Origin: Vicinamibacteria bacterium
GTDB lineage: Bacteria > Acidobacteriota > Vicinamibacteria > Marinacidobacterales > Marinacidobacteraceae
Direction: 5' to 3'
NCBI GenBank assembly: GCA_965199715.1
Contig: OZ241322.1
Coordinates: forward strand, 1,600,001 to 1,664,000
DNA length: 64,000 nucleotides
Position numbers and translations under genes: made by a program. The number at the start of each line of letters is the position of its first letter. The first letter of the stretch is position 1. Of the stretch, positions 1-64,000 are shown one piece after another. A model generated the notes under the pieces. The model was not told where the DNA came from. It was given only the letters and a program-made list of their open reading frames with translations, and did no database searches.

Positions 1-321
1 GTCGCTGGACTCGTAGCGGCTCAGCCAGTGACCCGGCAGGTCGCGGGCCACCTCGTACCAGTGGCGGTCGAGGGTCTCGGTCGGAAGGCGCGCCGGCTCG
101 ATCATGTGCGCCACGGTGTGGACGAGCGTCCCGGGATCGAGGATCCGGCCCCGGATCGCGAGGCACCGCACGCCGCGCAGGAAGTAGGTGAGGCACCAGC
201 GAAGCTCGGGAGTGAGCGACTCGGGATCGGCCAGCATCCGGGGCGCGAGCGCGGCGGCCCCGCCCTCCCGCTCGTCGAGGAGCAGCCGGTGCAACTCCTT
301 GCGCAGCGTCTCCCGGGGCAT
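1..321 (-). CDS. Hypothetical protein, N-terminal part (runs off the window edge)
   Basis: ATG at 321, right after the stop of the ASPIC gene; open frame MPRETLRKELHRLLLDEREGG... to position 1 with high-GC codon usage. No family recognised. Confidence 0.65.
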   Translation of the reverse strand, partial: MPRETLRKELHRLLLDEREGGAAALAPRMLADPESLTPELRWCLTYFLRGVRCLAIRGRILDPGTLVHTVAHMIEPARLPTETLDRHWYEVARDLPGHWLSRYESSD

Positions 322-322
322 T

Positions 323-3300
323 TCAGCGTCTTTCGGACGGATCGCCGGTGGGCTCGCGGCCGCCCTCCGAGTCGAGGAAACCGTGGCGCGCTTCGGGCCC
401 GATCCGCCGGGTGTTGTACTCGGCCCGCCATGTCCGCAGCGCCTCAGAATCGGGGTAGGCGCCGTCGGGATAGGGGTAGGCGGGCATCCCGTGGAAGGGC
501 AGCGGGCCGACCGTGTGCGGCCGCGCCGAGTTCAGGTCCATGTCCTTGCCGAATCCGTCGGCGAGGACGAAGAAGGACCTTTCGAGTCCGTCCGCCAGAG
601 CCGGAGCCTCGGCGAAGCGGAGCCGGATCTCGTCGCCGTGGCGGGCGATCACGTAGCGGTCGTCCACTTTGGCGAGGAGCGGGCGCACGTCCCCGAAGCG
701 GGTGTAGGCGCCGGCGTGCGCGCCCCAGGAGTCCGACGACCGAAGGTTCCGATAGCGGTACTCGCCCGGCGGAAGCCCCCCCGGCCGGTGCGGCTCGGGA
801 TAGCCGGCGAAGCCGAGATCCGCGGTCGCCGCGTCGATTCGCGTGACCGTGACCGCGGCGAGGGACGCTCGCTCGGCGAGCTCGGCGCGGTCCCAGTAGA
901 TCCGCATGTTCGTGCGGATGCGCAGCGGCTCGCCGGACGCGAGCGGCACGCCGTCGAGCGGGACGACCATCGTCTTCGGCAAGCCGGCGGGGAAACCCAT
1001 GGGATCGAGCGCGGTCCGGAAGGCTCCGTCGTCGCCGAGAACTTCCAGAACCGGCGGAAGCCCCGCCGCGCCCGCCTGCGCGGCGGACAGGTTCGAGCTG
1101 GAGTCGGCGTAGTCCACCCAGCCGTACAGCAGGAGCACGTGCTCCGCCCCTTCGCGGACGTCGTCGAAGCGCAGCGTGAGCGTGTGCTCCTCGGCGTAGC
1201 CCTTGAACGGCAGCAGCGCGAAGTCGTCCACATAGACGCGGTCCACCGCGAGCAGCGCGTCCGTCCGGTCGCGGGCCGCTCCGTCGGTTCCGGCCCACTC
1301 GGCGCTTGAAGGCGGGCGGCGGTTCTGCACCGCGACGAGACCCGGCGCGGGGAACGGCGGGGCCGGCAGGAGCCGCTCGTCGGGGAACACGTCCACGTCC
1401 GGCGGGTGGTCGGCGACCCACAGCTCGGCCCGGTCGTAGAAGATGACCTCCTCAAGCTGGTTCAGCCAGCGCATCTCGTAGTGGCCGTCCCGTGCGACCA
1501 GTGGGAACGACTCCATCTTGACGACTTCGGCGGTGTCCGGGGTGTTGAACATGCCGGGCGCGAGCAGGTTGCCGAGCGCGCTGCCGCCGAGGAAATCGGT
1601 CACGAAGCGGATCCGCTCACCGTCCCAGGCGTAGAGCACCGGGCAGGAGGTTCCCTTGCGGTTCAGCTCCTCCACCGACGCGAGCGCCGCCGCCGGAAGA
1701 TCCAGCTCGATCTGCTTCACGCCGCCCGGCCAGAGGAGGCGGACGTAGTCGGCGGCCGCCGCGGCGCCGAGGCCGAAGTGCGCGGGGAGGTCGTCCTGCG
1801 ACAGGTAGCCCGACGTGGTGCGGACCTCGCGGCGCTGGCTCACCCCCGCGACCCGGACCTCGATCTTGGTTCCGACGCCGTCGAGGTTGCTGCGAAGCCC
1901 AGTGGGTCGCACCGCCATCCACCGCCCCGGGTCCGGAGTCTCGTTGCGGAACGCGAGGAGCCGGCCGCGGTTCGTCCCGGCGACCGCGTCGAGATCGCCG
2001 TCGCCGTCCACGTCGGCGAGCGCGAGGGCGCGGGCGCCTTCGTCGGGTTCGAGCGCGGCGTCGAGCGACGCGGCCCGCAACAAGCCGCCCGGCCCATTGC
2101 GATGCAGCGCGAGGACTGCGCCGGGTTCGTTCGTGACCGTCAGCAGATCGAGGTCCATGTCGTGGTCCGCGTCGAGCAGGGACACGCCGTAGCGGGAACC
2201 GGGCGCCCCGGCGCCGAGGAAACCGGGCGAGACGGCGTCCGGCGCGAATCCGCCGGCGCCGCCCCGAAGCAGCATGTTGAGGGCGCCCCCGTCCGCGGTG
2301 AGGACGAGGTCGAACATCCCGTCGCGGTCGAAGTCGCCGCCCGAGACGCCGCGCATCCTTCCCGCGGTCTCGACCCCCCACGCCTCGGAGACCTCGGTGA
2401 AGGTGCCCACCCGGTCGTTCGAGAACACCTGCACCGGGGCGCCGTCGTTCACGACCGCGAAGTCCACGTCCCGGTCGTCGTCCCAGTCGGAGAAGATCGC
2501 CGCGAGGCTGCGCCGGGAACCGCCGGTCGTGCGGGTCTCCACCGCCACGTCGGTGAACGTGCCGTCGCGGTTGTTGCGAAAGAGGCGGTTTGGCGCGCCG
2601 GCGCCGTCGTCGCCGACCGAGAGCGCGTAGTTCGCGACGTACACGTCGAGGTCGCCGTCGTGGTCGAAGTCGGCGAGGGTCGCGCCCACGGAGACCTCGT
2701 CTCCGGCCGCCGCCTCCGAGAGCTCGAAGCGGTCGCCCCGATGCAGGAACAGCGGGTTCGGGCCGGCGGCGGCGACGTAGATGTCCGGGCGGCCGTCGAG
2801 GTCCACGTCGCCGATGGTCACGCTGATCGCGTTCGTGGTTTCGACCCCGGAGTCCTCCCACCGTTCGAAGCGGCCTCCGACGTTGCGGAAGAGCAGCACC
2901 GCGCCGTCCCGCACGAACGCCAGTTCGGGCCGGTCGTCGCCGTCGAGGTCGCGGAAGGCGACCCCGGAGCCGAGCCGGGCGAGGAGCGGATCGGGAGCGA
3001 TCGGCGGGAGCAGGAGCCCCCAGTCCTCGGTCGCTTCGACGAAGGCCGCCGGTCCGCTCGCCGGCTCCTGCGTCTGCCGGTAGAGCGAGGCCGGAGCCGG
3101 CTCGATCGCTTCGGCGTAGGGGCCGAGCTCGGTGTACTGGAGCCCGGCGGAGACCCCGGCCCCGGCGAACGCCTCCTTGAGTTCCTGGAACTTCTGGAGC
3201 TGCGCCCGCCCCTCCTCCCGGCGCCCGGCCCGGACCAGCACGTTGCCGAGGCTGAAGTGGGCCGACTCGTGCTCCGGAGTCAGCAGGATGGCGCGGCGGA

Positions 3301-3724
3301 GCGCGGCCTCGGCCTCCTCGAGCCGGCCCGACGCGGCGTCGAGCGAACCGAGGTAGTACCAGGTCATGGAGTCGTCCGGGTTCATCTCGGCGACCCGGGC
3401 GAAGGCGGCGCGCGCGTCGTCGGTGTTGCCCTCGAGCTTGTCGATCAACCCGAGGTTGTAGTGCGCATGCGGGCTGCCCGGATCCAGCTCTCGCGCGCGT
3501 CGGAACGAGGCCCGCGCGGCCGCGAAGTCGCGCTCGTTGAACCACGCGATCCCGAGGTTCACGTGCGCGTCCGCCGAGTGGGGACGCAGCTCCGCCACCC
3601 GCTGGAATTCGACGGCGGCGTCGGCGAATCTGAACTGCTCGAGGAGCGCGACCCCGCGGCTCATCCGGGTCGCCGCCTCGTCGGCCGGTGGCGCGGCGAG
3701 CAGCGCGAGGGCGAGCAGGAGCAT
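323..3724 (-). CDS. Secreted TPR + FG-GAP/VCBS repeat + ASPIC/UnbV (CRTAC1-like) protein
   Basis: Signal peptide, N-terminal TPRs (AHVNLGIAW, AHYNLGL), many DxDxDGxxD repeats, ASPIC/UnbV motif (GYLSQDDLPAHFGLG), C-terminal SCPVLYAWDG domain. Start set at ATG 3724 because CATAAT lies 8 nt upstream. Confidence 0.9.
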   Translation of the reverse strand: MLLLALALLAAPPADEAATRMSRGVALLEQFRFADAAVEFQRVAELRPHSADAHVNLGIAWFNERDFAAARASFRRARELDPGSPHAHYNLGLIDKLEGNTDDARAAFARVAEMNPDDSMTWYYLGSLDAASGRLEEAEAALRRAILLTPEHESAHFSLGNVLVRAGRREEGRAQLQKFQELKEAFAGAGVSAGLQYTELGPYAEAIEPAPASLYRQTQEPASGPAAFVEATEDWGLLLPPIAPDPLLARLGSGVAFRDLDGDDRPELAFVRDGAVLLFRNVGGRFERWEDSGVETTNAISVTIGDVDLDGRPDIYVAAAGPNPLFLHRGDRFELSEAAAGDEVSVGATLADFDHDGDLDVYVANYALSVGDDGAGAPNRLFRNNRDGTFTDVAVETRTTGGSRRSLAAIFSDWDDDRDVDFAVVNDGAPVQVFSNDRVGTFTEVSEAWGVETAGRMRGVSGGDFDRDGMFDLVLTADGGALNMLLRGGAGGFAPDAVSPGFLGAGAPGSRYGVSLLDADHDMDLDLLTVTNEPGAVLALHRNGPGGLLRAASLDAALEPDEGARALALADVDGDGDLDAVAGTNRGRLLAFRNETPDPGRWMAVRPTGLRSNLDGVGTKIEVRVAGVSQRREVRTTSGYLSQDDLPAHFGLGAAAAADYVRLLWPGGVKQIELDLPAAALASVEELNRKGTSCPVLYAWDGERIRFVTDFLGGSALGNLLAPGMFNTPDTAEVVKMESFPLVARDGHYEMRWLNQLEEVIFYDRAELWVADHPPDVDVFPDERLLPAPPFPAPGLVAVQNRRPPSSAEWAGTDGAARDRTDALLAVDRVYVDDFALLPFKGYAEEHTLTLRFDDVREGAEHVLLLYGWVDYADSSSNLSAAQAGAAGLPPVLEVLGDDGAFRTALDPMGFPAGLPKTMVVPLDGVPLASGEPLRIRTNMRIYWDRAELAERASLAAVTVTRIDAATADLGFAGYPEPHRPGGLPPGEYRYRNLRSSDSWGAHAGAYTRFGDVRPLLAKVDDRYVIARHGDEIRLRFAEAPALADGLERSFFVLADGFGKDMDLNSARPHTVGPLPFHGMPAYPYPDGAYPDSEALRTWRAEYNTRRIGPEARHGFLDSEGGREPTGDPSERR

Positions 3725-3767
3725 CGCTCGCAATTATGGCGAGAGGCGTAGCATTCGCGCCGCTCGC

Positions 3768-5648
3768 ATGATCCAGCTCTCCCGCGCTTCCAAGGCCTTC
3801 GGCGAGCAGGTCCTGCTTCGGGACTCGTCGTTCCGGGTGCAGGAAGGCGACCGCGTGGGACTCGTCGGGCCGAACGGTTCGGGGAAGACGACGCTGCTGC
3901 GGATCCTCGCCGGGCAGGTGGAGCTGGACGCCGGCGAGGTCGTGCGGGCGCGCGACCGGCGGTGCGCGTACCTGCCGCAGGACGGCCTCCGCCACGAGGG
4001 CCGGAGCCTCTTCGAGGAGGCCCGCAGCGCGTTCCAGGACCTGCTGGACCTGCGCGAGGAGCAAGAGCGCATCTCGGGGAAGCTCGCGTCCCGACCAGAC
4101 CTGCTGCAGCGGTTCGGGCAGATCGAGGACGAGTGGCAGCGCCGGGGCGGGTATTCGCTCGAGGCGCGGATCGCCGAGGTGCTCGCCGGCCTCGGCTTCG
4201 AGGAGTCCGACCACGGCCGCCCCACCGAGACGTTCAGTCAGGGATGGCAGATGCGGATCGCGCTGGCGAAGCTGCTGGTGCAGGGGAACGACCTGATCCT
4301 CCTCGACGAGCCGACGAACTACCTCGACATCGAGGCGCGGGCCTGGCTCCTCGGGTTCCTGAACCGCCATCGGGGCGGCCTGGTGCTCGTGGCCCACGAC
4401 CGGTACTTCCTCGACTCGGTGGTGACCCGCATCACCGAGATCGGGATGGAGGGGCTGCGGGACTACCCGGGCAGCTTCAGCCGCTACGAGGTCAAGCGGG
4501 CCGCCGAGATCGCCGACCTCCGCAAGCGGGCGCAGGAGCAGCAGGAGGAGATCGAGCGCTGCCAGCGATTCATCAGCAAGTTTCGCTACCAGGCGAGCCG
4601 GGCGCGGCAGGTGCAGAGCCGCGTCAAGGCGCTCGCCCGGATGGAGCGGATCGTCGCCCCGCCCGAGCCGCGCCGCTTCCGCCTGCGGCTGCCGCCCCCG
4701 CCGCGTTCCGGTCCGGTCCCGGTCCGGCTGGAATCCATCGCGAAGGCGTACGGCGACAACGTGGTGTTCCGAAACGCGGACGTGACGGTCGAGCGGGGGC
4801 AGCGGCTCGCGCTGATCGGCCCCAACGGGGCGGGCAAGTCCACGCTGATGCGCCTGCTGGCCGGGGCGGAGGCGCCCGACCGGGGCTCCCGGGAGCTCGG
4901 CCACAACACGAAGATCGCTTACTACGGGCCGGACCGGCACGACCTCAACCCCGAGCGGACGGTCCGCCAGACGATGTCCGACGCGGCCTCGCTGGAGATG
5001 CTCCCGCAGATCCGCGACATCCTCGGGGCGTTCCTGTTCTCGGGCGAGACCGTCGAAAAGCGCACCGCCGTGCTCTCCGGCGGGGAACGCAGCCGGCTCG
5101 CGCTGGCGCGGCTGCTGCTGCGTCCGGCGAACCTGCTGCTTCTGGACGAGCCCACGAACCACCTCGACCTCGCCTCTAAGGCGGCGCTCCTGGACGCGCT
5201 CAAGGCGTACCGGGGGACGATCGTCTTCGTGGCGCACGACCGGTACTTCATGGACGCGCTGGCGACCCGGGTGGCCGCGATCGGGGGCGGCGAGGCCGCG
5301 CCCTACTGGGGGAACTACAGCGACTGGCTCGCCCGCCAAGCCGGCGAGAAGGCCCCGGCGCCGGCCCTCCGGCGGAAGGAGCCGGCCAAGAAGGCCGCCC
5401 CGAAGGAGGCGATGTCCAAGAACCGCCTCCGGCGGCTGCGGCGCGAGTGGAAGGAGGCGTTCGACCGGGTGGCCGCCGCCGAGAGCAGCATCGAGGAGAT
5501 GGAGACCCGCATGGCGACGCCCGGGTTCTTCGAGGACCGCGAGACGTCCCGGCGGGTCGCCCGGGAGTACGAGGTGCTGAAGTCGGCGCTGCCCGCGCTG
5601 TTCAAGACCCTCGAGGGCCTCGACGCCCAGTTGGGCGAGAGCCGGTAG
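3768..5648 (+). CDS. ABC-F family ATP-binding protein (ribosome-associated, YheS/Uup-like)
   Basis: Two ABC domains (GPNGSGKT/FSQGW/LLDEPTNYLD and GPNGAGKS/LSGGE/LLDEPTNHLD), inter-domain linker, C-terminal coiled coil, no TM segments. Confidence 0.92.
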   Translation: MIQLSRASKAFGEQVLLRDSSFRVQEGDRVGLVGPNGSGKTTLLRILAGQVELDAGEVVRARDRRCAYLPQDGLRHEGRSLFEEARSAFQDLLDLREEQERISGKLASRPDLLQRFGQIEDEWQRRGGYSLEARIAEVLAGLGFEESDHGRPTETFSQGWQMRIALAKLLVQGNDLILLDEPTNYLDIEARAWLLGFLNRHRGGLVLVAHDRYFLDSVVTRITEIGMEGLRDYPGSFSRYEVKRAAEIADLRKRAQEQQEEIERCQRFISKFRYQASRARQVQSRVKALARMERIVAPPEPRRFRLRLPPPPRSGPVPVRLESIAKAYGDNVVFRNADVTVERGQRLALIGPNGAGKSTLMRLLAGAEAPDRGSRELGHNTKIAYYGPDRHDLNPERTVRQTMSDAASLEMLPQIRDILGAFLFSGETVEKRTAVLSGGERSRLALARLLLRPANLLLLDEPTNHLDLASKAALLDALKAYRGTIVFVAHDRYFMDALATRVAAIGGGEAAPYWGNYSDWLARQAGEKAPAPALRRKEPAKKAAPKEAMSKNRLRRLRREWKEAFDRVAAAESSIEEMETRMATPGFFEDRETSRRVAREYEVLKSALPALFKTLEGLDAQLGESR

Positions 5649-6188
5649 CTACTCCAGTTCCACGCCGAGGCCGCTCGCGATGCGGTTCACGTAGCCGTAG
5701 TAGGCGGTGACGGCGCAGGCGTCGTGGACGTCCCGGTCCGTGAGTCCGGCGTCCCGCAGCGGCGCGAGGTCGCCTTCGGTCATCGCGCCGGGGGCGCGCG
5801 CCAGCTTGATCGCGTAGTCGGCGAGGGCGCGGAACCGGGGCGGCAGCGGCGCGCCGTCCGGATCCCGGACCAGCGCCTCGACCAGGTCCCGGTCGCGGGT
5901 GAGCCGGAGGAGACCCCTCCGGTGGTGCTCGATTCAGTAATGGCACTCGTTCACGGTCGAGACCGCGACCGCGATGATCTCGCGCTCGGCGAGGCTGAGC
6001 CCCGACGGGCCGCGCATCAGGTGCTCGTAGAGCGACAGGTGGTGCTCGAGCGCCCCCGGATTCAGGCTGCTGGCCCGCAGGATGTTGTCCATCTTGCCGT
6101 CCGGGCGGCGATGTTCGCGATAGATCCGGCCGAGCGTTCCCTCCTTCGCCTCGGGGTCGTCGGGGGCGACCATCCGGATCCACGCCAT
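5649..6188 (-). CDS. AhpD/carboxymuconolactone-decarboxylase-like peroxidase-related protein, probable selenoprotein (UGA at codon 85)
   Basis: Frame reads ...EREIIAVAVSTVNECHY-[TGA 5934-5936]-IEHHRRGL...YYGYVNRIASGLGVELE-TAG. The TGA occupies the second Cys of the family CxYC motif and family-like sequence continues after it. Confidence 0.88.
5904..5922 (-). promoter_or_regulatory. Putative bacterial SECIS element
   Basis: Minus strand CCGGAGG-GGTCT-CCTCCGG: perfect 7-bp stem starting 11 nt after the UGA; loop resembles the E. coli fdhF SECIS loop. Confidence 0.8.
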
Positions 6189-6225
6189 GGGGAACCGGAG
6201 CATAGTCGGCCGTAGGATTCCCGCC

Positions 6226-6663
6226 ATGATTCGAGCGGCCTGCGACGGGTCCTGCCTCGGCAACCCGGGGCCCGGCGGCTGGGCCGCGGTGCTGCGCCTG
6301 CCGACCGGCGAGGAGCGGGTCCTCACCGGCGGCGAGGCCGAGACCACGAACAACCGCATGGAGCTCGTGGCCGCGATCCACGCGCTGGACGCGCTGCCCG
6401 AGAACGAGGCCGCGGAGATCCTCTGCGACAGCACCTACGTCATCCAGGGAGTCGAGCAGTGGGTGCCCCGCTGGATCCGGCGGGGATGGATGACCTCGAA
6501 GAAGCAGCCGGTGAAAAACCGGGATCTGTGGATGCGGCTCGCCGACGCCCGGGCCGCCCGCCCGATGGCGCGATTCCGCTGGGTGCGCGGCCACGCGGGA
6601 AACCCGGACAACGAGCGGGCGGACGCGCTGGCGCTTCAGGCGGCGAGGAGCCAGGCGCGATGA
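6226..6663 (+). CDS. rnhA: Ribonuclease HI
   Basis: [43 protein letters not shown] motifs. Confidence 0.95.
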
Positions 6664-7583
6664 GCGACGGGACCCGGGCGTATCGGCTCCTCACGGCGGA
6701 CGTGTTCACCGACCGGGTCTTCGAGGGGAACCCGCTCGCGATCCTCCCCGACGCCCGCGGCCTCTCCGGCGCCTCGATGCAGAAGATCGCCGCCGAGATG
6801 AACCTCTCGGAGACCGCCTTCGTGCTGCCGCCCGAGGATCCCCGCGCGATCCGCAAGCTGCGCATCTTCACGCCGGCGGCGGAACTGCCGCTGGCCGGGC
6901 ATCCCGTCGTCGGGACCTTCTTCGTGCTCGCCTCGAGGGGAGAGCTCGGCGATCTTGGCGACGGCGACCACCGGATCCATCAGGAGTGCGGCGCCGGGGT
7001 CCTGCCCGTGGACGTCCGCGTCCGGGACGGCCGGGTGGAGCAGGTCGTGATGACGCAGGCTCCGCCGCAGTTCCTCGCCGCGAGCCGCGACCGGGACGCG
7101 CTCGCCGCGAGCCTCGGACTCGACCCCGCCGACGTGCTGCCGGAGAACCTGCCGGCCCGGGTGGTTTCGACCGCGCTGCCCCAGCTCATGGCGCCGGTGC
7201 GCTCGCTCGGGGCCGTGGGGCGCATCCGGGTGGACGCCGGCGCGCTCGCGCGACTGCTCGGCCCACTCGGTTCCGAGTGCGTCATGGCGTTCTCGACCGA
7301 GTGCGCCCATGAGGAGAGCGCCGCCCACGCGCGCATGTTCGCGCCGGGGCTCGGCGTCCACGAGGATCCGGCGACGGGGAGCGCCGCCGGGGCGCTCGGC
7401 GCGTACCTCGTCCGCTACGGCCTCGCGAAGGGCGACCGGATGACCGTCGAGCAGGGGTACGAGATGGGCCGCCCGAGCGCGATCGGGGTGGAAGTCGAGT
7501 GCGAGAACGGCGATCCCCGCCGGGTGCTCGTCGGCGGGCGGGCGGTCGAGGTCTCGGAGGGCCTTATTCGGGTCCCGGCGTGA
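6660..7583 (+). CDS. PhzF family isomerase
   Basis: [55 protein letters not shown]; ATGA overlap with rnhA. Confidence 0.92.
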
Positions 7584-9153
7584 GCGCGATCCGCTCGCCG
7601 GACAGCGGCGGCGTGTGCGCCGGAGTCCGCCGCGCCCGGGCGCGCTGCTCGAAGGCGTAACCGAGCGCGAGGAGCCGGGGTTCGCTGAAGGCGGGGCCGA
7701 GGAAGGAGATCCCGACCGGCAGCCCGTCCCCGGTGAATCCGGCGGGAACGATCAGGTCGGGAAAGCCGCTCAGGTTGGCGAAGCGGACCGGACTCGGGCC
7801 GCCGAATCCGCCCCGGCCCGAACGCAGCGGAGGCCGGGACACCGAGGTCGGATAGACGAGCGCGTCGAGGTCGTGCTCCTCGAGCAGGCCGGTGAGGATG
7901 GCGCGGACGAGCGGCAGGCCGTGCTCCCGGACGGCGAGGTGCTCGGCGTCGGTGACCGAACCGCTCGCGTTCTCGCGCAGGAACAGGCTCCAGCGGCCCG
8001 GGTTGGGCGTGAGCCCGTCGCCGGGCGCGGTGAGTTCGCGGGACCGCTCCACGATCTCGTCGAGCGTGCGCGGGTGGCCGGGGCCGAGCGTCGCGAGGTA
8101 ATTCTCGATCTGGGCGCGGAACTCGGGCCACCGGACCGCCGTGTAGAAGTCGTCCTCGATCTCGAGCAGCCATCCGGGAAGACGCGCCTCGACGACCGCG
8201 GCGCCGGCCCGCTCCATCGTCGCGACCGCGGCCTCGACCACCCAGTCCACCTCCGGATCGACCCCCGCGAAGTCGCGGAGGATCCCGAGGCGGGCTCCCG
8301 AGAGCGCGTCCGCGTCGAGGAACCGCGAATAGTCGGCGTGGCTCATGCCCTCGCTCGCGGAAGTGGCCGGGTCCGCCGGATCCACGCCGGTCATGACTCC
8401 GAGCGCGAGCGCCACGTCGGCCACGTTCCGCGCCATCGGGCCGCCGGTGTCGAACGAAAGCGCGAGCGGGACGACGCCGTCGCGGGAGAGGAGTCCGAGC
8501 GTGGGTTTGAGCCCCGCCACGCCGTTGGCCGTCGAGGGGCCGCGCACCGAGCCGCCGGTGTCGGTGCCGAGCCCCATGAAGGCGTAGCCCGCGGCGATCG
8601 CGGCGCCGGTGCCGCCGGACGAGCCCGACGGGCTGCGGGCCGGATCGTGCGGGTTGCGGGTCACGCCGCCGAGCGAGCTCATCGCGCCGCCCGACGCGAA
8701 CTCGCTCATGTTCACCTTGGCGATCACGATCGCGCCGGCCTCGCGCAGCCTCCGCACCACGAAGGCGTCGTCCGGGGGAACCGAGTCGGCCAGCAGGAAG
8801 GAGCCGGCCGTCGTGGGCATGTCGGCGGTGTCGAAGTTGTCCTTCAACACGATGGGAATGCCGTGGAGCGGCGACCGTGGGCCGGACTCCGCCCGTTCCC
8901 GGTCGAGCGCCCGCGCGCGCTCCGTCGCCCGCGGGTTGACCGCGATGACGGCGTTGATCCGCGGCCCCTCGTCGTCGTAGGCGGAGATCCGCGCGAGGCA
9001 GAGCTCCACCAGACGCTCCGACGTCACCGCGCCGGAGTCCAGCGCCGCGGCGAAGTCCGCGATCGTGCCCGAGGTCAGCTCCAGCGAGTCCTGGGCGGCC
9101 AACGGAGCCGCCGGAAGAAGGGCGAGGAGCAGGCGGAGCAGGAACGGTCGCAT
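7564..9153 (-). CDS. Secreted amidase-signature family enzyme
   Basis: Signal peptide; LHGIPIVLKDN, GSSGG, GTDTGGSVRGP catalytic signature. Confidence 0.92.
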   Translation of the reverse strand: MRPFLLRLLLALLPAAPLAAQDSLELTSGTIADFAAALDSGAVTSERLVELCLARISAYDDEGPRINAVIAVNPRATERARALDRERAESGPRSPLHGIPIVLKDNFDTADMPTTAGSFLLADSVPPDDAFVVRRLREAGAIVIAKVNMSEFASGGAMSSLGGVTRNPHDPARSPSGSSGGTGAAIAAGYAFMGLGTDTGGSVRGPSTANGVAGLKPTLGLLSRDGVVPLALSFDTGGPMARNVADVALALGVMTGVDPADPATSASEGMSHADYSRFLDADALSGARLGILRDFAGVDPEVDWVVEAAVATMERAGAAVVEARLPGWLLEIEDDFYTAVRWPEFRAQIENYLATLGPGHPRTLDEIVERSRELTAPGDGLTPNPGRWSLFLRENASGSVTDAEHLAVREHGLPLVRAILTGLLEEHDLDALVYPTSVSRPPLRSGRGGFGGPSPVRFANLSGFPDLIVPAGFTGDGLPVGISFLGPAFSEPRLLALGYAFEQRARARRTPAHTPPLSGERIALTPGPE

Positions 9154-9217
9154 GGGCGCCGGATGCTATCCGCCGGGTGCGAGGCCCGCCGGAAGCGAGC
9201 CGCGCGAAGCGTTCGGG

Positions 9218-10264
9218 TCAGCTAGCCGCCCGGACCTCCATGTCCGCCTTGAGGTGGCCGAGATCGGTCCGCAACCGGATGAGGGCCTCGTTCTCCAACT
9301 GGCGCACCCGCTCCCGGGTGACCGAGAGCTCGCGCCCGATCTCCTCGAGGTTGGCCTCGGTCCCGTCCTTCATCCCGAACCGCTTGGTCAGCACGAGCCG
9401 CAGCCGGTCCGGAAGCCGCTCGATGGCCTCTCGCACGTGCCGGCGCCGCTCGGCGGTGGACACGTCGTCGATCGGGTTGAGCTGCTTCGGATCCGGCGTC
9501 AGCGCGACCCGCAGCGTGCCGTCGGGAACCACGGGCGCGTCGAGGGAGTCGATCTGGGGCACCGAACGAAGGGTGTCCTCAAGTCGATCCTGCGGCACGC
9601 CGATCTCGCGGGCGACGTCCGCGGTGGTCGGGGTCAGCCGCTTGCCGCGGCGGCTCGGGTCGTTCTGGTAGCGCTGCTCCAGCTCGGCGTACACCTTGGC
9701 CGCCTTGCGGTGCAGGTCCAGCTTGTTGATCGGCACCTTGATCGTGCGCGACTTCTGCGAGAGCGCGCGCCAGATCGCCTGCCGGATCCACCACGTGGCG
9801 TACGTGGAGAACTTCAGGTTCCGCTCCGGCTCGAACTTCCGGACCGCCTGCATGAGGCCGATGTTCCCCTCCTGGATCAGATCGCCGAGGGGCAGCCCGA
9901 GGTGCCGGTACTGCTTGGCGATGGAGATCACGAGGCGCAGGTTGCCCTCGATCATCCGGCGCCGGTTCTCGTAGAACGTCTCCTCGCTGTCGGGAGCCGG
10001 AACGTCCGCGGATGTCTGGTCGGCCGAGGCCTTCCGCATGGCGCGGCTGTACTTCTGCTCGTCGTTCTTGGTCAGGAGACGGTGCCGGTGGGTCTCGCGC
10101 AGGTAGAGCCCCATGGAGTCGAGATCCCCCGTCTGGTGGTTGTCCGGGCCGAAGGCGATCCCGTCAACGGGAGCCTCCGGTTCCTCGGCCTCGACATCTT
10201 CTTCCTCTTCCTCGGTCTCGAACTCCTCGTGGAATTCGATGGTCTCGTATTCGGCGTTCTCCAC
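9218..10264 (-). CDS. RNA polymerase sigma70 factor, group-2/RpoS-like (regions 1.2-4, acidic N-terminus)
   Basis: [50 protein letters not shown]...[13 protein letters not shown] start at 10264 with GGAGGA SD. Confidence 0.9.
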
Positions 10265-10310
10265 TTTTCTTCCTCCTGTGGTTTTTCGAATCTGAAGTTC
10301 CGGGCGAACA

Positions 10311-10326
10311 AGCAAGAACAATGCCG
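10311..10326 (-). promoter_or_regulatory. Putative sigma54 (-24/-12) promoter
   Basis: Minus strand CGGCATTGTTCTTGCT = GG-N10-GC with TTGC, about 47 nt upstream of the sigma factor start. Confidence 0.6.
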
Positions 10327-10437
10327 TCCGGTCGCGGTGAAGAACCCGGCGCGGCGCAAGGCGCGGGTCTCGGCGATCAGTGCGTTAACGACGCGACCGA
10401 GCCGATAGTTCCCTCGGTCCGGGGATTCGCAGGAGAC

Positions 10438-11076
10438 TTAGCGGGCGTCCGGCTCTTCGGACAAATGCATCCGCAGTATAGCGCGCTCGGTCTGGAGCTC
10501 CTCCACCCAGTCGCCGATCCGCTGGTTCAAGTCCCTTTCCTCGAGCGTGCGGCGGATGAGCCGGGCCACTTCGGGGGGCGGCGTCTCGTTCGCGTCGTCC
10601 AGGTCCGGCCGGAGGACGGTCCGGTAGTACTCCTCGATCGCGCGCTGCGGAACCTGCACGAGCGGGCGGAAGCGCCGCTCCAGATAGCGGTCCACGACCA
10701 GCTCCCGCTCGATCCGCTTGCGCAGGTAGTCCTCGCGGATTCCGAGGCGGAGCAACGTGTCCCGGTACTCGGCCTCGCCGGGGAAGCGGTCGCGGAGGCT
10801 CGCCAGAGTCACCTCGACCTCGTCGGGGGGAATCGGCCCCATCGGATACCGGCGGGCTTCGGCCTCCATCAACCGCGCCTCGATCAGGGTCTCGACCGCC
10901 TCGCCGAGCGTGGGCGGGGGCGAGAGATGCGGCTGGAGCGCCATCGTCTCCCTCGCTTCGGACAGCGTGATCGGCTGGCCGTCCACGACCGCGACCACCC
11001 GGTCGCGCACCTCCTGGGCGAAGCCGCCCGAAGGCGGCAGGGCGAGCGCGAGCGCGAGAACCGCCTCAGAACGCAT
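10438..11076 (-). CDS. SurA N-terminal-domain periplasmic chaperone-like protein
   Basis: Signal peptide then DRVVAVVDGQPITLSE; helical SurA-like core; downstream of the Omp85 gene. Confidence 0.75.
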   Translation of the reverse strand: MRSEAVLALALALPPSGGFAQEVRDRVVAVVDGQPITLSEARETMALQPHLSPPPTLGEAVETLIEARLMEAEARRYPMGPIPPDEVEVTLASLRDRFPGEAEYRDTLLRLGIREDYLRKRIERELVVDRYLERRFRPLVQVPQRAIEEYYRTVLRPDLDDANETPPPEVARLIRRTLEERDLNQRIGDWVEELQTERAILRMHLSEEPDAR

Positions 11077-13786
11077 GGCCGATCGTGAAGTGCCACTGGC
11101 CCCGGGAATCGTCGCCGACGTCCCCGAGGCGGAATCCGTAGTCGAAGCGGACCGGGCCGAGCGGCGTGTCCCAGCGCACGCCCACGCCGGCGCTGTGCCC
11201 GACATCTTCGAACCCGAGGCGGCGGACGCGCGTGTACACGCCGCCGTGATCGCTGAAGATCGCCCCCGAGAAGCTCCCGAACAGGCCGATCCGCGCCTCG
11301 AGGTTCGCCACGACCAGCATGTTGCCGCCGAGCGGATAGCCGCCCTCGTTGAGCGGGCCGGCGCGGTCCAGCGGGAAGCCGCGCAGCGTCGTGGCGCCGC
11401 CGGCGAAGAACCGCTCGGTGATGGGCACGAGCTCGGGCCCCTCGTCGTCGAGCGTCGCGGCGAACCCGACCCGGCCGCCGGCGGCCAGCACCACGCGCGA
11501 CGACAGCGGGAAGTAGAGGAATTGCTGCCCCAGCGCCTTGACGAACGGTGCCCGGGAGCCGAGCTGCGCCGAGGACCACGCCACGTCCACGATCCCGAAC
11601 CGGCCCCGGCGCGGGGAGACCGGGTCGTCCCGGGTATCGACCACCATCGAGGCCGACACCGTGGACAGCCAGAGGTTCTCGGCGAAATCGCGGTCGATCT
11701 CGTCGGGGTCGATCTTCAGGTCCCACAACTCGCTGCGCGTGAAGTCGTGGCGCAGGATGAGGTTGCGCCCGAACACCCGGCGAGTGAGCTGGACGCCCGC
11801 GCCGTAGCGCAGGAAGTCGAAGCTCTCCCGGTCCTGGGACTCGCGGTAGGCGCTCGCGAAGATCGGGACTTCACGGTCGAAGCCCTCCGCGCCCCGGTAC
11901 GTGGCGATGAAGCGGGTGCCCCTCAGCGAGACCCGCGCGAACATGCTGAGCGTGTGGTATCGCCCGAAGAGGTTGCTCCGGGTCCACTCCCCCTCGGCGC
12001 GGGCCCGTTCCCGCTGGCTGAAACCGGCGCCGTAGCCGATGCGGTTCCGGGGCGCCTCGGCGACCCGCACCAGCACGTTCCGCTGGCTCACCGGCTCTTC
12101 GGGCTCCAGCAGCTCCACGTCCACTTCGGAAAACGCCCCGGTGGCCAGAATCCGGCGGCGCGTCTCCAGCAGCGCCTCGCCGGAGAGCGGATCGCCCTCT
12201 CCGAGCGCGATGCGGTCGCGGATGCGGTCGCTCCGCGTGACTTCCGCCCCGGCCACGATGATCTGGCCCACCGAGAGGAACTCGCCCTCCACCACCACGA
12301 AGCGCACGTCCGCTTGGTGGGACTCGGCATGGACCGGCGCCTCGACGGCGACGCTCGCCTCGAGGAACCCGCGCTCCCGGTACCACGCCTGGAGCGTCTC
12401 CCGCGCCGCGACGACGCTCTCGGCGACGAACGGGTCGCCGGGGCGCAGCGGCGCGACCGCCTCGAGCTCCCCGGTCTCGTGGCGCGCGTTGCCCTCGAAT
12501 CCGATCGAGCCGATGCGGGCGAGCGGGCCCGGCCGCACTTCCGCCGTCAGCCGCAGCGTGCCCGGGACGCCCGCAGGCTCCGTCCGCCCGGCGACCTCGG
12601 CCCGGAAATGCCCCGCCCGCCGCAAGGTCAGCCGCAGCGAGTCGAGCGCCGCGTCCCACGCGATCTCCCGGAACGGTTCGCCGTCGCCCAGCGGCTCGAC
12701 CGCGGCGAACAGTTCGGCCCGAAGCGCCGGCGGGGCCCCGGAGAGCTCGACCCCCGCGACCGAGAAGCGCTCTCCCGCAGCGGCCAGAAAGCGCACGCGC
12801 AGGCTCCCCCCGTCCCTGGACGGTTCCTCGACGACCTCCACGACGGCGTCCCGGAATCCCGCGTTCCGAAGCCCGGCGGCGAGGTCCTGGCGCGCCGCCT
12901 CCAGCGCGTCGGCGTCGAGACGGTTGGCCTCGAGCCGCCGCCGGACGTCGCCGGCGCCGCCGTGGTCGTCGGGAAATCCCTCGAACAGCAGCTCCACGAC
13001 CGGCCCGGCCTCGACCCGGAGCACGACGTCGAGCCGGGGGCCCTCGTCCCGGACCAGCTCGTAGTCGGCGACCGCGAAGAGGAACCCGCGCTCCCGCAGC
13101 GCGCGCTCCGCGTCGGCGATTCCGGCCTCGAACTCCGACTCGGAAATCGGCCGCCCCGGAAGGGCGCCGAGTTCCCGCTGGAGGCGGGTCGCGAGCGTCC
13201 CGTCGACCCCTTCGGCCCGAAACGACCGCACCGCGTCGCGCGGCCCCGGCCTCGCGAGAACATGGGCCCGAGCCCCGCCCGGGGCCGGTTCGGCGCGCAC
13301 CTCGACGATCGCCTCGAACCAGCCCTCCTCCCGCAGGTACTCCTCGGCCGCCTGCCGGCGCAGCGGCAGGTCGGTCGGAACGTCCCCGGGTTCGAGGTCG
13401 ATGATCCCGGCGAGCGCGTCAAGATGCCCCGCCGGCGCGCCGCGCACCGAGAGCGACTGGATCCGCAGCCGCGGCGCGAGCTCGAAGCGCAGCCGCGCGT
13501 CGCCCTCCGGCGTCCGGCTGACGAGGGCGCGGACGTCCTCGAACCGGCCCAGCGCGAAGAGCTGCTTGATGGACTGTCGCACCCGGATCGCGCGGTAGCC
13601 GTCCCCGGCGGACACGGCGAGCAGGCGCCGCGCCGCTTCGGGGATCGGCTCCTGGCTGCCGTCCGCCCAGGCCACCTCGACCTCCGCGATGGGGACGCCC
13701 TCGAGCGCGGGCGGCTGCGCGGGCGCGGCCCCCGAAGCGAGCAGCGGGAAGAGCCCGGCGGCTGCCCACCGGCGCGCGCCGGCCAG
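11066..13786 (-). CDS. tamA: Omp85 family outer-membrane protein (TamA/BamA-like, POTRA repeats)
   Basis: POTRA repeats, ERFFAGGATTLRGF, TPLGPVRFDYG, C-terminal F. First canonical start is 13675; a signal-peptide-like extension back to CTG 13786 is inferred. Confidence 0.85.
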   Translation of the reverse strand: MAGARRWAAAGLFPLLASGAAPAQPPALEGVPIAEVEVAWADGSQEPIPEAARRLLAVSAGDGYRAIRVRQSIKQLFALGRFEDVRALVSRTPEGDARLRFELAPRLRIQSLSVRGAPAGHLDALAGIIDLEPGDVPTDLPLRRQAAEEYLREEGWFEAIVEVRAEPAPGGARAHVLARPGPRDAVRSFRAEGVDGTLATRLQRELGALPGRPISESEFEAGIADAERALRERGFLFAVADYELVRDEGPRLDVVLRVEAGPVVELLFEGFPDDHGGAGDVRRRLEANRLDADALEAARQDLAAGLRNAGFRDAVVEVVEEPSRDGGSLRVRFLAAAGERFSVAGVELSGAPPALRAELFAAVEPLGDGEPFREIAWDAALDSLRLTLRRAGHFRAEVAGRTEPAGVPGTLRLTAEVRPGPLARIGSIGFEGNARHETGELEAVAPLRPGDPFVAESVVAARETLQAWYRERGFLEASVAVEAPVHAESHQADVRFVVVEGEFLSVGQIIVAGAEVTRSDRIRDRIALGEGDPLSGEALLETRRRILATGAFSEVDVELLEPEEPVSQRNVLVRVAEAPRNRIGYGAGFSQRERARAEGEWTRSNLFGRYHTLSMFARVSLRGTRFIATYRGAEGFDREVPIFASAYRESQDRESFDFLRYGAGVQLTRRVFGRNLILRHDFTRSELWDLKIDPDEIDRDFAENLWLSTVSASMVVDTRDDPVSPRRGRFGIVDVAWSSAQLGSRAPFVKALGQQFLYFPLSSRVVLAAGGRVGFAATLDDEGPELVPITERFFAGGATTLRGFPLDRAGPLNEGGYPLGGNMLVVANLEARIGLFGSFSGAIFSDHGGVYTRVRRLGFEDVGHSAGVGVRWDTPLGPVRFDYGFRLGDVGDDSRGQWHFTIGHAF

Positions 13787-13787
13787 T

Positions 13788-16700
13788 TCAGAAACTCCGG
13801 TGGAAACGCACGTCCACTCCGAGCGAGCCGTCCTGGTCGCGGGACAGGATCCACGACACCGGGCCCTCGGGCGTGTATTCCACGATGATGATGGCCTCGT
13901 CGGTCTCGGAGAAACTGGAGGAATAGCGCACGCTCAGATCGCGGGAGACCTGCTTTCCGAGGGTGACCCGCGCGGTCGGGTCGCCGAAGCGCCCGATCAG
14001 GAAGGGATCCACGCTGACCCGGTCGATCCCGAAGACGCGGCCGGCGCGGCGCCCGAGCGACCCGCTGAGGGTCTGGGTGAGGAGCGACGCCGCCGACGCC
14101 GCCGCGACCTCGTCGTCGGCGCGGGCGGTCAGGAGGTCCTCCTCCGGAGCGCCGGCGAGGAGCCGGAGGATGTCGGCCTCGCGCAGCGGCGGATCGGAGC
14201 TCAGGTTGGCCTCGATCTGCTCGGTCGTTCCCGACGCCCGCAGGCGCACCCGGTAGCTGCGCACGATCGACTCGGCCTCGAGGTCGAAGACCGGCTCGAT
14301 CCCGGACGGGTCCACGAAGTCGGCCCGCCCGCCGACCACCCCGAACCGGTTCGCGCCGAAGAACACCTCCCCGCCGACGAGGTCCGCCCGGCCGAGCACC
14401 GCCGGCGCGAGCGCCGTCCCGCGCAGGTCGAGCCCCGCCGCCGCCTCCAGCCGGAAGATGGAGTTGCGCACCTCGAAGGGGGCGTCGGTCTCGACCCGCA
14501 CGTCCAGCCGCAGCGCTCCCAGGGCGCCCTCGCCTTCGGGAGCGTCCTGGCGGGAGACCGAGTTCACGTCGGCGAAGATGTTGGAGAACAGCTCGTACTC
14601 GCGGCTCCAGACGGCCTCGTCGAGGCGCACCTCGCCGGACAGCAGCCGCCCGTCGGGATCGCCCACGACGCTCAGGTCGGCGTCCACGGTGGCCGCCAGA
14701 TCGCGGGGGTAGCGGATGCGGGCGCCCGAGAGCTGCACGCGCAGATCGGTGGCCCCGACCTCGAACCCGTCGAGCGAGACCGTGCCCGACACGATCGTCG
14801 GCCCGGACGCGATCTCGCCGGCGAGCTCCGCCACCCGCACCGCGTTGGGGTCGAAGACGACGCCGCCCTCGATGTTGCGGAACGTGTGGGGGAATCCCTC
14901 GACGCCCACGCTGCCGGCGCGGATGAACCCGCGGCCGAGGACTTCGGGAGCGTCCCACGGCCCCCGCACCTCGGCCTCCACGCCGAAGTCCCCCTCGAAC
15001 GAGAGGCCCGACGTGAAGTTCTCGAGCACGGCCAGCGAGACGTTCCCGTCCAGCGCGAAGTCGAGCAGCGTGTCGGCGAGGCCGACGGTCCCCGAAAGCC
15101 GCAGCCGATCGTCGCCCTGCGCCGCCTCGAAGCCCTCGACCGTCACCCGGGCGTCGGCGATCGAGATGCGCGTCGGACCGGTGGAATCGACCGCGAGCCC
15201 GGGCGCGACGACGCGGAACCGGGTCAGCTCGCCCGCGCCGGTCATCCACTCGTCATGGGGGTTCTCGAGGTGGAAGGCCCCGCCGCCCGCGACCACGGCC
15301 TCGATCCCGCGCTCCCCGGCGTCGGGAAACAGGAGCGACGCGATATCGACCCCCGCGATCTCGACCTCGCCCTGCCCGTCGAGGCCGAGCGGCACCGTCC
15401 CCCAGACGTCGAACCGGGCTGCGCCGGAGTCCAGCGCGCCGTCCCCCACGTAGGTCTCGCCCTCGACCCGTCCGTGGATGTCCCCCGGGCCGAGCGAGAG
15501 GCCGAGCACCGCCGCGTCGGGGATCCGCGCCCGCAGATCCAGCACCGGGACGAGGAGGTCGCCGCCGATGTCGAGCTCGAAGTCCGACCGGATGGAGATC
15601 CACTCGGGCGCCAGCCCCGGAGTCAGCGGATAGTCGGAGCCGACGAGCGCGCCCTCCATCTCCCACTCGACTAGGCCGATCCGCAAGTCGCCGGACGCGA
15701 CGCCGCCCCGGAACGTGCCCCCCATCGGGGAAAGGTGCGCCGAATCCCCGTCGAGGCTCCATTCCACCCGAACATCGTCGAAGGGCTGCTCCATCAGCGC
15801 GCCGTCCATCCCGGTCACCCAGCCGCCGCCGAAGTAGCGCTCGTCCTGCCGCACGGTCTGGCTCTCGCCGCTGACGACGCCCTCGGCGACGAGATCCCAC
15901 TCGAGGAACGTGATGATCTCGGCGGCGTCCCACGCCTCCCACGAGGCGTCGAAATCCATGTCCGGATAGAGCTCCGGGCCGCGGGCGAAGTCTCCCGATG
16001 CGGTGATCCGGCCCTCCCCGGCGCGGGCGTTCAGGGTCTCGAGCCGCATGGAATCCCGGCCCACCGATCCGGTGGCGACGAGCGTGTCGGTCTGGATGCC
16101 CGAGAACCGCATCCCCCGGCCCTCCACCTCGCCGGCGAGCACGATGTCCGGCCACTGGCCGGTCACCCTTCCTTCGACCGCGCCGCCGCCGGCCACGTCC
16201 CAGAGCGTGGTCTCCGGCGCCTCGCCCCAGATCACCCGGCGGAACTCCTGCTGGACCCGGTCGGCCTCGGCCGAGTCGCCGGCGAACCCGGTGACCGAAA
16301 CGTCGGCGCCGCCCGCCCGTCGGTACGCGCCGAGGCCCTGCGCCTGGAACGCGGCCCCCTCCACCGACAGCGCGTGGATCGAGGTGGCCGCGTCGTCCAT
16401 GGTCAGCTCGACCCCGAGCGCGATCGGGAGCAGGTCGCTCTCGACGCCGACCTCGTCCGGAGGCGCCGGACGCGCGCCGCGCGCCCGGATCGTCCCGGTC
16501 ATGGCGAGCGGGTCCGAAAACGGCATCCGCAGGTCCGCCGCCACGTCGAGCGCGGACTCGAGCGTCGTCGGGAGACCGAAGACCCCGCCGAGCGCCGAGG
16601 CGAGCGAGCCGCTTTCGAGATTCAGCGCGATCGCAGCCGGGTTCTCCTCCCGGGGCTGGACCTGGAGCAGCCGCAGCCCGGCGCGCCCGCCCGCGAGGAC

Positions 16701-17705
16701 GCCGGCGGAGGAGAGGATCTCGATGCGTTCCGGATCCCAGTGCAGGACGCCGCTCCAGTCCGCGAGCGGGATGCCGTAGAAGCGCCCGCCGGGAAGGGTG
16801 AAGTCCCCGTCCACGACGAACCCCACGTCCTCGAAACGGCCCGTGCCGTCCAGCCGGAACCACGACTCGCCCTCGGTCTCGAGGCCCTCGAACTCGAACA
16901 GGAAGCGCCCGAGGCCGCCGGCGTCGCCGCCCCCGACGAGGCGGAGCGGGCCGGAGAGGTCGTCCGCCAGGTCCAGCGCGCCGTCGAGGGTCGCCTCCAG
17001 CAGGTCGGCCTCGAGGTGGAGGCGGTCCACGTGGAGCAGGTTCTCCCGGAGCCTGAGCTCCGCCTGGACCTGCATGGCGAGATCGGGCCGCTCCCAGAGG
17101 CGGATGGCGCCGACGCCGAACCGCGCGGTCGCGTCCACCCCGCCCCCGTCCACGGGGCGTACGTCCAGCGCGAGGCCGTCCACCCGCAATTCCCACGGCG
17201 TCGGGCGGTTGCGGTATCCGATCGTGGTGCCGGAGATCTCGACCTGATCCGAGGTGAACGCGAGACGGTCGGCGAGCCCGCCGAGCAACGGATCCGCCGG
17301 CGCGTCCCGCTCGGGCGGCGGGACGCCCCCGTCGTCCAGTCCGCGCATGCCCAGTCCCTCGATCCGCAACTGGTTCAGCTCGAAGCGCGCCGGGAGCAGG
17401 GACCCCCAGCCGAACGCGCCCTCGATGCGCTCCACGGCATAGACCGGAGGGGCCGGGCCGAACGGCGAGGGATCGCGCCCCGCCTGAAGCCCCTCCACGA
17501 CGAAGCGACCGCTGAAGGGATCGAACTCGACGTCCCACGCGGCGAGCGGCATGTCGAGCGTCGTCGAGAGCCGCTCGAGCGCGAGCCGGGCGAGCCGCTC
17601 GGGCGCGAGCAGCGGAAGCGCCCGGAACGCGACGAAGGCCCCGGTGAGAACGACGGCCAACGCGACCGCGACGAAGACGAGGGTCCGGCGGCGGGAAACA
17701 GTCAA
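13788..17705 (-). CDS. tamB: Translocation/assembly module TamB (AsmA-like, DUF490 C-terminus)
   Basis: N-terminal TM anchor, long beta-rich body, C-terminal LSSDPPL...ARVTLGKQVSRDLSVRYS; adjacent to the Omp85 gene. Confidence 0.85.
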   Translation of the reverse strand: MTVSRRRTLVFVAVALAVVLTGAFVAFRALPLLAPERLARLALERLSTTLDMPLAAWDVEFDPFSGRFVVEGLQAGRDPSPFGPAPPVYAVERIEGAFGWGSLLPARFELNQLRIEGLGMRGLDDGGVPPPERDAPADPLLGGLADRLAFTSDQVEISGTTIGYRNRPTPWELRVDGLALDVRPVDGGGVDATARFGVGAIRLWERPDLAMQVQAELRLRENLLHVDRLHLEADLLEATLDGALDLADDLSGPLRLVGGGDAGGLGRFLFEFEGLETEGESWFRLDGTGRFEDVGFVVDGDFTLPGGRFYGIPLADWSGVLHWDPERIEILSSAGVLAGGRAGLRLLQVQPREENPAAIALNLESGSLASALGGVFGLPTTLESALDVAADLRMPFSDPLAMTGTIRARGARPAPPDEVGVESDLLPIALGVELTMDDAATSIHALSVEGAAFQAQGLGAYRRAGGADVSVTGFAGDSAEADRVQQEFRRVIWGEAPETTLWDVAGGGAVEGRVTGQWPDIVLAGEVEGRGMRFSGIQTDTLVATGSVGRDSMRLETLNARAGEGRITASGDFARGPELYPDMDFDASWEAWDAAEIITFLEWDLVAEGVVSGESQTVRQDERYFGGGWVTGMDGALMEQPFDDVRVEWSLDGDSAHLSPMGGTFRGGVASGDLRIGLVEWEMEGALVGSDYPLTPGLAPEWISIRSDFELDIGGDLLVPVLDLRARIPDAAVLGLSLGPGDIHGRVEGETYVGDGALDSGAARFDVWGTVPLGLDGQGEVEIAGVDIASLLFPDAGERGIEAVVAGGGAFHLENPHDEWMTGAGELTRFRVVAPGLAVDSTGPTRISIADARVTVEGFEAAQGDDRLRLSGTVGLADTLLDFALDGNVSLAVLENFTSGLSFEGDFGVEAEVRGPWDAPEVLGRGFIRAGSVGVEGFPHTFRNIEGGVVFDPNAVRVAELAGEIASGPTIVSGTVSLDGFEVGATDLRVQLSGARIRYPRDLAATVDADLSVVGDPDGRLLSGEVRLDEAVWSREYELFSNIFADVNSVSRQDAPEGEGALGALRLDVRVETDAPFEVRNSIFRLEAAAGLDLRGTALAPAVLGRADLVGGEVFFGANRFGVVGGRADFVDPSGIEPVFDLEAESIVRSYRVRLRASGTTEQIEANLSSDPPLREADILRLLAGAPEEDLLTARADDEVAAASAASLLTQTLSGSLGRRAGRVFGIDRVSVDPFLIGRFGDPTARVTLGKQVSRDLSVRYSSSFSETDEAIIIVEYTPEGPVSWILSRDQDGSLGVDVRFHRSF

Positions 17706-18187
17706 GAGGCCGGCTCCACCACGAAAAGAAGCTCACCGCCCTGAAGCGGCGATCCCTCGGCGACGCTCAACCCGGCCACGACGCCCCCAGCGGGGGCGCG
17801 CACCTCGTTTTGCATCTTCATCGCCTCGTACACCAGAACGCCTTGTCCCTCCTCGACCCGGTCCCCGTTCCCAAGCAGGATGCGCACCACCTTGCCCGGC
17901 ATCGGCGGCCGAACCTCGACGCGGCCCGAGGCACCCGAGCGACCGCCCCCGAATCCGGGGCGGCGGAGCCCGAACGAGAACCGCTCGCGCCCGATCTCGA
18001 CCGCGATCTCCCCGCCGCGCCGGGTGACGACGGCCTCGCGCGTCCGGCGTCCCCGGGTCACGAGCAGCGTCTGGCCGAGCCGGGCCGCCCGGATGGGCTC
18101 CCCGTCGACGCGCACCCGGGTCGCGTCGCCTTCGCGCTCCGCCTCGACCGGGTGGGCGGCGCCGTCGGCGTAGAGGATGCGGCGCAC
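17702..18187 (-). CDS. Biotin carboxyl carrier protein
   Basis: PMPGKVV and EAMKMQNE biotinylation motif; start approximate. Confidence 0.88.
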   Translation of the reverse strand: MRRILYADGAAHPVEAEREGDATRVRVDGEPIRAARLGQTLLVTRGRRTREAVVTRRGGEIAVEIGRERFSFGLRRPGFGGGRSGASGRVEVRPPMPGKVVRILLGNGDRVEEGQGVLVYEAMKMQNEVRAPAGGVVAGLSVAEGSPLQGGELLFVVEPAS

Positions 18188-18189
18188 GC

Positions 18190-19656
18190 TCAGTGCCTCC
18201 CGGCGACCCGCCAGCGGGAGTCTTGCGCCGGCGCCGGCGGCTCGCTCTCGAACAGCGCGGCCGCGGCCGCGGCCAGCGCCGCCGGGAGGAGGGCGTCGCG
18301 GTCTCCCGGAGCGTCGCGGAGGCGCGGCCACTCGGCGGCGACGAACGACGTGTCGAAGTCGCCGGACCGGAACGCTTCCGAGGCGAGGACCCGTTCGTGG
18401 AAGCCGAGCGTGGAGGCCACGCCGGTGAGGCGGGTCTCGCGGACCGCCCGCAGCGCCCGCCGGCGGGCGGACTCGCGGTCGGGACCGTGCGCGATGAGCT
18501 TCGCGACCAGCGGGTCGTAGTCGGGGGAGACCCGGCTTCCCGACACGACCCCCGAATCGCAGCGCACCCCCGGTCCGAGCGGCGGCCGGAACTCGCCGAT
18601 CCGCCCGGCCGCGGGAAGGAAGTCGGCGTCCTCGGCGGTGATGCGCAACTCGATCGCCGCGCCCCGGGTCTCCACGTCGGCCTGGGCGAACGGGAGCGGC
18701 TCGCCCGCCGCCACGAGGAGCTGGAGGGCCACGAGGTCGAGACCGGTGACGCATTCGGTGACCGGGTGCTCCACTTGCAGCCGCGTGTTCATCTCGAGGA
18801 AGTAGAAACGCCGGTCGCGGTCCAGCAGGAACTCCACGGTGCCGGCGTTGCGGTACGAGACGCTCGACGCGAGCCGGACCGCCGCCTCGCCGAGGCGCTC
18901 CCGAAGCGGGGGATCCACGGCCGGCGACGGGCTCTCCTCGATGAGCTTCTGGTTCCGGCGCTGGATCGAGCAGTCCCGCTCGCCGAGGTGGACGACCCGG
19001 CCCGAACCGTCGCCGAGCACCTGGACCTCCACGTGGCGCGGCCGCTCGACGAGGCGTTCGAGGAACACCCGCCCGTCGCCGAACGCGGCTTCCGCCTCGG
19101 ACCGGGCCTCGGCGACCCGGCGCGGCGCGTCGTCGGGATCCGGGCACGCCCGCATCCCCATGCCGCCGCCGCCCGCGCTCGCCTTGACGAGCAGCGGACC
19201 GCCGAGCGCCCGCGCCTCGGCGAGGCCGTCCGACTCGGGCGGCAGGATCCCGGAACCGGGGACCGTGGGCACGCCGATCTCCGCCGCGACCCGGCGGGCG
19301 GTGGCCTTGTCGCCCATGCGCCGCATCGCGTCGGCGGACGGTCCGACGAAGCGGAGGCCCCGTCCCTCGCACATCGCGGCGAACTCGGCGTTCTCGGCGA
19401 GGAAGCCGTAGCCCGGATGGACCGCGCCGGCTTCGAGCGCCTTGGCCGCGTCCAGCACCCGCTCGGCGTCCAGATAGCTGTGCCGGGCCGCGGCGCCGCC
19501 GATCTCGATCGACTCGTCGCACAGCGCCACGTGCAGCGAATCCCGGTCCGCCGCCGAGTGGACCGTGACCGGGGAGACCCCGAGGTCGCGGCAGGCGCGC
19601 GCGACCCGGACGGCGATCTCGCCCCGGTTCGCGATCAGGACCCGGCGGAACGTCAA
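18190..19656 (-). CDS. accC: Biotin carboxylase subunit of acetyl/propionyl-CoA carboxylase
   Basis: [50 protein letters not shown]; TTGA overlap with the upstream gene. Confidence 0.92.
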
Positions 19657-21218
19657 AGCGGGATGTTTCCGTGCTTCCTCGGGGGGTTCGCGTCCCGCTT
19701 GGTCGCGAGCGAGCGGAGCGCGGCCGTCAGCTTGCGCCGCGTGTCGCGGGGCGCGATCACCGCGTCCACGTAGCCGCGCTCGGCGGCCGCGTACGGGTTC
19801 GCGAAGCGGGAGCGGTACTCGGCGACCCGCCCGGCGCGTTCGGCTTCGGGATCCGGCGCGGCGGCGAGCTCCCGGCGGAACAGGACGTTCACGGCGCCCT
19901 CGGGCCCCATGACCGCGATCTCCGCCGTCGGCCAGGCGAGGTTCACGTCGGTCCGGATGTGCTTGCTCCCCATGACCACGTAGGCCCCGCCGTAGGCCTT
20001 GCGGGTGATGACGGTCAGCTTCGGGACGGTCGCCTCGGCGAAGGCGTAGAGCAGCTTGGCGCCGTGGCGGATGATCCCGTCCCACTCCTGGCGGGCGCCG
20101 GGAAGGAAGCCGGGCACGTCCTCGAAGACGACCAGCGGAATGTTGAAGGCGTCGCAGAAACGCACGAAGCGCGCGCCCTTGACCGAAGCGTGGATGTCGA
20201 GCACGCCGGCGAGCACCGCGGGCTGGTTCGCGACGACCCCGACGACCGCCCCGCCCAGCCGGGCGAACCCGACGACGAGGTTCCTCGCGAACAGGCCGTG
20301 CACCTCGAGGAAGACGCCCTCGTCCACGACCTCGCCGATCACGTCGCGCATGTCGTAGGGCTGGTCGGGAGCGTCGGGAATGACGCGGTCGAGCGCTTCG
20401 GCGGAGCGGTCCGCCGGGTCGGCGCCGGAGCCGGGGGGCGGGGTCTCGAGGTTGTTCGAGGGAAGGAAGGAGAGGAGCTCGCGGATGACCTCGAGGCAGT
20501 CGTCGTCGCACTCGCCGAGGAAGTGCGCGACGCCGGAGACGGAGTTGTGGGTCTCGGCGCCGCCGAGCTTCTCCTTCGTGACTTCCTCGTTGGTGACCGT
20601 CCGGATGACGTCGGGGCCGGTCACGAACATGTAGCTCGCCTTGCGGGACATGATCGTGAAGTCGGTGATCGCCGGGGAATAGACGGCGCCGCCGGCGCAC
20701 GGCCCGAGGATCGCCGAGATCTGGGGCACGACTCCCGAGGCCTTGACGTTGCGCAGGAAGATGTCGCCGTAGCCGCCGAGCGACGCGACCCCCTCCTGGA
20801 TGCGGGCGCCGCCGGAGTCGTTGAGCCCGATGATGGGCGCTCCCTGGCGCACGGCCAGGTCCATGATCCGGCAGATCTTTCCGGCGCAGGCCTCGCCGAG
20901 CGAGCCGCCCAGCACGGTGAAGTCCTGGGCGAACAGGTACGCGAGCCGTCCGTCCACCCGGGCGTGGCCGGCGACCACCCCGTCCCCCGGATGGCGGCGG
21001 TCCTCGAGGCCGAAAGCGCGGCCCTGGTGCTCGACGAGCCGCCCGATCTCCTCGAAGGTGCCGGGGTCGGCGAGGGCGTCGATGCGCTCGCGCGCGGTCA
21101 GCCGCCCGTCTTCGCGCTGGCGCTTGAGCCGCCGTTCCCCGCCGGGTTCGGCGGCGGCCTCGGCGCGGCGCTCGAACTCCCGGAGCGCGGCGGCGGTAGC
21201 CCCCTCGGCGGCCGGCAT
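19653..21218 (-). CDS. pccB: Acyl-CoA carboxylase carboxyltransferase beta subunit
   Basis: [47 protein letters not shown]-terminus. Confidence 0.92.
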
Positions 21219-21222
21219 GGCC

Positions 21223-21870
21223 TCAGGCGTTCCGCGACGATTCCCAGTCCTTCAGAAACCGCTCCAGCCCGATGTCGGTCAGCGGATGGCGGATCAGCAG
21301 GTCCAGAACCTTCGCCGGCATGGTCGCGATGTCGGCGCCCATCCGGGCGGCCTCGACCACGTGGAGGGGGTTCCGAATGCTGGCGACCAGAATCCGGGTG
21401 TCGAACGCGTAGTTGTCGTACACCTCGCGGATGTCGGAGACGAGCTGCATGCCCGGCAGCGAGATGTCGTCCAGACGGCCGACGAAGGGACTGATGATCG
21501 ATGCGCCCGCCTTCGCGGCGAGGAGCGCTTGCGGCAGGCTGAAGCAGAGGGTGACGTTCACCCGGATGTCGTACTCGGCGAGTCGGCGGACCGCCTGCAG
21601 CCCGTCCGCCGTGAGCGGGCACTTCACGATGATGTTGGGGGCGATCGCCGCGAGTTCCCGCCCCTCGCGGACCATGCCGGCGGCGTCGGTGGCGAGGACT
21701 TCGGCGGAGACTTCGCCGGGAACGACCTCGGCGATGCGGGCAAGCACCTTCCGGGAGTCGCCGCCCTCCTTCGCCATGAGCGACGGGTTCGTGGTCACGC
21801 CGTCCACGAGCCCCATGCTGCGAGCGCGGGCGATGTCCGCGACGTTGGCGGTGTCGAGAAAGATCTGCAT
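21223..21870 (-). CDS. fsa: Fructose-6-phosphate aldolase / small transaldolase
   Basis: [46 protein letters not shown]. Confidence 0.93.
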
Positions 21871-21914
21871 CGGTTCGGCCCGTTCGTAATTCTATGCGTG
21901 GAGGCGGCTTCGAT

Positions 21915-23330
21915 TCAGCGCGGGCGGACCGCCACTTCCTCGCCGGGGGCGCTCTCGTTGGGCGGCGAGGCGCGATCGACCGCCGTGACCCGATAGCGGT
22001 AGAGCGCCCCCGGGTCGCGATCCGCGTCGCGCCAGTCGGCGCGTTCGAGGGGGGCCTCGGTCCGGCGCTCGAAGCCGCCCGACTCCCCGGCGCGGTACAC
22101 GTGGTAGCCGGCGAGGTCCGGCGCCGTGACCGGAAGCCAGCTCAGGTCGGTGTGCTCCGCGCCGGGGATCGCCCGCAGGTCGCGCGGCGCCGGCGGCGCG
22201 AAGACGTCGACCGGCGTGACGCAGACCGCTTCGGAGACGGCGCCCGCGCTCAGTCCTCCGGCCGATGCGGCCGGGACGAGGACCGGAACCGGTTCCGCGT
22301 CTCCTTCCGCCGGGATCGAGATGGTCCGCTCCTCGGTCGCGGCGGCCATCACGAGGCGCACCGAATAGCAGGCCTCCTCGCCCCACGCCACTTCGGTGTC
22401 GGAATACGCCGGACCGAGCGCCCGCCCGAGACGTTCCTCGCCCTCGCCGCGACGCCGGAACACCTCGTACACGGGTTGCGAGAGCCGCGCGGCGGCTTCG
22501 GCTCCTCCGGTCGCCCGGACGTCGTTCCAGGCGAGCGCGACGACGCCGTCCCCCACGTCGGCTTCGACCCCGTCCACCCCGGGGAGGTCGCCGGTCACGT
22601 CCAGCGAGAGCAGGTCGGCCGGATCGCCGGCGCCCGTCGCGGATTCGTAGAAGAGGCGGAACTCGACCCGGCGGCCCACCCACTCGTCGCGGATCGGCAG
22701 CAGCCGGATGTGCGTCGCGCCCGGCGACTCCGACTCGATGCGGTCGAACGGCTCGAAGTGGACGTCGTCGTACTGCAACGCCATTTCGCGGGGCGGTTCG
22801 GGTTCCGGTTCCATGGGCGGCTCTTCGGAAGCCGGCTCGGGCGGGTCCTCCGTCGCGGGCGCATCCGGCTCGCCTTCCGCGGCCTCCGGCGCGTCCTCCT
22901 CCGGCGCCACGGGCTCCGGCTCGGGCGGATCCCCCGTCGCGGGCGCATCCGGTTCGCCTTCCACCGGGGCCTCGGCCTCAGGCGCGACGTCCTCCGGCTC
23001 GCCTTCCGCCAGGGCGTCGCCCGGCGGGTCGGGTTCCTCCTCCGGCTCCGGTTCGGGCGCGGACTCGGCGGCCGCCTGGGCGAACGCCAGCTCATGCAGA
23101 TCCAGCACGCGCATCTCGAGGACCGCCCGGCGGAGGCGCAGCTCCTGAAGCCGCCCGTCGTCATCCGTCGTCGGCGCCGTCCACCGGAGCAGGAGCTCCC
23201 CGTCTTCCTGCAGGATCGGCTCGACCTCGGGCGCGCCGGGCAGCACCTCGAGCGGCGGTTGCGGCGGCCCCCGGCGCCCGCAGCCCACGGCGGCGAGGAG
23301 CGCCAGCGCGACGAGGAGGCGCCGCTGCAC
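21915..23330 (-). CDS. Lipoprotein with fibronectin type III-like domains and Pro/Glu-rich linker
   Basis: Lipobox-like AVGC followed by GRRGPPQPP; FN3-like motifs (DLAGYHVYR, YRYRVTAVD..NES). Confidence 0.8.
   Translation of the reverse strand: MQRRLLVALALLAAVGCGRRGPPQPPLEVLPGAPEVEPILQEDGELLLRWTAPTTDDDGRLQELRLRRAVLEMRVLDLHELAFAQAAAESAPEPEPEEEPDPPGDALAEGEPEDVAPEAEAPVEGEPDAPATGDPPEPEPVAPEEDAPEAAEGEPDAPATEDPPEPASEEPPMEPEPEPPREMALQYDDVHFEPFDRIESESPGATHIRLLPIRDEWVGRRVEFRLFYESATGAGDPADLLSLDVTGDLPGVDGVEADVGDGVVALAWNDVRATGGAEAAARLSQPVYEVFRRRGEGEERLGRALGPAYSDTEVAWGEEACYSVRLVMAAATEERTISIPAEGDAEPVPVLVPAASAGGLSAGAVSEAVCVTPVDVFAPPAPRDLRAIPGAEHTDLSWLPVTAPDLAGYHVYRAGESGGFERRTEAPLERADWRDADRDPGALYRYRVTAVDRASPPNESAPGEEVAVRPR
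22834..22962. repeat. Imperfect ~45-bp direct repeat, 84-bp period, inside the lipoprotein linker
   Basis: Copies at 22834-22878 and 22918-22962 encode EGEPDAPAT(G/E)DPPEP. Confidence 0.8.
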
Positions 23331-23335
23331 GAGTC

Positions 23336-24751
23336 CTAGGTGATGAACCGGGACAGGTCCTCGTCCTCGACGATTCCTTCGAGCTTCCGGTTCACGTACT
23401 CGACGTCGATCTCGCAGCGCTTCGGGTCCATTTCGGGCGCGTCGAACATGATCTCGTTGAGCACCCGCTCGAGGATCGTCGGCAGCCGCCGCGCCCCGAT
23501 GTCCTCCATGCGGTCGTTCATCTCGGCCGCCACCTCGGAGATCGCCCGGATGGCGTTCCGGTGGAACGTGAGCTTGAGGCCCTCCGCCTCGATGAGCGCG
23601 GTGTACTGCTTGATGATCGCCGTCTCGGGCTCGGTCAGGATGCGCTCGAGGTCGTCCACCGAGAGCGGATCCAGTTCGACGCGCACCGGAAAACGCCCTT
23701 GCAGTTCCGGCAGGAGGTCGTTGGGCCGGGCGTCCTGGAACGCGCCGGCGGCGATGAACAGGATGTGGTCGGTCTCCACCGCTCCGTAACGCGTGGTGAC
23801 GGTGGATCCGTCGAGCAGCGGCAGCAGGTCGCGCTGGACTCCCTCCCGGGAGACCTCCACGCCGTGCATCTCTCCCGAGCCCGTGACCTTGTCGATCTCG
23901 TCCACGAACACGATGCCGTAGTCCTCGGCGCGCTCGACGGCCAACCGCGCGAGCTGGCGGTTGTCCACGAGGTGGTCCTCCTCCTCCTCGATCAGATGGT
24001 CGAACGCCTGCGGCACGGTCATCTCGACCGTCCGCGTCCGGAATCCGAACGCCGACCGCAACATCTCCGCCATGTTCACGTCCACTTCCTCGTTCGGCCC
24101 GGAGATCGCCTCGAGGAACGGCGTCGCGGGCTCCCGCACGTCCAGATTCACGAGCCGATCGCCGAAGTCGCCGGTCTTCAACTGCTCGCGGAGCTTCTGG
24201 CGGCTGCGCTCCCGGGCGGCGTCCTCGGGCCGCGGATCGCCCTCCGACGCGGCCGCGTACGGGTTCGGGCGGCCGCGGGAGACGGCGCTTGCATCCGGGA
24301 GCAGGAGGTCCAGCAGCCGCTCCTCGGCGTTCGCCTCGGCCCGCTCGCGGACGTCCTCGATCATCTCCTCCCGCACGATCGCCACCGCGGCCTCGACCAG
24401 GTCCCGCACCATCGAGTCCACGTCGCGGCCGACGTACCCGACTTCGGTGAACTTGGACGCCTCCACCTTGACGAACGGCGCCCGCGAGAGCCGGGCGAGG
24501 CGCCGCGCGATCTCGGTCTTTCCAACCCCGGTGGGGCCGATCATGATGATGTTCCGCGGCGCGATCTCGGTGGCGACGTCGTCCTCGACGTGGAGTCGGC
24601 GCACCCGGTTGCGCAGAGCGATGGCGACCGCGCGCTTCGCCTCCGCCTGACCGACCACCCAGCGATCCAGCTCCTCGACGATCTCGCGCGGCGTCGGGTC
24701 GTCAAGGCGCGCCGGCGGCTCCGAACCCGCCGGCGGGAGGTGACGGACCAG
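23336..24751 (-). CDS. hslU: ATP-dependent protease ATPase subunit HslU
   Basis: TPREIVEELDRWVVGQ, GPTGVGKTEIARRLA, FVDEIDK, GVQRDLLP, PELQGRFP, IGARRL. Conserved N-terminus lies upstream of the first canonical start, so CTG 24751 is inferred. Confidence 0.93.
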   Translation of the reverse strand: MVRHLPPAGSEPPARLDDPTPREIVEELDRWVVGQAEAKRAVAIALRNRVRRLHVEDDVATEIAPRNIIMIGPTGVGKTEIARRLARLSRAPFVKVEASKFTEVGYVGRDVDSMVRDLVEAAVAIVREEMIEDVRERAEANAEERLLDLLLPDASAVSRGRPNPYAAASEGDPRPEDAARERSRQKLREQLKTGDFGDRLVNLDVREPATPFLEAISGPNEEVDVNMAEMLRSAFGFRTRTVEMTVPQAFDHLIEEEEDHLVDNRQLARLAVERAEDYGIVFVDEIDKVTGSGEMHGVEVSREGVQRDLLPLLDGSTVTTRYGAVETDHILFIAAGAFQDARPNDLLPELQGRFPVRVELDPLSVDDLERILTEPETAIIKQYTALIEAEGLKLTFHRNAIRAISEVAAEMNDRMEDIGARRLPTILERVLNEIMFDAPEMDPKRCEIDVEYVNRKLEGIVEDEDLSRFIT

Positions 24752-24754
24752 GGG

Positions 24755-25390
24755 TCAGACCTCCTCGTAGGAGATGCGGTGGTTCGTGTAGATGCACAGT
24801 TGGGCGGTCGCCACCATGGCCGCCTCCGCGACGGCCTTCGCCGACAGCGTCTCGACGCTGAACAGCGCCCGCGCGGCCGCCATCGCGAACGGCCCCCCAG
24901 TGCCGATGGCCATGACCCCGTCGTCCGGCTGGATGACGTCGCCGTCGCCGGAGAGCACGAAGAGCTGCTCCTTGTCGGCGACGAGCAGCAGCGCGTCGAG
25001 GTGGCGGAGCACCCGGTCGGTGCGCCAGTCCTGCGCGAGATCCACCGCGGCGCGCTCGAGGTTCCCCCGATGCCCCTCCAGCTTCGTCTCGAATTTGGAG
25101 AACAGGGCGTGCGCGTCGGCGGTCGCGCCGGCGAAGCCCGCGATCACCTTGCCCCCGGCGAGGCGGCGGAGCTTCCGGGCCGTGTGCTTGACGACCACGT
25201 CGCCGAGCGTGACCTGCCCGTCGGCGGCGAGCACGGTCTTGCCGTTCTTGCACACGGCGAGGATGGTGGTGGCGCGAGGGAGCAACTTGGCGGCGTCCGT
25301 CGGCCTCTCGCTACGCGAAGGCTCGGTGGTCTTCTTGGCAACCGCGAGGCGAACCAGCGCGTCAACCCCGATGGAAGGAACTTCGGACAA
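24755..25390 (-). CDS. hslV: ATP-dependent protease peptidase subunit HslV
   Basis: ATTILAV (catalytic Thr), DGQVTLG, GFAGATADA, WRTDRVLR, CIYTN. Start uncertain. Confidence 0.93.
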   Translation of the reverse strand: MSEVPSIGVDALVRLAVAKKTTEPSRSERPTDAAKLLPRATTILAVCKNGKTVLAADGQVTLGDVVVKHTARKLRRLAGGKVIAGFAGATADAHALFSKFETKLEGHRGNLERAAVDLAQDWRTDRVLRHLDALLLVADKEQLFVLSGDGDVIQPDDGVMAIGTGGPFAMAAARALFSVETLSAKAVAEAAMVATAQLCIYTNHRISYEEV

Positions 25391-25440
25391 CGGAGCCGAT
25401 GGGAGTTTCGGACTGTGTGGTCAGTATAGTTTGCACGGCG

Positions 25441-25845
25441 ATGGCGCGAACGGTTGCCGGCGCGGGCCCGGCGTCGCTGCTCCGGTTGATCGCGATCCTC
25501 AGCGGAATCTACGATGTCCTGCTCGGCGGCGCGATGCTGCTCGCAGTGGATGAAGTCGCGCGGCTGGCCGGAATTCCGCCGCCGCTGTTCCCGATCAACG
25601 CGAACCTGAACGGTCTCTTCGCGCTCGCGGTGGGCCTCGGCTACTTCGCGGTCGCCCGGCGCCCCAACGAGTCGCGGTGGTACTTCTGGATCATGGGCCC
25701 GTTCCTCAAGGGCGCGGGAGCGCTGGCGCTCCTGCTCGACGTCGCGCTGCGGGGCTCTCCCGGCTCGTTCCTCGCGTTCGCGGCGGCGGACGGAGCCCTC
25801 GCCGGGTGGACCGGCTTCGCGCTCGCGCGGACCGCCCGTGGATAG
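25441..25845 (+). CDS. Hypothetical 4-TM membrane protein
   Basis: Four hydrophobic segments; TATAGT 10 nt upstream; overlaps the next gene by 8 bp. Confidence 0.7.
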   Translation: MARTVAGAGPASLLRLIAILSGIYDVLLGGAMLLAVDEVARLAGIPPPLFPINANLNGLFALAVGLGYFAVARRPNESRWYFWIMGPFLKGAGALALLLDVALRGSPGSFLAFAAADGALAGWTGFALARTARG

Positions 25846-26497
25846 CCGCGAGCTCGTGCGCCGGGTCGCCCGCGCCGCTCCGGGCGACCCGCTCTGGGAC
25901 GATTTCGTGAAGCTCTGCCGGGCGATCGTGCGGACGACGCTCCGGCGCTGGAGGGCGGAGCTCGAGTTGCGCCCGGACCCCCGCGACATCGAGCAGGAGG
26001 TCCTGCGTCGGCTCGTCGCCGGGGATCGCGCCCACCTCCGGCGGTTCGACGGGAAGCGGCGGGTCAGTTTCACGTGGTATCTCCGGCGCGTCGCCGAGAC
26101 GGTCGTGATGGACTGGGTCCGCCACGAATACGGCCGGCGCGGCGAGGCGCCGCTCGTGTTCTCGCAGGGGGACGCGGGGTTCCTCGACCGGAACGCGGAA
26201 CACCTCTACGGGAGCGCGCTCCGGCGGCCGGACGACGACGTCCGGATGCGCGAGGTCGAGGAGGTCGTGCACGAGTTCCTCGAGGCGACCGTGCCGGACC
26301 CGCTCGACCGGGCGCTGTGCCGGCGCATCTTCCGGCTGCGCTTCCACGAGGGTTACACCATCCAGCAGATCATGCGGATGCGCGCCGTGCCCCTGAGCGC
26401 GTCGTCCATCTCGCGCCGGATGCACGCCATGCGCGAGCACCTGCGGAAGGTGTTCGGCTCTCGGGCGAGCCCGCGAGACCGATCACGAGATCCATGA
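25838..26497 (+). CDS. ECF-type sigma factor-like protein
   Basis: DIEQEVLRRL...FDGK..SFTWYLRRVA (region 2-like) and IFRLRFHEGYTIQQI (region 4 HTH-like). Confidence 0.7.
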   Translation: MDSRELVRRVARAAPGDPLWDDFVKLCRAIVRTTLRRWRAELELRPDPRDIEQEVLRRLVAGDRAHLRRFDGKRRVSFTWYLRRVAETVVMDWVRHEYGRRGEAPLVFSQGDAGFLDRNAEHLYGSALRRPDDDVRMREVEEVVHEFLEATVPDPLDRALCRRIFRLRFHEGYTIQQIMRMRAVPLSASSISRRMHAMREHLRKVFGSRASPRDRSRDP

Positions 26498-27752
26498 CGT
26501 TCGTGCCGGTCGGACCGGTGCGCAGCAGATCCCCGGTCGCGTCGAGCAGCGGGTAGGAATCGTTCCGCCGCAACGCGCCCGCGGGATCGAGACGCATCGA
26601 CTCGGCCCTCTCCCACGAGGAGCCGTCCGCGAACCCCCCGGCCGCGTCGGTGGGGCCGTCGGTCCCGTCGGTCCCGGCGGCCAGAAGCGCCGCGCCGTCG
26701 GCTCCCGCCATCTCCCGCGCGGCGACGAGCGCGAATTCCTGGCTGCGCCCGCCGCGCCCGGAACCCGCCACCGCGAGCGTGAGCTCGCCGCCCGCCAGCA
26801 GCGCGACCGGACGGGCGGAAGCGGCGAGCCGCCGCAGGCGCCCGGCGAAGGCGGCGGCCGTCTCATGGACGCCGCCGACCATGTCCCGCGCGAAGATCTC
26901 CACCCGGTAGCCGAGCCGGCGGGCCGCAGCCCCGGCCGCGTCGAGCGACTGGCGGTTGCTCGCGAGGATCGTGTGGGGGACCTTCGCCGGGGACGACGGC
27001 TCCGCCTCCCCGCCCCGCTCCAGCAGCCGGAGCACGGCGGGCGGCGCGCGGTCGAGAAGCCGATACCGCCGCAGCACGGCGAGCGCGTCGGCGAACGTGG
27101 TCGGGTCCGGAACGGCGGGCCCGGAGCCGATGGACGCGAGCCGGTCTCCCACCACGTCGGAGATCAGGAGCGCCGCCGAGCGTCCGGGCGGCAGCAGCGG
27201 GAGGAGCCGGCCTCCCTTCACCAGCGAGAGGCGCCGGCGCACCGTGTTCATCTCGTGGATGTCGGCCCCGCATTCGAGCAGCAGGGCGCCGGTCGCGATC
27301 TTGTCCTCGAGCGTGAGGCCCGCTGCGGGCGCCGCCAGAAGCGCCGAGGCTCCCCCGGTCACGAGCAGGAGGACCCGCGCCCCGGGCCCGACGCGGCGAA
27401 GGTCCTCGAGCAGGCGCCGCGTGGCGGCGACGGAATTCGCGTCGGGAAGCGGGTGTCCCGCGGCCTCGACCTCCACGCCGGGCACCGGCGCCTCGTGTCC
27501 GTACTTGACGATGAGCCGCCCCGAACACGTCTCGCCCCGAAGCTCGCGCGCCACGCCCCTTCCGAGCGCGGCCGCTGCCTTGCCGGCGCCGAAGAGGAAG
27601 ACCGGATCGTCGCCCCGGCGCGGCGGGAGCAGCGGTTCGCCCCGGATGGTCCAGCCGGAGTCTCGATCCCCCGCCAGATCCCGGGCGAGGATGCGCTCGG
27701 GATCCGCGGCGGAGAGGCCCGCCCGGTAGATCGCGAGGAGGCGGTCGCGCAT
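26370..27752 (-). CDS. Glycerate kinase type 2 (DUF4147/MOFRL)
   Basis: GAGKAA, AGHPLPD, GGASAL, ISDVVGD..IGSGP, GGRSQE, GTDGTDGPT, TGPTGTNVMD. Confidence 0.92.
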   Translation of the reverse strand: MRDRLLAIYRAGLSAADPERILARDLAGDRDSGWTIRGEPLLPPRRGDDPVFLFGAGKAAAALGRGVARELRGETCSGRLIVKYGHEAPVPGVEVEAAGHPLPDANSVAATRRLLEDLRRVGPGARVLLLVTGGASALLAAPAAGLTLEDKIATGALLLECGADIHEMNTVRRRLSLVKGGRLLPLLPPGRSAALLISDVVGDRLASIGSGPAVPDPTTFADALAVLRRYRLLDRAPPAVLRLLERGGEAEPSSPAKVPHTILASNRQSLDAAGAAARRLGYRVEIFARDMVGGVHETAAAFAGRLRRLAASARPVALLAGGELTLAVAGSGRGGRSQEFALVAAREMAGADGAALLAAGTDGTDGPTDAAGGFADGSSWERAESMRLDPAGALRRNDSYPLLDATGDLLRTGPTGTNVMDLVIGLAGSPESRTPSAGARAWRASGARWTTRSGARRASA

Positions 27753-27824
27753 CCGAGTCGCCGCGCCGCTGGCTAGAGTTCCGGGTGGCCCGGATCGGGC
27801 CGCGATTCCATCAGGAGGACGAGC

Positions 27825-28805
27825 ATGTCCGGCAGCGAATGGTACGTGGCGGACGGCGGCAAGACCCACGGTCCGTTTCCCGTCGCCGAGATCCAGCGCG
27901 GCGTCCAGTCCGGCCGCTGGTCGGCGGGCACCCTCGTGTGCCCGCAGGGCGGGTCGCGCTGGCAGCCGCTCTCCCAGTTCCGCGAGCTGGGGTCGGGCGC
28001 CGCGCCTCCTCCGCCGCCGACGCAGATGCACGAGGTCGATTACGACATCGTCGGATCGGAGATGCAGTTCGTCGAGGTGGAGCTGGATCCGGGCGAGGGA
28101 GCCATCGCCGAAGCCGGGGCCATGATGTTCATGACGAACGGCGTGAACATGCAGACGATCTTCGGCGACGGCACCGAGGACGGGTTCATGGGCAAGCTGC
28201 TCGGCGCCGGCAAGCGGCTGCTCACCGGCGAGAGCCTGTTCATGACCGAGTTCGTGAACCAGGGCCACGGAAAGCAGCGGGTCGCGTTCGCCGCTCCCTA
28301 TCCGGGGACGATCCTGCCGGTGGACCTCTCGCAGATGGGCAACCGGGTCATCGCCCAGAAGGACGCCTTCCTGTGCGCCGCGAAGGGCGTCTCCGTCGGG
28401 ATCGCCTTCCAGAAGAAGATCGGCACGGCGCTCTTCGGCGGCGAGGGATTCATCATGCAGTCCATCGAGGGCGACGGGCTGGCGTTCCTCCACGCGGGGG
28501 GAAACGTGGTGCGCAAGGATCTCGCCGCGGGCGAGCGCCTCCGCGTGGACACCGGCTGCCTTGTGGCGCTGGCGCCTTCGGTCAACTACGACATCGAGTT
28601 CGTGGGCGGGGTCAAGTCGGCGCTCTTCGGCGGCGAGGGCTTCTTCTTCGCGAGCCTGACCGGGCCGGGCTGGGTCTGGCTCCAGTCGCTTCCGTTCAGC
28701 CGGCTGGCCGGGCGCATCCACCAGGCCGCGCCGCAAACCGGCGGAGGCGGCAAGGGCGAGGGATCGCTGCTTGGGAAGCTCTCCGGCGTGGGGTGGGACG
28801 GCTGA
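27825..28805 (+). CDS. TIGR00266/AIM24 family protein with N-terminal GYF_2 domain
   Basis: WYVADGGKTHGPF (GYF_2); AEAGAMMFM, TGESLF, FGGEGF twice, WLQSLPFSRLA. Confidence 0.88.
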   Translation: MSGSEWYVADGGKTHGPFPVAEIQRGVQSGRWSAGTLVCPQGGSRWQPLSQFRELGSGAAPPPPPTQMHEVDYDIVGSEMQFVEVELDPGEGAIAEAGAMMFMTNGVNMQTIFGDGTEDGFMGKLLGAGKRLLTGESLFMTEFVNQGHGKQRVAFAAPYPGTILPVDLSQMGNRVIAQKDAFLCAAKGVSVGIAFQKKIGTALFGGEGFIMQSIEGDGLAFLHAGGNVVRKDLAAGERLRVDTGCLVALAPSVNYDIEFVGGVKSALFGGEGFFFASLTGPGWVWLQSLPFSRLAGRIHQAAPQTGGGGKGEGSLLGKLSGVGWDG

Positions 28806-29317
28806 CGCCGCGATCCGCCGAGGCGGATCGTTTCCTCGCGGGGTTCACCTGGGACGGCTGGACCCCCACTGAGCGCGCCACGCTGCTGTTCGTGGTGGAG
28901 GCGGATCGCATCCTGCTCATCCGCAAGCATCGCGGGCTCGGCCAGGGCAAGCTGAACGGCCCCGGCGGCCGGCTGGAGCCCGGCGAGACCCCGGAACAGG
29001 CGGCGGTCCGCGAGGTTCAGGAGGAGATCGGGGTCACGCCGGTCGATCCCCGCTACGTCGGGAGTCTCGCCTTCCAGTTCGTGGACGGCTACGCGCTGCG
29101 GGTCTTCGTCTTCCGCGCCGGGTCGTTCCGGGGCGAGCTGCGCGCCACCGAGGAGGCGACCCCGCTGTGGACGCCGCTCGACTGCATCCCCTGGGACGAG
29201 ATGTGGGAGGACGACCGCTGGTGGCTGCCGCGGCTGATCGCCGGAACACCCTTCGAGGGACGCTTCGTGTTCGAAGGCGAAGCGCTCCTCGAGGGGGAGA
29301 TGCGCGACCCGGCCTGA
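28793..29317 (+). CDS. NUDIX hydrolase (8-oxo-dGTPase, MTH1-like)
   Basis: Nudix box GGRLEPGETPEQAAVREVQEEIG; IPWDEMWEDDRWWLP. Start approximate. Confidence 0.88.
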   Translation: MGRLTPRSAEADRFLAGFTWDGWTPTERATLLFVVEADRILLIRKHRGLGQGKLNGPGGRLEPGETPEQAAVREVQEEIGVTPVDPRYVGSLAFQFVDGYALRVFVFRAGSFRGELRATEEATPLWTPLDCIPWDEMWEDDRWWLPRLIAGTPFEGRFVFEGEALLEGEMRDPA

Positions 29318-29325
29318 CCTGAATC

Positions 29326-29405
29326 CCGGACTCGCGCCAGCGGTCCGTCAGTTTCCGGACGCGCGCCAGCGGTCCGTCAGTTTCCGGATTCGCGCCAGCG
29401 GTCCG
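29326..29405. repeat. 29-bp tandem repeat, about 2.75 copies, spanning the VPS10 gene stop
   Basis: ccgga(ct/cg/tt)cgcgccagcggtccg[tcagttt] at 29326, 29355 and 29384. Confidence 0.9.
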
Positions 29406-32400
29406 GGTCCACCGGCTCGGAGAGGCCCTCGTTCACGCCGTCGAGCCCGTCGCCCAGAAGCTCGCCCAGCGTCTCGAGGTGGCCGTCCAGTTCGCCGGTC
29501 AACTCCTCGAACACGGCCCACGCGCCGTCGGTCGGCTTCGCGTCGCCGTTCTCGACGCTGCGCCGCAACGAGGCGAGGCGGTTGTTGAGCCGGATCGGGA
29601 AGTTCAGCGGATCCTGATTGCTGCGGTTCTGGGTCTGGTAGAGCGCTTCCTCGACTCCGGTCATGTCCTCGACAAGCTTCGCCCCCGAAGCGATGAGCCT
29701 CTGGTCGGAGGCCCCTTCCAGCCGCTCCTCGAGCTGGGCGCGCACGTCGCGGATCTGGATCACCGCCTCGTTGGCCCGGCTGGTCTGGTCCCGGATCTTG
29801 CTGGCCAGCTCGAACTGCTCCTCGAGATCGGCGGTCGTCACGCCCTTGAGCCGCGGGTCGGCGGTCCATTCGAACTCCACCGTCTCGCTCACGCCGGCGG
29901 CCGACACGGTCGCCCGGTACGTTCCCGGAGGCGCCTTGGGACCGTTCTCCGACCGCGCCGACCAGAGGATCATTCCCTCGAAGCCGACCGCGCCCCGATA
30001 CCGGCCGTTCCAGACGAAGCGGTTCAGCCCCCTCGCGGTCGTGGGGACCGTGGACCGGCGGGCGCGGAACCACGAGAAGTCGGGCGCGGCCTCGAAGTCG
30101 GGCTCGATCCCCTCGAAGCGATCGGCGAGCTCGCCGGAGGAGTCGTGGATCTCGACGACGACCTTCTCGACCTCCTCGGCGAGGTGGTACTGGATGATCG
30201 CGTCCTGAACCCCGCGGACCCCGGGCGCCGGGTCGAAGACCGCGAGGGTCGCGTTCGGGGTCGCCGCATCCATCTGCCGCAACGGCTCGATGTCGTCGAG
30301 GATCCAGAAGCCGCGCCCGTGGGTGCCGAGCACCACGTCGCCGCGGTGCACCACGAGATCGCGGATGGGCGTGTCCGGCAGGTTCAACTGGAGCGATTCC
30401 CAGCGGTCGCCGTCGTTCATCGAGAAGTACGCGCCGTGCTCGGTGCCGAGGAACAGCAGCCCCTCGCGCACCGGGTCCTCGCGCACCGCGCGGGCGAAGT
30501 GCCCGGACGCGACGCCCTCGACGATCTTCGTCCACGTCGCCCCGAAGTCGGTGGTCCGGTACACGTAGGGCTCGCGGTCGTCCACCTGGTAGCGGTTCGC
30601 CGCGAAGAACGCGGTTCCCTCCCGGTGCGGGGACTCGTCGATGATGCTCACCCGGCTGTACTTCGGCAGGTCGGGCGGCGTGATCTCGGTCCACGTCGCG
30701 CCGTGGTCGCGGGTGACATGGAGCAGGCCGTCGTCCGAACCGACCCAGATCGTGTCCGGGTCGTGCCGGGAAGGGACGACCGCGAAGATCGTGGCGTAGA
30801 TCTCCGGACCGTTCATGTCCATCGTGATCAGGCCGCCGGTCACGCCGAGCGTGTCCGGATCGGCGAGGGTCAGGTCGGGGCTGATCTTCGTCCACGACTG
30901 GCCGTCGTTCTCGGTGAAGTAGAGGAACTGGGAGCTGGTGTAGAGCCGGTTCTCGTCCAGCGGCGAGAACACGATCGGGAACGTCCATTGCCAGCGGTCC
31001 GGAAGCGCGCTCGCCGGCTCACCCGAGAAGAAGCGCGGATAGACTTGGATGTCGCGGATCTGCCCGTTCGAGCGGTCGTAGCGGGTGAGCAGCGCGCCTT
31101 GGCTCCCCGCGTAGAAGACGTCCAGGTTCGTGGGATGCTGGGTGATGTAGCCGCTCTCCCCGCCGCCTGCGTCGTAATACCAGCGGCTGCCCGGACCCCG
31201 CGCCTGCATGTGGTCCCAGCCATCGCTCGGCGTGCACAGCGTGGTGTTGTCCTGCTGGGCGCCGCAGACGTGGTACGGGAAGTCGTTCGTGACGTTCACG
31301 TGGTAGAGCTGCGCCGTCGAGTAGGCCTGACCGGTCCACGTCTCGCCGCCGTTCACGCTCACGTTCCCGCCGCCGTCGTTGGCGTTGCACATCCGCATCG
31401 GGTCGTTGGGGTCGATCCAGAGGTCGTGCTGGTCGCCGTGGGGCGGTCGCAGCACGATGTCGAAGGTCTCGCCGCCGTCCACCGACTTGTAGAAGCCGGT
31501 GTTCAGCGCGTACACCACGTCCTCGTCCACCGGATCGGCGTACACCCGGGAGTAGTAGAAGGCGCGCTGGCGCAGCTTCCGCTCGTCGTTCGTGAGCCGC
31601 CAGGTGGCGCCCCCGTCCTCGGAGCGGAAGACGCCGCCCTCGGGAGCCTCCACGATGGCCCAGACGCGATCCGGGTTCGCCGGCGAGACGGCGACTCCGA
31701 TCTTCCCGATCGGGCCCTCGGGCATGCCCGGGTTCGCGGTCAGCTCGGTCCAGGTGTCCCCGCCGTCGTCCGAGCGCCACAGGCCCGAATCGGGGCCGCC
31801 GCCCCACATCTTCCACGCCTTCCGGTACACCTGCCAGAGCGTCGCGTAGAGGATGTCCGGATTCGTGCGGTCGATGACGAGGTCGGCGGCGCCGGCCCGC
31901 GGGCTCTCGAAGAGCACTCGCTCCCACGTGTTTCCGCCGTCGGTGGAGCGGAACACGCCGCGTTCCTCGTTGTCGCCGTAGGGATGGCCGAGCGCCGCCA
32001 CGTACACGACGTCGGGATTCACCGGGTGGATCCGGATGCGCGCGATCGCCTGCGTGTCGGCGAGCCCCACGTGCCGCCAAGTCTTCCCGCCGTCGGCGCT
32101 CTTGTACACGCCGTCGCCCTGGGTGATGCTGCCGCGCAACTGCGTCTCGCCGCCGCCGATGAAGATGACGTCGGGGTTGGTCTCGGCGACCGCCACCGCG
32201 CCGATCGACGAACTGGTGATTTGCCCGTCGGTCACCGGGAACCAGGTCGTGCCCGAATCGAGCGTCTTCCACAGACCGCCGCCGGTCGCCCCGAAGTAGT
32301 ACTCGTGGCGGCGCCCCGGACTTCCGGTGCACGACAGCGACCGTCCGCCCCGCAGCGGCCCGATGTTCCGCCACTCGAGCGTGCGGATGCTGTGCGGCTC

Positions 32401-32478
32401 GGGAGTCCAGTCCTGGGCGGCCGCGGGAAGCGCGACGAGGGCGGCGAGGGTGATCGCGAGAAGCGGTCGGATGCGCAT
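29377..32478 (-). CDS. Secreted VPS10/sortilin-like BNR-repeat glycosyl hydrolase-like protein
   Basis: Signal peptide, WRNIGPLRGGR, many SxDGGxTW Asp-box repeats, GTHGRGFWILDD. Confidence 0.9.
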   Translation of the reverse strand: MRIRPLLAITLAALVALPAAAQDWTPEPHSIRTLEWRNIGPLRGGRSLSCTGSPGRRHEYYFGATGGGLWKTLDSGTTWFPVTDGQITSSSIGAVAVAETNPDVIFIGGGETQLRGSITQGDGVYKSADGGKTWRHVGLADTQAIARIRIHPVNPDVVYVAALGHPYGDNEERGVFRSTDGGNTWERVLFESPRAGAADLVIDRTNPDILYATLWQVYRKAWKMWGGGPDSGLWRSDDGGDTWTELTANPGMPEGPIGKIGVAVSPANPDRVWAIVEAPEGGVFRSEDGGATWRLTNDERKLRQRAFYYSRVYADPVDEDVVYALNTGFYKSVDGGETFDIVLRPPHGDQHDLWIDPNDPMRMCNANDGGGNVSVNGGETWTGQAYSTAQLYHVNVTNDFPYHVCGAQQDNTTLCTPSDGWDHMQARGPGSRWYYDAGGGESGYITQHPTNLDVFYAGSQGALLTRYDRSNGQIRDIQVYPRFFSGEPASALPDRWQWTFPIVFSPLDENRLYTSSQFLYFTENDGQSWTKISPDLTLADPDTLGVTGGLITMDMNGPEIYATIFAVVPSRHDPDTIWVGSDDGLLHVTRDHGATWTEITPPDLPKYSRVSIIDESPHREGTAFFAANRYQVDDREPYVYRTTDFGATWTKIVEGVASGHFARAVREDPVREGLLFLGTEHGAYFSMNDGDRWESLQLNLPDTPIRDLVVHRGDVVLGTHGRGFWILDDIEPLRQMDAATPNATLAVFDPAPGVRGVQDAIIQYHLAEEVEKVVVEIHDSSGELADRFEGIEPDFEAAPDFSWFRARRSTVPTTARGLNRFVWNGRYRGAVGFEGMILWSARSENGPKAPPGTYRATVSAAGVSETVEFEWTADPRLKGVTTADLEEQFELASKIRDQTSRANEAVIQIRDVRAQLEERLEGASDQRLIASGAKLVEDMTGVEEALYQTQNRSNQDPLNFPIRLNNRLASLRRSVENGDAKPTDGAWAVFEELTGELDGHLETLGELLGDGLDGVNEGLSEPVDPDRWRESGN

Positions 32479-32549
32479 TTCGGGTTCCTCCGGGCGTTGT
32501 CCACCGAAGAATATGCGGCGTCCGGGCGCTGCTAGGCTTATGCGCGTCC

Positions 32550-32810
32550 ATGGCCAACCGCTCCCGTCAGACCTTTCTCAAGCGCCGCAAGGAGAAGGAA
32601 CGGGTCGCGAAGCAGCGCGCCAAGGAGCTGCGCCGCCGCGAGCGGGCGATCGAGAAGGAGCAGGAAGCCCGGAGTTACCGAGGCGCGGATCGCGATCTCG
32701 AAGGGATCACCGCCGGGCCGCAGGACCCGGTCTGGAAGATGGCCGGCGTGCTGACCGAGGACGAGGTGCAGGCCCTCGAGGCCGAGGAAGAGGAAGAGGA
32801 AGAGTCCTGA
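32550..32810 (+). CDS. Small charged hypothetical protein (basic N-terminus, poly-Glu C-terminus)
   Basis: 86-aa ORF with typical codon usage; extended -10-like TGcTAGGCT 11 nt upstream. Confidence 0.75.
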   Translation: MANRSRQTFLKRRKEKERVAKQRAKELRRRERAIEKEQEARSYRGADRDLEGITAGPQDPVWKMAGVLTEDEVQALEAEEEEEEES

Positions 32811-33295
32811 CGGCCGCGACGCCCTCGATCGCGGCGGGAGCGCGGGCGCTCGTCGAGCTTCGCCCGCTGCTCGTCGGTGAGTATCGCCCGCATCCGGGCG
32901 CGGGCGTCCCGGCGCAGCACCGCGATCTCGGCCTGCGAGCGTCCGAGCCTCTCGCCCAGCTCGCGGATCCGGTCATCGCCGGCTTCCGCGTCGCGGGCGG
33001 CCTCGCCCAGGTCCCGGCGGGCGACGGCGACGGCGCGGCGCTGGTCGCGCATCCGGTCGCTCGACTCGCGCATGGCCTCGCGCATCCGGTCGCGCTGCTC
33101 GTCCGTGAGTTCGAGCTGGCGCGCCATCCGCCCCAGTGCGCGACGGACCTCGTCGAGCCGCCCGCGGCGGTGGTCGCGCTGCTCCATCCGGCGGCCGCGC
33201 TGCGCTTCGGGCGCGCCGAACGCCGTGGTCCCGATCAGTGCGGCGCCGCCAAGAAGCAGGCCCCCGACAAGGACCCTCGTGGCGGTGAGTTTCAT
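32675..33295 (-). CDS. Spy/CpxP/ZraP family periplasmic chaperone-like protein
   Basis: Signal peptide; two LTxxQ motifs (LELTDEQR, ILTDEQR); AAAGGAG SD. Confidence 0.85.
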   Translation of the reverse strand: MKLTATRVLVGGLLLGGAALIGTTAFGAPEAQRGRRMEQRDHRRGRLDEVRRALGRMARQLELTDEQRDRMREAMRESSDRMRDQRRAVAVARRDLGEAARDAEAGDDRIRELGERLGRSQAEIAVLRRDARARMRAILTDEQRAKLDERPRSRRDRGRRGRQDSSSSSSSASRACTSSSVSTPAIFQTGSCGPAVIPSRSRSAPR

Positions 33296-33342
33296 TGGCG
33301 TCTCCTTTCGCCGGGTTCCGCCCGGCGGTCTGTGGCAGGAAT

Positions 33343-33358
33343 CGCAAGGCGCGTGCCG
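33343..33358 (-). promoter_or_regulatory. Putative sigma54 (-24/-12) promoter
   Basis: Minus strand CGGCACGCGCCTTGCG = GGCACG-N4-TTGC, about 48 nt upstream of the Spy-like start. Confidence 0.7.
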
Positions 33359-33381
33359 CGGGATAGACTTGCGGGTTGGCT

Positions 33382-33455
33382 GGCGGGGTAGCTCAGTCGG
33401 TCAGAGCGAAGGACTCATAACCCTTAGGTCGGCGGTTCAAGTCCGCCCCCCGCTA
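33382..33455 (+). tRNA. tRNA-Met(CAT), probably elongator; CCA not encoded
   Basis: GGCGGGG/CCCCGCT acceptor stem, D arm, CT-CAT-AA loop, GGCGG-TTCAAGT-CCGCC T arm. Confidence 0.92.
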
Positions 33456-33482
33456 CCCCCTCCGCTTGGGAGGAGCCTCCTC

Positions 33483-33794
33483 ATGCAACGCAACTTCCAG
33501 ATCAAGGCCAACCGGGACGCCAAGTGTCCCAGCGTGTACGCGAACTACTGCGAGGCCACCCACTCCCCGTTCGACATCACCCTCACCTTCTGCACCCTCA
33601 CCGGGGTCCAGCCGGAAGACGTGGTCCAGGAGGACGAGGGCGGCCCGACCGTCTTCGCCGACCCGCAGATGCGGGTCACGGTTCCGGTCGCCATGGTGCC
33701 CGCGCTCATCAAGATGCTCACCTTGCAGATGCGCGCGATGGAGGAGAACGAGGGCGGCGGACGGCCGGCTCCGGGAACCGCCAAGCTCCACTGA
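33483..33794 (+). CDS. DUF3467-like small protein
   Basis: VYANYCEATHSPFDITLTF motif; GGGAGGAG SD just after the tRNA. Confidence 0.75.
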   Translation: MQRNFQIKANRDAKCPSVYANYCEATHSPFDITLTFCTLTGVQPEDVVQEDEGGPTVFADPQMRVTVPVAMVPALIKMLTLQMRAMEENEGGGRPAPGTAKLH

Positions 33795-33799
33795 ACCAC

Positions 33800-34240
33800 G
33801 TGGCGGATTTCACGCTGGGCGAGAGCCCGCCGAAGCGGCGCAGCGAGCGGGAGGCGGCGCTCGACCGCCTGCGAGCGATCCGGGAGACCGAGGGAGGCCG
33901 TTCCAACCGCATGAAGCGGCTGCAAGTCGCCCTCGTGTGCGTCTGCCTCGGCGTCGGAAGCCTGCAGGGGTGGTTCTGGCTCCAGTTGCTCGCGATTCCG
34001 GCGGCGTTGGCGTGCTGGTGGCTCGACGACGGCGTCGCCCAGGCCGAGGAGCGGTTCGCCCGGCTCTACGACCGGGTCCAGAGCGGAGCGACCTCTCCGC
34101 CGCTCATGGGCGAGGAGGCCGACGCCGCCCAGGCGCTGCCGCCGCCCGACGAGTCCTCGACGCCGCTGCTGCGGGTCCCGGGCGCCGGATTCCACGCCCT
34201 GATGCTCGCGATCTCGATCGGCTTCAACCTGTTTCTGTAG
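33800..34240 (+). CDS. Hypothetical membrane protein
   Basis: About 3 hydrophobic segments; WWLD...EERFARLYDRV motif. Confidence 0.65.
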   Translation: MADFTLGESPPKRRSEREAALDRLRAIRETEGGRSNRMKRLQVALVCVCLGVGSLQGWFWLQLLAIPAALACWWLDDGVAQAEERFARLYDRVQSGATSPPLMGEEADAAQALPPPDESSTPLLRVPGAGFHALMLAISIGFNLFL

Positions 34241-34472
34241 GCGGCGGGATCTCCAGCCGATCCTCGATCAGCATGATCGGGATCCCGTCGCGCACCGGGT
34301 AGAGCACCTTTCCGTCCGCGCGCACCAGACCCTCGGTCACTTCGGGCCGGCCGGCAAGCCGCCCGTCCCGGATCGCCTCGTTCACGCGGTCGAGCACGTC
34401 CGGCGGGGCCGGATGGACCGGCTGCCGATCCTCCGGACAACAGAGGACATCGAGAAGCTCGCGGTCGATCAC
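34224..34472 (-). CDS. Trm112 family protein
   Basis: LLDVLCCPEDR...LYPVRDGIPIMLIE. Confidence 0.85.
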   Translation of the reverse strand: MIDRELLDVLCCPEDRQPVHPAPPDVLDRVNEAIRDGRLAGRPEVTEGLVRADGKVLYPVRDGIPIMLIEDRLEIPPPTETG

Positions 34473-34483
34473 TTGGGGCGCGG

Positions 34484-34566
34484 TGCCGGAGGAGGGGGTC
34501 GAACCCTCACGATCCGGGGATCGCGGGATTTTGAGTCCCGTGCGTCTGCCATTCCGCCACTCCGGC
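34484..34566 (-). tRNA. tRNA-Leu(CAA); CCA not encoded
   Basis: GCCGGAG...CGGGA-CTCAAAA-TCCCG, long variable arm, GGTTCGAC T loop, CTCCGGC-A end. Confidence 0.93.
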
Positions 34567-35433
34567 GTTCCCGGCACGGGCGGCGGAGTCTAGCAAAGGC
34601 CTCGGACTCACGAGGCCCCTCTCGAACACCGGCCGCCGGGTGATGACGAGTTCAGGAATCCGGTTGTGATGGCCATTCTTCATCAGGACGCGAACCGCGT
34701 GGAAGCCGTGCCGCTCGACCAGCGCGACGATCTCCGGGGCCTCGTCGTAGGTGACCATGAAGTCCGCCTCGCCCTCTGCGAGTAACGCGAACAGGCGCTG
34801 GTGGTCCAGATCATGGTGGGCGTAGAGCCGGCGCCCGGCTCGCTTGCCGCCCGCCGTATAGGGCGGATCCGCGAACACGGCCGCGCCGGCCGGCGGATTC
34901 TCCAGAAGGGCCATCCCGTCTCCCTCACGGAAGTCGATGCGATCCCGGTGGTCGTGGATGGCCTCGAGGCGCGCCGCGAGCGTCTCCGGGTACCAACGCG
35001 ACCGGAGGCCCCTGCCCGCCTCGCCGTTCCGGGTGAACGCCGCTCCGGGCGCGAGCACTCCGCCGCGCCGGGTCCGGTTGAGGACCAACGTCCGAAAACC
35101 ACGATCCAAGACTCCTTCCGGCTGCGCTTGCGCGAGCGCTGCGACCGACGACGGCGAGAACGGGAACCGCCGGACCCACTCGGCGAGGGCGGGGCCGCAG
35201 CCGAGCGCCGCACGCCAGAACGCCGCGACATCGGGGTCCCGCTCGGCCATCAGGCACCGTTCGGCCCACCCTTCCATCACCGCGCTCAGCGAGACGATCC
35301 CGCCGCCACAGAACGGCTCGATCAGGAGGCGGGGCCGGGGCCGCCGCCCGGTGAGCCAGGCGCGGACATGCGGGATGAGCCATGTCTTGCCGCCCGGATA
35401 CCGGAGCGGACTGCGCTGGGCAACCGAGGCCAC
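34507..35433 (-). CDS. Dam-like (D12 class) DNA adenine methyltransferase
   Basis: SPLRYPGGK, EPFCGGG, DPPY motifs. Start approximate; the frame runs into tRNA-Leu. Confidence 0.88.
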   Translation of the reverse strand: MASVAQRSPLRYPGGKTWLIPHVRAWLTGRRPRPRLLIEPFCGGGIVSLSAVMEGWAERCLMAERDPDVAAFWRAALGCGPALAEWVRRFPFSPSSVAALAQAQPEGVLDRGFRTLVLNRTRRGGVLAPGAAFTRNGEAGRGLRSRWYPETLAARLEAIHDHRDRIDFREGDGMALLENPPAGAAVFADPPYTAGGKRAGRRLYAHHDLDHQRLFALLAEGEADFMVTYDEAPEIVALVERHGFHAVRVLMKNGHHNRIPELVITRRPVFERGLVSPRPLLDSAARAGNAGVAEWQTHGTQNPAIPGS

Positions 35434-36393
35434 GTTCGCCGCCGGGATGGGGGAGACGGGGATGCACTCGGTCAGGCCCGCCGCTCCGCCACGATGTACT
35501 TCTGAGCGACAAGACTCTCCCCCGGGGTGCGCCATGCGTCGCGGCCCTCGCCCGCTGGAGAACACTGTGAGCGGCGGCCAACTAGCCCGCCAACGGTTGC
35601 TCATAGAGAGTTAGGTTCATCGGTTTGCCCGTGTACGGATCCGCCAATGGCGGTAAGTTCGGCCTGGTGTTCCGTCGGAAATGGTCCTCCACCGACCAGA
35701 ATTGCAATCTCGGATAAGTCGTCGTCGCCCCTTCCAACACGAAGCGTCCGGCACCGCGAAACTCGGCCTCCATGCCAGTAGTCCAATTCCTTCCCAGCGT
35801 GATGAACACACCGGCGACCGCGCCCTCACGTTCCAACACCTGACCAAACGCACGAACGTTATCCATCGACGGTCGTCCCGACTTTACTTGGGCGAGAACG
35901 AGTTTGCGTTCGTAGTTCTCCGCCTTGTTGAGAAGAGTGCCTCTCCCGTCAAGACCACCGTCGCCAACCTGCTTCGTGTTCGGGACCATACCATCCACCA
36001 GATTGATCGCCCAAGTTTCAAACGGGCCGTATTTCTTTTGTTTTACCATGAATTTCGCGGACTCGTAGTCAACGGGTATGCCTTCTGTCTCACACGGCAC
36101 GCCGACTCGCCGCAGCCGACGCTTCATAACAGTCTCGACGGCGAATACTGATATGTCGATCCCTGCCCAGCGCCGCCCGGTCCGCTGCGCGGCCATCACC
36201 GTTGTTCCACAACCACAGAAGGGATCCAAGACCAAATCACCTGGCTGAGTCGACATCTCGATGATTCGCTCGAGAAGCGGCGCTGGCTTTTCCGTCGGAT
36301 ACCGGTTCTCACGCTTTCCGCGCACTTGTTCCACATCGGTCCAGAGATCCATTACCTTGACGCCGGCTGCCGGATCGTGGTACTTCTTGTAAC

Positions 36394-37611
36394 GGAAGGT
36401 CTGAATATCGCCGGGTTTCCGGCGTTGCACGCATGATTCCCGAGGCGAGACGTCAAGTCTCGGGCGATACGAGGAATATGAAGCGCTATTCCGGGAAACG
36501 CCGGCGTCGTCCCGGCGCAACGTCCCGTGCGTTCATGCGCCCGACGCCGTGAACCGCACGGCGGGCGCACCCGTCCCCTACGCCGGCGGCGCCCGCAACA
36601 GCGTTCGTCGCGCCGAGTACAGGTTCACCAGCGCGAACGGCGCCTTGATGTGACGCGCGTTCTTCGCGAGGCCCCGGAAGCGCGTCTTCCGGAACCCGAA
36701 CACGCGCTTCAGCACCAGGAACGGATGCTCCGCCCGCGCCCGCACCCGCGACTTCGTCCGGTTCCCGCGCCGCTCCTTCTCCGTGAGCGGTCGGTTCCGG
36801 GCCGCCTCGCTCAGCGTGTGGTCCTGCGCCCGAGGCGCGGCGGCCCGGATCCTCGCCTTCCGGCCCACGTACGCCTTGTCGCCCCACACCTTGGTCTCGG
36901 CCCCGTGGAGCAGCTTCCCCACGACCCGGGAGTCATGGACGTTGGCCGGGGTCACCTCCGCCGCGTGGACGTACTTCGACCGGGAGTCCATCCCGATGTG
37001 CGCCTTCAAGCCGAAGAACCACCGGCCGCCCTTGTGCGTGCGCCCCATCTCCGGGTCCCGCTTCCGATCCCGGTTCTTCGTCGACGTGGGCGCGTCCACG
37101 ATGGTCGCGTCGACCACCGTCCCGCGCCGCACCAGGACGCCCGACTTCCCGAGGCGCTCTCCGACGACCTTCAGGATCGCCTCCCCGAAGCCGCGCCGCT
37201 CGAGGAGCCCCCGGAACTTGCAGATCGTGGTCTCGTCGGGCGCCCGCTCCCGTCCGAGGTCGATCCCCGCGAACGTCCGCATGGCGCGCGAGTCGTGCAA
37301 CTGCTCCTCCGCCCTGGGATCGGAGAGGTCGAACCAGCACTGCAGCAGATAGATCCGCAACATCCGCTCCAGCCCGATGGGCGGACGGCCGCGCTCCCCG
37401 GAGGGATACACGGGCTCGATCAGGTTGACCAGCTCGTCCCACGGGACGATCCGATCCATCTCCTCAAGAAACAGATCTCGCCGCGTCTTCTTCCGGAAAC
37501 GATCGAACCCCACCGTCGCGAATGTCCGCCGCCGCATCACCGTAACCTCCGGAAGAAACGAACATCGGCACTTTACCAGTGATCCGGTGTTGCGAATAAA
37601 TCAGACCTTCC
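36394..37611 (-). mobile_element. IS5-family insertion sequence, 1218 bp
   Basis: Terminal inverted repeats GGAAGGTCTGA (11 bp perfect); 4-bp target duplication TAAC at 36390-36393 and 37612-37615. Confidence 0.95.
36578..37540 (-). CDS. IS5 family DDE transposase
   Basis: FLEEMDRIVPW, PDETTICKFR, VDATIV, WFFGLKAHIG, GDKAY, RARAEHPF; frame intact. Confidence 0.95.
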   Translation of the reverse strand: MMRRRTFATVGFDRFRKKTRRDLFLEEMDRIVPWDELVNLIEPVYPSGERGRPPIGLERMLRIYLLQCWFDLSDPRAEEQLHDSRAMRTFAGIDLGRERAPDETTICKFRGLLERRGFGEAILKVVGERLGKSGVLVRRGTVVDATIVDAPTSTKNRDRKRDPEMGRTHKGGRWFFGLKAHIGMDSRSKYVHAAEVTPANVHDSRVVGKLLHGAETKVWGDKAYVGRKARIRAAAPRAQDHTLSEAARNRPLTEKERRGNRTKSRVRARAEHPFLVLKRVFGFRKTRFRGLAKNARHIKAPFALVNLYSARRTLLRAPPA

Positions 37612-38504
37612 TAACGAAAGATGTTGTTGGGACCTGCCACTAGCATTCCCTCCTCGTACATGCGCTGCATGCGTTCCTTCTTGAATCGCCATGCGCGGGT
37701 GATCCCCTTGAACTCGTACGGACGATTCCCACCCGCATCGTTAGTGCACGGGAACGTCGCGTATCGCCCCTTGTCGTCTGTGAAGCGATAGGTCTTCTTC
37801 ACGTACTCATCGCTATACGGTGTATATTGAATGTTGAAGGTCGTTGATGCTCGTCCGTAGTACAGAATGATGTCGTGAGCGCTGGGCATACGACGCGTCG
37901 CAAGATTGTGCTTCTCACCCTGCTTCCGGAACCAGACGATCTCGTTGCGGAACTGACTCGCCCCGAAGATCGAGTCCATGAGGACCTTCAGGTAGTGACT
38001 CGCAGTCGGATCGCAGTGAAGAAAGATGCTGCCTGTCGATCTCAATACGCGTGCGCAGGGGGCGAGTCGTTGTGCCATGTACGCGAGATAGGCGAGCATC
38101 CCAGATGGACCCAATATTTCGGCGAGGCCGCGAATGGCCTTGGATGCGGGATGACCGACTGCGTCACTGAGGTTCTCCACGGACTGCGCGGCCTCGTCGC
38201 TCCAATGCCACGTGTCTTGAAACGCCAACAACTGTGCGGACTTCCCGTTAGTGTCCGTTCCAAAGAGAATGTTGTAGTCCGTCTTGGAATTGAAGGGAGG
38301 ATCCAGATATATGAGATCTACCTGTCCGGGGAGCCAATGCTCCATGACCTTGAGACAATCTCCGTAATACAACGTGGATGGGCGAACAAGCCCCCCCGAA
38401 AATGTCATGGACTCCCTCCTCTACGTGGGTTCGCTGGCGCAGCTCGTAACGGACGGAGCGCCCATGCAGATGATTACATGACCGGGCACGCTGGCCCTCC
38501 GCGC

Positions 38505-39335
38505 TCAGTCGTCGAAGACGAACACCGGTTCGGGGTAGTGCCGCACCCGCCCGGTCTGGAAGCGCTCGGCCACCATGTCGGCGAGCCGGCGGCGCTTCTG
38601 GTCGAGCGGCAGGTCGGCGGTCAGGAACGACAGCGGCAGGTGGAAGCCGAGCACGCGGCAGGGCGCGAGGAGCCGCGTGACTCCCGACGGAAGACGCTCG
38701 CCCGCCTCGGCGAGCGCGCGCACCTCGTCGAGTCCGAACCCCGGGTAGCTCAGGACGCCTCCGAGGTCGGGGTGCGCGAGGCGCGCCTCGTCGAGGTCCC
38801 CCGTGGGCAGCCGCCCGAGGCGCGCCCGGGGATGCGTGTGCCGGTCGGCGATCGCCCGCAGCGCGGCCGCCCGCTCGGCGAGCGACGGGCCGCACGCGAA
38901 ACCGAAGCGCCGCCCGTCGGCCAGCGTCAACGCGCACGCGATCGTCGCGCCTTCGGGCGCGTCCCCGTCGTGGGCGGAGATTCCCGGCGGCGGATCGGCG
39001 AGCAGCGCGTCCGCCTCCGGACGGCGGATCACGTGGCGCCAGGTCTCGATCCCGAGCCGCGGATCGTCCCGCTCCTCGGTCTGGACGAGCGCGTGGGGGA
39101 CGCCGAGCCGCGCCAGCGCCTCCACCCGGTTCGCGCCGTCGAGGAGCAGCCGCCGCCCGCCCGAGAGCGCGGCCACGATCGGCGGGTTGCGCAGCGCCCG
39201 GTCGTCGCTGAGCCGCTCCAGCAGCGCCGCGACCCGCATCAGGTCGGTCGCCTCGTGGCGGAGGACGTCCGCGATCGGCAATACTTCCAGACGAGGAATT
39301 CCCGCCGGAACCGGCGCGGGCGAATCACTCTGCAC
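38505..39335 (-). CDS. ParB/sulfiredoxin-fold protein (SerK/SbnI-like)
   Basis: VLRHE..., LRNPPIV...LLDGANRVEAL; no HTH seen; C-terminal LPSGVTR motif. Confidence 0.7.
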   Translation of the reverse strand: MQSDSPAPVPAGIPRLEVLPIADVLRHEATDLMRVAALLERLSDDRALRNPPIVAALSGGRRLLLDGANRVEALARLGVPHALVQTEERDDPRLGIETWRHVIRRPEADALLADPPPGISAHDGDAPEGATIACALTLADGRRFGFACGPSLAERAAALRAIADRHTHPRARLGRLPTGDLDEARLAHPDLGGVLSYPGFGLDEVRALAEAGERLPSGVTRLLAPCRVLGFHLPLSFLTADLPLDQKRRRLADMVAERFQTGRVRHYPEPVFVFDD

Positions 39336-39399
39336 GGCGGCGAAGTGTAGGCGGCGAATCTCCGGGCGGATTGGTACGCTATTGGCCCCAGAAGCGAAC

Positions 39400-40620
39400 A
39401 TGCGGTTCCCGCGACTCCGGGTCCTTCTCCCGGCCCTCCTCGCCTTGGCGCCTCTCGTGGCGTGCGGCCCCTCGAGCAGCGACGCCGTGCGCATCGGCGC
39501 CGCCCTCCCCCTGAGCGGCCGGCACGCCAACGCCGGCAGTTTCCTGCGCAACGGATACCAGCTCGCGGTGGACGAGGCGAACGAGGCCGGCGGCGTGGTC
39601 ATCGACGGCCAACGTCGCCTCGTGGAGCTGATGATCTACGACGACAAGAGCGACCCCTCGATCTCGCCCAGCCTGCTCGAGCGGCTCATCGCGGTCGATG
39701 GCGTGGCCGCGCTGCTGTCCAGCTACAGCACCCCGCTGGTCCAGTCGCAGGTCATCGTGCCGATGCGCCGGGGCGTTCCGTTCGTGAACGCCGGGGGCGC
39801 GTCCCAGACGATCTTCCGGGAAGGGAACGAATGGGTCTTCGGGGTGCTCAGCCCGGTCATGTCCCTTGCCGAAACCACGCTCGACTGGCTGAGGTGGGAG
39901 CAGGACAACAAGCGTCTCGCGCAGCCGCTGCGGATCGCGCTGATCTGGCAGAACACCGACCACGGACGCGAGTACCGGGACGGGGTCCACCGGGTCATGG
40001 CGGCGCACCCCGGCCGTTTCGAGCTCGTGCTGGACGAGTCCTTCGAGCACCTCTCGAGCGACCACACGTCCCTCATCGTGAAGGTGCGCTCGGTGCAGGC
40101 GGACGTCTTCCTCTCGGATGCCCACGAGCCGGACTTCCTGCTGCAGCACCGGGCCTACATGGAGCAGGGCCTCGGCCACATCGCGGTGAGCTACGGGGCG
40201 CGCGGCCCCGAACGCTCGGTGCGGGAGGGACTCGGGGCGGCCGTCAGCAACCTCGTTTCCGCGCAGTGGTGGACGCGGCAGCTCCCCTATGCGCGTTCGC
40301 AGGAATTCGTCCGGACGTACGAGGGCCGGTTCGGCGGCCCCCTCACCGAGTACTACCCGGCAGTGGCCTACGAGGCGGCGCGGGTGCTCGTCCAGGCGAT
40401 CGACGAGGCCGGCTCGGTGGAGCCGACCGCCATCCGCGACGTCCTGAAGGGCATCGACCTCGACGACTCGTTGCTTCCGGGAGGCCGCCTCCACTTCCCG
40501 GCGGACTCCCGTTATCAGATCCGCAACCTATGCGTGATCGTGCAGAACCTCCCGGACGGCGGCGTGCAGATCGTGTATCCGCCCGACGCCGCGGAAGGGC
40601 CTGCCAACCTCTTCAACTGA
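39400..40620 (+). CDS. Branched-chain amino acid-type ABC substrate-binding lipoprotein
   Basis: Lipobox LVAC; IGAALPLSG, YDDKSDP. Confidence 0.88.
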   Translation: MRFPRLRVLLPALLALAPLVACGPSSSDAVRIGAALPLSGRHANAGSFLRNGYQLAVDEANEAGGVVIDGQRRLVELMIYDDKSDPSISPSLLERLIAVDGVAALLSSYSTPLVQSQVIVPMRRGVPFVNAGGASQTIFREGNEWVFGVLSPVMSLAETTLDWLRWEQDNKRLAQPLRIALIWQNTDHGREYRDGVHRVMAAHPGRFELVLDESFEHLSSDHTSLIVKVRSVQADVFLSDAHEPDFLLQHRAYMEQGLGHIAVSYGARGPERSVREGLGAAVSNLVSAQWWTRQLPYARSQEFVRTYEGRFGGPLTEYYPAVAYEAARVLVQAIDEAGSVEPTAIRDVLKGIDLDDSLLPGGRLHFPADSRYQIRNLCVIVQNLPDGGVQIVYPPDAAEGPANLFN

Positions 40621-40677
40621 CCCATCGCGTGGCGGACGCCGCCGCGCCGCCGGAACGCAGCCAGGATCGACCGCGCC

Positions 40678-41532
40678 GTGGGTGACCTGATCTCGATCCT
40701 CGCGTCGGGGATCCTCGTGGGCGCGGTGTACGCCTACATGGCGTACGGCCTCGGGCTCATCTACGGCGTGCTGCGGGTCATCAACCTCGCGCACGGGGCC
40801 TTCCTCACGCTGGGGGTCTATGTGACGTGGTGGCTTCACGCCACCTTCGGACTGGATCCGCTGCTGTCGCTTCTCGTGACCGCCCCGCTCGGCTTCCTGC
40901 TGGGCGCGGGCCTCGAGCGCTCGCTGGTCTTCCGGCTGCGCGACTCGCCTCCGGTCTCGACGCTGCTGCTGCTCTTCGGCGTGTGGCTCGTGGTCCGCAA
41001 CGCGCTCTATCTCGTCTTCGGGGGGGCCGACCGCTCGCTGCTGACCTCGTGGTCCATGGACGCCGTCAACCTTGGCGCGCTGACCCTCAGCCTTCCCCGT
41101 CTCGTGGTCGCCGGCTTCTCGCTTCTCGGATTCGTCGTGCTGGCGATCGTCATGAAGCGCACGTGGGCCGGGCTCGCGCTCCGCGCGGCGGCGCAGGACC
41201 GTGAGGCGGCCTCGCTCTCCGGCATTCCGGTGAACCGGGTGTGGGCGATCGCGTTCGGCATCGGCTCGGCGCTCGCCATGTCCGCGGGCAGCCTGATGTC
41301 GCTGTTCTACTCGGTCACCCCCGAGTTCGGCGCGAGGTTCCTGCTCAAGAGCTTTTGCGTGGTCGTGCTGGGCGGACTCACGAACATCGGCGGGATCCTG
41401 ATCGCCGGCATCGGGCTCGGCGTCGCCGAGGACCTCACCGCGTTCTACCTGCACGCCGGCTACCGCGACGTGGTCAGCTTCCTCGTCCTCACCGCCGCGC
41501 TCGTGCTGCGCCGGCCGGAGTCGGATGTCTGA
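40678..41532 (+). CDS. livH: ABC permease, LivH-like
   Basis: GLGLIYGVLRVINLAHG, GLALRAAAQD, VVLGGL. Confidence 0.88.
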   Translation: MGDLISILASGILVGAVYAYMAYGLGLIYGVLRVINLAHGAFLTLGVYVTWWLHATFGLDPLLSLLVTAPLGFLLGAGLERSLVFRLRDSPPVSTLLLLFGVWLVVRNALYLVFGGADRSLLTSWSMDAVNLGALTLSLPRLVVAGFSLLGFVVLAIVMKRTWAGLALRAAAQDREAASLSGIPVNRVWAIAFGIGSALAMSAGSLMSLFYSVTPEFGARFLLKSFCVVVLGGLTNIGGILIAGIGLGVAEDLTAFYLHAGYRDVVSFLVLTAALVLRRPESDV

Positions 41533-42490
41533 GATCGCGTCGGCGCGAGCGCAGGCCCGGCGCGCGCTGCGCGTGCGCTGGCTGCTCGGAGCCGCGGTCG
41601 TCCTCGCGCTCGCCGCGCCGGTTCTGGCCACGAACCCGTACGCGATGCGGCTCGCGCACCTCGCGTTCCTGAACGTGCTGCTCGCGAGCGCATGGAACCT
41701 GATCGGCGGCTTCGCCGGCCAGACCTCCTTCGGAAACGCGTCGCTCTTCGGGATCGGGGCCTACGTCAGCGCGATGCTGTGGATCGGCGGCCTCCACCCG
41801 CTGCTGACGCTCCCGGCGGCCGCGCTCGTCGCCGGGCTCTACGGAGTTCTCTGGGGCTGGCCCTGTCTGCGCCTGCGCGGTCCCTACTTCGCCATCGCGA
41901 CCATCGGAATCTCGGAAGCCACGCGGGTGCTCGTGAACAACGTGGACGCGACCGGCGGCGCTTCCGGGCTGACGCTGCCGATCGACGAGACCTTCGGCTC
42001 GATCGCGCTCTACGCGCTCGGCGCGGTCCTCGCACTGACGGCGATCCTGGCGAGCCACGTCATGCTCTACTCGCGCCTCGGACTCGGACTCCGGGCGCTG
42101 CGCGAGGACTGGCGGGCGGCCGCCGCCGCCGGCGTGCCGGTGGCGCGCCAGCAGGTGGCGGCGTTTGCGGTGACCGCCGCGCTGACCGGTCTCGGGGGCG
42201 CCTACTACGGCTTCATAACGCTGTACATCGTGCCCGAGAAGGTCTTCGGCTTCGACCTGTCCATCAGCCTCGTCCTGATGGCGCTGATCGGCGGCCTCGG
42301 CACCGTGGCCGGCCCGGTGCTCGGCGCCCTCATCTTCCTGGTGCTGGAGCAGTTCGTGCTGGCCAGCTTCGCCGATATCCACCTCGCGGCGTTCGGGGTC
42401 CTGCTGATCCTCATCATCCTGTTCGAGCCGCGCGGGCTCTGGCCGCGGCTGGAGCGCATGGTCCGCAGCCTGCGCCGGAGGGCGGCGTGA
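41525..42490 (+). CDS. livM: ABC permease, LivM-like
   Basis: WNLIGGFAGQTSFG, LRLRGPYFAIAT, GGLGTVAGPVLGA. Confidence 0.88.
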   Translation: MSEIASARAQARRALRVRWLLGAAVVLALAAPVLATNPYAMRLAHLAFLNVLLASAWNLIGGFAGQTSFGNASLFGIGAYVSAMLWIGGLHPLLTLPAAALVAGLYGVLWGWPCLRLRGPYFAIATIGISEATRVLVNNVDATGGASGLTLPIDETFGSIALYALGAVLALTAILASHVMLYSRLGLGLRALREDWRAAAAAGVPVARQQVAAFAVTAALTGLGGAYYGFITLYIVPEKVFGFDLSISLVLMALIGGLGTVAGPVLGALIFLVLEQFVLASFADIHLAAFGVLLILIILFEPRGLWPRLERMVRSLRRRAA

Positions 42491-43230
42491 GCGACGTCCT
42501 GCTCGAAGCCCGGAATCTGGGGCGCCGCTTCGGCGGCCTGACCGCACTCCATGGCGTGGACCTGAAGCTGCGCGAGGGCGAGATCCTCGGCCTCATCGGA
42601 CCGAACGGAGCGGGCAAGACCACGCTCTTCAACCTCCTCAGCGGAATGCTCCCGCCCACCGGGGGCTCGGTCCGCCTCCGCGGCCGGCGCATCGACGGGC
42701 TGCTGCCGCATCGGATCCGTCGGCTCGGGGTCGCCCGCACCTTTCAGGTGCCGCGCCCGTTCCTGAACATGACCGTCTTCGAAAACGTTCTCGTGGGCTC
42801 GCAGTACGGCGGCGCGCTGTTTCAGGGAGGCCGGTTGCGCTCCGTCGCCGCGGAAGCCGAGGCCGCGCTCGAGCGCACCGGGCTCGCCGACCGGCGGGAC
42901 GCGCTCGCTTCGGAACTGAACCTGTCGGCGCGCCGTCGGCTCGAACTGGCCCGCGCCATCGCCGCCGGCCCCTCCATTCTGCTGGTGGACGAGGTCGCCG
43001 CGGGGCTGAACCCGGTCGAGGCGCGGGAGACGGTCGCGCTGCTTCGGGAGGTCCACGCGACCGGCATCGCCATGATCTACGTCGAGCACATGATCGAGGC
43101 CGTCCTCGAACTCTCGGACCGGATCCAGGTCATCGAGCACGGCGAGACCATCGCCGTGGGGTCGCCCCGCGAAGTGACCGCGAATCCGAGGGTGATCGCC
43201 GCCTATCTCGGACAGGAGCCGGCGTCGTGA
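42487..43230 (+). CDS. livG: ABC ATPase, LivG-like
   Basis: FGGLTAL, GPNGAGKT, ARTFQ, VDEVAAGLN, VIAAYLG. Confidence 0.9.
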   Translation: MSDVLLEARNLGRRFGGLTALHGVDLKLREGEILGLIGPNGAGKTTLFNLLSGMLPPTGGSVRLRGRRIDGLLPHRIRRLGVARTFQVPRPFLNMTVFENVLVGSQYGGALFQGGRLRSVAAEAEAALERTGLADRRDALASELNLSARRRLELARAIAAGPSILLVDEVAAGLNPVEARETVALLREVHATGIAMIYVEHMIEAVLELSDRIQVIEHGETIAVGSPREVTANPRVIAAYLGQEPAS

Positions 43231-43958
43231 GCCTGCTCGAAATCCGCGATCTGCACGTGGACCGGGGCGGGGTGCGGGCGCTGCGCGGCATCTCGCTGCA
43301 GGTCGAGGAACGCGAGGTGGTCGCGCTGCTCGGGGCGAACGGAGCCGGAAAGACCACCACGCTGCGGGCCGTCAGCGGCCTCTCCGCGCCCCGGTCCGGC
43401 GAGGTGCGATTCCTCGGGGCGCCGCTCGCCGGTTCGTCCGCTGCCGCGATCGTCGGCGCGCGGATCGCCCACGTTCCCGAAGGCAGCCGGGTCTGGCCGG
43501 GCATGACGGTGCTGGAGAACCTGCGCCTCGGCGCCTGGTCGCTCGCGGATCGCGCGGCCCGACTGGAGGAGCGCCTCGAATGGGTGTTCGGGCTGTTGCC
43601 GCGGCTCGAGGAGCGCTCCCGGCAGCTCGCCGGCACGCTCTCGGGCGGCGAACGTCAGATGGCCGCGATCGGCCGCGCCCTCATGGCCGGACCCCGGCTG
43701 CTGCTCATGGACGAGCCGTCGCTCGGCCTCGCGCCGCGCGTCGTGGACACGGTCTTCGAGACGATCGACGCGATCCGGCGCGAGGGAGTCGCGGTGCTGC
43801 TCGTCGAGCAGAACGTGGCGCGGGCGCTGCGCGTGGCGGTTCGGGGCTACGTGCTCGAGAACGGCCGGATCACCAAGGAAGGCCCGTCCGAGGAGCTGCT
43901 CAACAACCCCGAGGTCCAGCGGGCCTACCTCGGAAAGTGGGCCGCCGGAACCGGCTGA
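43227..43958 (+). CDS. livF: ABC ATPase, LivF-like
   Basis: GANGAGKT, LSGGERQM, DEPSLGLAP, VEQN. Confidence 0.9.
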   Translation: MSLLEIRDLHVDRGGVRALRGISLQVEEREVVALLGANGAGKTTTLRAVSGLSAPRSGEVRFLGAPLAGSSAAAIVGARIAHVPEGSRVWPGMTVLENLRLGAWSLADRAARLEERLEWVFGLLPRLEERSRQLAGTLSGGERQMAAIGRALMAGPRLLLMDEPSLGLAPRVVDTVFETIDAIRREGVAVLLVEQNVARALRVAVRGYVLENGRITKEGPSEELLNNPEVQRAYLGKWAAGTG

Positions 43959-43968
43959 GCCCGCGGCC

Positions 43969-45345
43969 CTACTCGGTGAGCCAGTCGGTCAGCGCGACGA
44001 ACTCGCCGTTCTCGATCCGCTTCAGGGTCACGGCGTCCATCCCGCGGTGATTCTCCTCGGTGAAGGAGATCGGGTGGCCGATGAAGCCGTTCCACCCGTC
44101 GAGCGTCTCCAGCGCGCGCAGCAGGCCGATGCGCGTCAGGTCGGGCCCGGCGCGCTCCATGCCCTCGTGCATGAGCTGCGCCCACGCGAGGCCCAGGAGC
44201 GTGAAGTCGCCGAAGGTCAGCTCCGGCGCGTGCTGCGCGAGGATCTCGCGGGCCTGCCGGAGTTGCTCGCTGTTCTCCTGGAGATCGGGAGTGGCCGACG
44301 CGACCACCGCGCCCTCGAGCGCCCCGTCGGCGAAGACCACGGCGCTCGGGTCCGCCATGGCGAGTCCGCCGAGCACCAGCGGGTCCCAGTCGTCCTCGTC
44401 GGCGATGGCGCGGGCCACCATGGCGCTGAACTCGGAAAGCCCCCAGACCACGACCGCGTCGGCGCGCTGCTCGCGGAGGAAGGTGACAGCGTCCTCAAGG
44501 CCGCTGCCGTCCACGCCGACGCGCTGGACACCCACGTTCTCGGGAGCCGCCTCCGGCCGCCCCCACGATCCGCCCTCGGACCGCTGGACCTGCCATAGGA
44601 CGCCGGGACCGGACGCGGGCTCCTCGAGCCATCCCTCGCTCGCCGGATCGCCGGTCCGCGGGCGGCGCGGGCGGCCGTTGATGCGCGCGTACCGCACTTC
44701 CATGCCTTGCGGCAGCGCGTCCCGGAGCTCTTGGTAGAAGGCCCGAACGCCGAGTCGGTAGCCCTCCTGTCCGATGGAGCCGAACTGCGTGGCCTCGACG
44801 ATGGAGCCGATCCGCCGCGCGCCGAGCTCGGACAGCGCGTACTTGGAGACGACCCTGCCCGCCGTCACCGACGACGGGAACATGGAGAAGGTGTAGGCGT
44901 TGATCGGCTCGGTCCAGACCGGGGAGCTCGACCCCGGGTTGACCCACGGCGTCAGACGGTTCCAGACATCGTCCTTGACGGCGAGAGCGGTGTCCGACCC
45001 CATGCCGCCGACCAGCGCGAACACTTGGTCGTCGCGCAGCAGCTCCGTCACGAGCGGCGGGGTCATTTCCGGGTCGCCCTGGTCGTCCTTGATGATGAGC
45101 CGGACGTTCCGACCGTGCACGCCGCCCTGGGCGTTCACCCAGTCGAAGTAGGCCGACGTGGCGAGCGCCACGTCCCCGAGCGCGGTCACCGGCCCGGACA
45201 GGGGCGCGAACGTTCCGAGCACGATCTCCTCGCCGGAAACGCCGACGTCGGGCCCGCCGCACGAAGCGAGGGCGAGAGCGCCGGAAAGCGCTGCGGCGCA
45301 AAGGCCGGAGCGGGACAGGGAATTACTGTTTCGGGACCAATGCAA
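43969..45345 (-). CDS. Second LivK-type substrate-binding lipoprotein (convergent)
   Basis: Lipobox LASC; GTFAPLSGP, NAQGGVHGR, DDQGDP. Start uncertain. Confidence 0.82.
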   Translation of the reverse strand: MHWSRNSNSLSRSGLCAAALSGALALASCGGPDVGVSGEEIVLGTFAPLSGPVTALGDVALATSAYFDWVNAQGGVHGRNVRLIIKDDQGDPEMTPPLVTELLRDDQVFALVGGMGSDTALAVKDDVWNRLTPWVNPGSSSPVWTEPINAYTFSMFPSSVTAGRVVSKYALSELGARRIGSIVEATQFGSIGQEGYRLGVRAFYQELRDALPQGMEVRYARINGRPRRPRTGDPASEGWLEEPASGPGVLWQVQRSEGGSWGRPEAAPENVGVQRVGVDGSGLEDAVTFLREQRADAVVVWGLSEFSAMVARAIADEDDWDPLVLGGLAMADPSAVVFADGALEGAVVASATPDLQENSEQLRQAREILAQHAPELTFGDFTLLGLAWAQLMHEGMERAGPDLTRIGLLRALETLDGWNGFIGHPISFTEENHRGMDAVTLKRIENGEFVALTDWLTE

Positions 45346-45431
45346 GGGCGAGCCTCCGGGCCGGACGGACCTAGTTGGCGGCGAATTCTACCATATGGGT
45401 TCCGCCCCCCCGCCGGCGGCGAAACCGGTCG

Positions 45432-45737
45432 CTACGCGCCTTCGGAAGCGGCGTTCGCCTCGGCGGCCAGCCGCGCCTTCCGGCGAGCCCACGCGGCCTT
45501 GATCGCGGCGCTCCGGCGCGGGTTCACCTTCTTCACGGCCGCCTTCTTCCGCGCGGTCTTCTTCCTGGGCGCGGGAGCCGCCGAAGCGGCGACGGCGATG
45601 GGTTCGTCAGCGGCTTCGGGAGCCTCGAACGAAATCTCGATCACGAGGCGACCGAGCGAACGAACCTGCGCCGGCGCGGTGACCTGGGCCGTGACGGTCT
45701 TGCGCCGGGCGGCCTTCTTTCTGGCCTTTTTCTTCAT
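45432..45737 (-). CDS. Small Lys/Arg/Ala-rich histone-H1-like protein
   Basis: MKKKARKKAARRK...RKKTARKKAAVKK...AAIKAAWARRK. Alternative ATG at 45770. Confidence 0.7.
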   Translation of the reverse strand: MKKKARKKAARRKTVTAQVTAPAQVRSLGRLVIEISFEAPEAADEPIAVAASAAPAPRKKTARKKAAVKKVNPRRSAAIKAAWARRKARLAAEANAASEGA

Positions 45738-45880
45738 GGATGACTCTTTCGGAATGCGAGGCGAACTCATGTCGCGCACGCGGTCTCGGAAGCGATGGGC
45801 GTGACCCCCCCACCAGATCAGAAAACAAAGCCTAACATCGGCGTAACACGCGTCCAATCCATGATTGCTACTCTCAGTGC

Positions 45881-46726
45881 GTGACGGAAACGCCCAGCCG
45901 CATCGGAATCGTCGCCGGCTACCTGAAGATCGAACACACGTTGTTCTCGGTTCCGCTCATCTACGCCGGAGCGCTTCTCGCCGAGACGCCGCTGACGCTT
46001 CGCACGGCGTTCCTCATTCTGGTCGCCGCGACCGGAGCCCGTACTGCGGCGCTCGGCCTGAACCGCATTCTGGATCGCCGGCTCGACGCGAAGAATCCAC
46101 GCACCGCCGGCCGGGCGCTGCCGTCGGGAGCGATGTCGCTGAAAGCGGCCGTCTGGCTGCTCGCCGGCGCGATCGCCGTCTATGTCGCCGGAGCCTGGGC
46201 CATTTCTCCGAAGTGCCTCATCTACGCGCCGTTTCCGCTCATCGCTTTCACCGTGTACCCCCTGTTGAAGCGATGGACGAAGTGGGCGCATCTGGGGGTC
46301 GGAACCGGGCTGGCGCTCGGCCCGCTGGCCGCGTACTACGCCGTCGAATTGAGCTGGGGCGGCGCGCTCCCGGCGTTGCTGCTCGCGCTGTTCACGCTCT
46401 TCTGGGCTTCCGGCTTCGATGTCCTCTACGCCACGCTGGACGAAGATTCGGACCGGAAACACGGGGTGCATTCGCTTCCCGCCGATCTTGGCCGGGCGGC
46501 GGCGTTCCGCATCTCGCAAGCATTCCACGCCGTCGCGTTCGCTTGTCTCCTGTTGCTTCACGGCGCGGCGCTCGCCGGCGTCGCCGGCTTGACGCTGTTC
46601 GTGCTCGCCGGCGGGCTCTTTCTCGCGCAGCACCGGTTCCGCGAACACGTCGAGTTCGCGTTCTTTCACGTGAATTCGGCTCTCGGTTTCGTCGTGTTCG
46701 CCGGCGTGTTCGCGGCGGCCCCCTGA
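45881..46726 (+). CDS. mqnP: UbiA family polyprenyltransferase of the futalosine pathway
   Basis: KIEHTLF, NRILDRRLDAKNPRT, GFDVLYATLD; first gene of the mqn cluster. Confidence 0.85.
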   Translation: MTETPSRIGIVAGYLKIEHTLFSVPLIYAGALLAETPLTLRTAFLILVAATGARTAALGLNRILDRRLDAKNPRTAGRALPSGAMSLKAAVWLLAGAIAVYVAGAWAISPKCLIYAPFPLIAFTVYPLLKRWTKWAHLGVGTGLALGPLAAYYAVELSWGGALPALLLALFTLFWASGFDVLYATLDEDSDRKHGVHSLPADLGRAAAFRISQAFHAVAFACLLLLHGAALAGVAGLTLFVLAGGLFLAQHRFREHVEFAFFHVNSALGFVVFAGVFAAAP

Positions 46727-46727
46727 C

Positions 46728-47285
46728 ATGCGCATCGTCGTCGGAATCTCCGGATCCTCGGGAGCCGCGTACGGGCTGCGGTTTCTCGAGAAATGCCCGG
46801 GCGAACGCCATCTCATCGTGTCGCGCTGGGGCGCGGAAGTGCTTCGCCTCGAATGCGGCGTGTCCGCAAGCGAACTGGCGACGAAGGCCACCCGCGTGTA
46901 TCGGGACTCGGACCTCGCCGCGCCATGGTCTTCCGGGTCGAACCGTCACGACGCGCTGGTGCTGATTCCGTGCAGCCTGTCCACGCTCGGCAAGGTGTCC
47001 GCCGGCGTCGCCGACACGCTCATCACCCGCGCCGCGCAGGTCGCCCTGAAGGAGCGCATGAAGCTCGTGCTCTGCGTGCGGGAGACCCCGTGGTCCACCA
47101 TCACGCTCCGCAACGCGCTGCGGGTGTCCGAGGCGGGCGGCGTGGTCATGCCGGTCGCGCCGCCGTGGTACCGCCAGCCGGAATCCATGGAGCAGGTGGT
47201 GGACGGCTTCGTGGACAAGGTCCTCGGCGTGCTCGGCCTCCCTTCGGGCCCAGGTTGGCGCGAGGAGGACACGGGCGCGGGCTAG
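46728..47285 (+). CDS. ubiX: Flavin prenyltransferase
   Basis: VGISGSSG, SSGS, PCS, LITRAAQVALKE, RETP. Confidence 0.92.
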   Translation: MRIVVGISGSSGAAYGLRFLEKCPGERHLIVSRWGAEVLRLECGVSASELATKATRVYRDSDLAAPWSSGSNRHDALVLIPCSLSTLGKVSAGVADTLITRAAQVALKERMKLVLCVRETPWSTITLRNALRVSEAGGVVMPVAPPWYRQPESMEQVVDGFVDKVLGVLGLPSGPGWREEDTGAG

Positions 47286-47303
47286 AATTCGGGGTCCGAT
47301 GCA

Positions 47304-48431
47304 TTGGAGATTGCACGTTTGACGCCCGTCCACGGCATTGCGTTTCGCGACCCCGCGCTCGTCCCGATCTGGGAGAAGGTTCTCGGCGGGGAGCGCCTCG
47401 ACCACGCCGACGGCCTCGCCCTTCTCGGCACCGGCGACCTGCCGGCTCTCGGGCGCATGGCCGACCACGCCGCCCGAGCCCGCAACGGGGACCGGGTGCA
47501 GTTCGTGGTGAACCGGCAGATCAACCCGACGAACCTCTGCGTCCTCTCCTGCGTCTTCTGCGACTTCGCCGCGAAGCCCGGCGACGACCACGCCTACGAG
47601 CAGAGCATGGAGCAGGTGCTGGCCCAGGTCTCGTCCGAGCTCTCCGAGGTGCACATCGTCGGCGGGCTCCACCCCAAGTGGAAGTTCGACCGCTACCTCG
47701 AGATCGTCAGCGAGATCCGCCGCAACTTCCCGACCGTCCAGATCAAGGCCTGGACCGCGGTCGAGATCGACTGGTTCGCCCGGCTCGAGCGGGCTCCGGT
47801 GGAGGACATCCTCATCCGCCTCAAGGAGGCGGGCCTCGACAGCCTTCCCGGCGGCGGCGCCGAGGTGTTCTCCGACCGGGTGCGCCAGGAGACCTTCCGC
47901 ACCAAGATCGGGCACGAGCGCTGGTTCGAGATCCACCGCACCGCCCACGAGCTCGGAATCATGTCCAACGCGACGCTCCTGTACGGGCACATCGAGACGT
48001 GGGCCGAGCGCGTGGATCACATGCTCCAGTTGCGGGAAGCGCAGGATCGCAGCGAAGGCGCCCCCGCCGGATTCGCGTCCTTCATCCCGCTCGCGCTCCA
48101 GCCGGGGAACACCGGCCTCGCCGAGCGCCAGGCCTCGGTGCTGGAAGATCTGCGGACCGTGGCGTGCGCCCGCCTGCTGCTCGACAACGTCCCCCACATC
48201 AAGGCCTACTGGGTGATGCTGGGCGAGGATTCGGCGGCCATGGCGCTCAACTTCGGCGCGAGCGATCTGGACGGAACGATCGGCGAGGAAAAGATCGCCC
48301 ACTTCGCGCAGGCCGAGAGCCCCATCGGGCTCGCCCGCGAGCGGCTGGTCCGGATGATCCGCGACGCCGGCAAGACGCCGGTGGAACGCGACGCGCTCTA
48401 CAACGTGGTCCGCGTCTGGAAGGCCGCCTGA
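47304..48431 (+). CDS. mqnE: Aminofutalosine synthase (radical SAM)
   Basis: NPTNLCVLSCVFC, EVHIVGGLHP, PGGGAE, HIKAYW. Confidence 0.9.
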   Translation: MEIARLTPVHGIAFRDPALVPIWEKVLGGERLDHADGLALLGTGDLPALGRMADHAARARNGDRVQFVVNRQINPTNLCVLSCVFCDFAAKPGDDHAYEQSMEQVLAQVSSELSEVHIVGGLHPKWKFDRYLEIVSEIRRNFPTVQIKAWTAVEIDWFARLERAPVEDILIRLKEAGLDSLPGGGAEVFSDRVRQETFRTKIGHERWFEIHRTAHELGIMSNATLLYGHIETWAERVDHMLQLREAQDRSEGAPAGFASFIPLALQPGNTGLAERQASVLEDLRTVACARLLLDNVPHIKAYWVMLGEDSAAMALNFGASDLDGTIGEEKIAHFAQAESPIGLARERLVRMIRDAGKTPVERDALYNVVRVWKAA

Positions 48432-48456
48432 GTCCCGCTCGGGCACAACGCCGCGC

Positions 48457-49224
48457 ATGCGCCTCCTCATCGGTCAGCTCGCCTACCTGAACACCATGCC
48501 CTTCGAGCCGCTCGAGGGCGTGCGCATCTTCCGCGACACCCCGTCGGGAATCGGGCAGCTCGCGACCGCGGGCGAGCTGGACGGGGGCATCCTCTCGGTC
48601 GCCGATCTCCTTCGGAACGAGGACCGGTACAGCCCGCTGACCGTCCGCGGAAGGGCCTTCGGGATCGCCTGCCGGGAACAGGCGGGCAGCGTGTTCCTGC
48701 TGTCGCGGCGCCCGCCGGAGGAGCTGGGCGGCCGGACCATCGGGATCAGCACCGAGACCTCGACCTCGGTGCTGCTGCTGCGGCTGTGGCTCGAACGCCG
48801 TCTCGGGGTCGAGGATCTCCGCTACGAACGGGGCCTCGCAAGGGAGCGCGAGGCGGTGCTGGTGATCGGAGACGAGGCGCTTCGGGAGCGCGAGCGTCCC
48901 GACGCGGACTTCCCGTGGCGCGTGGACCTCGCCGCCGCGTGGCGCGAGTGGACCCGCCTGCCGTTCGTTTTCGCCGTCTGGTGCGCGCGCAAGTCGCTGC
49001 TCCTCCCGGCGCGGGAACGGCTCGCAGCGACCGTGGACGCCGCGATCACGAGCGGGATCGCCCGCATCCCCGAAATCGCCGCGAACGTGGCCGGGCCGCT
49101 CGGCGACGCGGCCACCCTCAGCGACTATCTTTCCGACTTCACCTACCGTTTCGGAACGAAGGAGCATGAGGGCCTCGAGCGCTTCCGCCGACTCGTCCGC
49201 GAACACGGGCTGCTGACCGCATGA
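48457..49224 (+). CDS. mqnA: Chorismate dehydratase
   Basis: YLNTMP, TSTSV, VIGDEAL, LPFVFAVW. Confidence 0.88.
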   Translation: MRLLIGQLAYLNTMPFEPLEGVRIFRDTPSGIGQLATAGELDGGILSVADLLRNEDRYSPLTVRGRAFGIACREQAGSVFLLSRRPPEELGGRTIGISTETSTSVLLLRLWLERRLGVEDLRYERGLAREREAVLVIGDEALRERERPDADFPWRVDLAAAWREWTRLPFVFAVWCARKSLLLPARERLAATVDAAITSGIARIPEIAANVAGPLGDAATLSDYLSDFTYRFGTKEHEGLERFRRLVREHGLLTA

Positions 49225-50303
49225 CGTCCACCGAGCGCATCCGCGAGAAGGTCGGGTCCGGCGAGCGCCTCGACCGCGCCGACGCGCTGTGGTTGCTCGA
49301 AGGCGCCGCGCTGCTCGAGGTCGGCGAGCTCGCGAACCACGTGCGGTTCCGCCGCCACCCGGCGCCCGAGGTCACGTTCGTCGTCGATACGAACCCGAAC
49401 TACACGAACGTCTGCGAGGTGGACTGCACCTTCTGCGCGTTCTACCGCGCCCCCGGCCACGAGGAGGCGTACACCCGCTCGGTCCCGGAAATGCTGGACA
49501 GCATCGGCCGCGCCGTCGAGAAGGGCGCCACCACGGTGCTGCTCCAGGGGGGCGTGAACGAATCGCTCCCGCTCGAGTACTACGTGGATCTGGTCCGCGG
49601 CGCGAAGGAGCGGTTTCCGGACGTGACCCCGCACTTCTGGTCGGCGGTCGAGATCGAGGGCATGGCCAAGGTGAGCGGGCTGTCGATCCGGGAAGTGCTC
49701 CAGGCGCTCCAGGAGGCCGGCCAGGACACCCTGCCCGGCGGCGGGGCGGAAATCCTCGCCGACCGAATCCGGCGGAAGATCTCGCACAAGAAGGGCGGGG
49801 CCGCCCACTGGCTGGACGTCCACCGGGAAGCGCACGCGCTCGGCTGGCGCAGCACCGCCACGATGATGTACGGCCACGTGGAGACTTCCGAGGACGTGGT
49901 CGAGCACCTGATGCACATCCGCGACCTGCAGGACGAGCACGGGGGGTTCACCGCGTTCGTGCCGTGGAGCTTCAAGCCGGGGAACACGCCGCTCGTCAAG
50001 AAGATCCCGCAGTACGCGGGGCCGAACGACTACCTGCGCATCCTGGCGGCCTCGCGCCTCGTGCTCGACAACTTCGACCACATCCAGGCGTCGTGGTTCA
50101 GCGAGGGCAAGAAGGCCGGCCAGGTCGGCCTGCACTGGGGCGCGGACGACTTCGGCGGCACGCTGCTCGAGGAGAACGTGCACGCCTGCACCGGCTTCGT
50201 GAACAAGACCAGCTTCGACGAGGTGCGGATCCTCATCCGGGAGGCCGGATTCGAGCCCGTCCAGCGGGACACCCGGTACAATGTCCTCCGCCGGTTCGAC
50301 TGA
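49221..50303 (+). CDS. mqnC: Cyclic dehypoxanthinyl futalosine synthase (radical SAM)
   Basis: NYTNVCEVDCTFCAFYR, LLQGG, HIQASW, GADDFG...EENV. Confidence 0.92.
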   Translation: MTSTERIREKVGSGERLDRADALWLLEGAALLEVGELANHVRFRRHPAPEVTFVVDTNPNYTNVCEVDCTFCAFYRAPGHEEAYTRSVPEMLDSIGRAVEKGATTVLLQGGVNESLPLEYYVDLVRGAKERFPDVTPHFWSAVEIEGMAKVSGLSIREVLQALQEAGQDTLPGGGAEILADRIRRKISHKKGGAAHWLDVHREAHALGWRSTATMMYGHVETSEDVVEHLMHIRDLQDEHGGFTAFVPWSFKPGNTPLVKKIPQYAGPNDYLRILAASRLVLDNFDHIQASWFSEGKKAGQVGLHWGADDFGGTLLEENVHACTGFVNKTSFDEVRILIREAGFEPVQRDTRYNVLRRFD

Positions 50304-50369
50304 CCCGGGCCCGGTGGACTCCGACTCCGTTCCTGAACCCGGGGCCGGCGACCCCGGCCGGGGCGCGGC

Positions 50370-51629
50370 GTGATCTGGACGGCGGCCGCGGCGCTCGCCG
50401 CGATCACGCTGCTCTCGGGGTTCTTCTCCGGTTCGGAGACGGCCCTGACCGCGGCGCGCTGGCACCGGATCCGGGCGATGGGAAAGAGCCGCCGCCGCGC
50501 CGAGGCGGTCCGCCGCGTCACCGAGCGTCCCGAACGGTTCCTCGCCTCGATCCTCATCGGCAACGTGTTCGTGAACACGCTGGCCGGGGTGCTGATGACC
50601 ACGGTCCTCGCGATCGGCGCGACCTCGCCCGAAAGCCGGGTGCGGGCGGCCACGATCGCGACCGTCGTCACCACCGTGGCGCTCCTCGTCTTCGGCGAGA
50701 TGGTCCCGAAATCGGTCGCCGCCCGTCGCCCGGAAGCGTGGGCGCTCGCGGCCATCCGCCCGGTGCAGGTCGTCTTCCGGTTCCTCGGGCCGGTCGCCGG
50801 CCTCCTCGAGTGGGTCGCGGCGCAGGTGCTGCGGGTGTTCGGGTTCGCTCCGCAGCAGCGGCGCGGAGGGCTCAGCGCGGCCGAGCTGCGGGCCATGGTC
50901 GAGGCGAGCGACCCGGACCGCGAGGCCGAGCTGATGGCCCAGTTGGTGCGGGTCACCGGGCGGCGGCTCACCGAGGTCATGACCCCTCGCCGCGACGTCG
51001 CCGCGCTCTCCGAAGGCGCCGGGGCCGTCGAGGCGATCCGCCTGTTCCGGGAACGCCACCACTCGCGGGTGCCGGTCTATCGGGGCAGCCTCGACAACGT
51101 ACTCGGCGTGCTCCACGTCCACGACGTCCTCGAGGCGGCCGCCTTCGGAGCGCCGCTGCGGCTCGAACGAAGCATCCGCCAGGCGCACTACGCGCCCGGC
51201 GCCGCGACGCTCAGCCAGGCGCTCCAGACCATGCGCGAATCGGGGAGCCGCATGCTCATCGTCGTGGACGAGCACGGCGGCGTGGAGGGACTCGTCACGC
51301 TGCGGAAGCTCCTCGAGATCGTCGGCGATCCCGAGCCCGACGCGCTGCGCCGCCTTCCCGACGGGAGCCTCAGCGTGAGCGGGGCGCTCGCGGTGGCCGA
51401 GGCCAACCGCCTCCTCGAGGCGGAGGGCGTCGAATGGACGATCCCGCTCCACGACGACTACGACACCGTGGCCGGATACGCGCTCAAGCGGTTCGGGCGG
51501 ATTCCGCAACCGGGCGACGCGACCCGCGACCGGGGGGCGGAGATCGCGGTCGCGAGCCTCGACGCGAACCGCATCGACCGGGTGCGCATCGTGCCCGAGG
51601 ACGAGGACACGGGTGACGAAGCGGCCTGA
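50370..51629 (+). CDS. CNNM/CBS/CorC (HlyC/TlyC) membrane protein
   Basis: FFSGSETAL, FGEMVPK, VMTPR, HSRVPVY, VVDEHGG, YDTVAG. Confidence 0.9.
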   Translation: MIWTAAAALAAITLLSGFFSGSETALTAARWHRIRAMGKSRRRAEAVRRVTERPERFLASILIGNVFVNTLAGVLMTTVLAIGATSPESRVRAATIATVVTTVALLVFGEMVPKSVAARRPEAWALAAIRPVQVVFRFLGPVAGLLEWVAAQVLRVFGFAPQQRRGGLSAAELRAMVEASDPDREAELMAQLVRVTGRRLTEVMTPRRDVAALSEGAGAVEAIRLFRERHHSRVPVYRGSLDNVLGVLHVHDVLEAAAFGAPLRLERSIRQAHYAPGAATLSQALQTMRESGSRMLIVVDEHGGVEGLVTLRKLLEIVGDPEPDALRRLPDGSLSVSGALAVAEANRLLEAEGVEWTIPLHDDYDTVAGYALKRFGRIPQPGDATRDRGAEIAVASLDANRIDRVRIVPEDEDTGDEAA

Positions 51630-52611
51630 CCTCCGCAAGGCGCTCGCGCAGCTTCCGGCCCGGTCCGGACGGCTGCGTCTCGGGATCGGACTTTCGGGCG
51701 GACGGGACTCGACGGCGCTCGTCCGGCTGCTCGCGGCGCTCGACCCGCGCCCGGCGCTCGTCGGCCTCCATCTCGACCACGCGCTGCGTCCCGACTCGGG
51801 GGATCAGGCCCGCTTCGTCCGCCGCCTCGGCGCCGAGCTCGGGATCCCGGTCGTCGAACGCCGCGAGGACGTGGCCGTCCGCGCCCGGGAATCCCGTCGG
51901 CCGGTCGAGGAAGCCGGACGGCTCGCTCGGCTGGACTTCTTCGCCCGCGAGGCGCAGGAACGCGACCTGGACGCGGTCGCGGTCGCCCACACCCGCAGCG
52001 ACCAGGCCGAGACCCTGCTGCTGCAGCTCGCGCGGGGAGCGGGAGGACTGGGACTCTCGGCGATGCCGGTCGTGCGGACGGGTCCCCGCGGCTTCCGGCT
52101 CTTCCGACCGCTGCTCGGGGTCCCCCGCGCCGAACTCGCGGCGCTCGCCGAAGCCGAGGGCTGGGAGTGCTACGCGGACCCGTGGAACGAGGACGACCGC
52201 TTCGCCCGGGTGCGGGTCCGCAAGCGCGTGCTCCCGTGCCTCGAGGAAGAGCTCAACCCGCAGGCCGAGCGCGCGCTGGCCCGGACCGCGCGCCTGCTGC
52301 GGGACGACGAGGCATGGCTCGCCGAAGCCGCCCGCGCCCGCTTCGAGGAGCTCGCGGGCGGGGAGGACCCGGTGCGCCTCCCGGTCCGGGCCCTGGCCGG
52401 CTTGCACCCCGGGCTCGCCCGCCGCGTCCTGCGCGAGGCGATCCGCTCGGCCCGGGGACACCTGCGGCGGATCGAGCTGGTGCACGTCGAGGCGGTTTGG
52501 GACCTCGTCCGGACCCCGCGCCGCGGCGCGTCGCTCGACCTGCCCGGCGTCGTCGTGCGCATCGAGGAGCGCGGGGACCGAACCCTCATCGTGGCGGCTC
52601 GCCCGGTATAA
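51613..52611 (+). CDS. tilS: tRNA(Ile)-lysidine synthetase
   Basis: [25 protein letters not shown]; upstream of ftsH. Confidence 0.92.
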
Positions 52612-52612
52612 T
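52607..52612 (+). promoter_or_regulatory. Consensus -10 box upstream of ftsH, overlapping the tilS stop
   Basis: TATAAT, rare in this high-GC DNA, 46 nt before the ftsH start. Confidence 0.55.
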
Positions 52613-52658
52613 CGACCATGAGCGTTTCTCAGGGTCCGAGCGTGGGGAAGGCCGCAGC

Positions 52659-54575
<1,917 letters not shown>

Positions 54576-54591
54576 CGGAGCGCCGTTCCTC

Positions 54592-55440
54592 TTGACCGAC
54601 AGCCTCGGCGAGTTCCTGGCCGCGCTGGCGGAGCGGCTTTCGTTCGCCGCCGTGGTCGATATCCTGCTGGTGGCGGTGGCGATCCACCTGCTGCTCCGGC
54701 TCATCGAGGGGCGGCGCGCGTCGCAGATGGCGTTCGGCACCGTCATCCTCGGCGGCGCGCTCGTGCTGACCGGGTCCAGCCCGCTCGGGCTGACCACGGT
54801 CCAGTGGATCGTCCGCAACGCCGCGCCCTACGTGGGCATCGCCCTGATCGTGCTCTACCAGGCGGAGATCCGCCGGGGACTCGCCCGCCTCGGCGGCGGC
54901 GGGCTCGCGTTCCGGCCCGGGCGCCACGCCGAAAACCAGCGGAACCGCACGCTCCGGGTGCTGGCGGACGCCGCCACGAGGCTCTCTCGCAGCCGCCTCG
55001 GCGGCATCATCGTCTGGCAGGGACGGATCGGCCTGAAGAGCTACCAGGACACCGGACGCCTGGTCGGGGCGAGGCTGAGCGCGGACCTGCTGCTCGCGGT
55101 GTTCCAGCCGGGATCGCCGCTCCATGACGGCGCGGCGATCGTGGCCGGCAACCGCATCGTGGCCGCCCGCTGTCTCCTCCCGATGACCGTCCAGGAAGCC
55201 GACGTGGGCGGGACGCGGCACCGGGCGGCGCTCGGCCTCACCGAGGAAACCGACGCCACGGTGCTGGTCGTCTCCGAGGAGACCGGACGGGTCAGCGTGG
55301 TCTCCGAGGGCGAGATCTACCCGGTGACCGACCGCGACGACCTCGAGGCGACCCTCGCCCGCTTCCGGCCCGACGACCGCGTCCACGACGAGGCGGAGCG
55401 GGTTCCCGAGTCCGCGACCTACGGGGAGGCCGTCCGGTGA
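54592..55440 (+). CDS. cdaA: Diadenylate cyclase CdaA
   Basis: Three TM segments, LHDGA and GTRHRAA motifs, VSEETG. Confidence 0.9.
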   Translation: MTDSLGEFLAALAERLSFAAVVDILLVAVAIHLLLRLIEGRRASQMAFGTVILGGALVLTGSSPLGLTTVQWIVRNAAPYVGIALIVLYQAEIRRGLARLGGGGLAFRPGRHAENQRNRTLRVLADAATRLSRSRLGGIIVWQGRIGLKSYQDTGRLVGARLSADLLLAVFQPGSPLHDGAAIVAGNRIVAARCLLPMTVQEADVGGTRHRAALGLTEETDATVLVVSEETGRVSVVSEGEIYPVTDRDDLEATLARFRPDDRVHDEAERVPESATYGEAVR

Positions 55441-56423
55441 GCGCCCCGGGTTCGGCTTCCAGGCGGTTCCGCGCCGGCGAACTGGGGCGGGCGGCCGTGT
55501 CGCTGGCGCTCGCCTTCGGCCTGTGGTTCGTCGTCGGCGACGAGGACGGGGCCGAGATCCTCGCGCAGGTGCCGTTGGAGCTGCGCAACGTTCCGCCCGG
55601 CCACGAGGTGGTCGATCAGTCGGTGAACGAAGTCGAGGTGCGTCTGCGCGGGTCCTCGCGGCTGCTGCGCGAGGTGCCCCTGCCCGAGCTGCGCGCCTTC
55701 GTGGACCTCTCGGGCGAGGACCCGGGCGAGCGCACGTGGTTCCTCTCGGCGGACGCGGTGGAGGCGCCCGCCGGAGTCGAGGTCATGCGGGTGGAGCCGT
55801 CGTCGCTGCTGCTCCGGCTGGACCAGACGGTCACCCGCGAGGTCTTCGTGAGCGAGCGCGTCCTCGGCGAGCCCGCCGCCGGGTTCGAGATCTACTCGAT
55901 CGAGATCGAGCCGCGCGAGCTGTCCATCCGGGGGCCGGAGTCGCTGCTCGCGGATCTCCAGCAGGTCACGACCGAGCCGATCTCGGCGGACGGACTCCGG
56001 GAGAGTTACGCCAGCACGCTCGGCGTGGAGCTGTCGCCCGCGCTCCGGCCGAGCGTGCGCCGGGTCGAGCTGGAGCTGCGCATCGGCCCCGAGCGCGAAT
56101 CCATGGAGCTCGCGCTGTCGCTGCGGCGGGCCGAGGACGAGCTCGGCGACCCGGTGGAATGCGCGTGGGAGCCGGCCTCGCTGCGGGCGGCGTTGCGGGT
56201 TCCGCCGGAGCTCGTCTCGAGGGTGTCCGCCGAGACGCTCTTCGCCGAGGTGTCGTGCTCGGGACTGCCGCCGGGCGACCATGAGGTCGCGCCGGCGCTC
56301 GTCTTCCCCGACGATCCCGACGCGGCGATCGAGGCGACCTCGTTCGCCCCGGAGACAGTGATGGTGCGGGTGCTGCTTCCCGAGGCAGACGCGACCGAGA
56401 CGCCGGCCTGGGGAGGACCGTGA
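55437..56423 (+). CDS. cdaR: CdaR/YbbR-like regulator
   Basis: N-terminal TM segment then YbbR-like repeats; GTGA overlap with cdaA. Confidence 0.8.
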   Translation: MSAPGSASRRFRAGELGRAAVSLALAFGLWFVVGDEDGAEILAQVPLELRNVPPGHEVVDQSVNEVEVRLRGSSRLLREVPLPELRAFVDLSGEDPGERTWFLSADAVEAPAGVEVMRVEPSSLLLRLDQTVTREVFVSERVLGEPAAGFEIYSIEIEPRELSIRGPESLLADLQQVTTEPISADGLRESYASTLGVELSPALRPSVRRVELELRIGPERESMELALSLRRAEDELGDPVECAWEPASLRAALRVPPELVSRVSAETLFAEVSCSGLPPGDHEVAPALVFPDDPDAAIEATSFAPETVMVRVLLPEADATETPAWGGP

Positions 56424-57073
56424 CGGCGGTGCCGCGCCGGCGCTCCACGATCCGCGAGTACTTCGAGTCGTTGTGCGTCGCGGTGGTGCTCGCGCTCTTC
56501 CTGCGGACGTTCGTCTTCCAGAACTTCGTGATCCCGACCGGCTCGATGGAGGAGAGCCTGCTCATCGGCGACCACCTGCTGGTGAACAAGATGCTCTACC
56601 ATGACGCCGGCGTCCCACTGCTCCCCACGGCGGAGATCGAGCGCGGGGATGTCGTCGTGTTCAAGTTCCCCGAGGATCCCGAACGCGACTTCATCAAGCG
56701 GGTGATCGGGCTCTCCGGCGAGACGGTCACGGTGAGGCCGCGCGGCGTCTCCATCGACGGGCGGCCGCTCGAGGAGGACTACACCCAGTTCCTGTACGGC
56801 GGGGGCCGGGGCGAGCGCGACTACCGGGTGCCCGAGGGGCACGTGTTCGTGATGGGCGACAGTCGGGACAACAGCGACGACAGCCGCTTCTGGGGCGCGC
56901 TGCCGCAGGGCCACATCAAGGGCAAGGCGCTGTTCATCTACTGGTCCTACGACGCGCCGCGGGAGGAGTACCTCGAGACGAGCGTGGCCCGCCAGGCGAT
57001 GGACCTGCTGCTGGTACCGTTCCGGTTCGTCCAGCGCACGCGCTGGGAGCGGTTCTTCGAAAGCGCGAGCTGA
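56420..57073 (+). CDS. lepB: Signal peptidase I
   Basis: IPTGSME, DFIKRVIG, GDSRDNSDDSRFWG. Confidence 0.93.
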   Translation: MTAVPRRRSTIREYFESLCVAVVLALFLRTFVFQNFVIPTGSMEESLLIGDHLLVNKMLYHDAGVPLLPTAEIERGDVVVFKFPEDPERDFIKRVIGLSGETVTVRPRGVSIDGRPLEEDYTQFLYGGGRGERDYRVPEGHVFVMGDSRDNSDDSRFWGALPQGHIKGKALFIYWSYDAPREEYLETSVARQAMDLLLVPFRFVQRTRWERFFESAS

Positions 57074-57076
57074 CGG

Positions 57077-57745
57077 CTACCGGGGGCCGAAGATCGCGGT
57101 CCCGACCCTGACGGTCGTGGCGCCTTCGGCGATGGCGACCTCGAAGTCGTGGCTCATCCCCATCGAGAGCTCCGGCGGATCGGGCAGGAGGCCGGCGGCG
57201 GCCGATCGTTCGGCGAGCTCGCGCAGGCGGGCGAACCACGGCCGCACCCGCTCGGGGTCAGGATCGAACGGCGGGATCAACATGAGTCCCCGGACGGAGA
57301 GCCGGTCCAGCGGGCCGAGCGCCTCGAGCGCCCCGGGAAGCTCCGCCTCGGGAATGCCGGACTTGGCCTCCTCGCCGGCGAGATCCACCTGGGCGAACAC
57401 CGCGAGCTTCGTTTCGGCCAGCCGGTTCAGGCGGGCGGCGAGCCGCACGCTGTCCACCGACTGGATGACCGGGAAGAGTCCGACCGCGAGCCGCGCCTTG
57501 TTGCTCTGGAGGTGGCCGATCAGGTGGGCGGTGATGGGCGCCTGGACCAGCGGCAGCTTGGCGGCGGCCTCCTGGACCCGGTTCTCGCCGAAATGGCGCA
57601 ACCCGACCGCGACGGCGGCCTCGATGGCGGCCGCCGGACGGGTCTTCGAGACCGCGACGAGGGTGACTTCGGCGGGATCGCGCCCGGCCGCCTCCGCGGC
57701 CCGGCGGACGCGCTCCTGAACCGACTCGATCCGTTCCCGAATCAC
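57077..57745 (-). CDS. yggS: PLP-binding homeostasis protein YggS
   Basis: VAVSKT, FGENRVQE, HLIGHLQSNK, LSMGMSHDF, VRVGTAIFG. Confidence 0.93.
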   Translation of the reverse strand: MIRERIESVQERVRRAAEAAGRDPAEVTLVAVSKTRPAAAIEAAVAVGLRHFGENRVQEAAAKLPLVQAPITAHLIGHLQSNKARLAVGLFPVIQSVDSVRLAARLNRLAETKLAVFAQVDLAGEEAKSGIPEAELPGALEALGPLDRLSVRGLMLIPPFDPDPERVRPWFARLRELAERSAAAGLLPDPPELSMGMSHDFEVAIAEGATTVRVGTAIFGPR

Positions 57746-59646
57746 AGCGTCTTCAGGAAGGCCACCGCCTCGGCCTCGTCGGTGATGAGCGGGTAGTCGG
57801 GAAGGCTGCCCACGATGCGCTTGCCGTAGCGGGCCGTGACGAGGCGGGAGTCGAGCACCGCCGCGAGGCCCCGGTCGGTCCCCGAGCGAATGAGCCGCCC
57901 GAGGCCCTGCTTCAGGCTGAGCGCCGCCTCGGGAACCGAGTAATTCATGAACCCATTGCCACTTTCCGCCTCCACGCGATCCACGCGCGCCTTCTGGAGC
58001 GGATCGTCCGGAACCGAGAACGGGAGCCGGTCGATGACCAGCAGCGAGAGCGCATCGCCCCGCACGTCCACGCCCTCCCAGAACGAGCGGGTTCCCAGCA
58101 GCACCGCGTTGGGGGTCGTCCGGAACTGGTCGAGAAGACCGGCGGCCCCCGATCCCCACCGCTGACGGATCACCGTCTGGCTTACGAGTCTCGGGAGGAT
58201 GGCCGCAACCTGGTTCAAGCTCTTCCAGCTCGTGAACAGCACGAGCGCCCGGCCCCGGCTCGCGGCGACGAGTCGGGCCACGGTTCTCGCGGCGGCGTCG
58301 CCGAAATTCGCCTCGTTGGGGTTCGGCATCTTCGGCGCTACGTACAGCCGGGCGTTCGTGCCGTAGTCGAACGGCGACGGGTGGATCGCGGTGGCCGGCG
58401 ACTCCACGCCGAGCTGGTCGGCCGCGTAGCCGAACTCGCCGTCCACGGCGAGCGTCGCCGAGGTCAGCACCGCCGCCCGCATCTCCGAGAACAGCCACTC
58501 CTTCAATTCGGCTCCCGGATGCACCGGGGCCGAATGGAGCGAACTCACCCGCTTCCGCTCCTTGCCGGGCTGCTGGCGATGGAAGGCGCACCAGACGACC
58601 CGGTTTTCCCTCGGCGCGAGGATGTTCCCCAGCGCGTCCGACAGCTCGCCGATCTCGTGGGCGACTCCCGCCAGACCCTCCCGGTCGTCTTCGGCGACGA
58701 TGCGGTTCACGTCGTCGAGATGCGCGAGGCAGGCGTCCCGCGACCTGACGACGGCGGAATCCAGCCTCTTGGCTTCGAGCACCCGCTTCCCGTCGCCGTC
58801 GTCCGGCTCGATGGCGTCGAAGAGGCGCCGGTAGGACTGCACGAAGCGATCCAGGTGCGCCGGAGGGCGCTTGCCCGCCTCGTTCAGGAACGACTTCACG
58901 CTCCTCGCGAGCGTCTCCGCCGCCGAAGAGGTGATCTCCAGCCGGAAGCTGCTCGTGGCGGCCCCCTCCAACCGGTGCGCCTCGTCCACGACGACCGTGT
59001 CGTAGTCGGGGAGCACGAACCCGCCCACCGCCAGATCAGCGACCAGGAGCGCGTGGTTCACGACCAGGATCCGCGCGTCCTCGGCGCGGGCGCGCGCCTT
59101 CGTAAGGAAGCAGTCCTCGAAGAGTTTGCATTCCTTGCCGGAGCAGTTCTCGGGAGCGGCGGCGAGCGCCCCGAAGAAGTCGAACTCTCCGATCTCCGCC
59201 GCGATCTCGTCCCGGTCGCCAGTCTCGGTCGCGGATGCCCACTTTCCGAAGCGCTTCAGGTCGCGCCGGCGTTCCGCACGCAGCGTCGGGGGCGCTTCGT
59301 AGTCCGCCCATAGCCGACGGCATAGGTAATTCCGACGCCCCTTCAACCGCGCCACGGGAACGTCAATGCCCAGGATCCGCTGGACGAACGGAAGGTCCTT
59401 GTCGAACAACTGGTCCTGGAGGGCCTTCGTCGCGGTCGAGACCACGACGCGCCCGCTGCCGAGCAGCGCCGGCAGGAGGTACGCCCATGACTTCCCGATC
59501 CCGGTGCCCGCCTCCACCATGAGATTCCCGCCGTTCTCGAGCGCGTCCTGGACCTCGTCGGCCATCCGCGCCTGGCCCGCGCGGCATTCATACCCCGGGG
59601 TCTGCGACAGCGCTCCCCCCGGGCGGAAGAAGTCCGACGCCCGCAC
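57742..59646 (-). CDS. dinG: DinG/YoaA family Fe-S DNA helicase
   Basis: EAGTGIGKS, four-Cys cluster, DEAH, FWEGVDV, QGLGRLIRS. Start approximate. Confidence 0.9.
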   Translation of the reverse strand: MRASDFFRPGGALSQTPGYECRAGQARMADEVQDALENGGNLMVEAGTGIGKSWAYLLPALLGSGRVVVSTATKALQDQLFDKDLPFVQRILGIDVPVARLKGRRNYLCRRLWADYEAPPTLRAERRRDLKRFGKWASATETGDRDEIAAEIGEFDFFGALAAAPENCSGKECKLFEDCFLTKARARAEDARILVVNHALLVADLAVGGFVLPDYDTVVVDEAHRLEGAATSSFRLEITSSAAETLARSVKSFLNEAGKRPPAHLDRFVQSYRRLFDAIEPDDGDGKRVLEAKRLDSAVVRSRDACLAHLDDVNRIVAEDDREGLAGVAHEIGELSDALGNILAPRENRVVWCAFHRQQPGKERKRVSSLHSAPVHPGAELKEWLFSEMRAAVLTSATLAVDGEFGYAADQLGVESPATAIHPSPFDYGTNARLYVAPKMPNPNEANFGDAAARTVARLVAASRGRALVLFTSWKSLNQVAAILPRLVSQTVIRQRWGSGAAGLLDQFRTTPNAVLLGTRSFWEGVDVRGDALSLLVIDRLPFSVPDDPLQKARVDRVEAESGNGFMNYSVPEAALSLKQGLGRLIRSGTDRGLAAVLDSRLVTARYGKRIVGSLPDYPLITDEAEAVAFLKTL

Positions 59647-59651
59647 CGGAG

Positions 59652-60926
59652 TCAGGCGGATTCCACGTAGAGCGGGAACCCCGACGCCATCTCCGCCACC
59701 TCGCCCTCGATCCGGCCCAGCAGCGCCTCGTCGTCGGGAGCGCGCAGCGCCCGGTCGAGGAACCCCGCCACGAGCTTCATCTCCGCCTCGTTCATCCCGC
59801 GGGTGGTCAGCGCCGCCGTCCCGAGGCGAAGCCCGCTCGCGACCATCGGCTTTTCCGGATCGAAGGGGATCGTGTTCTTGTTGGCGGTGATCCCCGCCGC
59901 CTCCAGCGCGACCTCGGCGACCCGCCCGGTCACGCCCCGGGGCCGCAGATCGACCAGCAGCAGGTGGTTGTCGGTGCCTCCAGACACCAGCCGGAACCCG
60001 TGCCCCATGAGCGCCTCGCCGAGCGCCTTCGCGTTCGCCACGACCTGACGGGCGTACACGGCGAACGCCGGATCCAGCGCCTCGCCGAAGCAGACCGCCT
60101 TCGCCGCGACCGTGTGCATCATCGGTCCACCCTGGATCCCGGGGAACGTGACGCGGTTCAGCGCCTTCGAGAGGTTCTTGCGGTTCCACAGGACGAGCCC
60201 GCCGCGCGGCCCCCGCAGCGTCTTGTGCGTGGTCGTGGTGACGACGTCCGAGTGCGGGAGCGGGTTCGGCAGCGCGCCGCCCGCGACCAGCCCGGCGATG
60301 TGGGCCATGTCGGTGATGACCGCGGCCCCGATCTCGTCGGCGATCTCACGGATCTCGGGGTTCGGGAGGATGCGCGGGTAGGCGCTCGCCCCGACCATGA
60401 TCATCCTCGGGCGGTGCTCGCGGGCCAGATCGCGCAACTGGTCGAGGTCCAGCCGCTCGTCCTCGCGGCGCACTCCGTAGGGGATGACCCGGTACAACTG
60501 GCCGGAGAAGTTGAGCGGATGCCCGTGGGTCAGGTGGCCGCCCTGGTCGAGCGCCATCCCGAGGTACGCGTCCCCCGGCTCGAGGAGCGCCATGTAGGCG
60601 ACCATGTTGGCCTGGCTGCCGCTGTGCGGCTGGACGTTGGCCCACTTCGAGCCGAAGAGCCGCTTCACCCGGTTCCGCGCCAGCGTCTCCGCCCGGTCCA
60701 CGTGGACGCAGCCGCCGTAGTACCGCCGCCCGGGATAGCCCTCGGCGTACTTGTTGGTCATCACCGAGGCGTTCGCCTCCAGGACCGCGTCGCTCGCGAA
60801 GTTCTCGGAGGCGATCAGTTCGAGCCCGAGCGACTGGCGGACTTCCTCGTCCCGGATGGACTCCGCGATCTCGGGATCCCGGTCGGCGAGGGCGGGGCCG
60901 AACCGGCGCCGTCGGAAGTCGGGCAT
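59652..60926 (-). CDS. glyA: Serine hydroxymethyltransferase
   Basis: [35 protein letters not shown]. Confidence 0.96.
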
Positions 60927-60950
60927 CGCCCGGCAAGTATAGGTTTGGGG

Positions 60951-61820
60951 TCAGGCCAGATACGCCGCCGCGAACCCCGCCTGCGCGAACAGCATCATCA
61001 GGTACATGTGCCGCCACGAGACGTGGTTGCTCTCGGTCGCCAGCTCGTCGGGACGGCGCAGCATCAGCCAGGCGACGAAGGCCCCCCACGCCATGAGCGC
61101 GGCGGCCAGAAGGTCCAGAAGCAAGGGATCGCCGCTGAGGACGCCCATCCGGGTTCCGACCGGGATCAGCAGGAACGGGAGCACGAGGAACGGCGCGATC
61201 CGCCGGGCCGCGCCCTTCGGCCCGTAGCGGATCGGCAGCGTGCGGCAGCCGTCCAGCTTGTCTCCCTCGGCGTCGGAGAAGTCCTTGGTCGCGGTCGCGC
61301 CCAGCAGGAACAGCCCGAAGGTCGCGCCGAGGAACCACGGCTCCGGGTCCAGCACGGTCGCGACCGCCGACCACCCGGCGGCCTTGAGCAGCAGGCCCCG
61401 CGGAATCGCGATCGTCAGGTTGGCCAGCATCCCGCGCCGCTTCGTGCGAAGCGGCGGGGCCGAGTACGCCCACGTCAGCGCCGACGCCGCGGCGGCGAGG
61501 GCGAAGTACTCGAGCCCCACCGGAACGGCGAACAGGAGCGCGAGCACCCACGTGACGACGACGAACTTCCGCGCCTCGGGGAGGCTGAGCCGTCCCGACG
61601 GAAGCGGCCGGCCCGGCTTGACGACGCGGTCGATCGGCAGGTCGTGGATCTGGTTCAGCCCGTTGCTCGCCGCGTTCAGGAGCGCCGCCGAGAGCGCGCC
61701 GAGCAGCGGCCCCGCGAGCGGGATCGGCCCTTCGCCGGCCCACGCGGTCGCGCTCCCGCTGAGCAGCCCGGCGACCGGGAGCAGCAGCGTGAACGGGCGG
61801 GCGAACTCGAGCCGGATCAC
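60951..61820 (-). CDS. UbiA superfamily prenyltransferase (HPT/ChlG/DGGGPS-like motifs)
   Basis: RPFTL, NQIHDLPIDRVVKPGRPLPSG, YSAPPLR, KDFSDAEGD. Confidence 0.85.
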   Translation of the reverse strand: MIRLEFARPFTLLLPVAGLLSGSATAWAGEGPIPLAGPLLGALSAALLNAASNGLNQIHDLPIDRVVKPGRPLPSGRLSLPEARKFVVVTWVLALLFAVPVGLEYFALAAAASALTWAYSAPPLRTKRRGMLANLTIAIPRGLLLKAAGWSAVATVLDPEPWFLGATFGLFLLGATATKDFSDAEGDKLDGCRTLPIRYGPKGAARRIAPFLVLPFLLIPVGTRMGVLSGDPLLLDLLAAALMAWGAFVAWLMLRRPDELATESNHVSWRHMYLMMLFAQAGFAAAYLA

Positions 61821-62455
61821 CGCGAGACCAGGACGCCGAGGAGCGCCCCGAAGATCCCCGAGACCAAGTTCACGCCGTCGCCGCTGAGGAGTCCTCTCGT
61901 CTCGAGCGGCGCGAGCAGCCCCTCGGCGAACGCGGCGAGGAATCCGGCCCCCGCGACGGGAAGGACGAGCCGGCCGGGAAGCGGCAGGACGAGCGCCGCC
62001 GCCCCGGCCACGACGAGCGCCGCGCCGAGCCCGGCCGCGGAGCCGACGAGGCTGACCGCGCCCTCGGTCCCGGCCGGAACCCGCCGGAAGTCCGGCAGCC
62101 GCCGGGGCGTCCCGCCGAACGCCTTGCCGATCTCGGCGGAGACCGTGTCCGCGGCGGCAGTCGCGAGCGCGGCGACGAACCCGCCGAGCCACGCCGGGCC
62201 GGCGAGCGCGCACAGCGCCGCCGGCAGCCCGTTCGCGAGCGCCTGCCGACCGCCCCGCGCCTCCGGCTCGCCGATCCGGGTCGCCGCCGATCCGACCACG
62301 AAGAACAGAACGAGCAGCGCGTAGCCGCCCCAGCCGAGCCCGACCGCGACCGCCGCCCCGAGCGCCGCGCCGGCGACCGCGCCGGACGCCCGCACCGTCC
62401 CGAGCCGCCAGCCGAGCGCGGCCAGCGCCGCGTTCAGCAGCAGGAGAACGGCCAT
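61817..62455 (-). CDS. DUF92 (TMEM19/VTE6-like) membrane protein
   Basis: RGGRQALANG, ADTVSAEIG, VPAGTEGAVSLVG; TGATG overlap with lptD. Confidence 0.85.
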   Translation of the reverse strand: MAVLLLLNAALAALGWRLGTVRASGAVAGAALGAAVAVGLGWGGYALLVLFFVVGSAATRIGEPEARGGRQALANGLPAALCALAGPAWLGGFVAALATAAADTVSAEIGKAFGGTPRRLPDFRRVPAGTEGAVSLVGSAAGLGAALVVAGAAALVLPLPGRLVLPVAGAGFLAAFAEGLLAPLETRGLLSGDGVNLVSGIFGALLGVLVSR

Positions 62456-64000
62456 CAGTAGTAGCGGTCGCGCCCCTCGCCGCTGCCGAAGGCGAAGCTG
62501 GTGATCCCCCCGAGCGTGATCCCGAACTGGAACAGGTTCTCCTGCCGCGAGACGAGGTTGTAGCGGATCCACTCGGCGCTGACCCCGCAGCACTGGAACA
62601 GGAAGTCGAGCCGCGTGCGCAGGTTCGACATGCGTCTCTCGCTGACGTCGTAGTTGACCCGGACGCTCGTGCGCAGCGCCTCGGTGGGATAGAAGTCGGC
62701 CCCGGTCCGCAGGTAGCTCGTGACGTCCGCCTCGTCGTCCGGTTCGCTCCCGAGGCGCCGCGCCCGCCTCGACCAGCTCGCGTCGAAACTCCGGTTCGAC
62801 AGCCGGTCGCCGAACCGCACGCCGGCGCGGATCGAGGTGAACAGGCTCTCCTCGGGATCCCACTCCATGGTCCAGTCGCCGTTCAGGATCGGGTCGGGAG
62901 TGAACCGGAAGTCGGACCGGATCGGCGACTTGCGAACCTCGCCCTCCTCCAGCGAGGACGAGCTGTACCCGCCGGCGTAGCTTCCGGCGGCCGGATCGAA
63001 GAAGAACGACTGGTGGACCCGCCAGGTGGCGAGGTCGGTCGCGCTCGACTCCTCGACGCCGTCGCGGTACCGCTTCGCGAGCAGCCGGTTCGCGATCCCG
63101 ACCTGGATCTCGTTGGTCGTCGGGAACCGGTCGTAGCGGTCGAAACGGTTCACCTCGTCGAAGTTGTCGTCGCTGGTGCGCAAGCTCCACCGTGCCTCCG
63201 GCTCGATCAGGTGCTTGAGCCGCGCCGCGTAGAAATTGTCCGGGGTTTCGAAGATGCGCTCGAACTTGGGGCCGCCCATCTGGAACCCGACCCCCTGATA
63301 GCGGCGGCTCAGCGTCCGCCCGGCGACGAAGTCCCGCGTGTCCGGATCGCGCGATCCGGAGTACCGGGCGTACCCGGCCTCGACCTCGCCGCTCAGGTCG
63401 AGGAACGGGATCTCCGGCAACGCCAACTGGAGCGTCGGCCCCACGAACACCCGGTCCCACTCCTCGAAGTCGTCCGACCGGGACTTCCCGACCCGCACGT
63501 AGTCCAGCTCGTAGCCGAGCTGGACGTAGCGTCCGATCACGTCGAGGCTGCGCCGCTTGATCCTGAACTGCGGCATCGTCTGCCGGATCGTGCTGCGGGT
63601 CGGATACTGGGTCTCCTTGCGGTCCACCTTGACCTGCAGGTTGTGCCGGAACACGGTGCCCCCGAGGTCGGCCTTGATCCGCTTGTAGCGCCGGGTGGAG
63701 CGCGAGAACGAGTTCTGGAAGCGGTTGCCGAAGTCGAAACTCGAGAACTGCTCGCCGAGCGCGCTCAGCCGGAACCGGCCGGGGAGCCGGCGCCGCACGT
63801 TGTAATTGAGCGAGTACTCGCGCTCGCCGGTGGTCTTGTCGTTGATGAGGAACCCCTCCGCGTCGGCGGACGAACCGGCGCCGCCCTGGTAGCGGTACTC
63901 GACGCCGAGCCCGGTTCCGGCGACGGTGAAGTGGTCGAGGCTCGCGGTCAGGTCCATGGACCGGTTGATCGCCCAGAAGAACCCTTGACTGATGAGGTGC
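62455..64000 (-). CDS. lptD: LPS-assembly protein LptD, C-terminal part (5' end outside the window)
   Basis: GFFWAINRSMDLT, KHLIEP, beta-barrel pattern, C-terminal QCCG. Confidence 0.8.
   Translation of the reverse strand, partial: HLISQGFFWAINRSMDLTASLDHFTVAGTGLGVEYRYQGGAGSSADAEGFLINDKTTGEREYSLNYNVRRRLPGRFRLSALGEQFSSFDFGNRFQNSFSRSTRRYKRIKADLGGTVFRHNLQVKVDRKETQYPTRSTIRQTMPQFRIKRRSLDVIGRYVQLGYELDYVRVGKSRSDDFEEWDRVFVGPTLQLALPEIPFLDLSGEVEAGYARYSGSRDPDTRDFVAGRTLSRRYQGVGFQMGGPKFERIFETPDNFYAARLKHLIEPEARWSLRTSDDNFDEVNRFDRYDRFPTTNEIQVGIANRLLAKRYRDGVEESSATDLATWRVHQSFFFDPAAGSYAGGYSSSSLEEGEVRKSPIRSDFRFTPDPILNGDWTMEWDPEESLFTSIRAGVRFGDRLSNRSFDASWSRRARRLGSEPDDEADVTSYLRTGADFYPTEALRTSVRVNYDVSERRMSNLRTRLDFLFQCCGVSAEWIRYNLVSRQENLFQFGITLGGITSFAFGSGEGRDRYY

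Follow-up and report, generated by a model that had tools for sequence, protein, structure and literature searches.

Introduction

The locus analyzed here raises the question of whether a reading frame that ordinary annotation ends at a TGA codon is in reality the first part of a longer gene, in which this TGA is read as selenocysteine (Sec). The frame belongs to a Vicinamibacteria bacterium and lies in a stretch of 64,000 nucleotides that was analyzed as a whole and that we refer to as the window; all coordinates given below are window positions. The earlier note on this DNA, which was made from the sequence, had proposed that the frame encodes a 179-residue Sec-dependent redox enzyme of the AhpD-like type, with a CxxU motif and a hairpin that directs the recoding. 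We addressed this proposal by profile and structure comparisons, by the analysis of homologues in related genomes, by counting codon-position differences and hairpin pairs between these homologues, and by searches for the Sec machinery and for further selenoprotein genes in the same genome. As described in the following sections, the family match, the conservation of the TGA codon, the constraint on the downstream frame, the hairpin, and the Sec machinery make it very probable that the frame is a single gene for a selenoprotein of a known family.

Gene structure and neighborhood

The following features define the predicted gene and its surroundings:

5649..6188, minus strand: coding sequence of the predicted AhpD-like selenoprotein, 179 codons including UGA-85, then TAG (translated with TGA as U)
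6188..6186, minus strand: start codon ATG of this gene
5936..5934, minus strand: putative Sec codon UGA, codon 85, in C82-H83-Y84-U85; the same column holds TGA in homologues
5651..5649, minus strand: stop codon TAG of this gene
3792..5648, plus strand: ABC-F type ATPase gene from the ORF list, with matches to ABC_tran (two), ABC_tran_Xtn, and ABC_tran_CTD; convergent neighbor, outside the element
6226..6663, plus strand: RNase H gene (PF00075, 139.8 bits); divergent neighbor, outside the element

The TGA is preceded by 84 sense codons that end with N-E-C-H-Y, and it is followed by 94 sense codons, beginning with I-E-H-H and ending with G-L-G-V-E-L-E, before the frame closes with TAG. That the frame stays open for 94 codons past the TGA at 5934-5936 and ends flush with the stop of the ABC-F gene had already been claimed, and we can confirm this, with the addition that it is a minus-strand gene, a point that had been left unstated. 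The two stop codons abut, with 0 nt between the TAG of the ABC-F gene (5646-5648) and that of the selenoprotein gene (5649-5651), and on the other side the RNase H gene starts 37 nt from the selenoprotein ATG; the starts of the two neighbors at 3792 and 6226 were picked by eye. The immediate neighbors of the selenoprotein gene are the ABC-F, RNase H, and PhzF-like genes, and among these immediate neighbors there is no ahpC-like gene or other gene for a redox partner. Scans for promoters and terminators between 5400 and 6500 gave 0 sites of either kind.

With translation table 11, the ORF list contains only an N-terminal piece (5934..6434, minus strand) and a C-terminal piece of 44 codons. It had been predicted that ordinary annotation would split such a gene, and this is what is found in the databases: the entries P0013 and P0015 end at ...CHY or ...CRY, and the entry P0016 starts just past the UGA. 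Such halves are the expected output of a gene caller that stops at UGA.

Family assignment and active site

The read-through product is matched by the NCBIfam profile TIGR01926 ('peroxidase-related enzyme') with 145.4 bits at a cut-off of 81.8, and the match, which pairs residues 11-176 with profile positions 8-173 of 178, spans the UGA without a break. The 179-residue product is also matched by the Pfam CMD profile PF02627 and, with 40.3 bits at a cut-off of 27.8, by TIGR00778, which describes the CMD/AhpD core domain. Among solved structures, the nearest are those of AhpD-like proteins, among them 3c1l (104 bits), 2pfx (98 bits), and 6k40 (87 bits). Two neighboring families can be separated from the gene. 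As TIGR00777, the equivalog-level profile of canonical AhpD, gives 17.2 bits and thus falls far below its cut-off of 191.95, the gene is, by profile comparison, not a canonical AhpD. It is also not a member of NF041238 (AhpD_rel_CFYUT, known as 'hypothetical protein 1' from the Sargasso Sea study), a CxxU selenoprotein family of the same superfamily, to which it has a weak match of 45.9 bits (cut-off 175) in the C-terminal part of the 357-position model. Judged from its sequence, the gene is an AhpD-like (TIGR01926, CxxU) selenoprotein that shows every testable feature of this group.

The putative active site is encoded directly around the UGA:

5922..5981, minus strand: active-site stretch with E70 (5981..5979), C82 (5945..5943), Y84, U85, and H89 (5924..5922)

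In terms of sequence spacing, this stretch corresponds to the relay of AhpD-type enzymes, which consists of a Glu at −12 from the first Cys, a C-x-[H/Y]-C motif, and a His at +4, and for which Glu118/Cys130/His132/Cys133/His137 in Mycobacterium tuberculosis AhpD and Glu36/Cys48/Tyr50/Cys51/His55 in PA0269 are described examples (PMC3141380). Both Glu(−12) and His(+4) occur in 44/44 Sec forms. The earlier note had called for an examination of Cys/UGA pairing at codon 85, and the codon indeed pairs with the second Cys of the motif: the TGA column coincides with the second Cys of C-x-Y-C in the solved homologues 3c1l, 2pfx, and 6k40, full-length database homologues with 35-47% identity have C-x-[YF]-C-x-x-x-H at this place (C-x-Y-C in P0002-P0012 and others), and two Cys-form loci from other phyla (L073 and L074) read C-H-Y-C-I-E-H-H. 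The Sec form is also found in one metagenome-assembled genome with a Planctomycetaceae title. Of the TGA-less paralogues in the relatives, five carry a Ser in place of Sec (C-[D/E]-Y-S); in one, a Cys stands there and the first Cys is missing.

Conservation of the UGA codon and of the downstream frame

Homologues were searched in 61 genomes, the window's own and 60 relatives, and 56 of these genomes had a match; the tally includes the genome G036, on which none of the conclusions depends. Each of the 50 best rows, which reach down to about 40% identity and come from several families of one order, contains one in-frame TGA (one of these rows has an extra TAG), and rows without a TGA begin at 39% identity. 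The position of the TGA was checked in the 44 TGA-form loci that were fetched (30 + 14, with six further TGA rows outside this check), and in 44/44 of them the TGA column is identical and lies in C-H-Y-U. In three relatives of the same family no match to the query was found, namely G001, which belongs to the same genus as the window's organism (94% complete), G006 (89%), and G009 (86%). These three same-family genomes indicate that the gene may not be universal, and the lack of a match in G001 that it may be dispensable.

The part of the frame past the TGA appears to evolve as coding sequence. For the closest family, 24 comparisons were made: the sequences downstream of the UGA differ at 397, 276, and 928 sites in codon positions 1, 2, and 3, respectively, with 74.2% amino-acid identity, and the upstream sequences differ at 387, 340, and 890 sites, with 74.8% amino-acid identity. 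Past the UGA, there are 0 in-frame stops in 25 genes, versus 56 and 21 stops in the other two frames.

These data bear on the view that translation mostly ends at UGA-85, with Sec insertion being marginal and with an 84-residue fragment that works by itself or along with a C-terminal piece that has its own start. Recoding in E. coli is in competition with RF2 and has been reported to reach only 30-40% (PMC4513850), and the database does hold gene calls for both halves, as described above for P0013, P0015, and P0016. However, such a fragment would be without U85 and H89 and would miss half of the fold covered by TIGR01926 and by the solved homologues. In the window gene, no in-frame start occurs in the first 20 codons past the UGA, and the C-terminal half is as constrained as the N-terminal half. 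We therefore regard it as very improbable that the fragment is the main product.

The hairpin downstream of the UGA codon

A SECIS-type hairpin follows the UGA within the coding sequence:

5933..5923, minus strand: spacer of 11 nt between UGA and hairpin
5922..5904, minus strand: SECIS-type hairpin CCGGAGG-GGUCU-CCUCCGG, inside the coding sequence, codons 89-95
5922..5916, minus strand: 5' arm of the hairpin
5915..5911, minus strand: loop GGUCU
5910..5904, minus strand: 3' arm of the hairpin

The hairpin had been noticed before as CCGGAGG-GGTCT-CCTCCGG, 11 nt past the UGA, and this holds at 5922..5904. Its stem is a perfect one of 7 bp, it begins at nt 15 counted from the U of the UGA, and its loop holds G23 and U24. 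The conserved codons for H-R-R-G-L-L-R overlap the hairpin, and part of its conservation is thus protein-driven.

A single-sequence fold of 61 nt is no better than chance in this DNA of 71.5% G+C (z = −0.13; 79/200 shuffles were as stable). As a single fold is uninformative at such a base composition, the case for the hairpin rests on the comparison between genomes. One common register for all 44 sequences had to be rejected, as the hairpin of the more distant group sits 2 nt further upstream. Two registers were therefore counted apart, group A with the register of the window (n=30) and group B (n=13); L063, whose predicted hairpin begins about 20 nt past the UGA, is in neither group. In group A, 91.8% of 196 cells are paired, as compared to 32-69% with a slid 3' partner, and in group B, which has a 6-bp hairpin with other loops, for example CGGGN, 98.7% of 78 cells are paired, as compared to 24-54% after sliding; the sequences share kinship, and shuffle controls thus overstate the significance.

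The loop GGUCU is invariant in 30/30 group A sequences. The loop of E. coli fdhF probably has this sequence, GGUCU, as well. The closing pair of group A is G-C (15), A-U (6), G-U (4), or C-G (1), and it is unpaired in 2 cases; the switch from G-C to A-U is achieved by the synonymous exchanges AGG/AGA and CUC/CUU. In one relative (L055), two pairs are changed on both sides. Covariation is modest, with both-side changes at 2/7 pairs in group A and none in the 13 sequences of group B. Synonymous variation is suppressed in the hairpin region: for codons with four- or six-fold degeneracy, the mean codon entropy is 0.50 at +4 to +10 and 1.09 elsewhere (permutation p ~1e-4, with 25 genes that are related and non-independent). 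The Gly codon of the loop is GGT in 25/25 genes, and elsewhere in these genes GGT accounts for 28/275 Gly codons.

We also applied a fixed criterion, which demanded a stem of at least 6 bp with at most one G-U pair, a start 8-21 nt past the codon, and a G within the first two loop bases. By this criterion, a hairpin is present in 41/46 Sec-form loci and in 0/8 non-Sec forms (Ser or Cys). As L071 and L023 are one place, the count becomes 40/45 distinct Sec-form places with a hairpin, and the Sec-form loci that failed the 6-bp criterion are L039, L046-L048, and L054. On these comparative grounds, the hairpin is more than a product of chance: it is kept, it shows synonymous compensatory changes, and the synonymous variation is suppressed where it lies.

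The element of E. coli fdhF, as far as it is described in PMC8659212, has its upper stem-loop 11 nt from the UGA, with conserved G23 and U24 in the loop, and requires a bulged U17. The hairpin described here resembles this element in the 11-nt spacing, in G23/U24 of the apical loop, and in its location inside the coding sequence. It differs from the E. coli element as described there in that the U17 bulge is absent, position 17 being a paired G in a perfect stem. In the distant relatives, the hairpin differs from the fdhF type by the shift of 2 nt and by loops such as CGGGN.

Selenocysteine machinery and the reading of UGA

A search for selA, selB, selC, and selD had been suggested in the earlier note, and in the genome of the window (2.66 Mb, 2 contigs, 93% complete) all parts were found. 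The matches to selA (474 bits), selB (327 bits), and selD (248 bits) are each above the cut-off, with a full-length match for selB (1-580 of 581), and tRNA-Sec was detected with 69.9 bits by the Rfam model and called SeC with the anticodon UCA by ARAGORN. SelD forms the C-terminal portion of a 748-residue protein whose N-terminal domain is a pyridine-nucleotide-disulfide oxidoreductase; an Ndh-SelD fusion is mentioned in the GOS survey (PMC2398784).

In a crude set of long ORFs with high GC3 (n=1728), the stop codons were TGA in 1302 cases, TAG in 366, and TAA in 60, and several orthologues of the AhpD-like gene itself terminate in TGA. As TGA is the commonest ordinary stop, UGA is, by all indications from stop usage, recoded locally, and the code is not reassigned.

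Some other bacteria use a code in which UGA means Trp or Gly, and one could think of a read-through of UGA-85 that inserts Trp, Cys, or Gly in place of Sec, either through a tRNA that is near-cognate or acts as a suppressor, or under a changed genetic code. This hardly agrees with the use of TGA as the commonest stop of the genome and as the stop of several orthologues, nor with the aligned residue of homologues, which is Cys and never Trp or Gly, and the complete Sec pathway and the conserved hairpin at a SelB-type spacing also speak against it; we consider such a non-Sec read-through very unlikely. A pseudogene or a sequencing or assembly error, that is, a recent nonsense TGA in a Cys-type gene with a decaying downstream frame, could appeal to the end of the table-11 ORF at ...NECHY and to the long open frames that arise by chance at 71.5% G+C, but with the same TGA in 44/44 homologues from independent assemblies and in all 50 best rows, and with a downstream half that has codon-position bias, equal amino-acid identity, and 0 stops in 25 genes, this explanation has a negligible probability, and we regard it as refuted. 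From the TIGR01926 match across the TGA, the same TGA in relatives, the downstream codon-position constraint, and the kept hairpin, we infer that the gene is not broken and that its part past the TGA evolves as coding sequence.

It is therefore the full reading that we regard as very probable: the gene would encode a 179-residue selenoprotein of the TIGR01926/CMD fold, in which UGA-85 is read as Sec by means of the hairpin and SelB, and in which U85 and C82 form a redox pair. The earlier note had named two outcomes that would speak against its proposal, namely a genome without sel machinery, or relatives that all carry Cys with no UGA or hairpin. Neither applies, as the machinery is present, the TGA is in the same column in 44/44 checked loci, and the hairpin is kept in 41/46 Sec forms. 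The claim that the organism recodes UGA is thus supported by a complete Sec pathway together with the conserved UGA and hairpin, and the claim of a 179-residue Sec-dependent redox enzyme additionally by the TIGR01926 match across the UGA.

Further likely selenoprotein genes in the genome

The genome was scanned in a crude way for TGA codons with a hairpin 8-15 nt downstream and with open frames on both sides, using a strict GC3 filter. From 889 raw places, 7 passed, and the scan recovered the AhpD-like gene and four more likely selenoprotein genes:

TIGR02187-like protein disulfide oxidoreductase (PDO), U-P-Y-C: TGA in 14/14 matches in relatives
AhpC/TSA peroxiredoxin (Prx)-like protein, W-U-P-F-C: TGA in 23/24 matches in relatives; adjoins the OsmC-like gene
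OsmC-like protein: at least one TGA in every row from relatives
CYCXC-family (seleno)protein, match above the cut-off: TGA in 15/20 matches in relatives; the other 5, which come from a different family, have none

As with the AhpD-like search, two of these tallies include the genome G036. Two places were rejected as Sec genes, both being ordinary stops: C2:81131, by eye the end of a ClpX-like gene, and position 40618 of the window, by eye the end of a gene for a solute-binding protein that is followed in frame by a permease gene. The four further genes with a conserved in-frame TGA belong to families known to include selenoproteins, and two to four Sec paralogues of the AhpD-like enzyme are found in the genomes of some relatives. 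A search of the genome with the formate dehydrogenase alpha profile (TIGR01553) gave no match. In conclusion, the sequence data mark the organism as one that uses selenocysteine and has five or more likely selenoprotein genes.

Discussion

The AhpD-like selenoproteins have been studied computationally since the Sargasso Sea analysis of 2005 by Zhang, Fomenko & Gladyshev, which describes an 'AhpD-like protein' of COG2128 with 27 sequences, a CXXU motif, and a predicted SECIS element (PMC1088965). The later GOS survey reports 299 'AhpD-like 1' selenoproteins and 902 Cys homologues, which places the AhpD-like CxxU proteins among the most abundant predicted bacterial selenoproteins (PMC2398784), the family serves as the browsing example of BSepDB (PMC13326102), and a review of 2026 lists 'AhpD-like protein, TIGR01926, CxxU' in its tabulation outside the 'experimentally verified' block (PMC13188914). 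The family and the CxxU motif have thus been in print since 2005 and tabulated in 2026, and the novelty that the earlier note had seen in the gene was overstated. Both the family and the mechanism are already known, and the gene represents neither a new family nor a new mechanism. It shares with the common AhpD-like CxxU family (COG2128/TIGR01926), as described in these sources, the HMM match, Sec as second residue in CxxU, and the SECIS-like hairpin with a G in the apical loop; Cys homologues are widespread, and, relative to these descriptions, nothing defining sets this copy apart.

The closest characterized homologue is DR_1765 of Deinococcus radiodurans (PDB 6k40, 87 bits), whose loss is reported to raise the sensitivity to H2O2 and whose CxxC Cys residues matter (PMC8945050). 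Together with 3c1l (Mlr4105), 2pfx, 2prr, and 2oyo, it belongs to the same fold family as the gene product, with 76-104 bits; the alignments comprise residues 7-175 with 6k40 and 30-175 with 3c1l, and C-x-Y-C lies opposite C-H-Y-U. Unlike the selenoprotein, DR_1765 and the structural-genomics homologues have Cys at the Sec position and need no recoding signal. M. tuberculosis AhpD, the lipoamide-dependent reductant of AhpC described by TIGR00777, shares with the gene product the CMD/AhpD core and the relay spacing, and, according to the relay given for this enzyme (PMC3141380), Sec takes the position of its Cys133. The gene differs from M. tuberculosis AhpD in having no adjoining ahpC, in having Tyr and not His as third motif residue, and in its TIGR00777 score far below the cut-off.

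From the conserved parts, a sequence of events can be proposed. SelA, together with the SelD fusion protein, would make Sec-tRNA(Sec); both are encoded in the genome. SelB with Sec-tRNA(Sec, UCA) would bind the in-frame hairpin as the ribosome meets UGA-85. In the product, U85 would stand where the CxxC redox centre has its second Cys, the exposed one. By analogy to the Cys homologues, the U85 selenolate most likely attacks a peroxide or an oxidized partner peroxiredoxin, C82 would resolve the product to an intramolecular selenenylsulfide, aided by the relay of E70, Y84, and H89, and a thiol donor would then recycle the C82-U85 pair. U85 is taken as the attacking and C82 as the resolving residue because Sec sits at the position of Cys133 of M. 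tuberculosis AhpD, the second and exposed Cys, which is reported to cross-link with AhpC; for AhpD of Burkholderia thailandensis the opposite is reported, as the first Cys mattered more (PMC6626918). The identity of the attacking residue is therefore uncertain, and, in analogy to the homologues, the protein is most likely a selenol/thiol peroxide or disulfide reductase with an attacking U85 and a resolving C82. With respect to the original description as an AhpD-like peroxidase with a CxxU motif, the assignment as AhpD-like CxxU selenoprotein (TIGR01926) stands, and the term peroxidase is one that derives from the homologues.

As ordinary gene callers truncate or split the gene, its recognition helps to correct how this genome and its relatives are annotated. 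The compact and conserved unit of gene and SECIS element would also lend itself well to a first biochemical test of the family. In the 60 relatives, there is no Cys-form homologue above about 40% identity, and since every homologue above this level is the UGA form, the AhpD-like enzyme of the order could be essentially Sec-only. This enzyme is perhaps also a node of a small selenium-dependent peroxide-defense set that comprises the AhpD-like, Prx-like, OsmC-like, PDO/thioredoxin-like, and CYCXC proteins and is supplied by the oxidoreductase-SelD fusion; we give this idea, with its two parts of the Sec-only enzyme and the set, somewhat less than an even chance. If it is true, a widespread acidobacterial lineage would need selenium for its defense against oxidative stress, and not for anaerobic energy metabolism.

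Candidate selenoproteins outside the window

A crude scan of the window's own genome for TGA codons that are followed by a hairpin and lie between open frames pointed to further candidate selenoproteins, and the following genes are considered here:

L075:1-645, plus strand, contig C1 of this genome, outside the window: candidate selenoprotein, thioredoxin-fold protein disulfide oxidoreductase
L076:1-570, plus strand, outside the window: candidate selenoprotein, AhpC/TSA peroxiredoxin-like (PF00578, 109.5 bits)
L077:~616-1083, plus strand, outside the window: candidate selenoprotein, OsmC-like (PF02566, 41.9 bits)
L078:1-471, minus strand, outside the window: candidate selenoprotein, CYCXC / PCYCGC family (NF041379, 101.8 bits, above the cut-off of 90)

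In the disulfide oxidoreductase candidate, the in-frame TGA lies within U-P-Y-C, and the scan found a hairpin with the 5-nt loop GGUCU 3' of it. The product was matched by TIGR02187 over residues 9-209 with 161.9 bits, which is below the cut-off of 185, and the TGA was present in all 14 matches among the relatives. In the CYCXC candidate, the TGA lies within T-U-P-I-C and is retained in 15 of the 20 matches from relatives; these 15 belong to the same family as the window's genome, and the five matches without TGA all come from another family.

The peroxiredoxin-like and OsmC-like candidates, with the TGA contexts W-U-P-F-C and G-G-U-M, respectively, are encoded by neighboring genes on the same strand, and the TGA of both is retained in relatives. 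The two genes may constitute a two-selenoprotein operon. The frame 5' of the OsmC-like gene (L077:1-615, plus strand) has a low-complexity, Arg/Pro-rich, "junk"-like translation that is nonetheless about 60% identical across relatives of the family, with one to three additional TGAs; this similarity probably reflects nucleotide conservation imposed by a gene on the opposite strand or in a different frame.

The scan also flagged a TGA inside the window (40618-40620, plus strand), with a hairpin and an open frame behind it. This candidate was rejected, as inspection by eye identified the normal stop codon of a solute-binding protein gene, after which a membrane permease gene continues in the same frame.

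Paralogues and 3' junction of the AhpD-like gene

TGA-less AhpD-like paralogues in relatives (L065-L069) carry Ser at the Sec position (C-[D/E]-Y-S-x-x-H-H), which reduces their redox pair to the first Cys, and no hairpin was found when these paralogues were examined for one. At window positions 5646-5651, the AhpD-like selenoprotein gene and the convergent ABC-F gene meet stop-to-stop (TAG, then CTA) without any intergenic base, and no terminator-like site was found at this junction. The two transcripts must either overlap or each terminate within the opposite gene.

Selenium machinery and its use

The selenium machinery of this genome includes a fused SelD:

L009:1396-3642, minus strand: SelD fusion protein of 748 residues with an N-terminal pyridine-nucleotide-disulphide oxidoreductase domain

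A C-G-G-C motif immediately precedes the SelD part, and the arrangement agrees with the Ndh-SelD fusion that is mentioned in PMC2398784. At L013:1498-1677 (minus strand), a gap of 8 nt separates the tRNA-Sec gene from a tRNA-Ala(GGC) gene of the same orientation. Formate dehydrogenase alpha (TIGR01553) had no match in the whole 93%-complete genome, and thiol-redox selenoproteins seem to be the sole clients of the Sec machinery in this organism.
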